Shown here in pieces: positions 1-64,000 of a stretch of DNA of 64,000 nt. Positions within the stretch are counted from its first letter, which is position 1. The number at the start of each line of letters is the position of its first letter. The notes under the pieces were generated by a model. The model saw only the letters and a program-made list of their open reading frames with translations. It made no database searches and had not been told where the DNA came from. The translations under genes were made by a program, and so were the position numbers. This DNA is from the human T2T-CHM13v2.0 reference genome, Homo sapiens, in NCBI RefSeq assembly GCF_009914755.1, contig NC_060936.1; one strand, given 5' to 3'.

Positions 1-334
1 AGATCTTCTCATGAGGGGCTGTCCACATGACCTTGGCCAGAGAGAGGGTGCCGGCAGTCCTGAGAGCCAGGGCCACTGTGCTTTATGTAATATAAAGACA
101 AAACGTGTCTGTAATTAGCCTGTTAAATGGGGTGAGCATCTGCCTTGCAGTCTCATTGATATTAGTAATGTGCCTAACCAACACTTTACAGACAATGCGC
201 AAGCTCAGGCTCTGGCATCTGGGGGTCTGGGCTTGAACCCCAGCACTGTCCCTTCCTAACCCTTTTATCCACAGCATCTCGTTTTTCTTATCTATAAAAT
301 GGGAATGATACTACCTGTGTCAGGCAGAAATTTA

Positions 335-700
335 CTCAGCTGCAAGTAACAGAAAACCCAGATGACAAATAGGGATTTGTGAAAACACGAAGTTTGGAGT
401 GGGCAGTTCCAGCAGCAGCCGGTCTTGGCTCAGCTGCTCCGTGATGTCTGCAGAGACCTAGGCCCTCCTTCTTTCTGCCTTCCCTCCTCTGCCTGCTGGC
501 TTTCATCCTCATGTGGTTCACCTCACAGTCACAAGTTGGCTGCTGCCATTCAACATCACGTCCAAGTTCACAGTAGGGGACAGGAGAAGGGCAATGCCTC
601 TGACTAATTGGCCAAAAGTTGGCAACATGGTCACCCTCAGCGGCAAGGGAGGCTAGAAAGATGGGAACAGGATTACCGTAACTTGTCTAACAAATCATGA
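335..700. mobile_element. Ancient ERVL/MaLR LTR remnant (LTR33/MLT1-like), inserted within a MIR (~200-320 and ~770-850)
   Basis: tgcaagtaacagaaaaccca start, cacaagttggctgc; MIR core tctataaaatgggaatgata and aaagctctcagcacagggcctggcac on either side. Confidence 0.5.
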
Positions 701-3700
701 TCTGTTGCCTGGGGCTGGGTGTTGTTATCAAGGAAGAACAGAAGGGTACGATGTGGGCAACTAGGTCTGCCTCACTCCTGTGAGTATTGAACAAAATGAG
801 GCAGGTAAAGCTCTCAGCACAGGGCCTGGCACTCAAAAACACTCACCATTATCATGTACATGTGAGTTTTCTCCCTGTTTAAGGACCGATGGGCAACCCT
901 TAACTCCCAAGACACGTTCAGGGGAGCGAGCAAAGGGTGCACCCCCTCTTCTTCAGAGCAGAAAACAAAGGTGTACAAAAAGGGGCAGAGATCGGGCAGG
1001 GACTCAGCTGTGGGGCCCAGGGGCCCATTTGCTCTTGGAGCCTTTCACAGCCTTTCTGGTTGTGTGCAGGGGAACAAACCTCACCCACACGTGAGTCAGA
1101 AGACCTGGTTTTTAGTGTGCACCCTGAAACCGATCTCCTGTGCAACCTTGGCCTTTTCGCTCTTAATTTTGTCATCTACATACAAGAGAGTTGGGTGAGA
1201 GGATCACCGGAGACAGTGCATGTGAGCTCATGATGTTCTACACAAATGTGAGACGTTTGAGCTCATGAGGAAGAAGCAAGGCAAGCTTAGGGAACATAGT
1301 GAGCTTAGTGACTGCGGGCGGCGGGCAGTGAGCACACACATGAACGTACACACACACACGCATGCACACATGTAATGCACCACACAGTACCAACCAAGCA
1401 CGTGTGCAGCACTTGCAGATGAATGCACATCCCACACACATTAAGACACAGGTTAGCTGTCTGCCAAGATGTACCCTGGTGACACATGGTATAAAAGCTT
1501 TGTCAAAGGAGAGGGGGAGATGGAGGATGCAGCTGGGCTGAGGTCAGCTGGCCCCCAGCAAGATGGTCTTGGTTATTCCCATCACATCAGGCCAGAAGGC
1601 AGAGTTTCCAGGGCGCTCACTGGGGCATGCGGACAGGTGTTGACCATGTTGCTCCTCTTTGGAAGCCACCTCACTGCCCTTTGCAGTGACTCCGTCCAGT
1701 AGGGTCATGTTGCTAGAAAGTCTGGTCTCCAGGTCATCTCCATCTGCAGCTTTTCCATCCCTTTCAGGGCAGGCAAGAGGCTGTGACTACACAGTCAGCT
1801 GAGGCTGAGGAGGACAAGGGGAAGCAGAGGGGCCCAGAAGCAATGCCGGCCAGAGCCCTGGCTGCCCAGCAGTCAGGAGGGAGGGGGATGGAATCCTGGG
1901 AGAGTCCCTTTGAATCAGAAGTCCTCACAGCCTCCCTTTCAGCTCCCTACTTCACTTAGATTTGCACCTCTGCAGCCGTGCCAGGTCAGAGCCCGGAGGA
2001 GGTGGGCAGCCAGCACGTGTAGCATTACACCAGGAGGGTGGGCATGAGCACCTGGCCGGGCAGCCACCACTGCAGTGGAAATCAGTCCCTAAGCCCTGCC
2101 ATTAGAAATACTGGGGCCCACGCCAGCTAATCCGAGGTGTTGGAAACGTGCTGAGATGTGACCATGTGCGGCTCAGAGCACCGGGCCAAGCCCAGAGGCC
2201 ACAGCAGCCTGGAGGAGGCAACTCACAGCAATGAGAGTGAGGAGCGGGGCTAGCCTGGCAGGAAGCCGAATGCTTCCTCGGAGAACCAGGCCAGCTTCCA
2301 GGAAGGATGCCTGGTCCAGGCTGGCAGCTTGCTGGGAATTTGCTCTTCTGAGCTCCCCAAGGACAGCATTCCAGAAACGCCAGAGAGGGCTGGTCAACGT
2401 CAGAGAGACCCTGGTCTACTGAGGGTCACACCAGGGTCGGCATTATCCAGGGCCAACAAATGAAGACCAGCCAGGAGCCAGGGCTGCTGCCCGGGTTCTC
2501 CTTCAAGCAATCCGTGGAGAAAACATTGCCTTACAGACTGCCATGATGGGATTAAAATGAATCCCATTGGCCTTAGGAAGAGTCCATCTACTTCCCCCTG
2601 ATGGGGGAAACGTACAGAAATGGTGCAAGTGTCTCCTGTTAGAGAAATGGAATTATGGGTGTGACCGTTTCGTGACTGTGGCTGGCCTTCACTGGTGAAC
2701 TCTTGCTCCCTTGGCCCACCGCCCTCAGGGGCCAGCCCCATGGCTCGCCTTAGTTGGGCTGATGTTCCCGTGCTGAAATCCTTGGGCACGCCTCGGAGGA
2801 TAGAGGAGGACTCCGGACCCCGGTTCCCTCTCTGGAAACAGTCCCGGAGGAAGTGGCAGAGGCGAGTGGGAGCCATCAAATGCTCATGCTCAAAGGGGCT
2901 TCTGGAATTACTGGAGCTGAGCCCTCAACTTTCCAGAAACATAACTGAGACCAGGAGAGAAGGGCCCTCCTCGGTGTCATGCCCCATTCACGAAAGAGCC
3001 AGGACCACCGAGCCCAGGCTGCCTGCACTCACCGCACTGCCTGCGGGAGGCTTCGTGGGATGGGCCTCTCTCCATGTCAGGCACAGCAGGGGTGATACAG
3101 AGGTGAGGGGATGGGATCCTTGCGCTCAGAGATACACCAGGCATACAATCAACGTGAAGACCGTAATAGTCAAGGATAAATGTGAGAAGGGCTCTTGGAT
3201 CATTACGGAACACACTGGCAGACACTTCTGAAGAGGTTAACACAACGGGGGTAGCATTTGAGTTTGAAAGAAGAATTAATGCTGATTAAGCTTCCAACAC
3301 AGTGGCAACAAGGAGTGTTGTAGCGGCTAAGGGCTTGTTTAGGCCCTGCCATTTATTAACGACGTGATCTTGGGCACTTCCAACTCAATTTCCTCCTCAA
3401 TAGAATGCAGGGCAATGATACCTGCCCTGCAGGCATCGGGGGAGGCGACATGGTGTGTGTAACGTTCCTCCACATTGCTCAGCAAATGGCGAGATCTCTA
3501 TAAACCCTGTGGTCATCGTGGCTCCCCTTGTCATTATCACCCTCCTCATGCCCGTGGCCACCATGCATGGGTGGGGGCCGGGTCCCACCAGGAAGTCTGT
3601 CTGTAGCAGTCTCCCTAGGGGTGGGCACAGTGACACCTGTGTAGCCCTTCCTCTGCCTGAGTCACACCTGTTCTGAAGCTACAAAATTAGGTGTGTAGAT

Positions 3701-3827
3701 GAGGAAGCAGAGAGGCAGCTACTGGTTCTGATGAATCCTCAAAGCATTTTGGGGAACCACAGCTACAACTAAATTCAGCTGGAGGTTTGTCCTCTCAGTC
3801 TGAGCCATGTGCTCATTTCAGAGTGTG

Positions 3828-4245
3828 GGGAAGGAGGGGTAAGGCGGGGAAGGAGGAGGAGGAGGAGGAGGAAAAGGTTGAGGAAGAAAAAGAGGATAGG
3901 AGAAGGAGGAAGAAGAGGGGGAGGAGGAGGAGGAAGGGGAAGGAGGAGGAAGAAGAGGAGGAGAAGGAAGGGGGAGGAGGAGGAGGAGGAAGAGGGGAGG
4001 AGGAAGAGGGGGAAGAAGAAGGGGAGGAGTAAGAGGGGGAGGAGGAGGAAGAGGGGGAGGAAGAGGGGAGGAGGAAGAGTGGGATGAAGAGGGGGAGGAA
4101 GAGGGGGAGGAGGAGGAAGAGAGGGAGGAGGAGGAAGAAGAGGGGGAGGGAGAGGGCGAGGAGGAAGAGGGGGAGAAGGAGGAGGAGGGGGAGAAGGAGG
4201 AGGTGGAGGAGGAGGAAGGGGGTGAGGAGCAGGAGGAGGAGGAGA
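3828..4245. repeat. ~415-bp polypurine (GGA/GAA/GGGGGA) low-complexity tract
   Basis: Almost exclusively G/A on the plus strand; source of the spurious Pro/Ser/Glu/Arg-rich ORFs. Confidence 0.95.
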
Positions 4246-4814
4246 CAACCAGATAGGCATGGGGATGGTTCCGTCTGCTCGGGCTCACTTGTCCACTGGC
4301 CTGGATCCCTCAGGCCTCCATCCTTCCATTTCACAGCCTCAGTTCCTCTCTGGTGGGGCCTCCTTGGGTCCCCATGAAGAGACTGCTCTCCACGAACCTT
4401 TCCTTCTCTGCCTGTCTGGCCTTCCACTTCTCCTTTTCTCTTGCCCCTCAATGCCTCCGTTCCCTTCTCTCCCACGGTGCCCAGCAAGCCTTCGTTACCT
4501 GCCCACTCTGTCCCTGGCCCTGTGCCTGGCCCCAGGGTCCAGAACCCCTTAGCATGATGGCAGTTTTTTGCCCTGGAGGAGCTCATAGGCTGCTGAGAAG
4601 ACAGACACAAAAGAAAATACCAAGAGGCCAGAGAGCTCACTCTGCCTGGGTCTCATGCCCTTATGAGGGTGGTTTCTGCCTGGGGTAAACCCTATGTGTT
4701 CGAACACCTGCTGCTCCACTGGGCCCTCAGAGTGGAGCACAGACCCTGCCTCGCCCCCACCTCAGGGAGCTCAGAGCCATCAGAAGACTGCCCTGCAGGG
4801 GTGGGGTGGCTACC

Positions 4815-5070
4815 ACTTACTGCTTCCGGCTGCAAGGAGCAGGAAACCCCTACTTGAGGAACGAAATAATAATAACAGTGTGACAGCTCACATGAAGCCA
4901 GAGGCAGGTGGCTCCAGGGCCGGCGAGTGCAGCAGGTCCGGGATGTCACCCAGGACGCAGGTTCCTTCTGTGTTTCCTCCTGCTGCCCTCAGCATTTCAG
5001 GTTGTCCTCCAGCCAGCTCCCCTCAGGGCCACAGGATGGCTGCCACTGCTCCCATGCTGATTCCCAGGGC
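4815..5070. mobile_element. Ancient LTR33/MLT1-like LTR remnant
   Basis: ggctgcaagg...gaaaccc, gatgtcacccagg, cacaggatggctgcc motifs. Confidence 0.45.
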
Positions 5071-5621
5071 TCGTCCCAGACCTGGATCCAAAGCCCTGAG
5101 GTGCAGGGCCCCAGTCTCCCTGGGTGCCCCCAAGGTCCTGGCCGCTGTTTGGGAGCCAGTCCCCCGGCCTTCCTGCGTGGATACGGGAATGCTCAGCCTT
5201 GAGCCGGGGGCACATCAGAGGAGCAGTGAGGGCAGCACGTCCTGGAGTGAGCAGAGGCTGCAGACAGGGCTTCCACGCAGACCGTTTGCCTGTTACCAAA
5301 TTTGAGGACAAAGGTTTCTTTCTTTTGAAGTCATGGGTTCTTGGATGGAGCCTTGTCTGACCCCAGCAGTGCAGCACAGGGGAGTGAATGAGCAGGAAGA
5401 CGACCAGCATCTCCTCAGGGCAGGGCCATGACTGGGGCCTGTGCGTCCATCCCCGCGGAGCTGGTGGCAGAGTGGCGGATGCCGTGGTGGAGCACTGCAT
5501 GGAGCACTGACGGATGACACGTGCACATGGCGATGAGGACGACACCTAAACGTGGCAGTCAGTGGAGGGAAAGCCAGAACGGGATTCATGACACAGAACC
5601 ACAGAAATTAAAAATAGATAA

Positions 5622-5776
5622 GCTGGGCGTGGCAGCGGGCACCTGTGGTCCCAGCTACTCAGGAGGCTGAGGCAGGTGGATCACTTGAGCCCAGGAGGTC
5701 AAGGCTGCAGTGAGCTATGATAGAGCCACTGCATTGTAGCCTGGGTGACAGTGAGATCCTGTCCTAAAAAAAAAAT
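5622..5776 (+). mobile_element. Alu monomer (FRAM/AluJ right arm)
   Basis: cccagctactcaggaggctgagg...gcctgggtgacag plus A-tail. Confidence 0.85.
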
Positions 5777-5789
5777 AGGTCCACAGAGT

Positions 5790-6190
5790 TTCATACAAAT
5801 GAATACGACACAGTGATTAAAAATGGGCATAATGAGGAGTGAAAGAATCCAGATAAAAGACAGTGAAGACACTGCTTTGTGTCACTCCATTTATGTGAAA
5901 TTCCAGAAAGAAACCTATGATGACAGGAATCAGCATAGTGACATCCCGGAAGGTTGGTTTGACTAAGCAGGGTATATACAAGACCTTCTGGAGTGTCGGA
6001 AATGTTCTAGATTGCCGTCTGGATGTGGGTTAACACACGTACGCAGACACACACAGACGGCTGTTTATAAACTTCGCTGAGTTGTGCACTGAGGACTCTG
6101 CATACTTTTCTGTGTGCATCTTACACCTCTGTAGAATTAATATAAAGCCACGCACACAAAACAATATACATTTTGTAAAAACACAAACAA
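5790..6190 (+). mobile_element. Ancient L1M 3'UTR fragment
   Basis: ccatttatgtgaaattccag, aaatgttcta...tctgg, tacacctc motifs typical of L1MC/ME ends. Confidence 0.55.
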
Positions 6191-6938
6191 AAAATAACAC
6201 ATTGAACAGAATACGATGGCTGAGGGGTTGTAGGGAATGGGAGTGGGGTACGGATGTAAAAGGGAGGAAATGAACTTTTAAAGCGTCCTTGTCCAAACCA
6301 ATGATGAAGGTTTATATACACTAAGGAGCAAGATTACCTTGATTGCTTGTGTGCCCGAGGGTGGGGTCGGGAGAGAAAAGAAAAAGCAACAGCAGCAGAA
6401 TAGCAGAGGCAAGAAGTTTAGGGCTTCAGAGGCTTGGACCACGTGGGGAGTGGCGGGGCCTCTGCGGGCAGCCTGGCACCACGGCTTCCTAGGCCCATTG
6501 CCAAGGGCAGGCCGCCCTGGTCTGCTCAACGTCAAGAACAAACTCCAAGATCGTGACAGAAGAACGCAGGACAGAGTTCCTGGCGGTGGTTACCCAGGGC
6601 TGGAGCTTCCCAGCCCTGGCGGGGAGCTGGCAGTGAAGCCAGACTCAACGTGCATCGTGCGTCTCTCTCCACAGCAGGGGAGATGGTGTGAGCTGGAGCG
6701 TGCACAACATTCAGGAGTGAAAGTTTTAGTGAGCAGAAGTGGAGAGAAGGGGTGTGGGCTGAGGGTCATGTGAGGTGAAGTGAAGAGGTTCTGCCTGCCT
6801 CTCCCTGGCTGCAGAGGGAGCATCCGCTGGGTGCTGTGGGGCCAAACCACAGGGGATGAGACTCAGCGATGCTTGGGATGGAACTGGCAGAGGTTTGTTC
6901 CGCAGGATAACAGGAGACTGCTGGAAACGGGCTGGGGC

Positions 6939-7382
6939 GTGTGTGTGCAAATGTGTGTACATGGGTGTCTATGATGTGGCTATGTGGAGGTGTATTGTGT
7001 TAATGTATGTGTGCATGTATGTGTGTGCATGTGTGTGAGTGAACGTATATGGGCTTGTGTGAATGTGCATGTCTATTGCATGTGTTTGTGTGTGCGTATG
7101 TGTACGTGTGAATGTATGTGCATATGTTTGTGTGTGATGTGTATGTATATGAGGTGTATCTGCGTGTGTATTGCATGTTTACACATGTGCACGTGTGTGT
7201 GTATGTTTGTGTGATGTGTATGTATATGAGGTGTATGTGTGTATTGCATGTTTACACATGTTCATGTGTGTGTATGTGTGTGCATGTTTGTGTGATGTGT
7301 ATGTATATGTGAAGTATGTGTGCGTGTCTTGCATGCGTGCATGTGTACGCGTGTATATGTATGTGTGCAGGTGCGTGTACTT
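6939..7382. repeat. Degenerate (TG/TA/CA)n purine-pyrimidine alternating tract with internal higher-order copies
   Basis: Repeated gtgtgatgtgtatgtatatg...gtattgcatgtttacacatg blocks. Confidence 0.9.
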
Positions 7383-10300
7383 GTGTTCTGGAGAGACTGA
7401 GAAATTAAAGAATAAACAGGAGAGGCTCCCGGCAGGGGTGACTGGTCCTTTAATGAATCCCCCAAACTCTCTTTTCCTTTGCCTCCCAGGCTTGCTGCGC
7501 GGCCTCCTTAATTAATGCCTGTAGAATGCGTTCAGATGCTGGAAGGAGAAGCAGCAGCTTTATAAATAAACACTTCTAAAGGTTGACTAATCCCTGAGTC
7601 CCCGAGGGAGAGGAGAGAGCTGTGCTGTGTGGGAGGAAGGGGCACCTTGAGCGAAGGAGGCAGCTGCGGCGGTTCACTGAGGTTTCGGTCCCGGCCCCCA
7701 TTAGCAAGTTACTTCTCCAGGGGCAGGCCCTGGCTCCTTTCTGGGCCTGTCTTCAGCAGCCAAAGGAAAGGCTTGGATTATGGCCTCACAAGATCCTTTC
7801 TCATGCTCCCATTTTATAAAGTGCCTGTTGTGGCCAAGGTCACAGAGTTGCCCCAGCTGAGCACAAGAGGGCACCTGAGAGAGGCAGGCAGGGGCCACGT
7901 GGCTGCCCCTCACATGCAGGCAGCCTGGCCGGCTGCAGCCACCCGTGGAGTGACCTGTTCGTGGAGGTCCAGCTCAGAGCTCTCTAAGCAGGCTCAGCAA
8001 AGGCAAGCAACACAGAGGAGGAGGCTCCTGTCCACGGCAGAGCCAAACCAGGGCTGCAGGGCCATTCCATGCTCCGCAGAGCACCCCGACCTGGAGATGG
8101 AGCAGCCTCTCCAGGTGATGTGGAGGCAGAGAATGTGGTGGCCACCCTACACTCAGGACCAGGGGCCACCTCTGACAGTGATTTCCCCTGAACATAACAT
8201 CTTAACCAGAAGGAAGGACCTGAAAGGAGATAGGGGGCTGGATGGTGAGATGGGAAGAAACTACATCTGGTAGAGACTCTTTGTCTGACAGGGGAACCTG
8301 CCCTGTGTTTGCACGGCCTGGCTTTAGCACCCAGGGCGAAGAAATGATGGAGCTGGCCCACTCAGCCTCCTGACTCTAAGGGAGCTGTCGCCTGCCATCT
8401 GACTCTTTTAGGCTTATCTAAGGGATCCCTGTGGCTGGAATTTTGGCAGGGGCCTACCTGGCGATATGTATGGGGATCATTTGTCTGCATTTGCCCAGGA
8501 CAGTCTATGTTTCTGCCTTTTGTCTGTGTGATGAGTTCACATCCAGAAGTATCCTAGTTTGGATGAGGAATTACGTGGTCACCCCATTGATGGACAACTG
8601 GGTGACACTTAAGAAGAAAGAGGACTTGAACCTCCAGAATCTTTGACTTTTAGAACTTTTTGGACATCTGTTCTCTGCAAAATCCCTCCAAAATGTTCTG
8701 CAGCCTTCAGCTGAAGTCATGAACAAGAAATTATTCCTCATTTGCTCACGTTAGAGTGGGGTGTGATGGGGAAGTGAGTGACCCCAGTATCTGAGGAGGT
8801 TCCCTGAGACCCCAAAGCCGGGGTGGCCCCCATCGGACTAACATTTTCTAAGTGCTCTCCCACAGGCACCCACATCACCATGCAGCTCACGGGCGTACTG
8901 AGTCTCATCTGCACGGAGCCCCTCACGTGTGAGGCATCATTTTATTATTTTTTATTATTGGCATTATCAATTTCCTTATCTCATAAAGAGAGGAACAGAC
9001 TCCCGAGGGGGAGACGGCCACATCCTGCTCTGTGAGTGGCCATACAGAAGCTAGAGCCCAGGTCCCTGGGCCCCGCCTCCCCTCCGCAGGACACTGCCTC
9101 TATGCACCTGGTCACAGTCAGACAGGGCAGGGTGCCCTGCTGGCAGCCAGGCCCGGGCAGTGGGGAGCAGAGGGCAGAATCCCTCACGGAGTCTCTGGTC
9201 TCTGGAAGGGCTGGACGGTGCTTTGCCAGCCGCATCTCTCGCCAGTCTGTCTTTCGAGTTCCAGAACACCGAATAGCTTGTATTCTACCCACTTCCCACC
9301 CAATCACACACACACAACCCCATACACACACGCACACATGTACACAGACACTATTGCTGCTTCTTGCCTTCCTGTCCTGGCTCATGCCATCTCTTTTGCC
9401 TTAAACTCCTGCTGCCCCCTTATTTTGTCAACTCTTACCCACCCTTTGAGAACCAGGAGAGGCATCACCTCTTCCTGGAAGCCTTCCCTGGCCTCCCATT
9501 TGCACGTAAGTGATGGCCCTCACAACGTCATCTACAGTAACTCTCCTTCCCACTGGTCTGTGAGATCCTCGGGGCCTGGGCAGGGTCTTACTCATCCCTG
9601 TGTCTCCAGCGTGGCATCCGATGGGTGGCGGCCATCCACACACAGGCTGGGCGCTGCACCGCCGGGCAGAGCTCCTTGTCCTTTCAGGACCCGTTATCTC
9701 AAGATTTCCTATCAAGCCACAGTTTCCCAGCCTCTGTGCATGCTGGGAAACCTCTGTCTATGCAGGAGGGAATAAAATCTAAGGAACAAGTGACCCTGGA
9801 GAAGTGCTATGGGCAGAAAATATAACAACACCAAAAATAATTTTGGACCGACTTATGACGGAGCCGTAAGTGGCGATAAGAAAAGCTGGGACACACCTGA
9901 CCCGTGAGGCTGATGGGGGAAGGGCCAGTTTTGCCTGGCACATCCCACAGGGCTGCCATCCAACGTAGAAAACGCCAGTGTGGAGCATGCGCGGCTCTGG
10001 CCCAAAGCAACCATTGCAAGGTTCCTACGACTGACACCACAGAAAATCCTTTCCCCTTGATACTTATCTGGGTGGCGAAAGAGACAGGAGGTGGTGGGAC
10101 TAGAACCCAGAGCTTTCTGAGTGCAGTATTCTCTACACCACATCACACAGGATGAGGGGCTCCTGACAGCCTAGATCTTGGGACTGCCGCCTTGGTCTTT
10201 TGAGCCCCTTCAATTGTGTAGGTACCAGGTGTGCCTGACAGGTGGAGGGAGGAGCTGGGGCACTCACAGAACTGTGTGTGTGCACGGCTGGGTGGGCTGC

Positions 10301-12229
10301 AGCTCCCGTCCTGGGCCAGGAGAACGTCGTCTTGGAGACGGGGCCCTGCTTGTCCCCCAGCATCTCTAATGCTGAGAACTCCCACCCGTCCCTCACATGT
10401 CTGTTTCAGTGTCTGCCGACCTCAGCAGGACGCTTTACCTTGGCTTCTCCCTAGACATTTGGCGCCTTTCATCTTGGCCCTCAGACTTTTAGAGAAATTC
10501 TTAGACTTTGGCTTATGACTGTCTGCTCTCCCACCCTTTCTCTTGCCCACTTAGTACATATTTTTACCTCCTTCCTGCCGTGCCCTTAGTTAACTTGTCC
10601 GAGGCTTGGATTTCTTTCTTCTGCCTCCCTCAGAAGCCTGGGCTGCACAGCTTGGGCTGCTAGCTGGCGCGGGGCCACGCGCCTGTCTGTACTGCCCAGC
10701 CGCCGGGAGTGCCAGTCACCCAGTGCTCTGCTCTCCTCCCCCCCAACAGTCTGCACACGCAGTTTTTATTTGTGTACTTTTCTCAAGGCTCTAAGCTGTT
10801 GGCAGGCATTACTCATGACTCAATTTAGTGAACATCTATCTAGATACCCAAGGTTGAGTTAAATATACCAAGTATTTGTAACCACCTCCCTCACTCCTCT
10901 AATTGTAAGAGGGAGTGGGGTGCAGAGCATCTGAGATCTGAAAGCCAAGTGTTCAGCAAAATGCTGGGCAGGCTCCCCAGCCTGCGCGGCCACGCACCTT
11001 TACACCACGCCGCGCTGCCCCAGCCTGCGTGCTGCAAACGACGCATTTGACCTCCAAGATGACTCCACGTTCCAAAGCCTGCAAGGCAGGCTGATTTCTT
11101 GGAGAAGGGAGGAGGCGGCACATGTCTGAATAGAGCAGGCCCTGTTAGAAAACAGAAGGCTTCATTGCTAATAGGAGCGAGCGACCAATCTGTCCACATT
11201 AATCCAGAGACATGGTTCCTAAAACTGCACCCAACACTCCGCCCCTCCCCGCCCCACCTGCATCTACACTGACAAATGGAAACTGAGCAAAGCCTGGTGC
11301 TCAGAGCACTCGTTTCTAATGTGCCCCTCCCATCCTTGGCACCACATACTCCAGGGAAGTAGGCCTTAACAAGGGTGGACTGTTGGTCTCTCTTTATACC
11401 TGAGAGAACCAAAGAGGGCTGTTACTCAATAGTTGAGATTTCTTGAGGTGGAAACGCACTTTCAGATTTTCACCCTTCTCATTCAAGAGGAAGAAAGCAG
11501 GTCTTTCTGTCCTTTCTGGGTCTGAAAAGGGCAGGCAGGCTGCTGGTGTCTGAGGGAAGAACAAACTTACCAAATGCAACAGATCTGTGATTTCCAGGGC
11601 AATCCTTCAGCATGCGATATTTTGTTGTTGTTGTTGTTTTGTTTTTGTTTGTTGGCCCAGGGCTTACCTCTTAAAAGGGCTGGCAGAAGCCAGTACAAGG
11701 GGGCTATGTGTATCAGTAGGGCTGGGTATGCACACCAGACAGTTCTAGAAGATGCTAACAAAGGTTTCTCTCACTCTGCAATTATCACCATGTCTGGCCT
11801 TCTGAAGGGGGAGACCGAGCAGAGTGTTTCTTTTCAGAAGATCCAGGAAGTACAAATCCTATCAAATAGCACTGCCTTCTCCCGCCTTGCAATTAAGGTG
11901 GTGCTTTACCCATAACGGCAGGGGCAAGAACAATACCGACATGGTATGTTACAAGTAATATACTGCTGGGTATGTGGACCTCTTAAAGAGCTGTGGCACT
12001 TCCTTCATAAGGAAGGGAGAAGTGTTACTGTTTTCATTCCATTGATAAGGAAATGAGGGGGAGAACGCGGTAAAGCAAGGCGGCCACAGATCCCTAAGTG
12101 CCAATGCCAGGCTGAACACTCAGGTCCTGGTAGATGGCAAACAAAGGCCGGCCCAGCAGCTGCGGGCCTCTCCCAACAACTGGAGCATGGCCCCCGCACC
12201 ACAGTCATGGCACAGAGGGGCTGTCTGCC

Positions 12230-12430
12230 ATATGTTGCTCCCATTTAATCCTCATATGGACCTTGTGAGGGTCTTTCATTTTCTAAGTGAGAAAACAACA
12301 TCCCAAAGATGTGTTTGTTCAGGAGTTGAAGGCGGATCTGTGTGACTCCATAGCTGGGTGCTCTTCCCCACACCGGACGGCTCTGGCTTCTGGAACGTCT
12401 ACCAGGCTGAAGCCCACTGCACTGGATAAG
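12230..12430 (-). mobile_element. MIR
   Basis: catttaatcctca...gtgag...attttcta...tgagaaaac...gactcca motif order. Confidence 0.55.
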
Positions 12431-13119
12431 GCTGCCTCTACGAACAGAAATCTCAGGGCTGCACCTGAGATTCAATCAGGTGAAAACTGCTGCCTGGGAG
12501 CCAGTGGCACCTAAGGAGTGGCGTCCATGATGTTCTCAGAATTTGGGCTGAGTGGGAAGAAGAAAAGCCCATTTATTTATGAAATCTAGCTTTGGGTGCC
12601 TTAGATAACCCTTTTGATCTATTTCTTGGACTCACTAGAGAAAGTCCTTTTGTACAAAGACACTCTCATCTGCTTTGCTGTATAGAAGAAATAAGCACTC
12701 CATCACCAACTGCCCTTTGAAGGGTGACTTCGTCTTTGGTCTAAATGAATTGGGCCTGTCCCTTTCAAAATGATGTATTCCAGTAAAGGATGGAGAATTT
12801 ATTATTTTTCAAAACAGATGACTGTGGTGTTGACCTAGAAAGGCCCGACTGAAGCCTGCAGGGCAGGTCTGACCATGCTGGGCTTGGGTTTGTTCCCCCG
12901 TCGCATCAGAACATGGGCACCTTCTCACATTAGGTACGGCAACTGATATTCTTTCTGTTTTATTTACTCGGTTCTGAAGCAAAAGAATAAATATTTCATG
13001 AAATTAGCCATTTGCTACTGCAAATACGTTAGGAACATTAAGTATGGAATTCATCTCTCCTTAGCTAGCGAAGCAACTCTAAACATGTAATTAAGATCAA
13101 AGATACATTGTTAAGGTTG

Positions 13120-13285
13120 CCAGCAGTTAATCAGATCATTGATTTTGCCCCATTTTTGTGCATGTATCGCTGAGGCAAGCACTACGATCACTGACTTTGA
13201 ATCCAGCAGTTAATCAGATCATTGATTTTGTCCCATTTTTGTGCATGTATCGCTGAGGCAAGCACTATGATCACTGACTTTGAAT
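13120..13285. repeat. 83-bp tandem duplication (2 copies, 2 mismatches)
   Basis: ccagcagttaatcagatc...gactttgaat at 13120 and 13203. Confidence 0.95.
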
Positions 13286-14290
13286 AACAGATCCAAGTGT
13301 GTCTCTGTCCTCGCCCTGTTCTCCTTATAAGAATATTGAGATACCATATATGCAATTATTAATTTCAAGTGTTTTGTGAAAACTTTGCATGGTTTATCAC
13401 TATGTTAGATGTTGTAGGAGATACCAACGAAACAAAAGAACTCACCCCTTCCTAAATGTTGGAGGGTAACACAGCAGACTCCTCGCCAAGGTCTGGCACA
13501 TAACAGGGGTTCAGTAACAGTCAATCCCTTTTCCACCCACCCTTTCTCTTCACAAGAAAAAGCACCCTCCTGCGGGAGAGTAGGGGAGGTGGTGTTCTAA
13601 CAATGCTTTCACTCGATGCTGTGGCTGAACAAAGGTCTAGAGCTTAAAGTCCAAGCCCAGGTCTCAGAAACGGTAGGGAAACCTGTTTTCCTCACGCTTC
13701 CATTTTATGAACTATAAAATGAGAATAAAACACCTGTCGGCTGTGCAGTAATCGAAGATCTTTTTATTATCCGAGAATAAGAAGTGCTATTGAAACGCAA
13801 AGCTTTATTTATTACAAATACTCAGCAGGGACGAATTCCCATAGATACTCTTAACAACTTGGCAGGGGCTCTTCTGACTCCTTCCAAGATTAAGCTCCTC
13901 ATCTCTGCGAACATAAAACTCGATCTGCTACACAGCTTGCAGATCATGACGCCCTGAACATCACAGTGACAATCTCCTGTGCCCTCCGCCTCAGCGTGTT
14001 CTGCTAAGGGTGATATACTATCCATTCGGAAGCTTAGGCGGGCACATCCTGCTGCTTCATGGGCTGGGATGGATGAAGTGTTGCTGGAAATCTGGGCCAT
14101 TTGTCAACTCCTAGAACATCTATCCTCTAGAAACTAGCTATAAATACCTTTAGAAATAACTTCCTTCAAAGGATTGGGTAAAACATGCCAACTGGGTTTT
14201 TACAAATGAAAGGTTTACTTTGTCTGGTAAAAGAAAACCGTCGTTACTTCCAAAGGCTCATTAAAGCCTTTGTAGGTTAACTTGTGGGAC

Positions 14291-14310
14291 GACACTGCCA
14301 CCTGGTGGTC
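14291..14310 (-). promoter_or_regulatory. Strong CTCF motif (CCACCAGGTGGCAG)
   Basis: Minus strand GACCACCAGGTGGCAGTGTC fits the CTCF core consensus CCASYAGRKGGCRS; locally CpG-retaining flank. Confidence 0.75.
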
Positions 14311-14703
14311 GGCGTGCACTGTGCGCACGGAGCTCCCCAATGGAAGTTACACACTGCTCAAAGAACCACCAGACTTATTAATAAAGAACTAAGCTCTGAG
14401 AACAGCCCTTCTCACAGAGACACTGATTCTTCTGAAGTGGCTCCATACATTTAAGGAAACATACTAAGCTTGGCATTTACTGAGTGACCTAAGCAAAGAA
14501 TTTTCCTACCCGCTCAATTCTTAGTACCAGGTGTACTGAAGGACGTGATTTCTAAAAGCAAAACAAAACAAAAACACTTGAAAGGCAGGCCTGGTGGTGA
14601 CAAAATCTCTCAGCATTTGCTTGTGTGTAAAGGATTTTATTTCTCCTTCGCTTATGAAGCTTAGTTTGGCTGGATATGAAATTCTGGGTTGAAAATTCTA
14701 TTC

Positions 14704-14915
14704 TTTTTTTTTTTTTGAAACGGAGTCTCGCTCTGTCGCCCGAGTAGCTGGGACTACAGGCGCCCTCCATCATGCCCGGCTAATTTTTTGTATTTTTAGT
14801 AGAGACAGGGTTTCACCGTGTTAGCCAGGATGGTCTCGATCTCCTGACCTCGTGATCCACCTGTCTCAGCCTCCCAAAGTGCTGGGCTTACAGGTGTGAG
14901 CCACCGCGCCTGGCC
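14704..14915 (-). mobile_element. AluY-like element nested in L1 ORF1, ~80-bp internal deletion, TSD TGAAAATTCTATTCTT(T)
   Basis: T-tail, gtcgccc|gagtagctg junction, diagnostic gtgttagccaggatggtctcgatc; direct repeats at 14690 and 14918. Confidence 0.9.
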
Positions 14916-14999
14916 CCTGAAAATTCTATTCTTTAAGAATGTTGAATGTTGGCCCCCACTCTCTTCTGGCTTGTAGGGTTTCTGCAGAGATATCCACTG

Positions 15000-15740
15000 T
15001 TAGTCTGATGGGCTTCCCTTTGTGGGTAACTTGACCTTTCTGGCCTCCCTTAACATTTTTTCCTTCATTTCAACCTTGGTGAATCTGAAAATTATGTGTC
15101 TTGGGGTTGCTCTTCTCGAGGAGTATCTTTGTGGTGTTCTCTGTATTTCCTGAATTTGAATGTTGGCCTGCCTTGCCAGGTTGGGGAAGTTCTCCTGGAT
15201 AATATCCTGAAGAGTGTTTTCCAACTTGGTTCCATTCTCCCCATCACTTACAGGTACACCAATCAAATGTAGGTTTGGTCTTTTCACATAGTCCCATATT
15301 TCTTGGAGGCCTTGTTCATCCTTTTCATTTTTTTCTCTAATCTTGTCTTCACGCTTTATTTCATTAAGTTGATCTTCAATCTCTGATATCCTTTTTTCTG
15401 CTTGATCAATTCGGCTACTGATACTTATGTATGCATCACGAAGTTCTCGTGCTGTGTTTTTCAGCTCCATCAGGTCATATATGTTCTTCTCTAAACTGGT
15501 TATTCTAGTTAGCAGTTCCTGTAACCTTTTTTCAAGGTTCTTAGCTTCCTTGCATTGGGTTAGAACATGCTCCTTTAGCTTGGAGGAGTCTGTAACGACC
15601 CACCTTCTGAAGCCTACTTCTGTCAATTCATTCTCCATCCAGTTTTGTTCCCCTGCTGGCGAGGAGTTGTGATCCTTTGGAGGAGAAGAGGCATTCTGGT
15701 TTTTGGAATTTTTAGCCTTTTTGCACTGTTTTTTCCCCAT
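15000..15740 (-). pseudogene. L1 ORF1p remnant (MGKKQ...; 246 codons open) in the inverted segment
   Basis: ORF 15000..15899 contains ORF1p coiled-coil and RRM sequence (EIWDYVKRPNL, IIQENFPNLARQ); ATG at 15740; frame lost before the CTD. Confidence 0.9.
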
Positions 15741-16025
15741 CTTCGTGGATTTATCTTTGACACTGATGACCTTCGGATGGGGTTTTTGCGTGGACGTCCT
15801 TTTTGTTAATGTTGATGGTATTCCTTTCTGTTTGTTAGTTTTCCTTCTAACAGTCAGGCCCCTCTGCTGCAGGTCTGCTGGAGTTTGCTGGAGGTCCACT
15901 CTGCACTAAATATGGAAAGGAAAAACTGGTACCAGCCACTGCAAAAACATACCAAATTGTAAAGACCATCGACATTATGAAGAAACTGCATCAACTAACG
16001 GGCAAAATAACCAGCTAGCATCATA

Positions 16026-19000
16026 ATGACAGGATCAAGTTTACACACAACAATATTAACCTTAAATGTAAATGGGCTAAATGCCCCAATTAAAAGACAC
16101 AGAGTGGCAAATTGGATAAAGAGGCAAGACCCATCGGTGTGCTGTATTCAGGAGACCCATCTCACGTGCAAAGACACACATAGGCTCAAAATAAAGGGAT
16201 GGAGGAATATTTACCAAGCAAATGGAAAGAAGAAAAAAAGCAGAAGTTGCAATCCTAGTCTCTGATAAAACAGACTTTAAACCAACAAAGATCAAAAAAG
16301 ACAAAGAAGGGCATTACATAATGGTAAAGGGATCAATGCAACAAGAAGAGCTAACTATCCTAAATATATATGCACCCAACACAGGAGCACCCAGATTCAT
16401 AAAGCAAGTTCCCAGAAACATACAAAGAGACTTAGACTCCTACATAATAATAGTGGGAGACTTTAACGCCCCTCTGTCAATATTAGACAGATCAATGAGA
16501 CGGAAAATTAACAAGGATATTCAGGACTTGAACTCAGCTCTGGACCAAATGAACCTAACAGACATCTACAGAACTCTTCTCTCCAAATCAACAGAATATA
16601 CATTCTTCTCAGTACCACATCACACTTATTCTAAAATTGACCACATAATCGGAAGTAAAGCACTCCTTAGCAAATGCAAAAGAATGGAAATCATAACAAA
16701 CAGTCTCTCAGACCACTGTGCAATCAAATTAGAACTCAGGATTAAGAAACTCACTCAAAACCGCACAACTACACGGAAACTGAACAACCTGCTCCTGAAT
16801 GACTACTGGGTAAATAACGAAATTAAGGCAGAAATAAGTAAGTTCTTTGAAACCAGGGAAAACAAAGACATATCGCACCAGAATCTCTGGGACACATCTA
16901 TCTAAAGGAGTGTTTAGAGGGAAATTTATAGCACTAAAATGCCTGCAGAAGAAAGCGGGAATGATCTAAAATTGACACCCTAACATCACAATTAAAAGAA
17001 CTAGAGAAGCAAGGGCAAACAAATTCAAAAGCTAACAGAAGACAAGAAATAACTAAAATCAGAGCAGAACTGAAGGAGACAGAAACACGAAAAACCCTTC
17101 AAAAAATCAATGAATCCAGGACCTGGTTTTTTGAAAAGATTAACAAAATAGATAGACTGCTAGCCAGAATAATAAAGAAGAAAAGAGAGAAGAGTCAAAT
17201 AGACACAATAAAAAATGACAAAGGGGATATCACCACAGATCCCACAGAAATACAAACTACCATCAGAGAATACCATAAACACCTCTATGCAAATAAACAA
17301 GAAAATCTAGGAGAAATGGATAAATTCCTTGACACATACACCCTCCCAAGACTAAACCAGGAAGAAGTCGAAGCCCTGAATAGGCCAATAACAAGTTCTG
17401 AAATTGAGGCAGTAATTAATAGCCTATCAACCCAGGACCAGATGGATTCACAGCTGAATTCTACCAGAGGTACAAAGAGGAGCTGGTACCATTCCTTCTG
17501 AAACTATTCCAAACAGTAGAAAAAGAGAGACTCCTCCCTAACTCATTTTATGAGGCCAGCATCATCTTGATACCAAAACCTGGCAGAGACACACAACAAA
17601 AAAAGAAAATTTCAGGTCAATATCCCTGATGAACATCAAAGCGAAAATCCTTAATAAAATACTGGCAAACCGAATCCAGCAGCACATCAAAAAGCTTATC
17701 CACCACGATCATGTCAGCTTCATCCCTCGGATGCAAGGCTGGTTCAACATACACAAACCAATAAACGTCATCCATCACATAAACAGAACCAATGACAAAA
17801 ACCACATGATTATCTCAATAGATGCAGAAAAGGCCTTCGATAAAATTCAACACCCCTTCACGCTAAAAACTCTCAATAAACTAGGTATTGATGGAATGTA
17901 TCTCAAAATAATAAGAGCTATTTATGACAAACCCACAGCCAATATCATACTGAATGGGCAAAAGTTGAAAGCATTCCCTTTGAAAACTGGCACAAGACAA
18001 GGATGCCCTCTCTCAATACTCCTATTCAACATAGTATTGGAAGTTCTGGCCAGGGCAATCAGGCAAGAGAAAGAAATAATATTCAAATAGGAACAGAGGA
18101 AGTCAAATTGTCTCTGTTTGCAGATGACATGACTGTATATTTAGAAAACCCCATCGTCTCAGCCCAAAATCTTAAACTCATAAGCAATTTCAGCAAAGTC
18201 TCAGGATACAAAATCAATGTGCAAAAATCACAAGCATTCCTATACACCAATAATAGACAAACAGAGAGCCAAATCATAAGTGAACTCCCATTCACAATTG
18301 CTACAAAGATAATAAAATACCTAGGAATACAACTTACAAGGGATGTGAAGGATCTCTTCAAGGAGACCTACAAACCACAACTCAAGGAAATAAGAGAGGA
18401 CACAAAGAAATGGAAAAACATTCCATGCTCATGGCTAGGAAGAATCAGTATGATCAAAATGGCCACACTGCCCAAAGTAATTTATAGATTCAATGCTATC
18501 CCCATCAAGCTACCATTGACTTTCTTCACAGAATTAGAAAAAACTACTTTAAATTTCATATGGAACCAAAAAAGAGCCCGTATAGCCAAGACAATCCTAA
18601 GTAAAAAGAACAAAGCTGCAGGCATCATGTTACCTGACTTCAAACTATACTACAAGGCTACAGTAACCAAAACAGCATGGTACTGGTACCAAAACAGATA
18701 TACAGACCAAGGAACAGAACAGAGGCCCTCAGAAATAATGCCACACATCTACAACCATCTGACTTTTGACAAACCTGACAAAAACAAGCAATGGGGAAAG
18801 GATTCCCTATTTAATAAGTGGTGTTGGGAAAACTGGCTAGCCATATGCAGAAAGCTGAAACTGGACCCCTTCCTTACACCTTATACAAAAATTAACTCAA
18901 GATGGATTAAAGACTTAAATGTAAGACCTAAAACCATAAAAACCCTAGAAGAAAACCTAGGCAATACCGTTCAGGACATAGGCATGTGCAAAGACTTCAT

Positions 19001-19942
19001 GACTAAAACACCAAAAGCAATGGCAACAAAAGCCAAAATTGACAAATGGGATCTGATTAAACTAAAGAGTTTCTGCACATCAAAAGAAACTATATCAGAA
19101 TGAACAGGCAACCTACAGAATGGGAGAAATTTTTTGCAATCTGCCCATCTGACAAAGGGCTAATATCCAGAATCTACAAAGAACTTAAACAAATTTACAA
19201 GAAAAAAACAATCCCATCAAAAAGTGGGCAAAGTATATGAACAGACACTTCTCAAAAGAAGACATTTATGTGGCCAACAAACATGAAAAAAAGCTCATCA
19301 TCACTGGTCATTAGAGAAATGCAAATCAAAGCCACAATGAGATACCATCTCACACCAGTTACAATGGTGATCATTAAAAAGTCAGGAAACAACAGATGCT
19401 GGAGAGGATGTGGAGAAACAGGAACGCTTTTACATTGTTGTTGGGAGTGTAAATTAGTTCAACCATTGTGGAAGACAGTGTGGTGATTCCTCAAGGATCT
19501 AGAACCAGAAATACCATTTGACCCAGCAATCCCATTACTGGGTATATACCCAAAGGATTATAACTCTAATTATTACCCATAACTAGGTATATACCCGAAG
19601 GATTATAACTCTACTTATTACTGGGTATATACCCAAAGGATTGTAACTCTACTATAATCAAAGGATTATCATTCCACTATCAAGACACATGCACACGTAT
19701 GTTTATTGCAGCACTATTCACAATAGCAAAGACTTGGAACCAACCCAAATGTCCATTAATGATAGACTGGATAAAGAAAATACGGCATATATACACCCAG
19801 GGAATACTATGCAGCCATAAAAAAGAATGAGTTCTTGTCCTTTGCAGGGGCATGGATGAAGCTGGAAACCATCATTCTCAGCAAACTAACAAAGTAACAG
19901 AAAACCAAACACCACATGTTCTCACTCACAGGTGGGAATTGA
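16026..19942 (+). pseudogene. L1 ORF2p (endonuclease/reverse transcriptase), broken by frameshifts and stops
   Basis: Fragments [42 protein letters not shown] in different frames; ORF2 end GGGAATTGA at 19942. Confidence 0.95.
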
Positions 19943-20165
19943 ACAATGAGAACACACGGACATAGGGAGGGGAACATCACACACTGGGGTCTGTCGCGGG
20001 GTGGGGGACTAGGGGAGGAAGCGCGTTAGGAGAAATACTAATGTAGATGATGGGTTGATGGGTGCAGCAAACCACCATGGCATGTGTATACCTATGTAAC
20101 AAACCTGCATGTTCTGTACATGTACCCCAGAACTTAAAGTATAATAATAATTAAAAAACACTTGA

Positions 20166-20319
20166 GTATAAAAAAAAGTCTGAAACATTTTACTTCATAT
20201 TACACATACTTTTTTTTTAAAAAAGGCAGAAACATTGAAGGAAACAACACTCAACATGAAAGAACCTTGTGCCGGAGTTCTAGAAGGACCTTGAAAATCA
20301 GTTTTAAAAGGCCTTGCTG
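20166..20319 (-). other. DCP1B: DCP1B proximal 3'UTR up to the L1 insertion; variant polyA signal AGTAAA at 20194-20189
   Basis: Follows the stop codon; no AATAAA/ATTAAA on minus strand before the L1; AGTAAA followed by U-rich tracts. Exact 3' end not determinable from sequence. Confidence 0.65.
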
Positions 20320-20400
20320 TCACATAGTCTTTTTCATGGCTGCTTGAGTCATGCTGAAGAGATAGGCTTCATAGATTATATTTAAGAAGTTGTCATCATT
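20320..20400 (-). CDS. DCP1B: DCP1B terminal exon 9, coding part: NDDNFLNIIYEAYLFSMTQAAMKKTM*
   Basis: ttccag|AATGATGAC; TGA at 20322-20320; completes the Dcp1 trimerisation motif (LIQNDDNFLNIIYEAY). Confidence 0.96.
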   Translation of the reverse strand, partial: NDDNFLNIIYEAYLFSMTQAAMKKTM

Positions 20401-20800
20401 CTGGAAAACAAATCGAAAGACCCAAGAGAATGTTACTTGGTTGGCAGACACAAAAGGCTTCCTCTGTCTTAGAGCTGAACTGGCCTTTGGATACTGAGAC
20501 ACTCATCTCTCCCTGTCTAACAGCTGGTGGTTTTTAATTGCATGTGTGAATGTTAAGTGGGGTTGACGGCAAGGCCGGACAGAGCTGATGGTTTTCCATG
20601 GTCAGTATGCACAGCAGCAAGAGCTCATTACATGCAGCACAGATGGGCAGCCCAGACACATGGCAGCATGGAGCAAGGTTTACTCAAGAACAGCCTGGGT
20701 CTGCTGCATGAAAAGACATGAAGCCCCAGCAGACAGAGGAGTTAGGAGGACATGATCCAAGTCAGTGGTCTCAAAGTTTGGTTAAGAGATTGCTGTGGTG

Positions 20801-21102
20801 TGTTTTTTTGTTTCTTGTTTTTTGGGTTTTTGAGACTGGGTCTCACTCTGTCACCCAAGCTAAAGTGCAGTAGTGCCATCATAGCTCACTGCAGCCTCAA
20901 CCTCATGGGTTCAAGCGATCCTCCCACCTCAGCCTCCAGAGTAGCTAGGGCTACAGGTGCGTGCTACCATGCCTGGCTTTTAAGTTTTTTGTTAAGACAG
21001 GGTCTCACTATGTTGCTCAGGGTGGTCTTGAACTCCTGGGCTCAAGTGAGCCTCCCACTTTGGCCTCCCCAAGTGTTGGATTACAGGCATGAGCCACTGT
21101 GG
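20801..21102 (-). mobile_element. AluJ
   Basis: T-rich tail then tctcactctgtcaccc...gagccactg. Confidence 0.9.
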
Positions 21103-21956
21103 TTCTTAAAGGCCCTCCAAGTCACCTACAATGTGTCTGCTTTGTTTTGGGCATTACTTAGGATTTTACTTGCAATATGCTTCATCAGTACTTCATCAAA
21201 GCTAATATAAGTCTTCCCATAAGTTATGGAAAGTTTCTAGCCTTGGCAAGTGGGCAGGAGTAAGACTGGTAATCTCTGGGCTCTTTTGCCTGGCTAAGGA
21301 GTGAGAATCACGGTCTAATCAGTGGTTTTCCTCATGTTTTAATTCTAGAGACTTCTCCCTCCCACCCAAATTCTTTACAGTGTTAGTAATTCACCCACAC
21401 TTCACATTCCCCCTTCATTCCCTCTTGGCACCCCACACAGATTTAGCATCATTCTCATGCAATGAAGAGAGTGATGTTATCCCTCTTTTTCCTGCAAAGT
21501 AGTCACAAAGTTCCTCTGCATGAGATTGTGTCCTAACAAGAGGCAGAAACTAAAAACAGACTGCTTGAGTGACTGGGAATATGAGGTGTGGTACACGGGA
21601 AGAAGTAAAATGCACGCAGAGTGGAGGGCAGGGGAATGTAATTTCTAATCCGCCATGTTCAGCCACTACTCTGGAGTAGAGTCTCAAGACAATGTGAAGG
21701 GAATCAGCCAGAAAACATATGGATCTTTTAAATTACAACTTAAGAAACTGGCTCAAAGTAAAGAGGTTCACAGATGTCTAATTCCTCCTGAGCTTACTAT
21801 GAATAGCTTTAAAAGGTGGCAAATATTTTTATCCTGATATTTACTTATGAATTAGTAGGGCTCAATCATTTGCTGTTGACCTTATTTATCTCTGATTGTT
21901 ATTATGCTTCTGCTGACTTCTAGCCCCATTCCTTTCATTCTTCCTCAAACATGTTT

Positions 21957-22079
21957 CCTTCTTTTGTAGTCTCGCTATGTTGCTCAGGCTGGTCTTGAAC
22001 TCCTGGCCTCAAGCAATGCTCCCACCTTGGCTTCCCAAAGTGCTGGGATTACAGGCGTGAGCAGCCACTGTGCCCGGCC
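21957..22079 (-). mobile_element. Alu left monomer (FLAM/AluJ)
   Basis: tgttgctcaggctggtcttgaactcctgg...tgcccggcc. Confidence 0.85.
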
Positions 22080-22479
22080 AACATGGAACCTTTTTAAAAA
22101 TGTTGTACTAATTGAGACCACTGTCTTTTTAAGTAGGATAAGACAACCGCAGAAGGGCTGGCCTGCTCTCTAAAGGCCGTCTGATGCTTAAGCAAAGTAC
22201 CACACAAGTTTTCTTAAAGATTATCTACCAAAAAGACACCTAAATATGTTAACTGGGGTGTCTGAAGTCTGTCTGGCTACAAATGTTCCACTTTTCAAGG
22301 ACTGCCGTTGATTTCTTGGGTGTGCTTTGCTAGGGCACCTGTGCTGAATGTTCTCCCGAGGCTGGTCCCTGCCAACATTCATGTGGTGAACGTGGCCCAC
22401 GGGAGAGTACGTGGGAAGTGGCACTCGGGGGCCAGGCTGGGTGCATCCCAGCCCTGCTTATGTACGAGCTCCGTGCCTC

Positions 22480-22640
22480 AGGCCAGTTGCTCAGCCTCAG
22501 TTTCCTTGTCTGTAGAATGGGAAAAATAACAGGGTTGTTATGTAAGGAGTGAATGAGTTATATGCTTGTGTGTAGCACTGAAAATAGGGCCCGGCGCCAG
22601 CTCTGTGGAGTGTTAGCTATTATAGCACTCATTATTATTT
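22480..22640 (+). mobile_element. MIR
   Basis: gcctcagtttccttgtctgtagaatggg core. Confidence 0.7.
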
Positions 22641-23199
22641 CATAATTTCATAGGCAAGTGAGGCTAGCAGCTCACAAGGAGTCCTGTCACTCCATCCCGT
22701 CCTAATGAGCAGGTTTCAAAATGACTTGTAAAACATACCTGTAGCAGCCATGGCCATTATTTGCTTCCCTCCCTGTTTTCCACTCGCTCAGTGGCCTCTT
22801 CCCCACTCAACAGATGGCCCCTTGCCCAGGACTGCTCCCACCTCTACCTCCCAATGGTGAGTTTTCTGTCTGGGCCTCCAGCACCCAGGGTCCTCTCAGG
22901 GACTGCTTAATCCCCAGCATATGCTTCCTTCTCTTCTGACAGGTGACAGCTTGGAGGCCTTAGACAGTCCTTCAAATTACAAAATCCTTGAAGAGCTGAG
23001 ACACCCAAGCCACACTTGGTATTATAAATAACACCTAGCTAACTGAGCACAGAAGCCGCTGGGGTCAGGATGAGTTGTTACACACACCTGTTATTCTCAC
23101 GGAAGCTAAGCAGGCCTTGGCTGAGTCTTTATCTCATAGTTGCAGCCAGGAGGCCAACAGGCGTGGTCAGGTGCGAAGGGAGATGACGTGCTTGCTTAC

Positions 23200-23448
23200 C
23201 TGAATGAGGTACAGCAGTGCCTCCTGGAGCTGGAGCTTGGTGAGTGGGCTGCTGGTGATCACGGAGGGCTCCGGGCTCTGTATGGGCAGGAGGAGGCTGG
23301 TGGCAGCAGCAGGTGGCTCCTGGCCTCCCACAGGCAAGAGGCCGCTCTCCCTTTCCTTTGGCGGGACGGAGGTGGGTTGTGCGAACACCATGGGGGACAT
23401 AAGCAGAGACGGAGCTGCTGTAGCAGGGATGCGCTGAGGTGAGATGAC
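23200..23448 (-). CDS. DCP1B: DCP1B coding exon 8 (249 bp): VISPQRIP...LQEALLYLIQ, start of C-terminal trimerisation domain
   Basis: gagcag|GTCATC...ATTCAG|gtaagc; phase 0/0; inside ORF 23167..23469. Confidence 0.96.
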
Positions 23449-24743
23449 CTGCTCACAGCAAATACACACAGAGAGCGGGGTTCAGGAGCAGCTCACGGCA
23501 TGATAGCTTGCAGCGGCAGATACGGGTGGTCTAAGCATTCCCTGTCCACAGCTTTCCTAGCTGAGAAAAGTTTATGGGAAACTGATTCTTGCTCCACTGC
23601 TCCATGCACCTTCCTTCAGCATCACTGAGCAGCTCTGGTATCGTCTGCTGTGGGGACTATTCTTTCCACTGCATATGCAGCTTGGCCTCTGGGTGACAGC
23701 TTATTTTTCAGGCTACCAGTATTTGGCAAGTGCATTTAGGACTACTGACCTTTTCCTTAGACCTGGTTGTCCATGACCCTGACCTAAAGGTCTCACAACC
23801 TATGTGAGCTGCCACCCTTGTTAGGGGCCTCCCCATTTCCCCTCCTGACCCCGGAGCACAGGAGGCGCTGTGAGAGCAACTCCCCGCCCCTCCTGCGGCC
23901 TCACTCACTTCTCGTGGGGAGGGAGAGTGATGTGTGGGTCCACCCCTTCTGGGTCCTTCCCTGACAGGATCTGCCTGCCTGCAGAGAGCCCTCATCTTCA
24001 GCTTCCGCAGCTGATGTGTTTGGGCTGACCCGGGCGGCCTGTTGCTCAGCCCTGCCAGAGCCTGTCTGCTGAGTCTAACTCCCTTGGCAAACAGACCTGA
24101 AACCAAGTTTTCTAACAGCCCTTTCAGTTATGCAAGTGACATTTTGATCCTTATCTGACTGACTCCTACAGCTATCATTTGCTTCTAACTCAGGGAAGAA
24201 AAAGAATGTTATTTATCAGCCTCCGAACTCCCCGAAAGAACTCCTAAGAGGGAGGCAAGGAGGCCAGCAAGCTAGAAGTTGCTGTAATTTTATAATCAAT
24301 CCCTTAGCGTCTCTTTGAGCAAAAGTTGGCCTAGAGGAAGGCAGGCTGTTTCTTTTAACTTGTCCCTACATGACATTTCGAGGAGCGGTGCTGAGCAGTG
24401 ATGCTCCCGGAGGTGGAGTCAAGCATTCTGAGCACAGCGTGGGCTGCTGAAATGCTTGCCTTTCTCACTCGGCTCTTGATATTTGTGAGTACTGAAAAGT
24501 CAAGGGAGTTGTACATCAGAAATTTAAGTCAGACTATATTCATCGCATGCTTCTAATTCTAAATCATCAAAGAGGAAAAAAGCAGACATTTTTAAAAAAG
24601 GGACAATAACACTGAAATGAGGGGGAGTGGGAGTTATAAATATTGTTTCTATAGCAGTCGGTACTCAGATTTGGGATGTTAATAAATAATAAATGAGAAC
24701 ACTTTGACTCAGGGGCTCACAAAGACTTTTGGCACATGCCTAA

Positions 24744-25060
<317 letters not shown>

Positions 25061-25096
25061 AAAAGTTCAAGATTTTTGAGAAACTGTTATAAGTTA

Positions 25097-25524
<428 letters not shown>

Positions 25525-26291
25525 TCAATGTCAGATCTCCAGATGTTACCCACAGGCAGATGATCAATAGCTTGTGGTTTCCTCACTGTCCCAAGTCAGT
25601 GATGGACATGGAAAAGCATCTTCTCTAAAGGAGAGAATCTTTCTAAAAACTGTCATATTTTCCCTCTCTGGCAGTTTGTGTGGGGGGTGGAGGTGGGTGG
25701 CATGCATACCTCTCCTGATCTACAGTAGGCTATACTGACGATACAGAGAAAGATAAAAACTGGCTGCACCTTTCAGGAGGAAATAGGCTGTTTTTTGTTT
25801 ATTTCAAGAACCTACAGCATGGGCTGTGGGTAAGGAGTCTGTTTTCTTCATCATTATGTACCCACATGTAGACAATGCCTGACATGTAGTAAGTGCTCAA
25901 AAATATTTACTAAATAAGTGAATAATTTACTGTGGACTGAAAAACAAGAGGAGGTCAGTTGCTTGGCATTCCAGATTGATTTCAAGGCAGACCATACTAA
26001 GTTCCTACAGTCAAAAATTACGGTTTTCTCCCATGTCTGTGTTGGTCTTCAGACCTCCTAATATAACGAAGATTTAACTCTACAAGTAATGCTCTCAAAA
26101 AGGTTGGGGGAAGTTCTCAGATTGTTAACCAAAGTGAAGATTCTCCTTCCAGGTAGAAAGTTCAGGCAATCAAGATGCACGGAGGTGCACCCTGCTCCAA
26201 ACAGAAATGTACGTGACACATTGGTCCCTAGAGCATGGAAGTGGACTCTACATTTCACTGCATTATAGTAATACCTTTTTCTTTGTCTGTC

Positions 26292-26501
26292 TTTTTTTTT
26301 CTTAACAGACAGGGTCTCGCTCTGTCACCCAGGCTGGAGTGCAGTGGCACGATCATGGTTCACTGTAACCTCCGCCTCTTGAGCTCAAGGGATCCTCCCA
26401 CCTCAGCCTCCTCAGTAGCTGGTGCTATAGGCGTGTGACACCAAGCCTGGCTACTTTTTTTTTTTTTTTAGGGACAGGATCTTGCTATGCTGCCCAGGCT
26501 G
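26292..26501 (-). mobile_element. AluJ, 5'-truncated, ~27 nt from the exon 7 donor
   Basis: Right arm plus part of left arm. Confidence 0.88.
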
Positions 26502-26529
26502 TTTTATTTTGCCCCTGGTACATATTTAC

Positions 26530-27271
26530 CTGGAAAAGAGGAGTCTGCTGTTCTGTGTTGGGTGTCTTGTTGATCCAGGATTCCAAGGGTTTCCCTGTTC
26601 CAGAGCTCTGAGCGAGCACAGGAAACTTAGCGGCCAAGGCTGGCCGGTTAGAGGCATGCAGCTGCTGCTCCTGCTGTACAATCTGAAGCTTCTTCAGTAA
26701 CTCTTGAGGGGAGATCACTCCAGAGCTGCCAGTCTGACTACCAGAGATGGGGAGTGTTTGTCTTGGGAGTGTGGACTGTTCTCTTCCATGAGCCTGATGT
26801 CCTACTGTCTGAGGTGGAAGGGAGCCATTGAAATAGGCCTGTGGTGGCTGAGCCAGACCCTTTCCTGGAGCCACAGGGGTGACAGAAGTGGGAGCTCTGC
26901 TGCGGTTCAGGGCAGCTGAGCTGGCAGGTGCTGGTGTACTAGGGTCACACTTGTTTGCTGCCCCTGGGGTACTCTGAAGTTTCTCGAACAGGTTCTGAGT
27001 TCTGGAAGCATTTTGTACACCACGAGAAGTTCCAATGTTGTGAGGAGACCCTGGCTGGACAGGTCCTGTAAAAAATTCTCCCGCAGAATGGGTACTGCCA
27101 TTTTCACAAGGCCGGTTTTCAGGCAGCTCTGACAATGGGTGGAGGTCTGCGCTCCTGACCATGAGTTTCTGAATGGCTGGACAGAGCTGCTTCTCAATGG
27201 GGGGTGAGTGTCTTCTGGGTTCCTCATAGGACAGGGAGCGTACAACCCCCTGCCTAATTGGAAGCTTCTCT

Positions 27272-27303
<32 letters not shown>

Positions 27304-27402
27304 GAGAGTCTGCGGAGGCTCCACAGTTTCCTGACATGTAGCTTTGTCCTGCTTCCCAAACAGAGCTGTCAAGGATAAGTGTTGGGGTTCAGGGTCTAAG
27401 GT
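26530..27402 (-). CDS. DCP1B: DCP1B coding exon 7 (873 bp), disordered region with polyQ: TLDPEPQHL...QTPLFQ
   Basis: ttccag|ACCTTAGAC...TTCCAG|gtaaat; phase 0/0; overlaps ORF 26485..27372. Confidence 0.97.
27271..27300 (-). repeat. (CAG)9CAA coding trinucleotide repeat, Q10 in DCP1B
   Basis: Plus strand ttg(ctg)9; in frame HQQQQQQQQQQEK. Confidence 0.97.
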
Positions 27403-28014
27403 CTGGAAAAAATAAAGATATCTGACATGAGTCTACAAACAATTTGGTTATATGAGGAAGTGCTATGAAACATAACTTATCTGATGACTTATTCTATTTA
27501 CAAAGGATTGATTAGAGAGAATGAAAAATAATAATAATAAACTTGAAAAATGAGATCCCCTTTTTAATGTCAAAAATTTTCACAGCATGCTCCCCTTGCA
27601 CCCCCAAAACAGTTATTATATTTTAATATCTGTTGACCGATAAAACAGGTATAAGATCTTCAAGGGCCTGGGGTTTCACAGATTGGGAACCACCTTGGTA
27701 GGAAATTATATGCACTAAAAAAATAAACAATCTGTTCAATAGGAAGCCCATCTAAGCCTGCAGAGTAATATGAGAATACAAAGGAATATAAGCATTTCAG
27801 AATTTCTAGTAGTTTTTCACAGAATTATGGAAATCAAGGGCTGGAAAGAAACGGAAGACTTTAAATCTAACTTGATCCTTTCAAATATATACTGGTAGGA
27901 TTTAAAAAGTCCTTGGATACATAAAATCTACCTTGGCCCAGCCAGTTACAAAGCTACTTCCTTCTTGCTCTTTACTTCTGTTGCTTTCTGCATTGTTGCA
28001 CTGAGAAAACATGA

Positions 28015-28424
<410 letters not shown>

Positions 28425-28971
28425 TTAGAAGACTTCTTTTCTTTAAAAATTCAATATAAGATTTTCATTACTAGTCTTTATGTCTTTTGGCTCCATGTTC
28501 ATTTTCAAAATTGATATAAACTAATTCCTTTAAGAAAATCTTTTTAATTAGTCATAGTCATGATAAAATGACACAGCAATATTATATTTACAATCATTAA
28601 TGGGACCTACAGATTGACAATTTTTGTCATTGCTGTACTATTCTGAAGTGTATATATATATATATATACACTAACACAAAAGCTGCTGTAATATTTCTAA
28701 TTTAGATTGCAAAGACAGTGACAAGTCATCATATCTGAAGAGGAGTTTTATACCATTCCTTTGGACTCTGAGCTCTCGGCGGCAGCTACCCCAGTCTACA
28801 GTGCTAGCTCTGCATCTGGCACAGAGGAGGTGCTCAGAAGTGCTCAAATCAACTCTGTGTCCTTGGTGGTTCTCCCAGGTGGCCTTGGGAAGCCACCCAC
28901 CCCAGAAGAATATGGACCCAATGGGTAATGTTTCTGTCATCTCTGACAATGTTATTAGTTTTCTAGGGTGC

Positions 28972-29268
28972 TTGTTTGTTTGTTTTTGTTTTCTGAGACA
29001 TGGTCTTGCTTTCTTGCCCAGGCTGGAGTGCAGTGGCGCATTCCATAGCTCACCGTAACCTCAAACTCCTAAGCTCAAGGGATCCTCCCGCCTCAGCCTC
29101 CAGAGCAGCTAGCACTACAGGTGCACGCCATCATGCCTGGCTAATTTTCCTGTAGAGATGGAGTCTCACTGTGTTGCCCAGGCTGCTCTCAAACTTCTGG
29201 CCTCAAATGATCCTCTCGCCTCAGCCTCTCAAAGTGCTGGGATTACAGGCTTGAGCCACTGTGCTGGC
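28972..29268 (-). mobile_element. AluJ
   Basis: Full antisense dimer with (TTTG)n tail. Confidence 0.9.
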
Positions 29269-29545
29269 TTGTTGTTTTTTAAAAAATACATTATCTTTTA
29301 AGGAGTTCAAGTTCACAAGAGATTAGCACAGAATGTGGTATATGCCAAAAGTAAAAACTTTAACCCTCTTCTAGGAAGAGTAAGTTATTAATAATGAAAA
29401 AATCTGTATTCTGAAATCCCGCTTTCTTGGGTTTACCTGAAAGCATTCTTCAACAACACCAGGCCCTCCCCTGACTATATTCTGGGTCAAAGTTCTTTAA
29501 GAATTCTAGAGACACACTGAATATGACAAGCAGAGAACTCCGTAC

Positions 29546-29674
29546 CTGGTTGGGCTGAGGTATACGCTGTTGCTGGTTTTCACTGGGTTTCACTGGAATT
29601 GGTTTGATGAGATTTGGATTGTCATAGATGGCAGAGGAACTGGTTATCTTTTTTGGCTCAGAACAGGTTTTACA
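29546..29674 (-). CDS. DCP1B: DCP1B coding exon 6 (129 bp): CKTCSEPKK...RIPQPNQ
   Basis: ttcag|TGTAAA...AACCAG|gtacgg; phase 0/0; inside ORF 29450..29701. Confidence 0.95.
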
Positions 29675-32075
29675 CTGAAATAGAAAAGAAAATCCCCTCA
29701 TTTTTGGCTTAGAAAAGCTTTAGTCTTTTTAAAAGACTACCTTTTTACTTCTTATCTAATTGGTAGACGGCTGTGTTTTTGATAGATTTTCATGCACAAA
29801 GGAAAATCCCTTAAATTTCTCTAAGAGCTATGTTTGAGTATAAATCAAGTTAAAATTTAATTTTTCTTAGTTGGACAATTCAGTGCTCTAAATATTACTA
29901 ACAACACCAGCCTCCAGGACCAGGGGTTCTTAAGACACCTGTATAATTGAAAGGCTCTGTGCTTAATATATTGACTATACGTTTAAATATATATAGTCTA
30001 ATGTCTTTCAATGATAAACAAATATAGAAACCATTCCTTAAATAACATGTCTGGACAATTTAAGCAGTTGACTTAAAATTGGAGAGTAGTTGAGTACATT
30101 TCATCAAAGTAACTAAATCTTTTTTGGTCTACAAACCAAAAAGCTGACTCAAACCACTGATTTAAAAATTACTAACATCATCTTTATTTAATAAATGACT
30201 TCTTGCATAAACAGAGTAATTCAAATCTGAGCGTTCTGAGCTACTTACTACAAATTAGAATTTTGTAGAGAAAGAGACAAGAGACAAATCTCATCATTTC
30301 CAACACTGACTCATTATTATACATTAATCTAACCAACCATGCAATTGCTAACACAGTAGGATTCATAACAAAAAGAGCATGGCAATGATACTGGTGTCTA
30401 GTTTGCTAAAACACTAAATAAAACAATATAAAATGCTGCTTTCTGTACTACAGACTCTCTGAAGCATCATTTGTTTCCACTGTACAGCCAAGGCCTCAGG
30501 CCCCAAAATATTCCACACCTGACATGAAATGAAATATAAACACAATCTTGTCCCTCAGGAACCCAGCATTCCCAATGTGTTTTACAGTTATCAATGTGTA
30601 TTCTCTAATCCAACGATCTGGGGGTGTGGCATCTATTACCACTGTATGCACTGTATGTGAGGTTAACCATACAAAAGATTCTCTTCCTCCAGGCATTCTA
30701 TCAATAATTTGTATATTTAGCACAAGTATTACGTGGGATGCAAAATCACCTTATAAGTCATAAAGTGTTACTTCCAATTCTTCTTAGGTGAATGAGGGTA
30801 TGGCGGCATGGACCAACTGGCATGGCTTTCCCAAGTCATGGATAACCAAGACAAGACAAGAATACAGGCTAACATTTAATCCCTTACACAATTTTGGCAT
30901 GAAAAGCCTTGCTATTTAAAAGAACGTGAATGCTTCCTTTCTTTGAATGACGCTTTCTGTATTTCTTCTTTTTCTATGTTCAGAAACACTGAATTTCCGG
31001 CAAAGAAAGGCAGATTTTTCCCAGCTTCCCTATGCCCATATCCATATGGGCTAACAGGATGCTTTGTCTGTTGATATGAATAAGCCTGATAGCTTTTCCT
31101 AGTTAAAATGTTATCTCCAGAAGCTGTTTTCTGTGTCACTACAACTGCCTACCTACAAAACCTTGCTTTTATGTAACAATTGCTCCCTCTTATCAGAGTG
31201 CTCAGAATTAATCATCCACCTCAGTAGTTTGTAGCTCATTTTCCAGTTGTTTAATTTTGTATGCTTTTCCCGACCTAAATATCTTTAAAATCCTGGGGGG
31301 AAAAACAGTTTTTGAAAAAGCATATAATGGATTCTTCACAGAGAACCTGAGGCATTTCTTTAAAACTTCAAAAACTTCCTCTGTTGGATGCTGAGGTTAA
31401 AATACAATAAAACCTCAAAAAGTATGTCATATAATCCAGTTTTAATCACACACAAACACATACATACATAAACATATGTATTTATGCCAAGAGAGATGTT
31501 TGAAACAAAATACAATAAAAGTATAAAAAGTTTCTATCTTCAGTTTATAGGATTATTGGTGATTTTTCTTTTTATATTCTTTTGAATTCTATCATTCAAC
31601 AAAAAAATTTCTATAATTTCATAAATAACTCACAGCTATATCCAGAAAAGAGCCAATAATTCTTGTCTTAAACCACAAAACACAAATAGTCCACTTCTGA
31701 ATACTCCAAGCTTAACTATGCAGCCTGTAGATCATTTCTGGTCCTGCCTCTTGTTCTTACTAAAATTTGGTTATTTTACTGTTCACTTGCATCTCAACTA
31801 GAAATTGAATAGGGCGGAGATAAAAAGAGATGAAATGCAAATTAACATCTTTTCTACTTTAAAGCAGATTCACAGAAAGTTATTTCTCAAAAGAGAATGC
31901 ACAAAATTTCAGCCAAAATAAGTTTTCAAATTATTTTATTAACCTCCTGTAAACTAGACAGACTTCACTTTACCCATATCATATATACTGATAGCTCAAC
32001 ATTTTTCCTACTTCCACTTCTTGGGATGTTCACAAATTTAAGAATTCTAGAGAGACTTAAGCGTAAGGCCTGAGA

Positions 32076-33308
32076 CTATAAACCTCCTGGAAGGAAACAG
32101 GGGAAAAGCTCCCCAACGTCGCTCTGGGCAGACTTTTTCTATAAACCTCCTGGAAGGAAACAGGGGAAAAGCTCCCCAACGTCGCTCTGGGCAATGGCTT
32201 TTTCTATGAACCTCCTGGAAGGAAACAGGGGAAAAGCTCCCTAACGTCGCTCTGGGCAATGACTTTTTCTATAAACCTCCTGGAAGGAAACAGGGGAAAA
32301 GCTCCCTAACGTTGCTCTGGGCAATGACTTTTTCTATAAACCTCCTGGAAGGAAACAGGGGAAAAGCTCCCCAACGTTGCTCTGGGTAATGACTTTTTCT
32401 ATAAACCTACTGGAAGAAGACAGGGGAAAAGCTCCCTAACGTCGCTCTGGGCAATGGCTTCTTCTATAAACCTCCTGGAAGAAGACAGGGGAAAAGCTCC
32501 CTAACGTCGCTCTGGGCAATGGCTTTTTCTATAAACCTCCTGGAAGGAAACAGGGGAAAAGCTCCCTAACGTCGCTCTGGGCAATGGCTTTTTCTATAAA
32601 CCTCCTGGAAGAAGACAGGGGAAAAGCTCCCTAACGTCGCTCTGCGCAATGGCTTTTTCTATAAACCTCCTGGAAGAAGACAGGGGAAAAGCTCCCTAAC
32701 GTCGCTCTGGGCAATGACTTTTTCTATAAACCTCCTGGAAGGAGACAGGGGAAAAGCTCCCCAACGTCGCTCTGGGCAATGACTTTTTCCATAAACCTCC
32801 CGGAAGGAGACAGGGGAAAAGCTCCCCAACGTCGCTCTGGGCAATGACTTTTTCTATAAACCTCCCGGAAGGAAACAGGGGAAAAGCTCCCCAACGTCGC
32901 TCTGGGCAATGGCTTTTTCTATAAACCTCCTGGAAGGAAACAGGGGAAAAGCTCCCCAACGTCGCTTTGGGCAATGACTTTTTCTATAAACCTCCTGGAA
33001 GGAAACAGGGGAAAAGCTCCCCAACGTCGCTCTGGGCAATGACTTTTTCTATAAACCTCCTGGAAGGAAACAGGGGAAAAGCTCCCCAACGTCGCTCTGG
33101 GCAATGACTTTTTCTATAAACCTCCTGGAAGGAAACAGGGGGAAAGCTCCCCAACGTTGCTCTGGGCAATGACTTTTTCTATAAACCTCCTGGAAGGAAA
33201 CAGGGGGAAAGCTCCCCAACGTCGCTCTGGGCAATGACTTTTTCTATAAACCTCCTGGAAGGAAACAGGGGAAAAGCTCCCTAACGTTGCTCTGGGCAAT
33301 GGCTTTTT
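32076..33308. repeat. 65-bp VNTR, 19 copies, derived from L1 ORF2 sequence
   Basis: Unit ctataaacctcctggaaggaaacaggggaaaagctccccaacgtcgctctgggcaatgacttttt; starts at 32076, 32139, then every 65 bp to 33244. Confidence 0.97.
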
Positions 33309-33790
33309 CGATGTGACCCTAAGGACAGGCAACAAAAGCAAGAGACACACGGGATTACATCCAACCCAAGGCTGTTGCATAGCAAAGGAAACAGCAGAGT
33401 GAAGAGATGACCTATGGAGTGGAGGAAGATACCTGCACAACATACATACGATAAGAGATTCATGTCCAAAGTAGATAAGGAACTCAAACAACTCAACAGT
33501 AAGAAAAGAAAACAAATGTTCTGATCAAAATATAGACAAAGGGCCTGAGTGGACATTTTTCAAAAGAAGACATACATGTGGCCAATAGGTATGTGAAAAA
33601 TGCTCGACATCGCTAATCATCAGGGAAATGCAAATTAAAACCACAGTGAAATATCACCTCAAACCTGGTAGAATGTCTACCATCAAAAAGGCAAAACATA
33701 AGTGGTGGCAAGGATGTACAGAAAAGGAAATCCTTGTATACTGTTGGTGGGAATATTAGTTAGCATAGCTATTATGGAAAATAGCATGTT

Positions 33791-34258
<468 letters not shown>

Positions 34259-36027
34259 TCATCAATGAATGAATGGATAAAGAAAATGTGGTGTATAAAC
34301 ACAATGGAATACTATTCAGCCTCAAAAAAGAAGGAAATTCTGTCATTTGCAACAACATGGATGAACCTGGAGGACATTACATTAGGTGAAATAAACCAGG
34401 CACAGAAAGGCAAGTACTGCATGATTTCACTCCTACATGAAATCCAGAGAAGCTGAACCCACTGAAGCACAGTAGGCTGGTAGTTGCCGGAGGCTGGGGG
34501 TAGGAGGATTTTGGAGATGTTGGTCAAAGGATACAAACTTTCAATTAGACAGGAGGAATAAGTTCAGGAGATTTATTGTACATCATGATGACTACAGTTA
34601 GTACTAATATATTGTATACTGAAAGTTGCTAAAAGAGTAGATTTTAATTATTTTTGCCACACAAAAATGATAAATATGTGAGGTAATACATGTGTTAATT
34701 AGCTTGATTTAGGCACCCTATAATATACATGCATATCAAAATATCATGTTGTATACCATACATAAATATATACAATTTTAATTTTTCATTGAAAATAATT
34801 TTAAAAAGAAAACTTCAATAAAAGTAAGTCTAGCACTGAAAACCATCTCAGAAGTCTTTTAGTTTAATACTTATCCAACACAAGCCAAATTCTTTTATCA
34901 CATCACCAATATGTAACTGTTCAATCTCTTCTTGAACACTTTAAGTAACGGAGACTCACTTCCCAACAAGAACTCTGAAGGAACATTCTGTTTTCCTTCT
35001 CTCTCGCTACCTTTCCATTTCACCCCCTTTCTTCTGTCTCAGAACCACTTTACTCAGGGTCTCCACATTTTCTGAAATATCTGTGTGTGAGTGCAGAGAC
35101 AACACAATGTAAGAAGGCGATGGAATGCTCTTTCCAAACATAAGGCACTGGCAGCTAGCAGGGTGCATGCACACCTAGTTAGGCCGGCCAAAAATAAGGT
35201 GATGGAAAAAGAACATCTGAAACAGGCCCTGAAAGCTGGATCATATTTTGATGGGTGAAGAAGGGGTGGGAACAGTATGAGAAAAGTCATGAAAGCACTC
35301 TCAGGAAGCAAAATGAGTATTCTGTTTGGCAGGAGTTTCAAATATTTGTAGAGGGTAGTAGGGTTAGAAGAACAAACTGAGGCCGTCTTAGGGAAGGCTT
35401 GAAGACTCCAAGGGTTCCTGTACTGGGCAATGACAAACCAAGAAAAACGGAGACTAGGAAAGTAGCGTGATCATGCAGGTGTCCTGGCACACTGTATCAC
35501 AACATCTGGCTGTTAATGGAAGAAGAAATAATTTCCTCTATTATTTATCTCACAGTTGGAGCAACTGACATTACGCATAAAACAACATGTATTTGATTTT
35601 TACAGAAAAGCACCTTCTATACACGAATTAAGTGTCTGCACTTCATGTCAACATTATAACAAATCTGTGAGGGCATAAAGATGAACAGAACATTGTTTTA
35701 ACTTCAACCAGTTTACAGTGTACTGGGAGAAGTTGACTTAATGTAATAAATGAGGAAGAACAAAATAAGTTTTAAATAGTAATAGACTGAGTTCACATGG
35801 AAGAATAATTAATTTGACTGAAGAGACCTGGGAAAACTCCACGTAAAAAGTGTCATTTTTACTAAGCCTTAAAGGATATGTAAATTCTGAAGGGTAAATA
35901 AAGTAAGGGGAAAAATATTCCAAGACATAGGCACAGTATAAAGTGATGGCCTAAATTAAATCTCCAGAACCGTATATGAGTGTTTCTGAGAGAGACAGAG
36001 AATGTGTGTGCTTGTGCTGTTCTTTTA

Positions 36028-36540
36028 TGTGATGGTCACTCAAGTGAGGCCAGAGAGGAGACACAGGAGAGTCTCAGGAAAACAAAGTTTATTATACTCA
36101 CAGGTCCTGGAGACAAGAGGCATGCCACGCTGCACAGGGCCACGTGTGGAAGCCTCAGGGTGTCAGCAGCAAGGGGAAGGCGTAGGCTAGAGCATTTACT
36201 GAATTTCCTCAAGGAAGGCAAGGCAGGGCATGGTAAACAGGTTAAGATTGGCCAGTTTGAATAACTCCAGCAGGCTCTAAACTGTATGAGTGGTCCCCAG
36301 TTGCTGGGTACCTGGCCCTGGGATGATTAAGGCAGAGGAATATTGTACAGGCCAGAGACGAGGAGATACGTATGGCTCAGGATTGGTTAGTGTGCATATT
36401 AAAGGCGTGCTCCTGGCCAAGCCCTTTGCTATCTCTGAACACTGGCTGGTCACAGGAGGGGCAGTCTCCCCAGCCAGAAAGGATTTTAAGATGTCAAAAC
36501 ATTATAACATATAGAAGATAAAAAACAGAAACAATACAAG
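36028..36540. mobile_element. ERVL-type solo LTR (MER76-like)
   Basis: Starts TGTGATGGTCACTC; aagtttattatactcacag, gattggccagtttgaataa, cctggccctgggatgatta motifs recalled from this family. Confidence 0.55.
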
Positions 36541-37039
36541 GTATGTGTGTGTTGAGAGGAGGGAGGGAAAGAAAGGAAAATAATTTTTTTCAATATTTGT
36601 ATTTATTTACCATTGTTACACTGTCTTCACAGAACATTAAGTTCCTGGAGGGCAGAAATGTCACCTTTTGAAGATTAATCTTTAGTGTGCATAATATAGT
36701 ATAATTAATAAAGTATAACTAATTATTCAACTAGTTGCCAAGTCATCATAATTTTTTTTAATGACTTTTGAAGAATTAAAAAAACACAAAATGAATACAG
36801 AATAGTTACTGTCTGAAGCTGAGATTAAGGCATCTCTGTCCAGGCCATACAATAGAAGGATAATTAAACTGTGGCTCATTCACATTCATATTCCTTCCTT
36901 CACTCAATAGCCATTATTTAACACTCACCATGTGCTAAGTACTTTGAAGACAATAAGGGATATAAAAGTGAATAAAGGATGTTCTTCGTACTCAAGAAGC
37001 TCACAGTCAAGGCAAAGCATGTTAAAGAAACTTGTCTAA

Positions 37040-39480
37040 CTGCCTATATGTGCCACTTCATTCAGGATTTTTCTGATTGCTTCCTCATAGCATCATTTAA
37101 TTTGTTTTTCTACCTTGTCTCCCCTCACTCCCCACCCACTTTCACTTTCTGTAAACTAAAAAGTTAGAGCTCAAGGCTTAATGAGATTCAGGATCAACTC
37201 TTTGGGCAAGAATATTTCAAGATGGTGCTGTACATTTGACATCTTATCACATTAGGAAGCCAGAGAATCTGGTTATCTAACTTTTAATGATGATAATCAG
37301 CGGGGTTCAGGAGGAGGCAGCCTGATCCTTCCACTGTCAAGTTTCTATCAACCTTTCCCATAACATTAATATTACTGATGATCACTGCCTGAGTCAATTA
37401 TTTTAAGCAGAGTGTCTTTAAGTTCTATTATTCTCTCCACACGTACTAGCTGGAATTCTCTGGTAGAGAACAGCTCTCCCTCATTGACCAGGGCTGTTTG
37501 ATTACTCTGAGATATAGTCCCTTTAGGGCAGGCAGGATAAAAGCTTATTTCATTCCCATTAATTATCAATTTTCAGAGGAAGGAGTTGGTGCCTTAGCAC
37601 CTTCAAACGGATAACTAATAATTATTTTGCTTGGTTTTATATGTTTGGTTTGCTTGTTCTCTTTCTCATTACCAGGAACTCATAGATTTTTATACATTCA
37701 ATGTGGTTTAATCCATTGTAGTCACTCCTGTTGATGTTAGAATGTGGTGCTCTGGTCAGTGTCCTTGAAGCTGATTTCTGTGTCCTTTCACATGACCCTA
37801 TTGGTTTTACTATTCCAGACCTGGAATCAGAAATTTCTTTGAAGAGCCCTGACACCTTCTGGAAGGAAGTAATATTTCGAAACAACAATCTGGGTGATAT
37901 AGATGCTTACTGCTACTGAGTTAGTCACTTTTATTTTTATGTCCTTTCAGGGCAAGAGTGAGAAACTCTATTTTTTGTTTTTATACCTAAGAAACAAAAC
38001 ATGAACTAATTCTGATATTTCCACTTAATCTTATGTAGTTTTAACTTATTAGATTTGATTTTTTTCCCCTTACACTAAGGTTTTGGTTCCAACCACGTTT
38101 ATCTAATTTCATATTTATTATATCCACAACAGTAGAAAAATTACAATGCCAACAGTAGAAAAATTAAAATGCCAACATTACTACAAACAATAAAACCAAT
38201 GAATGAAGTTTATAATGTCTTGCAGTTCTTTTTGTCCTTAAAATATAACCCACTAAGAGTGTTCAGTTCAAGCAGCGGGCTTTGAAGTCACTCTAATTTT
38301 TTTTCTAAGTAATTATGTGACAATATGATATTCAATTACATACATTTATTTCAGCTAGTTTCCAAATTCTATAATTTTTAAAAATTTTTATTTTTTGCCC
38401 ATTTTTCTAGTGTTAATCTTGTACTTCTTAATTTTTAGGAGCTCTTCATAAAATAACCTTCCTGTCATTCTGGTGTCAACAATTTTTTTCTGAGTTGTTT
38501 TTGTATCTTTCTATTTGCTTGTGTTGTATTTAAACCTTGTAAAATGTTTTTTATTTTTATGTAGTTTAATTAATTGCTTTTGGGTTTTTAGGCATAATTG
38601 AAAGATTTCTCTTTTCCTAGATTATAAAGAAATCCATACAAATTTTCTTCTGGTACTTGAATCATTATATTTTTACATTTAAATTTCTAATACATTTGGA
38701 ATTTATCCTGGTGTATGCTGTAAGGTACAGACTCAGTTTTGTATTTTTCCAAATGGCTACCAGTTGCCCCAACACCATTTATTTAGGAATTCACTCAAAT
38801 AGCTGACTTGAGATTATCATCTTTATCATATCCTAGATTTCATATACAATTGGATTTAATCCTAGACTTAGAATCTTAAATCTGTCCCATTGGTCTATTG
38901 GGCTGTTAGGTATCAATACCATCAACACCATACTGTTTGAAATGTTGACTTCAATGTTTTAAAATCAGGGAGAGCTCGCTCCATCCCCCCACTCATCTCC
39001 CCCACCTCCAACCCCTACTAATATCACACTTCTTTGCCAGGATTTTCCCAGCTATTCTTTCTTGCATATTTCTTTCCATGAGCCTTACACTCAACTTGTC
39101 TAGATCAGAGAGTAAGGGAGAAGTGGGGAGGGGAGGGGAAAAGAAACCAGTGGTATTTATTTAGTGGTCACCTTAAATGTAGAGATTTTTTTTCTAAGAG
39201 CTTTATGTTGAATCTTCTTATCCAACAACAGGGTGTATATTTCCATTTGTTTGAGTCTATTTTTATGCCTTTCAGGAGTTTTTAAACATTTTCTTTATAT
39301 AGGTTTTGCCCATTTCTCGTGAATTTTATTGCAAACAATTTTATATTCATTTGTTGCTACTGTAAGTTGGGGTCTTGCAGTAAGTCTAACAAGACTTACT
39401 ACCAGTTGTGTATATGAAGGTTATTGTATACATGAAGGCTATTGTATATATGAAGGCTACTGATTTCTCAGGCTATTTTT
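37040..39480 (-). mobile_element. Fragmented ancient L1M
   Basis: T-rich; ccagttgccccaacaccatttatt and similar antisense L1 ORF2 motifs. Confidence 0.65.
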
Positions 39481-39671
39481 TAACCCACTTAAAGGCAAAC
39501 AGTTTTCTTCAGCTTATAAAAAATCTATATTACAAATAAAGATTTTTTATTTGTAATATAATTTTGTTTGGTGGAAGGAACAGCATCCACAGTACCTAGT
39601 CTTGCTAAACAAGAATATTCCCACTGCGGAACTGAAGTGTGTATGTATCACAAGGAAGGGCAAACACTCAC

Positions 39672-39807
39672 CTTTGTGTATTCGTCTTTGGCCTTGATGA
39701 GCATTCGTAAAATGTCTACTTCTTTGCCCTCTCCTGAATTGAGGATCACTGGGGAAATTCCTGCTCCAGTTCCCTGATGGGCTTTCAACTGTTCATACTG
39801 AGTTAGG
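39672..39807 (-). CDS. DCP1B: DCP1B coding exon 5 (136 bp): (N)LTQYEQLKAHQG...DILRMLIKAKDEYTK
   Basis: tctag|CCTAACT...ACAAAG|gtgagt; phase continues from exon 4; contains the conserved DILxML helical motif; inside ORF 39648..39833. Confidence 0.96.
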
Positions 39808-39999
39808 CTAGAAAAACAGAGGGGAAAATCCACACAAGAAAAGCCAATTCAACACAAACAATGTTTAAAACCATCCCAATTCTCACCTAGTTGTTTTCAT
39901 CCTGTTACAACCATATTAGAAATAAGCTTGCTTAGGAATTTAAAGGAGAAAAATGAGAGTTGAGGTCCTGAATTCACTGACTACACAAATGAATCTAGG

Positions 40000-40228
40000 A
40001 TAGGGGTCAGCAAATCTGTGGGCCAAGTCCAGCCCACCACCTGTTTTTTGTAAAGAAAGTCACAAACACAGCCAAGCTCAACACAGCCATGCTCCTTTGT
40101 TTACATGTTGTTTATGGCTGCTTTCACATTACAAGGGCAGAATTCTATAGTCGGAACACAAATCCTATGGACTGCAAAGCCTAAAATACTCACTCTCTGG
40201 TCCCTTTGAGAAGAGTTTGCCAACTCCT
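40000..40228. mobile_element. MER58A-like hAT-Charlie DNA transposon
   Basis: Terminal inverted repeats aggggtcagcaaa ... tttgccaactcct; internal cacagccatgctc, gcaaagcctaaaata. Confidence 0.8.
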
Positions 40229-41957
40229 CACACAGTGCATTCTAAAGGATGCTCTCATTAGTTGCTAAGGAAACCCAATTTAGAGTTCTGAAATACTGAG
40301 GAAAGAACCCCCTACTTTACAGACTGCCTTGAAGTCAAGGCAAGGTTGATTCTGGCAACTCAAATCCTGCAGCTCTCTGGCAGTTTCAAAACATGGTAAA
40401 GATTCCATTCTAACTCGGAGAAGAGGGGCCATTTAAAAAACCACTTAGAGCAACGAGGAGTTCTTCTGTTGCCTGGAAAACAATACAAAGATAGACCAGA
40501 TTGCTCCTATATGCTGCTAGGTGATGTCGAGGAAAATATACTTTCCCTTTATGTGCTGTAACTTTCAGCTCACATTCTTATTATTGCCATGAAGTTTACG
40601 GTAACAAAGATCTGAGTACTTACTGAGAGACTTAATTCTAACTGGGGAGGGGGTCGGAATCCACACAATCAGCTGCTTATTGCTAGTAAATAATCAATTT
40701 CCTGCCCGAGCTGTTAGGTAATTACTGCAGAATGCTGACAATTATAACATGGCCTCTTGGCTGAGCTACAGGGTATTTTTTAATCTGTATGAAATCCTGT
40801 TATTATTATCCACTGCACAATTTACAGTAACATGAATGTTCTAGGAACTAGTTGTTATGGTGGTAAATACCAGTTTGAATACACTTAATCACCATCTGCA
40901 CCTTGAGCTAGTTACCTAAAATTAGCTACCTCTAGCTAGACTTTCAGGAATCTATCTCATCTCTTAAAAGGTGCTCCCTGTTTTTCATTTCCGTGAGGTC
41001 ACTTTCTAGTCATTTCATTGCCCCAGGATTTAAAAGTGGGGACTGATTCTTTTGCACACAGAGCTACAGTGTCATACCCATGTGGCAGCAGCCATCCTAT
41101 GTGCTTGGCTGAGTCCAGTCCCAGGCTGTGACACAGCACGTGCAGGAAACTCATCTCACTCTGAGACTCTTCCCATCCCCATAAATGGCAGGGAAATAAC
41201 TGCCTCACAGTGAGCAGCCCTGGGCTCAAAAATTGATCAGTCAACCAACTGCAGAGCAGAGAACAAGCCCTCCTCTTTCAACGCAATCAGGGAAGCCAAG
41301 AGTGGGAAAGTCAGACAGCAATTTTAAAGTTGCCCAAAATGCAGAATGGGACAAATCACAAGGTATCATAAGATTAAAAGAAAGAGACCAGTAACAAGGA
41401 AGAGAGAGACAGTCGACTGATCACTAAGCTAATAGTAACTCAGCAATTTCTAAGGAGACAGAAAATAAAGACTACCTTAACTCAGTGTCTGAGACATGGG
41501 AGGAAATTCTGAGCTCCCACAAACATGTATACACAGTTAAAGGAAAGCATCTGGGGGATGAAGGAAATGAAAGATTTTACAGAATCGGGAGCAGACTTTT
41601 AGGATGGCTCTGAATGTTCTTTTTACCAACAGGCATATTGATAACTTTTCAAAGCAAAAAATTGCTAATTTACATATGAAAATATTAAAGAAAACTGCCA
41701 TCTGGAACAATTCATATATATTTCACACACAGGAAAAAATGAATCATTCTAGATGATAAATATTATGCAGTGAAACTGCGGCAAGTTGTTCTTACGTCTA
41801 ATTTTCATTTATTAATTAATACTAAATGTCTGCCTAACCAGTGAAAAGGACTGCTATGGGAGATATATTCTGTTAAGACTGTAGTATAGTTACACACACT
41901 TAGAAATACAAACAAAAGCACCAGGTCCTGAAAAATATTTAGCCTTTTAGTACTTAC

Positions 41958-42024
41958 TTTTTCATAAGCTCTGCAATTCTTTGGCATTCTTCCTTATCAT
42001 AAAACCAAATTCCATAGATGGACA
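41958..42024 (-). CDS. DCP1B: DCP1B coding exon 4 (67 bp), end of EVH1 domain: (L)SIYGIWFYDKEECQRIAELMK(N)
   Basis: Minus strand tgcag|TGTCCATC...ATGAAAAA|gtaagt; phase 1 in, phase 2 out; translation matches Dcp1 EVH1 IYGIWFY motif. Exon number from recalled gene structure. Confidence 0.96.
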
Positions 42025-42196
42025 CTGCAAAAAACACACATCAAACAAATTATGAGCATCTTCAAAACTACAAAATAGAAAAAAATCTCCTTTCCATCTT
42101 AAATACATAATAATCTATGTGTTAAATTGATTTATTCAATAATTATTGAATAAATAAAAGCAATCATTGGGGTTAAAGCTTAAAAATACAGCATCA

Positions 42197-42482
<286 letters not shown>

Positions 42483-43499
42483 GCATCAAAATTTAAGTCC
42501 ACAGAGAAATCCGTGGTGGTTTTGTGCAAAGACGCGCACCCACACACATTGAAGAAACTGTGCTCCGCGTGAAAACATGGCACCTGAACACAACAGGCAC
42601 TCGGCAAAATCCTCTGAAGCAAATGAATACAGACGGAAAATGAAATCACAATTTCTATACTTCCTGGCTGCGAGATAGCATTGTTTCTACACTCCATTTG
42701 CACATTTCATAAACACATTTCATGTTTATTTTTAAATATTCAGAAACCTGATACTCAAATTATGCCTAGAAGCCTCCCTCCCCTTCTCCTTCTCTCAGGA
42801 ACATGTTAACTGAGAAAGTGGCTTTGTAAGCTGTAAGTTAGGGAGAGGCCACTGGAAAAAATAAAATTTAATAATAAACTTCTGGCTTCAAAATGGTACA
42901 GAAAATGTATAACTGCTGAAAGATTAGATATGACTATGATTTCCTCATTTAGTAATGAAAGAAACTGTGACATAATATACCTGCTATTGATTCATTCAAT
43001 AATGTTCAAATAAGTTGTATACTTTAGTATGTGCCTATCTATATCATTTTTATAGCAAAGGCTGAAGCAGCTCCAGAAGACATTTATAAATATCTAGTTG
43101 AGGATCTGATGGCATTAATCATCTAAGTAATGCATTAACTACACACACATTTAAAACATCTTCACTGAAAACAGCAGCAATATTACGATAGGGCAATGAA
43201 AACCAACAAAACATGTTTTTACAAGGGAAAAAAGACTTTAAATTCAAACTTTCTAAACACGTAATTATATTAATAGTATTTTGCTGTTAAAACAGCTATG
43301 ATATTCTAACTACATCTTTTTTCCCCTCTTACCTGACCAATGTCTGGGCATGGAATTTCTGCTTCTTGTCAGTAATGATTCATATATCAAAAGGTACAAG
43401 AAATGTCTTTATAGTGCTATTTTAAGCAGGTATCTTAAAGAGGAACCTATGAATCTGAATTACTCACTTGCCAAAAGGTGGCAATAGGGCTTTAAACTT

Positions 43500-45176
43500 T
43501 GGTTTTGCAATTATCAGTGTACCAGAAATCTTTTATCTTACCTACCTGCACGTGAAGTGGGGGGGAAGTAGGGGAAAAAATCCCAGCTTTTCCTTGAACA
43601 GGACCATTTTACTCTCTTAGATGGAAATACATACACATTTTCCTCCTTGGTACACTGACTTTTTTTTTTTTTTTTTTTTAAGAACGTCTGAGTTCTGAAG
43701 CCCATGTGCTATGAGAGCTTTTACATCAAAACAAAATTCTTTCATCTCAAGATCATTGAATGTGTATCTTGAAACTTCATATTCAAGGTTGCTTCCAGTC
43801 CATCAACAATAATTCCCTACTCTAATTCCCTACACAGATTCCTACACTAACCTGCATACCCTCACGTTCTTGAAGTCAAAGCAGATTGGATCACTGACGT
43901 TCAACCACTTAATAAATCTGAGTATGTTTGCGTGTCTTGGTGACTTTAACCTTAGTTACAAAACTAGGAGCCTGGCCTATTTTTTTGGTTATAGTGTAAG
44001 TTTTCTTTCCTTGAAGACTGACTTTTCCAAAACTATCAAAGGAGAAAGATGGCAGTAAGGGAGAAAAACAGAGCATAACTCAGAAACACGAGGCCCAATG
44101 GCAGAGGAAAAAATGGCCGTTGTTGTCTCATGAATAGGCTCTATTAATAAGAATATTCTGGGTATCTTTCGTTTGATGTTATACATTTGCGGCATTTGAC
44201 ATAAGGAATTAGGCTTTCGTAAGGGTGGGATGCCAAGAAAACTGTTGATACAAATAGAAAAGCAGTTTGACAGTGTCATCACCATGAGATAACTGAAATG
44301 CAGATTTAGGGAGCGAAAATGCTACGGAACATCTTTCAAATGTCAAAGCAAAATGAAGGAAAGATTGAGTTTGCAGTAATTATTTAAGACATCGTGAAGA
44401 CTTCTTTAGGACCCAACCATTTATCTCCAAAGCAACATGGCTTTAAAAATTAAAATGAGATCATTTTGAGATAACTCTTTTGATCCCAGTTTAGTCTGGA
44501 CAGAAAATTTAAATAGCCAAAGGGGAAAAAAAAACCATTAACCAAGAGTTCTGGCTACCGAAAAGAGGCACCAAGATAAAATGCAGAACTGGGCCTAACT
44601 TTCTTCTCCCTAAAATAGTTTTGCAACTTGAGTGCATTCCCCTGGGAAAGAGGCTGTGAATTCCATGGAAGTATGCATTCCAAGTTTCCTGCCTCTTAGC
44701 CCTAAGGTCTACCAACCCCTGGACAAACCTATCACTCTTCCACACAAGAGGGTCTATCAAAGCAGTCTGTGGAGATATATAAAAACCAGAGATCACCATG
44801 CCTTAGGGAGGTGATGAGCTGACAGGCTGACAGAAACCATGAAGTTCACATTTCAATCCAAGTTTTCCCGTAAAGCCACTGGCTGAGAGGCCCATCCCTA
44901 CATAGGCAGGGAGCAGAGCAGGGAAGACGAAAATACAAGGTTGAAAAGAATCAAGCAAGAAGGTGTTTTGTTTTGTTTTTTAGAATTCTAAAACTTAAAA
45001 GGAATTTTACTGTAACTTAAACTTGCAGCGATACGATACGGCCATGTCAACTTTTGTGGCACTGAAATGTTACTGCAGGAATAGCTTCTGGGTTTTAAAA
45101 AATTATAAGAGATCATGAGCAGGATAATTATTTAGCTTTAAAAATCAACCAATTAATATACATCTGGAAATTCACA
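43500..45176 (+). promoter_or_regulatory. CACNA1C: Putative cardiac promoter and 5'UTR of CACNA1C exon 1a
   Basis: TATATAAAA 44776-44784; MCAT CATTCC 44635 and 44676; NKX-type TTGAGTG 44628 and CACTTAA 43906; GATA AGATAA 44287, 44469, 44574 and TTATCT 44421, 43533; MEF2 CTATTAATAA 44141; T-box AGGTGA 44809 and AGGTGT 44961; TGACAG 44268, 44820, 44828; CRE half-site 43895. Boundaries and TSS are inferred. Confidence 0.7.
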
Positions 45177-45315
45177 ATGCTTCGAGCCTTTGTTCAGCCT
45201 GGTACGCCTGCATACCAGCCGCTTCCCAGCCACCTGTCTGCCAACACGGAGGTCAAGTTTAAGGGTACTTTGGTGCATGAAGCTCAACTCAACTATTTCT
45301 ACATCTCTCCTGGAG
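45177..45315 (+). CDS. CACNA1C: CACNA1C (Cav1.2 alpha1C) cardiac alternative first coding exon 1a: MLRAFVQPGTPAYQPLPSHLSANTEVKFKGTLVHEAQLNYFYISPG(G)
   Basis: acaATGC start, 46 codons + 1 nt, then GAG|GTAAGA donor at 45316; peptide closely matches the long cardiac N-terminus of rabbit Cav1.2 as recalled (MLRALVQPATPAYQPLPSHLSAETESTCKGTVVHEAQLNHFYISPG). Too short for the ORF track. Confidence 0.93.
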
Positions 45316-48300
45316 GTAAGAAACCCTAAAGTGAAATAAAGAGTAGGAAGAACATGTTGAAATTTACTCTAAATATCCTAATGATACCTAGAATGTGACT
45401 TCCTCACTCTAAGAACTCATCTCTCCATATTTAATCAGGATTTACCACACACCGTTGTAAAATTTTGCCTGTAACTGCACTATCCTGGTTTATGCCGTTC
45501 TTTGGAAATTCTCAATTGAAAAAAAGTGATGTTTGAGGCAACAGGCAATGCAATACTGCCTTTACATAATGAAACACCAATCTTTTACTTTCCTTTTAAC
45601 TCCGTCAGTAAGATCAAGGAGATCAAAATTTCCATATAGACTTCATGTCTGGATTTTTTAGGTCCACAAAGACAAGGCAGAGAGCAAGCTGATTATATTC
45701 AGTAGTGGTATTTTCTTTTTAAATTTCTTCAGTGGAAAAACCAAAAGCTGGTCAAATTTTAAGAGGCTAGTTAAGGGGCCATTAAAGGCAGTGTCATGTC
45801 AGCGTCATTCAAATGTACATTTTCATTTGTAACCCTTTGATTCTTATTAGCATGGTGCATTAGTTCATTTTGCATGTTCTTTGGGGATTTGCCTTATCTC
45901 ATTTATGTTCCTAATAAATATTTCTGTTTGATCTGTTCTTTTAAGATATTTATAATTTGTTTTATATTTTTACCCAAATACCATACAACTCCAAATCATG
46001 AATGATAGCTTGTAATCGTCTAATGAGGACATGTGATAATGTTTGTGTAAATTTTTAAAAGAAGATATATATCCATTCAATTAGGAAGTGGATGATAAAC
46101 ACATAATTACATGGGTAAAATTTAAATAGGCAGGACATCTGATTTGGTAATGTTCTTTCTAATATAACTTCACTAATTCCTCTCAAAAAGACAGGGAAAT
46201 ATGTTTTTCTTAGCATTCAGCAAGGAAGGCATTTAAGTTCCCTCTTTTTACTTGGAAAGCCACGGAAACGTGGTAGTGTGACATTACACAAACCTCTTCT
46301 GGGCATCTAAGGATAAACCAAAATTTAAAATTCCTTCAAACTCCACTCCTTTCATGAAGTCTTCCTCACAAGAGTAGAATAATATTTTCAATGTAAGGAT
46401 GGAGAATATCTAATCATATATTTGTGTAAACACTTGTTTCTGAGACTTCATTCAAATATAATGTTTCTTGATTTACTATAGCATTTATCTAGATCAAGCT
46501 TTAATAAATCTGACCACATTGATGATGACTCGTTACTAGCATATGGTAGTACACATGCACACACAGCTACTAGGCATTTGAAAGATCCCAAGATATTTAA
46601 AAAAAACAGAAAAATAGAACCATGAAATTTTAGAGCCAGAAGTCAGGTAAGAAGCATGCAGTTCAAGAACCTATTTCACCAATGAGGAATCTGTGGTCTA
46701 ACAAGGTTAAATAAGCTAGCCAAAGTCATTTTTCTTGGTTTAATCTGTTTCCCCTAAAACATGCCCTTCTCCCAGCCTTTCAAATGAAATACATGAAGCA
46801 TTCAAATTTGTTTTTACATATTGGATTGAGTTCTAGGCTTGGTTATAAAAGACTGGAATTAGTCTTTTTAAACCAAAGTTCATATGGACTCTCAAAAGGA
46901 AAAAAAGAAGGATGGAATGAAGGGAGGGGGGAGATCAGTGAGGAAGGGAGGGAGGGAGAGGGAGAAAAAGAGAGAAAAGAAAGAGGAAGGGAATTAAGCT
47001 TTCTGGTAGTGGCAGTGTTTTCACAGCAGTAAACACTCGAGCAGCAATGACGCTGCCTGTGTGCTGGCATCCATAGATGGGAAACACAGGCTGCGTTTGG
47101 CCGGCTCTGTGCGGATTCTGTACTTCTTCCCCATTTGGAATGTTTGCACTCAAAATGCTTTCCTCCGGCATGTTCTCTAATGCCTTTAAAGTAATGTTCT
47201 TCCATTCACCTTCTGCGTTAGCTTTACTGACCAAACACGGACACAATCTTGTAAAACAAAATCTTCACTGGCCACTGAGAGTCTACATAGCACTGTTATC
47301 TTTGGCCCCTGGTCTGCTTCTTTTCATATGACATGGTTTTACTGCACCTCACAAATCAGCGATCCCATGACCTGAGAATAATGGAAGGTTCAAAGCAGAT
47401 GAGAAGCAGTTTCTATTTTATGGGTGACTAATACTCATGAACATTTTGGGGGAAACAGTAGAAACAAACCTCCCCTTTCTAAATAAATTAATGTTATTAG
47501 AAAGTTAATGCCATTAAAAACAAACAAAACTCTCTGAATTAAAGCATTATACTAATTTGGATTAAATTAATATGTACTCTCCAACTATAAATGAGAATTT
47601 ATTACTTTCCCAGTAAAAGACAGATTTAATCTTTTAGAAAGTTTTAATTTATAATGGATTCATGTTATATCATTCAATCTTCCTAATCTTCCCAGAGATC
47701 ATCATCTTCCTAAACTGGGAACCTTGAGGTCATCTACTACCCTCAGGTTTACCAAAGGTCATATGGAATCTTTTTCATCGTATACTAATTTCCTAGTTTT
47801 ATTTGTTCCTTTAATCTAAGAGATATAACAGAGTAAATAAACTTTTAAAAATTAGGAAGCAGAAAAGTCCATAGTTTACAACAAATATAAATAGAAACAA
47901 CTTATTCTGCTTTGTTGGCCACTTAAATTTATATTTTCATTTGTTCATAATCTTGCTGAAAAATTTCAAAATCTCCTTGGCCACAAATATCATGCAGGGA
48001 GTCCCTAATACATCTTTTCCTTCTCTCTACTCGTCCTTGAAGACCCAGGCTTTCTCACTCCTCTAGGAATAAACAGTCCCAACTTTTTCTTTGCTCCTGT
48101 AGTTTTGTATATCCTTGTAGTAAAAAAGGTAATAAATTAAGCATTTATAAATCTGTTCCCTCCACTAGACTATAAGCTCCTGGAGGGGAGGACTTTGTTA
48201 AAACACCCAGTACAGCAAACAGCATGTGCAGACATTCAACAAATACTTGCTGAGTTGAAATGAAATCTAAGACTTCAAGCTCTTCTACCATCAATAACCC

Positions 48301-51300
48301 TTGTAATTGCTAATATCAATAATTATCACTTCCTGGAATAATTCAACATGTGGACTAGATATGCTAGAATTCTCTATCAATTGATTACACCTTCTACCAG
48401 AAATTTCAGCATGGACAGTCTCCTCATATCACCGCTTTTGTTCTCCTTCAACCTTCACTGAGAGTTTATTTTGCTTCAAACACTTTACCTTCTTATGCTT
48501 AAGTAGTGTTGATGGGATTCTGTCATTAGGATATGAGCTCCCGAAGACTGTATATTTCGATTGATCCAGCACTATGTAGACACTAATGTACTCGTTTAAT
48601 GTGTATTTACTATTACAACTCTACCATATACCATTCTTCCTGATTGACTACTTGTTAGGCACTGGCAACTAAGAGCTCAAAGGATGCAACAATTCTGCAA
48701 AATCACATGCATTTCTCTTCATTATGGAAAAACAAAGGACAAATAATAACTAATAGTACTTTGGTCTACCAGAAAATCCAAGCTATTCATATTCTAGTCG
48801 CGTTTGATAATGGCAATCCCAAGCTTACATATATAAGCACCTGAATGACCTGAAAAATGTAAGATTTAGATGCATGTCAGTCATTCCAGCAACACACTGA
48901 CAACTATCACCATAAGTGAATCTCAATGTACATAAATAAGTCCAGTCTCCTATAATCGCAGTTTTTGAGAAAGCTATGTTTAAACATGTCTATTTATGCT
49001 TAAGCTTATTTTTAAAACAGAATATTTCTACAGGTCAAAAATTTGTTCCAATGAAGAACAGACTTCTTCATATTTGAGCCAGATGATTTAATTGAGTGTT
49101 TAACAATGATAGGAATAGCTCTGCTGAAAATAGCCTAACTATAAAACACATGATCACAGAAATATTTCTACAATTTGACATAGCAGTAGTCTAGCCAAAG
49201 GAGCCTAGTGCTACTTCCTGATTAAAGAAAAGTCAGAGTTTCTTTATTTTTTCATTTTTACCTTAATCTGTGAATATAGACATAGGAGATACTACTTTCC
49301 AAAAGACTCTTTCCAAAAACCCTTTATGTTTAAACAGTTAAATTGTGTTTTGGTTCTACTATGAAATAAGAGCTCTAAGGCTATACATAAGGTAATTCTA
49401 ATACAAGTTCTTGGCCAAAATTGTTTTCCTTCTTCAAAACCCATAATTTTTCCTTCTGTGGGTTAAGCAGTAAATTTACTTTGATTCCAGAACTTGATTA
49501 TTTGAAACTATTTACTAAATGATTTTTGGACAAAAATTAGTAATATAAAACACAGAATCTAAAAGAATACACATTATATAGCCATAATGACCACTTACTA
49601 TAGATAAAGGGTAGGGAAACTAAAAGATGCTTTCCTTATTAAGCATTTAAGAAAATGTTTTGGAACCCAGCTTTTCTCTGCCAAGAATTTAGACTTCCAC
49701 CATGCTAAACTGGGCTCTCTTAAACACAAAACATAAAATACACTGCATGTCCAAGCCACAGATGCAGCGTATCAATCTGAATAGCATTACTATGTTTTCT
49801 TGGTCAAGCTGAGAACCTTAATAGTCTTTATGGTTTAGGATAAAACAAGTGACTTTACTTTGTAGCAGCTGTAAATCACCATATATGACTTTGCCACATG
49901 GGTTTTTCCTCACCTCAGCATGTCAGATTGTTAAGTTACATAAGAAATGTATATATTCACATGAAGGTTCTCTCCGTGAGTCCCCTGGCAGTTATGATGG
50001 AGAAGTAGAAACTGTGTTAATTGGATGGTCAGGGTGAAGAGAAGGGTTGTTTACTCACACTGTGTATCTGCTTATGTGTGTGTTTCAAGGAACTATCTGG
50101 TGTCACAACTCAACACACAGAAAAATAGAAATACGAAATCCAGAGATACCACAAGGCTCAAGAGTGAAATTCTGCTTTACTTGAGATTTTTCAGAGCCTT
50201 TCTTTAGATGGATAGTTTTCTTTAGAGTTTAGATCCCTTCCTTTCAGCCTAAGTGGAGTACTGACAGAGAACAAAAAAGTCATTTTGGATTAAAGGTCAC
50301 AGTGACAAGTTTCATCACTCAAGTCACAGTAGACGTATAACCCTTTATCATATATTAACATGTTAGCTCTCTAAGCAATGGTGCATAATAAATAGATCAA
50401 TTTTTCAGTCGGAATGGCAAAGGAGACTTAGAGACACAAAGTAAGATTCAGTGACCACATTATGATTTTTAAATTTTGGTGGCTCTTCTTTCTTTCTCAT
50501 TAAATGCAGGCTTAAAAGGAGTCCTTGAAAGTTTCTAATTCAACCAACCACTCCTCTCACATACAGTAAAAGAGCCTCAAGACTGTATAGGTTACCTATT
50601 CTGACTAAATATGAAATGTCAAATTCCTCGGCTCCCATTCCTCACTGCTCATGATGTGAATGAGTCTACTTTAAGGTCTTGTCTTCCTGGGCAGATCCCG
50701 AAGAGAAATGTATTCTGTTATTCCTGCAAATACTAAGTTTTTGCCTAGTAAGAATGTCAAGTATTTTTAGCCATATAGTTACTTTAAATATTAGTTTCTT
50801 GACCCTAGAGAGCTTTAGGGGTTCAATAAAATCCCTAAAACTATATGCAAAATGTCATGTATATATGCAAATTTTGGGAGGTGAAAAAGTGCAAAGCATA
50901 GACCCTCTAAAACAATGTCTGGCACACAGCAGTCAAGCAAATATATTTGAGGAAAGGGGGAGAGGGAGGGAGGGAGGGGGAGGAAGGAAAGTAGGAAGTA
51001 AAGAAGGAAGAAATGAAGGAAAAAAGGGAAGAAGAAAAGTCTTCAGATTCTCATAGGGGTTTGTGACTCACAGAAGATTAGGAACTACTATTTGCGACTA
51101 TCAATATGCCAATAAATATCCTAGAATGGAAAACAACCCTCAGTTATCTCTGGGCAGATAATGTGTCTTTCATTTACTTGGTAATAAATTTACACAGAGT
51201 TCACTTTTAACTTTCCAGATTGCTTTTGTAATCACTGCCTAAACTGATTGCAAGGTTAAGAAAAGACGTAACAAAGTCTCCAAGTCTTAGAATTTGTTAA

Positions 51301-53097
51301 GTTGGAAGAGCTTTTATTCCTCCATGTAGCCTGAAGCCTAGGAGAAAGCTTAAAAAGCACAGATCTGTTAGCATGCTCGGCCATGATGAGGGTGAATCAC
51401 ACAGTTCAGCTGTGGCTACTGGTTTGCCTTCGTTGGAGAGGTGTCATTCTCCGTCTCTACCATGAAGTGGGAAACAGGAAGACATTTTGGAAAGCTCGAC
51501 AACTTTGTGACTCCTGCTTGATCACTCCAAGCAGCGTATCTTCAAAGCTTTGTCTTATGCATTCTGATGTTCCAGATGCCACACAAAATCATCAGATACA
51601 CATATACACATATAACAATTCTAGAATATAAGTGATTTGCGAATTTTGTTAAGTACACTGTACATGTCTATTTCTTATCTAAATCTGTTTATTTCCTGTG
51701 TTTATTTGGCACCACAGAATATAAGTAAAATATAAGATATGGTCTTTGCCCATAAGGGGCCTGTAATTTATTATCCATACCACTGCCTTCTCAATAGCCT
51801 AGATAATTAGCAACCAATTAATTAATGGTAACATAGTGGCAGAGAAAACGTTTTACAAAATGCATTCTAAGTATAGTGAGCAATATTGTTTCCAAATTAT
51901 GACTCATCATTGTTCTCTAAATTTGACTTTCTTACTGCTATTATTTACTATGGGTATATACAGGTACACTTTAACTTTGGAGCTTTGGAAGACAATCAAG
52001 TTTATACTTCATAAGATGTTCTATAATAGCCACCAAGAAAATATCTACTATTATATTTTTAAACTGTATTGTTTTTATATGTTTCATTCTAGAGAAAGCA
52101 CTGCAGAATAATGCTAAGGCTCCTCTTTGCTAGGAAATTGACATTTAAAAAAATTGACTCTCAAGAGAGAAGTGGAAGGTTAATTCCTTCCACTCAGGAA
52201 AAATATTAAGTTATACGGTTTCCATATTTTTGGCAAAGAGAAATCTTGCTTCTCTGACCATGGGGAGAAAGCAGATGTCGCAACCCAGAGAAAGGGGGCA
52301 TAGCCTTCTCACTGATCTGGAAACTAGAAATGCAGACTCAACTATTTCTATTACCTCACATTACTTGGGGCTTTCAGTTGACATCAAGCTTTTGGTATTA
52401 TGTTGGTTTAAAGTACTGAAGATGTGTTTTAGAACAAGGACTGCTTTATTTCCAGGTTGAAAAAGCCAAGACGCAAAGTAATAAAGAGTTAGTGTAATAT
52501 TCTAACCAACACAGCAGAGATCAGGGTTAGCAGAAACACTGGTTAATAAATGTCAGGAAAATAAAGAAGGGTAAAAAATTATCCTTAAATTTTCATTTAT
52601 TTAAATACTTCTTTTATAAGGTTCAATTATTTCTACTTTCTTACATTGAAGAATCATTTATGTACAAGAAAATGCACAGATCTTAAAGTGTTCTGCTCAG
52701 TGAGTTGGCAATAAAACACTCTTATGTAACCAACACTGAAAACAAGATATAAAATATTTTTATCACTCTTTTCCAGTCAACAACCACACCCCACTTCCAC
52801 CACCAGCCCCAGCAGAGACAACCAATTTTTTACTTCTATCACCCTAGATTAGTTTTGCCTGTTCTTCAACTTCATATAAACTTCATATAAATGGGGTCGT
52901 ACAGTATATCCTCTTTTGTAGATGGCTTGCTTTGCTCAACATGTTTCTGAAATTAATTCATGTTGTTGAATATATCAGTAGTTCATTTCTTCTTATCGCT
53001 GAGTAGTGTTCTATTATTATATACCAAAATTTGTTCATCTATGTAACTATTAATGGGTATCCAGGTTATTACCAGATTTTTTTGCTATTATGAATAA

Positions 53098-53738
<641 letters not shown>

Positions 53739-56269
53739 TAAATAACTACGAACGGAACTTGTTGGATCATACGCTAGTTATATGTTTAAGTTTATGAGAA
53801 ATTGCCAAATAGTTCTCCAAAGTAGTTGTAGCATATTACTCTTTCACAAGCAATGTATCAAAGTTTCCATTGCTCCACATCCTCATTAACACTTGTCTTT
53901 TTAATTTTAGCCATTCTAAGGAGTATGTGATATTCTTATTTGGGCTTTAATCTGCATAGGTTTCCAATGTCCAATAAGCATATGAAGAAATGCTCAATAC
54001 AGTCTGTTGTTATGGTAAAATGCAAATTAAAATCACAATGAGATATCACTTCAGAATTCCCAGAAAATTAAAAAAAACAAACAATATCAAGTTTTGACAA
54101 GGATGTGGAGCAAATGGGAAGTCTTAGACATTATTGGAGAGAGTACAAATAGGCACATAACTGTTCAGCAGTATCTCTAAAGCTAAACAAACCCATACAC
54201 TATGTCCCCATCAATTTCACTCCTAGGTATAAACCCAAGATAGATAGGCATACATATCCACCTAAAAAACATGGACAGGAATGTTCATGGCAACTTTATT
54301 CAGAATAGCTCAAATTTGGAAATAATTCAAGTATCTATCGATAGGAGAATAAATAGACTGCAATATAATGATGCAGTGGAGTACTACACAGAATAAAAAG
54401 CAAGAAACTACGGCTACATGCATTCACTTCAAAGTACCTGAGGAATCATGTTAAGAATCTTTTCATGTGACTATTGGTATTTGTATATCTTCTTTTTAAA
54501 AGCGTCTTTTCAAATCTTTTGCTAATTTTTAAGTTGGCTTGTCTTTCTGTTGTTAATTTCTAAGTGTTATTTACATATTCTCAATATAGTGCTGAGTCAG
54601 ATATATGTACATGTTCTCAATATGTTTTCCCAGTCTGTGGTTTTTCTTTTCATTATCCCAAAGGTATCTTAAGAACAGAAGTTTTTAATTTGATGAAATT
54701 TTTACTTTTGATGAGGTAAAATTTATCATTTTTTGTTTTATAGTAAATGCTTATAAGTGTCATTTTAAATCCAGTGTTTGGTAATACTACCTTTAACTAT
54801 TTTTAATAAAGAGTTATTTATTTCGTTGCTTCTATAAAAATGAAAAAAAGTTCTTATTTCATTTGCAGATAAAACATCGATAGCATAAGCTTTTCTGTTT
54901 AAACCACACGGCCATGGTTTAACAGGGCCAGGAGGAAACAGAGATGTGGCCTGTTTTCATGTATCATAATTAAGATATCAAGTTTAACACAGTGAATAAA
55001 CTTCTTAAATATCAAATCACAATATCTCAATAAGCATAAAACAAGTTGAAGGAGACATCCATAACAGTGCTTTTTAGAATTTAAATAAAGTTCTATAAAG
55101 AAAATTTATATTATATATATGCATTATACATCATCTTGTTCACATAGATAAAACTAACATTTTCCCACATTACATATCTCTTCCTTGAACTATTAAATTT
55201 CCCATGATGAGGATGTATGGCATTCTCACAACTCACAATCACCTCTAGGAACTTGTAGGTAAATGTTACCACTACACATATTAAAGTAACCTTGAGAAGC
55301 TGAGCGGCTCCTAGGTAAGCTGCTAAAATCACTCACTGCTTCGGGTTTCTACACAGGAACCACAGAGGCTCCTTAATGCCTAATGGCTAATGCTCCAAAA
55401 GAAAAACTAAAGAAATAGTTGTGAACTTTTAGGTTAAGTTTCAGCCATAGCTTTGAATAAAGAAATCCAATAAAAACAATTCAGTACTCATTGCAAATAT
55501 TTAATTGTGCACATTTAATGCAAGGAATTCAGTGCTATGGGGGACTGGAAAGACACCTTTGCCCTGAAGGTGCCTGCACTCTAACAGAGAAGCCAGGACA
55601 AAATATTATACATAAGGTAAACTATAAGCACAACTAGTAATTGCCTTTATTTCTAGCTCAGATTTAGCATGTTATTTTGAACATATATGTTTACATGTCT
55701 GTCTTTCGTGCTAGGATGGTAAACTGTAAGGGGGAAGGGATATAGCTTATTCGTTACTGCCAAAACCCAACACAGAATCAGTTTCAACAGACAAGTGCTC
55801 AATAACAAATGAGCAAAGCAAATATAAGTACAACATAAAAGACATATATGCTGCAGTGAGACATCACAGCTACACAGGGGACTCACAAAAACATCCAGGG
55901 AGGTAAAGTTCCAGCTGGGTTTTGAAATATGAGTAGAATTTATCTGGTAGAGATTGGTCAGAATGAGGGAGAGAATTTAAGGAGAAAAAAGAATATTTAA
56001 AAGCATGCAGGTAAGAGTGTTCTGGGAAAGTGTATATGTAGTTGTTTGCTTGGAGCATTAGGCAAGCGTGCAAGAGTAGCAGCAGATGTGATCTGAAAGG
56101 GTAACTGACCTGACTACAGCCAGCTTTAAATGTTAGGTGAAAAGTTTTACTTGGAAGGCATTTCAGATTTTGAGAAGGAAAGCAAATTAATTAGGCTTGT
56201 GCTACAGGAAGATAAATCCAGCTGTGGTTTTGGATGGAGGGGATAAGCCAGATGTGAATTATAAGGCTA

Positions 56270-61050
<4,781 letters not shown>

Positions 61051-62221
61051 CTTTTTGCTATGGGGGGTTATGAAACATCCCAAGTAACACATAATGAAAG
61101 CCTGAACTGGAATAGAAGTGGGGATAGAACGAAGGAGAGAAGCTACAGAACCACTCCAGAATTAAGAAACATGGCTGTGAAGGCTTCAAAAGGTTTACTA
61201 TTACCACGCATGCTTAAAAAAAAGAACTTACAGGAACTCCCAGCTTTACAAACGATTTGTTAATACAAATGGGCATTAGAAGTACTCTGCCCTGCTGCTA
61301 AGGAAATTATATTCTTGGCCTCTATACAGTTTTATTCTTGAATGGATTTTCCTACAGAAATAATCCTACATATGCTAGTGCTGTATTTCATATGTACATC
61401 ATTATAATACTAGTATGCTACTCTTAAACAGGTGCACACTGGGCTAGAAAGGCTTTTGTGAGTTGACTTGGAAAGCTAACCACAACTAAAATTATGTTTT
61501 TTATGAGAGAATGTATTTTGATATCCAATTATATTTTTGGTTTTTATTTCCATAAAAATAATACATGTACATAATTTTAGAAGTTAAATAATACTGTGAA
61601 CTTCATAGCAAATAGAACCCTTCTCTAGTCACTCCATTCTTGATTACTGCTCCCTGAAAGCAATTTAAATTACATCTACGACAGTTCTTTCTGCTCTCCA
61701 TTTATTTCTCATCCAATTTTTCTTATGGTATTTAAATCCCTTTCCCATATATCATGTATGTACCATTTCTTGATTTTCAAAAATTGACTGAAGAGGATTC
61801 AGTTTTCTTACAATACACACAAATTCACACACAGATACACACACATACAACCCCATCCTTCCAATATAATGCTTTCATATTCAGTGTCTTTAACTATGTA
61901 TTATGATTTGCAGAGCTACATGGTGTACTATGATTACATTTCCTTTTTTGTTCAATATTTTGTTTTCCCAGGAATTAAAAAGGGTTTCTTCTGTCTCCCT
62001 CCCCCTTAGTTTTCAATGCTCCTCATATCATCACCAAACTCTTAAAAAGTAGCTGTAAATGTCCCAATAGATTCAAACTATCAGTTGTAAATTTTTTCTT
62101 GGATACCATTCCTGAAGCAATTCACCCTTTGACTTTAATTTAAATCCCCTCCAGTTGCACAGGGGTCATTACGGGACTCTTCACCTTTGCTCTGGGAGAT
62201 TCCCTTCTTCCTGGATGATTT

Positions 62222-62670
62222 GTATATCAGTCACAATAGGCCAAGTTATGCTACAGTAACAAATGACACCAAAATCTCAATGGCTTAGCTTACAATGACA
62301 CAGGTTTATTTCTACAAGCTACGTGTCCATCATGGGTCATTGTTACCTCTGTGCCATGTTATCTTCATTTCAGAACCTAGGCTCACAAAGCAGCCTCTGC
62401 CTGGAATATTGCTGGTCATCATGGCAGAAGGAAAAAAGGCAGTAAATCTTAAGCTAGTTCTTAAAATATTTGCTCAGAAGTGATACATATCACTTTCAGC
62501 CACATTTCACTGGCCAAAGCAATTAGTATAGCCATACTTGAGTACAACAAGGTGAGTACATATTACCATTCTGCAGGGTGGGTCAATGCGTGGTATAGCC
62601 AACAGAGCAAAGATAAATAACCCTCTGTGAGGAGGCAACGCTCATGTTTGTGAACAATAAAGCTATTACA
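62222..62670. mobile_element. MLT1-family (ERVL-MaLR) LTR
   Basis: ttatgctacagtaacaaa...caaaatctcaatggctta...ggtttatttct; catttcactggccaaagcaa. Confidence 0.65.
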
Positions 62671-63216
62671 GCACGCTTCCTATTTCTTGTTTATTCTATC
62701 TCTTTCGTAAAATGGATCCTTCATCCTTTGGGTTTATGTCTTTTTAATTTTTTTACTGTCATTTCAAGAGAATTTCAGGAAAACTAGGAGTGTGCTCACT
62801 CTGCCATCGTTTACCCAAAAGTCTACCAACCACTCACTTTAGAAGGCAACTTTTATGAAGATGGCCTATTTAGAAGATGGGGGCTACCTGTAATTTTCCT
62901 TTTCATTCAGGGTACTATTTCCGTTATTTATAGCAGTTTTTCCCAGATCCTATGAATGTTAATCAAGGATTTAAACTGTCATTTCTTTTTTCATACAAAA
63001 CTACCCAAAATGGTAAATTCACTTTAAGACTTAGGAGGAGTTTTCTAAAATAGTTTTGGTCCTAAATATCTTAAGTTTTTCTTTTCTGATTTGATCTAAA
63101 CTTCAGGTTTACATCTGCAATAAAATCCAGCATCTAAAAAGAATTTCATTGCAATCCTATAACTGTGGATTATATCCTATATTCAACTTGTTGGCCTAGC
63201 TCTGAAATATCCCTGT

Positions 63217-63548
63217 CAGCTGGGCATGGTGGCTCCCGCCTGTAATGCCAACTACTCAGGAGGCTGAGGTGGGAAGATCACTTGAGGCCAGGAATTTGAA
63301 ACCAGCCTGGGAAACACAGCAAGATCCTGTCTCTAAAAAGGTTGTTTTAAATTATCTGGATATGGCGGTTTAGCCCAGGAGTTCAAGGTTGCAATGAGGC
63401 TATGACCAATGCCATGGCACTCCAGCCTGGGTGACAGAGCAAGAACTTGTCTCTAAAGAGCAGAGCAGGAGCAGGAGCAGGAGCAGGAGCAGAGCAAAGA
63501 GAAAAAGGAAAGAGGAAAGAAAAGGGAAAGGGAAAGGGAAAGGAAAGG
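63217..63548 (+). mobile_element. AluJ with internal deletion; tail expanded into (GAGCAG)n and (GGGAAA)n
   Basis: Alu arms followed by hexamer repeats at 63458-63548. Confidence 0.85.
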
Positions 63549-63852
<304 letters not shown>

Positions 63853-64000
63853 GGAATCCCCATGTCATTGCTGTCTATAACTTAAGTATTATATTTGGGA
63901 AAATATATTTCCATATGCTAATATCTTATTTAGTTGCGAAATGAAAAACACAGTAAGTGATTACTATATGGGAATATTACAAAAGAAGTGGTCTAATTCA

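What the first reader, a model, noticed from the sequence alone, without database searches (positions are those of the whole stretch)
13760..20319. L1 insertion appears to have split the DCP1B 3'UTR and orphaned an ancestral polyA signal
Seen: the L1 TSD (14570-14581 / 20154-20165) places the insertion only ~155 nt after the DCP1B stop. The remaining proximal UTR has only the variant AGTAAA. Removing the L1 in silico joins it to ~800 nt of unique sequence ending in overlapping AATAAATAAA (minus strand, 13813-13804) plus another AATAAA (13768-13763). Inference: the ancestral ~0.95-kb 3'UTR ended near 13785; in lineages carrying the L1 the mRNA ends at a weak proximal site, possibly using the antisense L1 tail as the U-rich downstream element, or at the L1-antisense AATAAA (19707-19702). 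This would be lineage-specific loss of UTR regulation.
Basis: partly seen in the sequence, partly recalled or inferred. Interest (0 to 1): 0.7.

Follow-up and report, generated by a model that had tools for sequence, protein, structure and literature searches.

The report
L1 inserted beside DCP1B poly(A) site
An old primate L1 retrotransposon landed two bases past the point where the human DCP1B mRNA ends, but that end-point is built from pre-existing sequence, so the insertion probably cut off at most an alternative longer tail and did not create the present one.

Summary
The sequence observation holds. A 12-bp target-site duplication (14570-14581 / 20154-20165) brackets 5,572 bp of L1, 155 nt after the DCP1B stop. 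AGTAAA is the only strong-type hexamer in the 153-nt RefSeq 3'UTR. Removing the L1 joins it to 810 nt of single-copy DNA ending in an AATAAA cluster (13813-13804, 13768-13763).

Three corrections:
- The L1 is not simply antisense. It is a 5'-inverted ("twin-priming") insertion with a nested Alu. Its left 1.3 kb runs in the same sense as DCP1B.
- The L1 A-tail is 1-6 nt, so the U-rich tract after the cleavage site is target DNA kept by the duplication, not L1 tail.
- Before insertion, AGTAAA was followed by a very strong GU/U-rich tract.

The proximal site therefore most likely predates the L1 (about 0.75). Whether the 0.8 kb was ever a distal DCP1B UTR is open (about 0.45). The only outside support is that mouse Dcp1b uses several poly(A) sites and shifts to distal ones in development. 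No orthologous sequence or 3'-end data could be reached. This is an ordinary member of the known class of transposon-associated poly(A) sites.

The parts
20320..20322 (-). DCP1B stop codon TGA
   Evidence: coding end 20320 in the gene table given
20167..20319 (-). annotated 153-nt DCP1B 3'UTR (NM_152640.5), all non-repeat target DNA
   Evidence: gene table given; sequence
20189..20194 (-). AGTAAA variant poly(A) hexamer, 22 nt before the RefSeq mRNA end
20154..20165 (.). right copy of the target-site duplication; on the DCP1B strand it supplies GTGTTTTT, the start of the downstream element of the proximal site
15903..20153 (+). L1 3' segment, L1-sense on the plus strand (antisense to DCP1B): last 19 codons of ORF1, ORF2 from ATG 16026 (broken into pieces), 3'UTR, 1-6 nt A-tail
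   Evidence: Exo_endo_phos, RVT_1; ORF2p, E 2e-201
14582..15902 (-). inverted L1 5' segment, L1-sense on the DCP1B strand: 162 nt of 5'UTR, ORF1 from ATG 15740 to ...TTRPA at the left junction
   Evidence: (Transposase_22 E 2.4e-49)
14707..14917 (-). Alu nested in the inverted ORF1, internally deleted, 13-A tail, own duplication of up to 17 bp (14690-14706 / 14918-14934)
   Evidence: read; Alu identity recalled, not tested against a library
14570..14581 (.). left copy of the target-site duplication
14555..14569 (-). rest of the GU/U-rich tract (GTTTTGTTTTGCTTT), now 5.6 kb away from the proximal poly(A) site
13760..14569 (-). 810 nt of single-copy DNA, candidate former distal UTR
   Evidence: only a self match in the assembly
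13804..13813 (-). overlapping AATAAATAAA
13763..13768 (-). AATAAA followed by GGTGTTTTATTCTCATTTT about 25-45 nt downstream
14295..14308 (-). CTCF-core-like motif CCACCAGGTGGCAG inside the single-copy piece
   Evidence: the only match in 64 kb, 0.04 expected; the consensus used is recalled
15705..15905 (-). RefSeq alternative terminal exon; its acceptor AG (15907-15906) and pyrimidine tract come from the antisense L1 segment, its body from the inverted segment
   Evidence: gene table given; sequence
19702..19707 (-).

Best explanation
Roughly 20-30 million years ago an L1 integrated by target-primed reverse transcription into the T-rich tract just downstream of an already existing proximal DCP1B poly(A) site.

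That site consists of AGTAAA, cleavage about 22 nt later, and then GTGTTTTTGTTTTGTTTTGCTTTT. The L1 endonuclease nicked the DCP1B strand after GTGTTTTT. Target-site duplication left a copy of that stretch next to the cleavage site, so the proximal site kept working. It is still the end of the main human mRNA, giving a 153-nt UTR.

The insertion is 5'-inverted (twin priming) and later took up an Alu. It pushed 0.8 kb of single-copy DNA 5.6 kb away.

Transcripts that read through now meet 1.3 kb of sense-oriented, A-rich L1 with its own AATAAAs, and a splice acceptor at the inversion junction. They therefore end or are spliced inside the L1 and do not reach the old distal site.

Shown: the anatomy, the age range and the composition of the downstream elements. 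Inferred: that the proximal site was used before the insertion (about 0.75) and that the distal cluster was a DCP1B poly(A) site (about 0.45). The confidence below is for the full scenario with both.
For: Insertion anatomy:
- Identical 12-mers flank the L1, and the mRNA end lies 2 nt from the duplication (and the gene table).
- On the minus-strand ORF, Pfam finds L1 ORF1 domains (Transposase_22 E 2.4e-49, Tnp_22_trimer 1.8e-12). On plus-strand ORFs it finds endonuclease and RT domains (Exo_endo_phos 1e-07, RVT_1 6e-29). 5 of the 8 ORF pieces scanned had a family.
- PDB matches to human ORF2p (E 2e-201) and ORF1p (E 4.7e-63).
- The inverted piece ends at residue 209 of the 229-residue ORF1p chain 2ykp.
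- In 8 of 10 uninverted genomic L1 copies, exactly 19 nt lie between the end of the inverted piece and the start of the sense piece. A ninth gives 21 with 2 unaligned query bases, consistent with 19 nt once these are allowed for. The tenth is uninformative.

Proximal site:
- In the excised allele, the 40-mer after the hexamer region is 60% T (99.5th percentile of all 40-mers on that strand of the window) and 75% G+T (98.7th).
- In the present allele it is 57% T (99.1st) and 62% G+T (85th).

Distal segment:
- It is single-copy.
- It holds three AATAAA within 50 nt (expected 0.24 per 810 nt).

Mouse: Dcp1b is one of four named example genes with progressive selection of distal isoforms from E9.5 to E13.5 (PMC8385098, passages read). 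Supplementary Table S1 of that paper gives -log10 q = 8.67 for Dcp1b; I did not establish which test that table reports.

Read-through: RefSeq itself lists a transcript spliced from 20266 to an exon at 15905-15705 inside the L1, so some transcription passes the proximal site (gene table).
Against: - No orthologous sequence and no 3'-end sequencing data were available, so neither the age of the proximal site nor use of the distal cluster is shown.
- AATAAA occurs at 0.95 per kb on this strand, with four more within 3 kb downstream. The distal cluster could be chance.
- RefSeq lists no human transcript reaching 13.8 kb.
- The single-copy piece carries a CTCF-like motif, which offers a non-UTR reason for it to be kept.
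- The mouse paper gives no coordinates that I could read. The tables with counts per poly(A) site were too large to open, and the one large file that did open did not contain the Dcp1b transcript id.
- No DCP1B retrocopy exists in the assembly that could have recorded an old 3' end.
Confidence: 0.4

Rival explanations
1. Nothing functional was orphaned. DCP1B always ended at the proximal AGTAAA site. The 0.8 kb beyond it was ordinary downstream DNA, perhaps kept for a CTCF site, and the AATAAA cluster at 13.8 kb is incidental or belongs to no mRNA. The L1 simply landed in the T-rich tract past the gene end.
For: - All proximal-site elements are non-L1, and the excised allele has a top-percentile GU/U-rich tract.
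- AATAAA occurs at 0.95 per kb on this strand, with further copies at 12964, 12803, 12577 and 10770.
- No RefSeq transcript reaches the cluster (gene table).
- The piece holds the only CTCF-core-like motif in 64 kb, with 0.04 expected.
Against: - Mouse Dcp1b is described as having many poly(A) sites with a distal shift, so a short-only ancestral UTR is not the obvious expectation.
- Three AATAAA within 50 nt, each followed by U- or GU-rich sequence, is more than composition predicts (P about 0.003).
Confidence: 0.35
2. The ancestral mRNA ended only at ~13785, giving a ~0.95-kb UTR. The proximal AGTAAA was silent until the L1 arrived and forced or enabled its use, so L1-bearing lineages lost all regulation carried in the long UTR.
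For: - AGTAAA is a variant hexamer, while the distal cluster is canonical.
- The L1 lies between the two.
- Mouse Dcp1b has distal isoforms.
Against: - The L1 contributes at most 1-6 T to the downstream element.
- The insertion lowered the G+T content of the downstream 40-mer from 75% to 62%, which is the wrong direction for activating a site.
- The same mouse text speaks of selection among proximal and distal isoforms, that is, several sites and not one.
Confidence: 0.15

Closest known systems
Transposon-associated poly(A) sites, 'type 3' association in which the TE occupies only the +1 to +40 region (Lee, Ji and Tian 2008, PMC2553571; sections 9 and 11 read)
   Same: - An L1 3' end in antisense orientation begins within 40 nt downstream of a used human poly(A) site.
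- The paper reports that about 8% of human sites are TE-associated.
- It reports L1 as the commonest family, with minus-strand L1 favoured 2:1.
- It states that TEs help define the 3' boundary of genes.
   Different: Here the TE supplies almost none of the signal. The hexamer, the cleavage site and the first 12 nt downstream are target DNA kept by the duplication, so the site is more likely preserved despite the L1 than created by it.
5'-inverted L1 insertions explained by twin priming (Ostertag and Kazazian 2001, recalled; described in the review PMC10760644, passage read)
   Same: - An inverted 5' L1 segment is joined to a sense 3' segment inside one target-site duplication.
- The two breakpoints are 19 nt apart in L1 coordinates.
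   Different: Nothing unusual in the structure itself. The side effect is that the inversion junction places an antisense-L1 pyrimidine tract and AG in front of sense-oriented L1 sequence, and RefSeq annotates a DCP1B terminal exon starting there.
Premature polyadenylation and poor elongation in sense-oriented L1 (Perepelitsa-Belancio and Deininger 2003; Han, Szak and Boeke 2004; both recalled, not read here. Lee et al. cite internal L1 poly(A) sites)
   Same: The inverted 1.3 kb is A-rich L1 sense on the gene strand, with AATAAA at 15360-15355 and 14641-14636 and an annotated transcript end at 15705.
   Different: Use of these signals in DCP1B is not shown. The annotated end at 15705 has no canonical hexamer within 40 nt and abuts genomic AAAAA, so it could be an internal-priming artefact.
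CTCF-dependent choice between proximal and distal poly(A) sites (abstract of PMC12162027 as shown in the search listing)
   Same: Before the insertion, a strong CTCF-core-like motif lay between the proximal site (about 270 nt upstream of it) and the distal AATAAA cluster (about 480 nt downstream of it).
   Different: CTCF binding here was not tested, and the motif consensus is recalled. This is a lead only.

Membership tests
LINE-1 insertion made by target-primed reverse transcription | Flanking target-site duplication | tested here: met
   12 of 12 identical bases at 14570-14581 and 20154-20165. 5 of the 12 are A and could instead be tail, so the duplication is 7-12 bp.
LINE-1 insertion made by target-primed reverse transcription | L1 ORF1 and ORF2 (endonuclease, reverse transcriptase) coding remnants | tested here: met
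   Pfam Transposase_22, Tnp_22_trimer, Exo_endo_phos and RVT_1; PDB human ORF2p E 2e-201 and ORF1p E 4.7e-63.
LINE-1 insertion made by target-primed reverse transcription | 3' poly(A) tail and a T-rich endonuclease target | tested here: inconclusive
   Only a 6-A run remains, 1 A if the duplication is 12 bp. The nick on the DCP1B strand falls after TTTTT and before G, which is T-rich but not the textbook TTTT/AA (the consensus is recalled).
Twin-priming (5'-inverted) L1 | Inverted 5' segment and sense 3' segment within one duplication, with breakpoints adjacent in L1 coordinates | tested here: met
   ORF1 lies on the minus strand and ORF2 on the plus strand. In 8 of 10 uninverted copies the breakpoints are 19 nt apart; a ninth is consistent with 19 nt after allowing for 2 unaligned query bases, and one is uninformative.
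Primate L1PA subfamily of intermediate age (about L1PA5-L1PA7) | Divergence from sister copies and subfamily-diagnostic positions | tested here: inconclusive
   Star tree with 10 near copies: terminal branch 0.048, private changes 28 of 898, mean pairwise 8.35%. About 86% amino-acid identity to L1HS ORF2p over 346 columns (my count). No Repbase or Dfam consensus was available, so no subfamily name was tested.
TE-associated poly(A) site, type 3 (Lee et al. 2008) | A TE within +1 to +40 nt of a used poly(A) site and not upstream of it | tested here: met
   The RefSeq end is at 20167 and the L1 begins at 20153, 14 nt downstream (definition read).
TE-created (non-conserved) poly(A) site | The site is absent in species that lack the TE | not testable with these tools
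   No mammalian genome other than this assembly is held. Composition argues against it: the excised allele has the stronger downstream element.
Tandem 3'UTR alternative polyadenylation (proximal plus distal site in one terminal exon) | mRNA 3' ends mapped at both sites in the L1-free state | not testable with these tools
   Only indirect evidence: the mouse Dcp1b statement in PMC8385098. The tables with counts per site were too large to open.

The most novel reading that the evidence does not exclude
Before the insertion, DCP1B had a compact switch: a weak proximal site, a CTCF site about 270 nt downstream of it, and a strong distal AATAAA cluster about 480 nt further on. This switch allowed the developmental 3'UTR lengthening still seen in mouse. 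In catarrhine primates the L1 broke the switch by moving the CTCF site and the distal signals 5.6 kb away behind sense-oriented L1. That locked this decapping factor into a 153-nt UTR and removed nearly all microRNA and RNA-binding-protein control of its mRNA.
Probability: 0.12. Interest if true: 0.55.

Novelty: new member of a known kind. Interest (0 to 1): 0.3.

Why it matters
If the distal isoform was real, this is a clean, datable case in which one retrotransposon insertion removed about 0.8 kb of 3'UTR from a core mRNA-decay gene in apes and probably Old World monkeys. That would be a lineage-specific loss of post-transcriptional control that can be tested directly by comparing species with and without the L1.

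It also shows two small mechanisms:
- L1 endonuclease is drawn to the T-rich downstream element of a poly(A) site, and the target-site duplication preserves that element.
- A twin-priming junction can assemble a new terminal exon.

As it stands it is one locus of a class already described genome-wide, and the functional claim is untested.

Tried and rejected
- Cross-species alignment: no tool holds mammalian genomes other than this assembly, so it was not done.
- DCP1B retrocopies as fossils of old 3' ends: the 873-nt exon and the last exon each match only themselves.
- Literature on DCP1B and polyadenylation: 7 papers, 6 listed.
  - Only PMC8385098 bears on the UTR.
  - PMC8450112 uses DCP1B only as an eCLIP protein.
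  - PMC5008151 only shows the mouse Dcp1b promoter.
- 'DCP1B' with 'L1PA': 3 papers, none about this locus.
- 'DCP1B 3': 2 papers. PMC4093940 tests microRNA sites in '3'UTRs' of alternative Ensembl transcripts at hg19 positions 2,059,337 and above. By my recalled hg19 offset these lie upstream of the stop, in an intron or coding exon, not in the region at issue.
- Supplements of PMC8385098: the Dcp1b rows found give only q-values and expression. The transcript id is absent from file 8. Four larger files, which should hold the counts per site, could not be opened.
- Rfam on 13000-20600: no family.
- Khan et al. 2006, for subfamily ages: not held under the id I tried. Two ages are quoted from PMC4083085 instead, and the 0.17% per Myr rate is recalled.
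- The L1-antisense AATAAA at 19707-19702 as an mRNA end: its downstream 40-mer is only 38% T and no annotated end lies there. Not excluded, but nothing supports it.


Full report
**What is there**

Read on the minus strand (the DCP1B strand), the stop TGA is at 20322-20320. The RefSeq mRNA ends at 20167 (gene table given), so the annotated 3'UTR is 153 nt.

Within that UTR, the only one of AATAAA, ATTAAA and AGTAAA is AGTAAA at 20194-20189, 22 nt before the annotated end. Two bases after the end comes TCAAGTGTTTTT (20165-20154). The same 12 bases recur at 14581-14570.

Between the two copies lie 5,572 bp of L1. On the plus strand the right junction reads ...ATAATAATT, then AAAAAA, then CACTTGA. 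The L1 A-run is therefore only six bases, and five of them are also the start of the 12-bp repeat. The duplication is 7-12 bp and the tail 1-6 nt.

**The L1 is a 5'-inverted insertion**

It is not.

- Stop-to-stop ORFs show ORF2 pieces on the plus strand from 16011 to about 19830, and a 301-codon open frame on the minus strand at 15905-15000.
- Pfam assigns the minus-strand frame to L1 ORF1 (Transposase_22 E 2.4e-49; Tnp_22_trimer E 1.8e-12). It assigns the plus-strand frames to the endonuclease and reverse transcriptase (Exo_endo_phos E 1e-07 and 3.3e-07; RVT_1 E 6e-29 and 1.7e-08). 5 of the 8 pieces scanned had a family and 3 had none.
- PDB searches give human ORF2p (E 2e-201) and ORF1p (E 4.7e-63).
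- The last 38 codons before the left junction match ORF1p chain 2ykp residues 172-209 of 229.
- The plus-strand segment starts at 15903 with ALNMERKNWYQPLQKHTKL-stop, the ORF1 C-terminus, followed by the ORF2 ATG at 16026.

I mapped both break ends onto uninverted genomic L1 copies. Of 11 copies held, 10 matched both ends. In 8 of those 10, exactly 19 nt of L1 lie between the two ends. A ninth gives 21 with two unaligned query bases, which is consistent with 19 nt once these are allowed for. The tenth aligned only partly and says nothing.

This is the structure that the twin-priming model describes: an inverted 5' part joined to a sense 3' part (PMC10760644, passage read). The inverted part (15902-14582) carries 162 nt of 5'UTR and ORF1 from the ATG at 15740. 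An Alu with a 13-A tail and its own duplication of up to 17 bp sits inside it at about 14707-14917. I recognised the Alu by recall and did not test it against a library.

**Age**

The 604-nt ORF1/5'UTR piece finds 4,553 candidate copies in the assembly, of which 40 were scored. The 39 non-self matches are 87-89% identical.

Ten near copies with full-length matches (L012 was dropped as partial) form a star tree with this element.
- Mean pairwise distances are 7.9-9.3% for the others and 8.35% for this one.
- Its terminal branch is 0.048.
- 28 of 898 sites are private changes.

At the 0.17% per Myr that I recall from Khan et al. 2006 (paper not held), 3.1-4.8% gives about 18-28 Myr. PMC4083085 quotes 26.8 Myr for the L1PA6/7 boundary and 7.6 Myr for L1PA2.

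The 346-column ORF2 alignment to L1HS shows 49 differences by my count, about 86% identity. The element is therefore primate-specific and absent from mouse, dog and lemur. It is probably shared by apes and perhaps Old World monkeys. I could not name a subfamily.

**The proximal poly(A) site**

Everything that defines the site lies outside the L1:
- a T6A9 stretch and one UGUA upstream;
- AGTAAA;
- a T8 run before the cleavage position;
- downstream, CTCAAGTGTTTTT.

In the allele with the L1 removed, this continues as GTTTTGTTTTGCTTTT (now at 14569-14554).

| Allele | T in downstream 40-mer | Percentile | G+T | Percentile |
|---|---|---|---|---|
| Excised (pre-insertion) | 60% | 99.5th | 75% | 98.7th |
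| Present | 57% | 99.1st | 62% | 85th |

Percentiles are against all 40-mers on this strand of the window.

The insertion therefore did not supply a downstream element. It removed half of a very good one, and the target-site duplication kept the other half in place. The simplest reading is that the L1 endonuclease, which prefers T-rich targets (recalled), nicked the U-rich downstream element of a site that already existed. I put this at about 0.75. It is an inference from composition, because no L1-free orthologue could be examined.

**The distal segment**

Window 13760-14569 is single-copy in the assembly. It ends with AATAAATAAA (13813-13804) and AATAAA (13768-13763). The latter is followed by GGTGTTTTATTCTCATTTT.

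A first-order Markov model of the piece expects 0.24 AATAAA and gives three or more in 0.26% of trials. However, two of the three overlap. On this strand of the window AATAAA occurs 61 times (0.95 per kb), with four more in the next 3 kb. The cluster is suggestive, not compelling.

Outside evidence is limited to one statement. In mouse embryos, Dcp1b is one of four named genes in which later stages progressively select distal isoforms, among genes said to contain many poly(A) sites (PMC8385098 main text). Supplementary Table S1 of that paper gives -log10 q = 8.67 for Dcp1b; I did not establish which test that table reports. The tables that would give site positions were too large to open. One readable large file lacks the Dcp1b transcript id.

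This makes an ancestral longer isoform plausible. It also implies several sites rather than a single distal one.

**What read-through transcripts meet now**

RefSeq lists a transcript spliced from 20266 (donor AAG|GTTCTT) to an exon at 15905-15705.

Its acceptor (TTTTTCCTTTCCATATTTAG, with AG at 15907-15906) is the antisense strand of the sense L1 segment. Its body is the inverted segment, starting 3 nt before the inversion junction. The twin-priming junction has thus assembled a terminal exon.

The annotated end at 15705 has no AATAAA, ATTAAA or AGTAAA within 40 nt and is followed by genomic AAAAA. It may be an internal-priming artefact.

Further on, the sense-oriented L1 holds AATAAA at 15360-15355 and 14641-14636. 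Sense L1 is known to cause premature polyadenylation (recalled; Lee et al. cite internal L1 poly(A) sites).

**Comparison with what is known**

Lee, Ji and Tian 2008 (PMC2553571; sections 9 and 11 read) found the following:
- About 8% of human poly(A) sites lie in or within 40 nt of a transposon.
- L1 is the commonest family.
- The minus strand is favoured 2:1.
- In 'type 3' associations only the +1 to +40 region is TE.
- TEs help set gene 3' boundaries.

The DCP1B site meets the type 3 definition, since the L1 starts 14 nt after the end. It differs in that the TE seems to have spared the site rather than made it.

My searches for this locus in print found no paper describing the L1, the poly(A) sites or a long human DCP1B UTR. 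The microRNA-138 study (PMC4093940) concerns '3'UTRs' of alternative transcripts that, by my recalled hg19 offset, lie upstream of the stop.

**Verdict**

An L1 does separate the short UTR from a possible distal end. The evidence points away from 'weak make-do site after loss of the real one' and towards 'old proximal site kept, possible distal isoform cut off'.

My odds:
- ancestral proximal plus distal sites, 0.40;
- proximal only with nothing orphaned, 0.35;
- other, 0.10.

This is a new member of a known kind and of modest interest until the cross-species and 3'-end data are examined.

Noticed in passing
window 14295-14308 (-): CCACCAGGTGGCAG matches a recalled CTCF core consensus. It is the only match in the 64-kb window, with 0.04 expected and 4 of 100 shuffles giving one. 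It sits in a patch with several CpGs, inside the segment the L1 pushed away from DCP1B.
   Followed up: partly
window 15903-15907 (-): The splice acceptor of the RefSeq alternative DCP1B terminal exon (15905-15705) lies at the L1 inversion junction. The pyrimidine tract and AG come from antisense L1, and the exon body from the inverted, sense-oriented L1 5'UTR and ORF1 start.
   Followed up: partly
window 20266-20320 (-): The donor of that alternative transcript is 54 nt after the stop codon. The resulting 3'UTR intron (20265-15906) sits right at the 50-55-nt boundary usually quoted for nonsense-mediated decay (rule recalled).
   Followed up: no
window 15705-15745 (-): The annotated transcript end at 15705 has no AATAAA, ATTAAA or AGTAAA within 40 nt, lies in A-rich L1 ORF1 start sequence and abuts genomic AAAAA. 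It may be an internal-priming artefact and not a true poly(A) site.
   Followed up: no
window 14690-14934 (-): An Alu is nested in the inverted L1 ORF1. It has an internal deletion, a 13-A tail and a duplication of up to 17 bp (AAAGAATAGAATTTTCA). It looks AluY-like by recall, which would fit an L1 older than the Alu.
   Followed up: no
window 15000-15905 (-): The inverted L1 ORF1 frame is still open for 301 codons in an element with about 3-5% private divergence. ORF2 is broken into at least eight pieces of 60 aa or more.
   Followed up: no
window 14636-14641 and 14555-14578 (-): An L1-sense AATAAA near the left junction is now followed, about 58-80 nt later, by the orphaned half of the GU/U-rich tract. 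This is a possible but rather distant new hexamer and downstream-element pairing.
   Followed up: no
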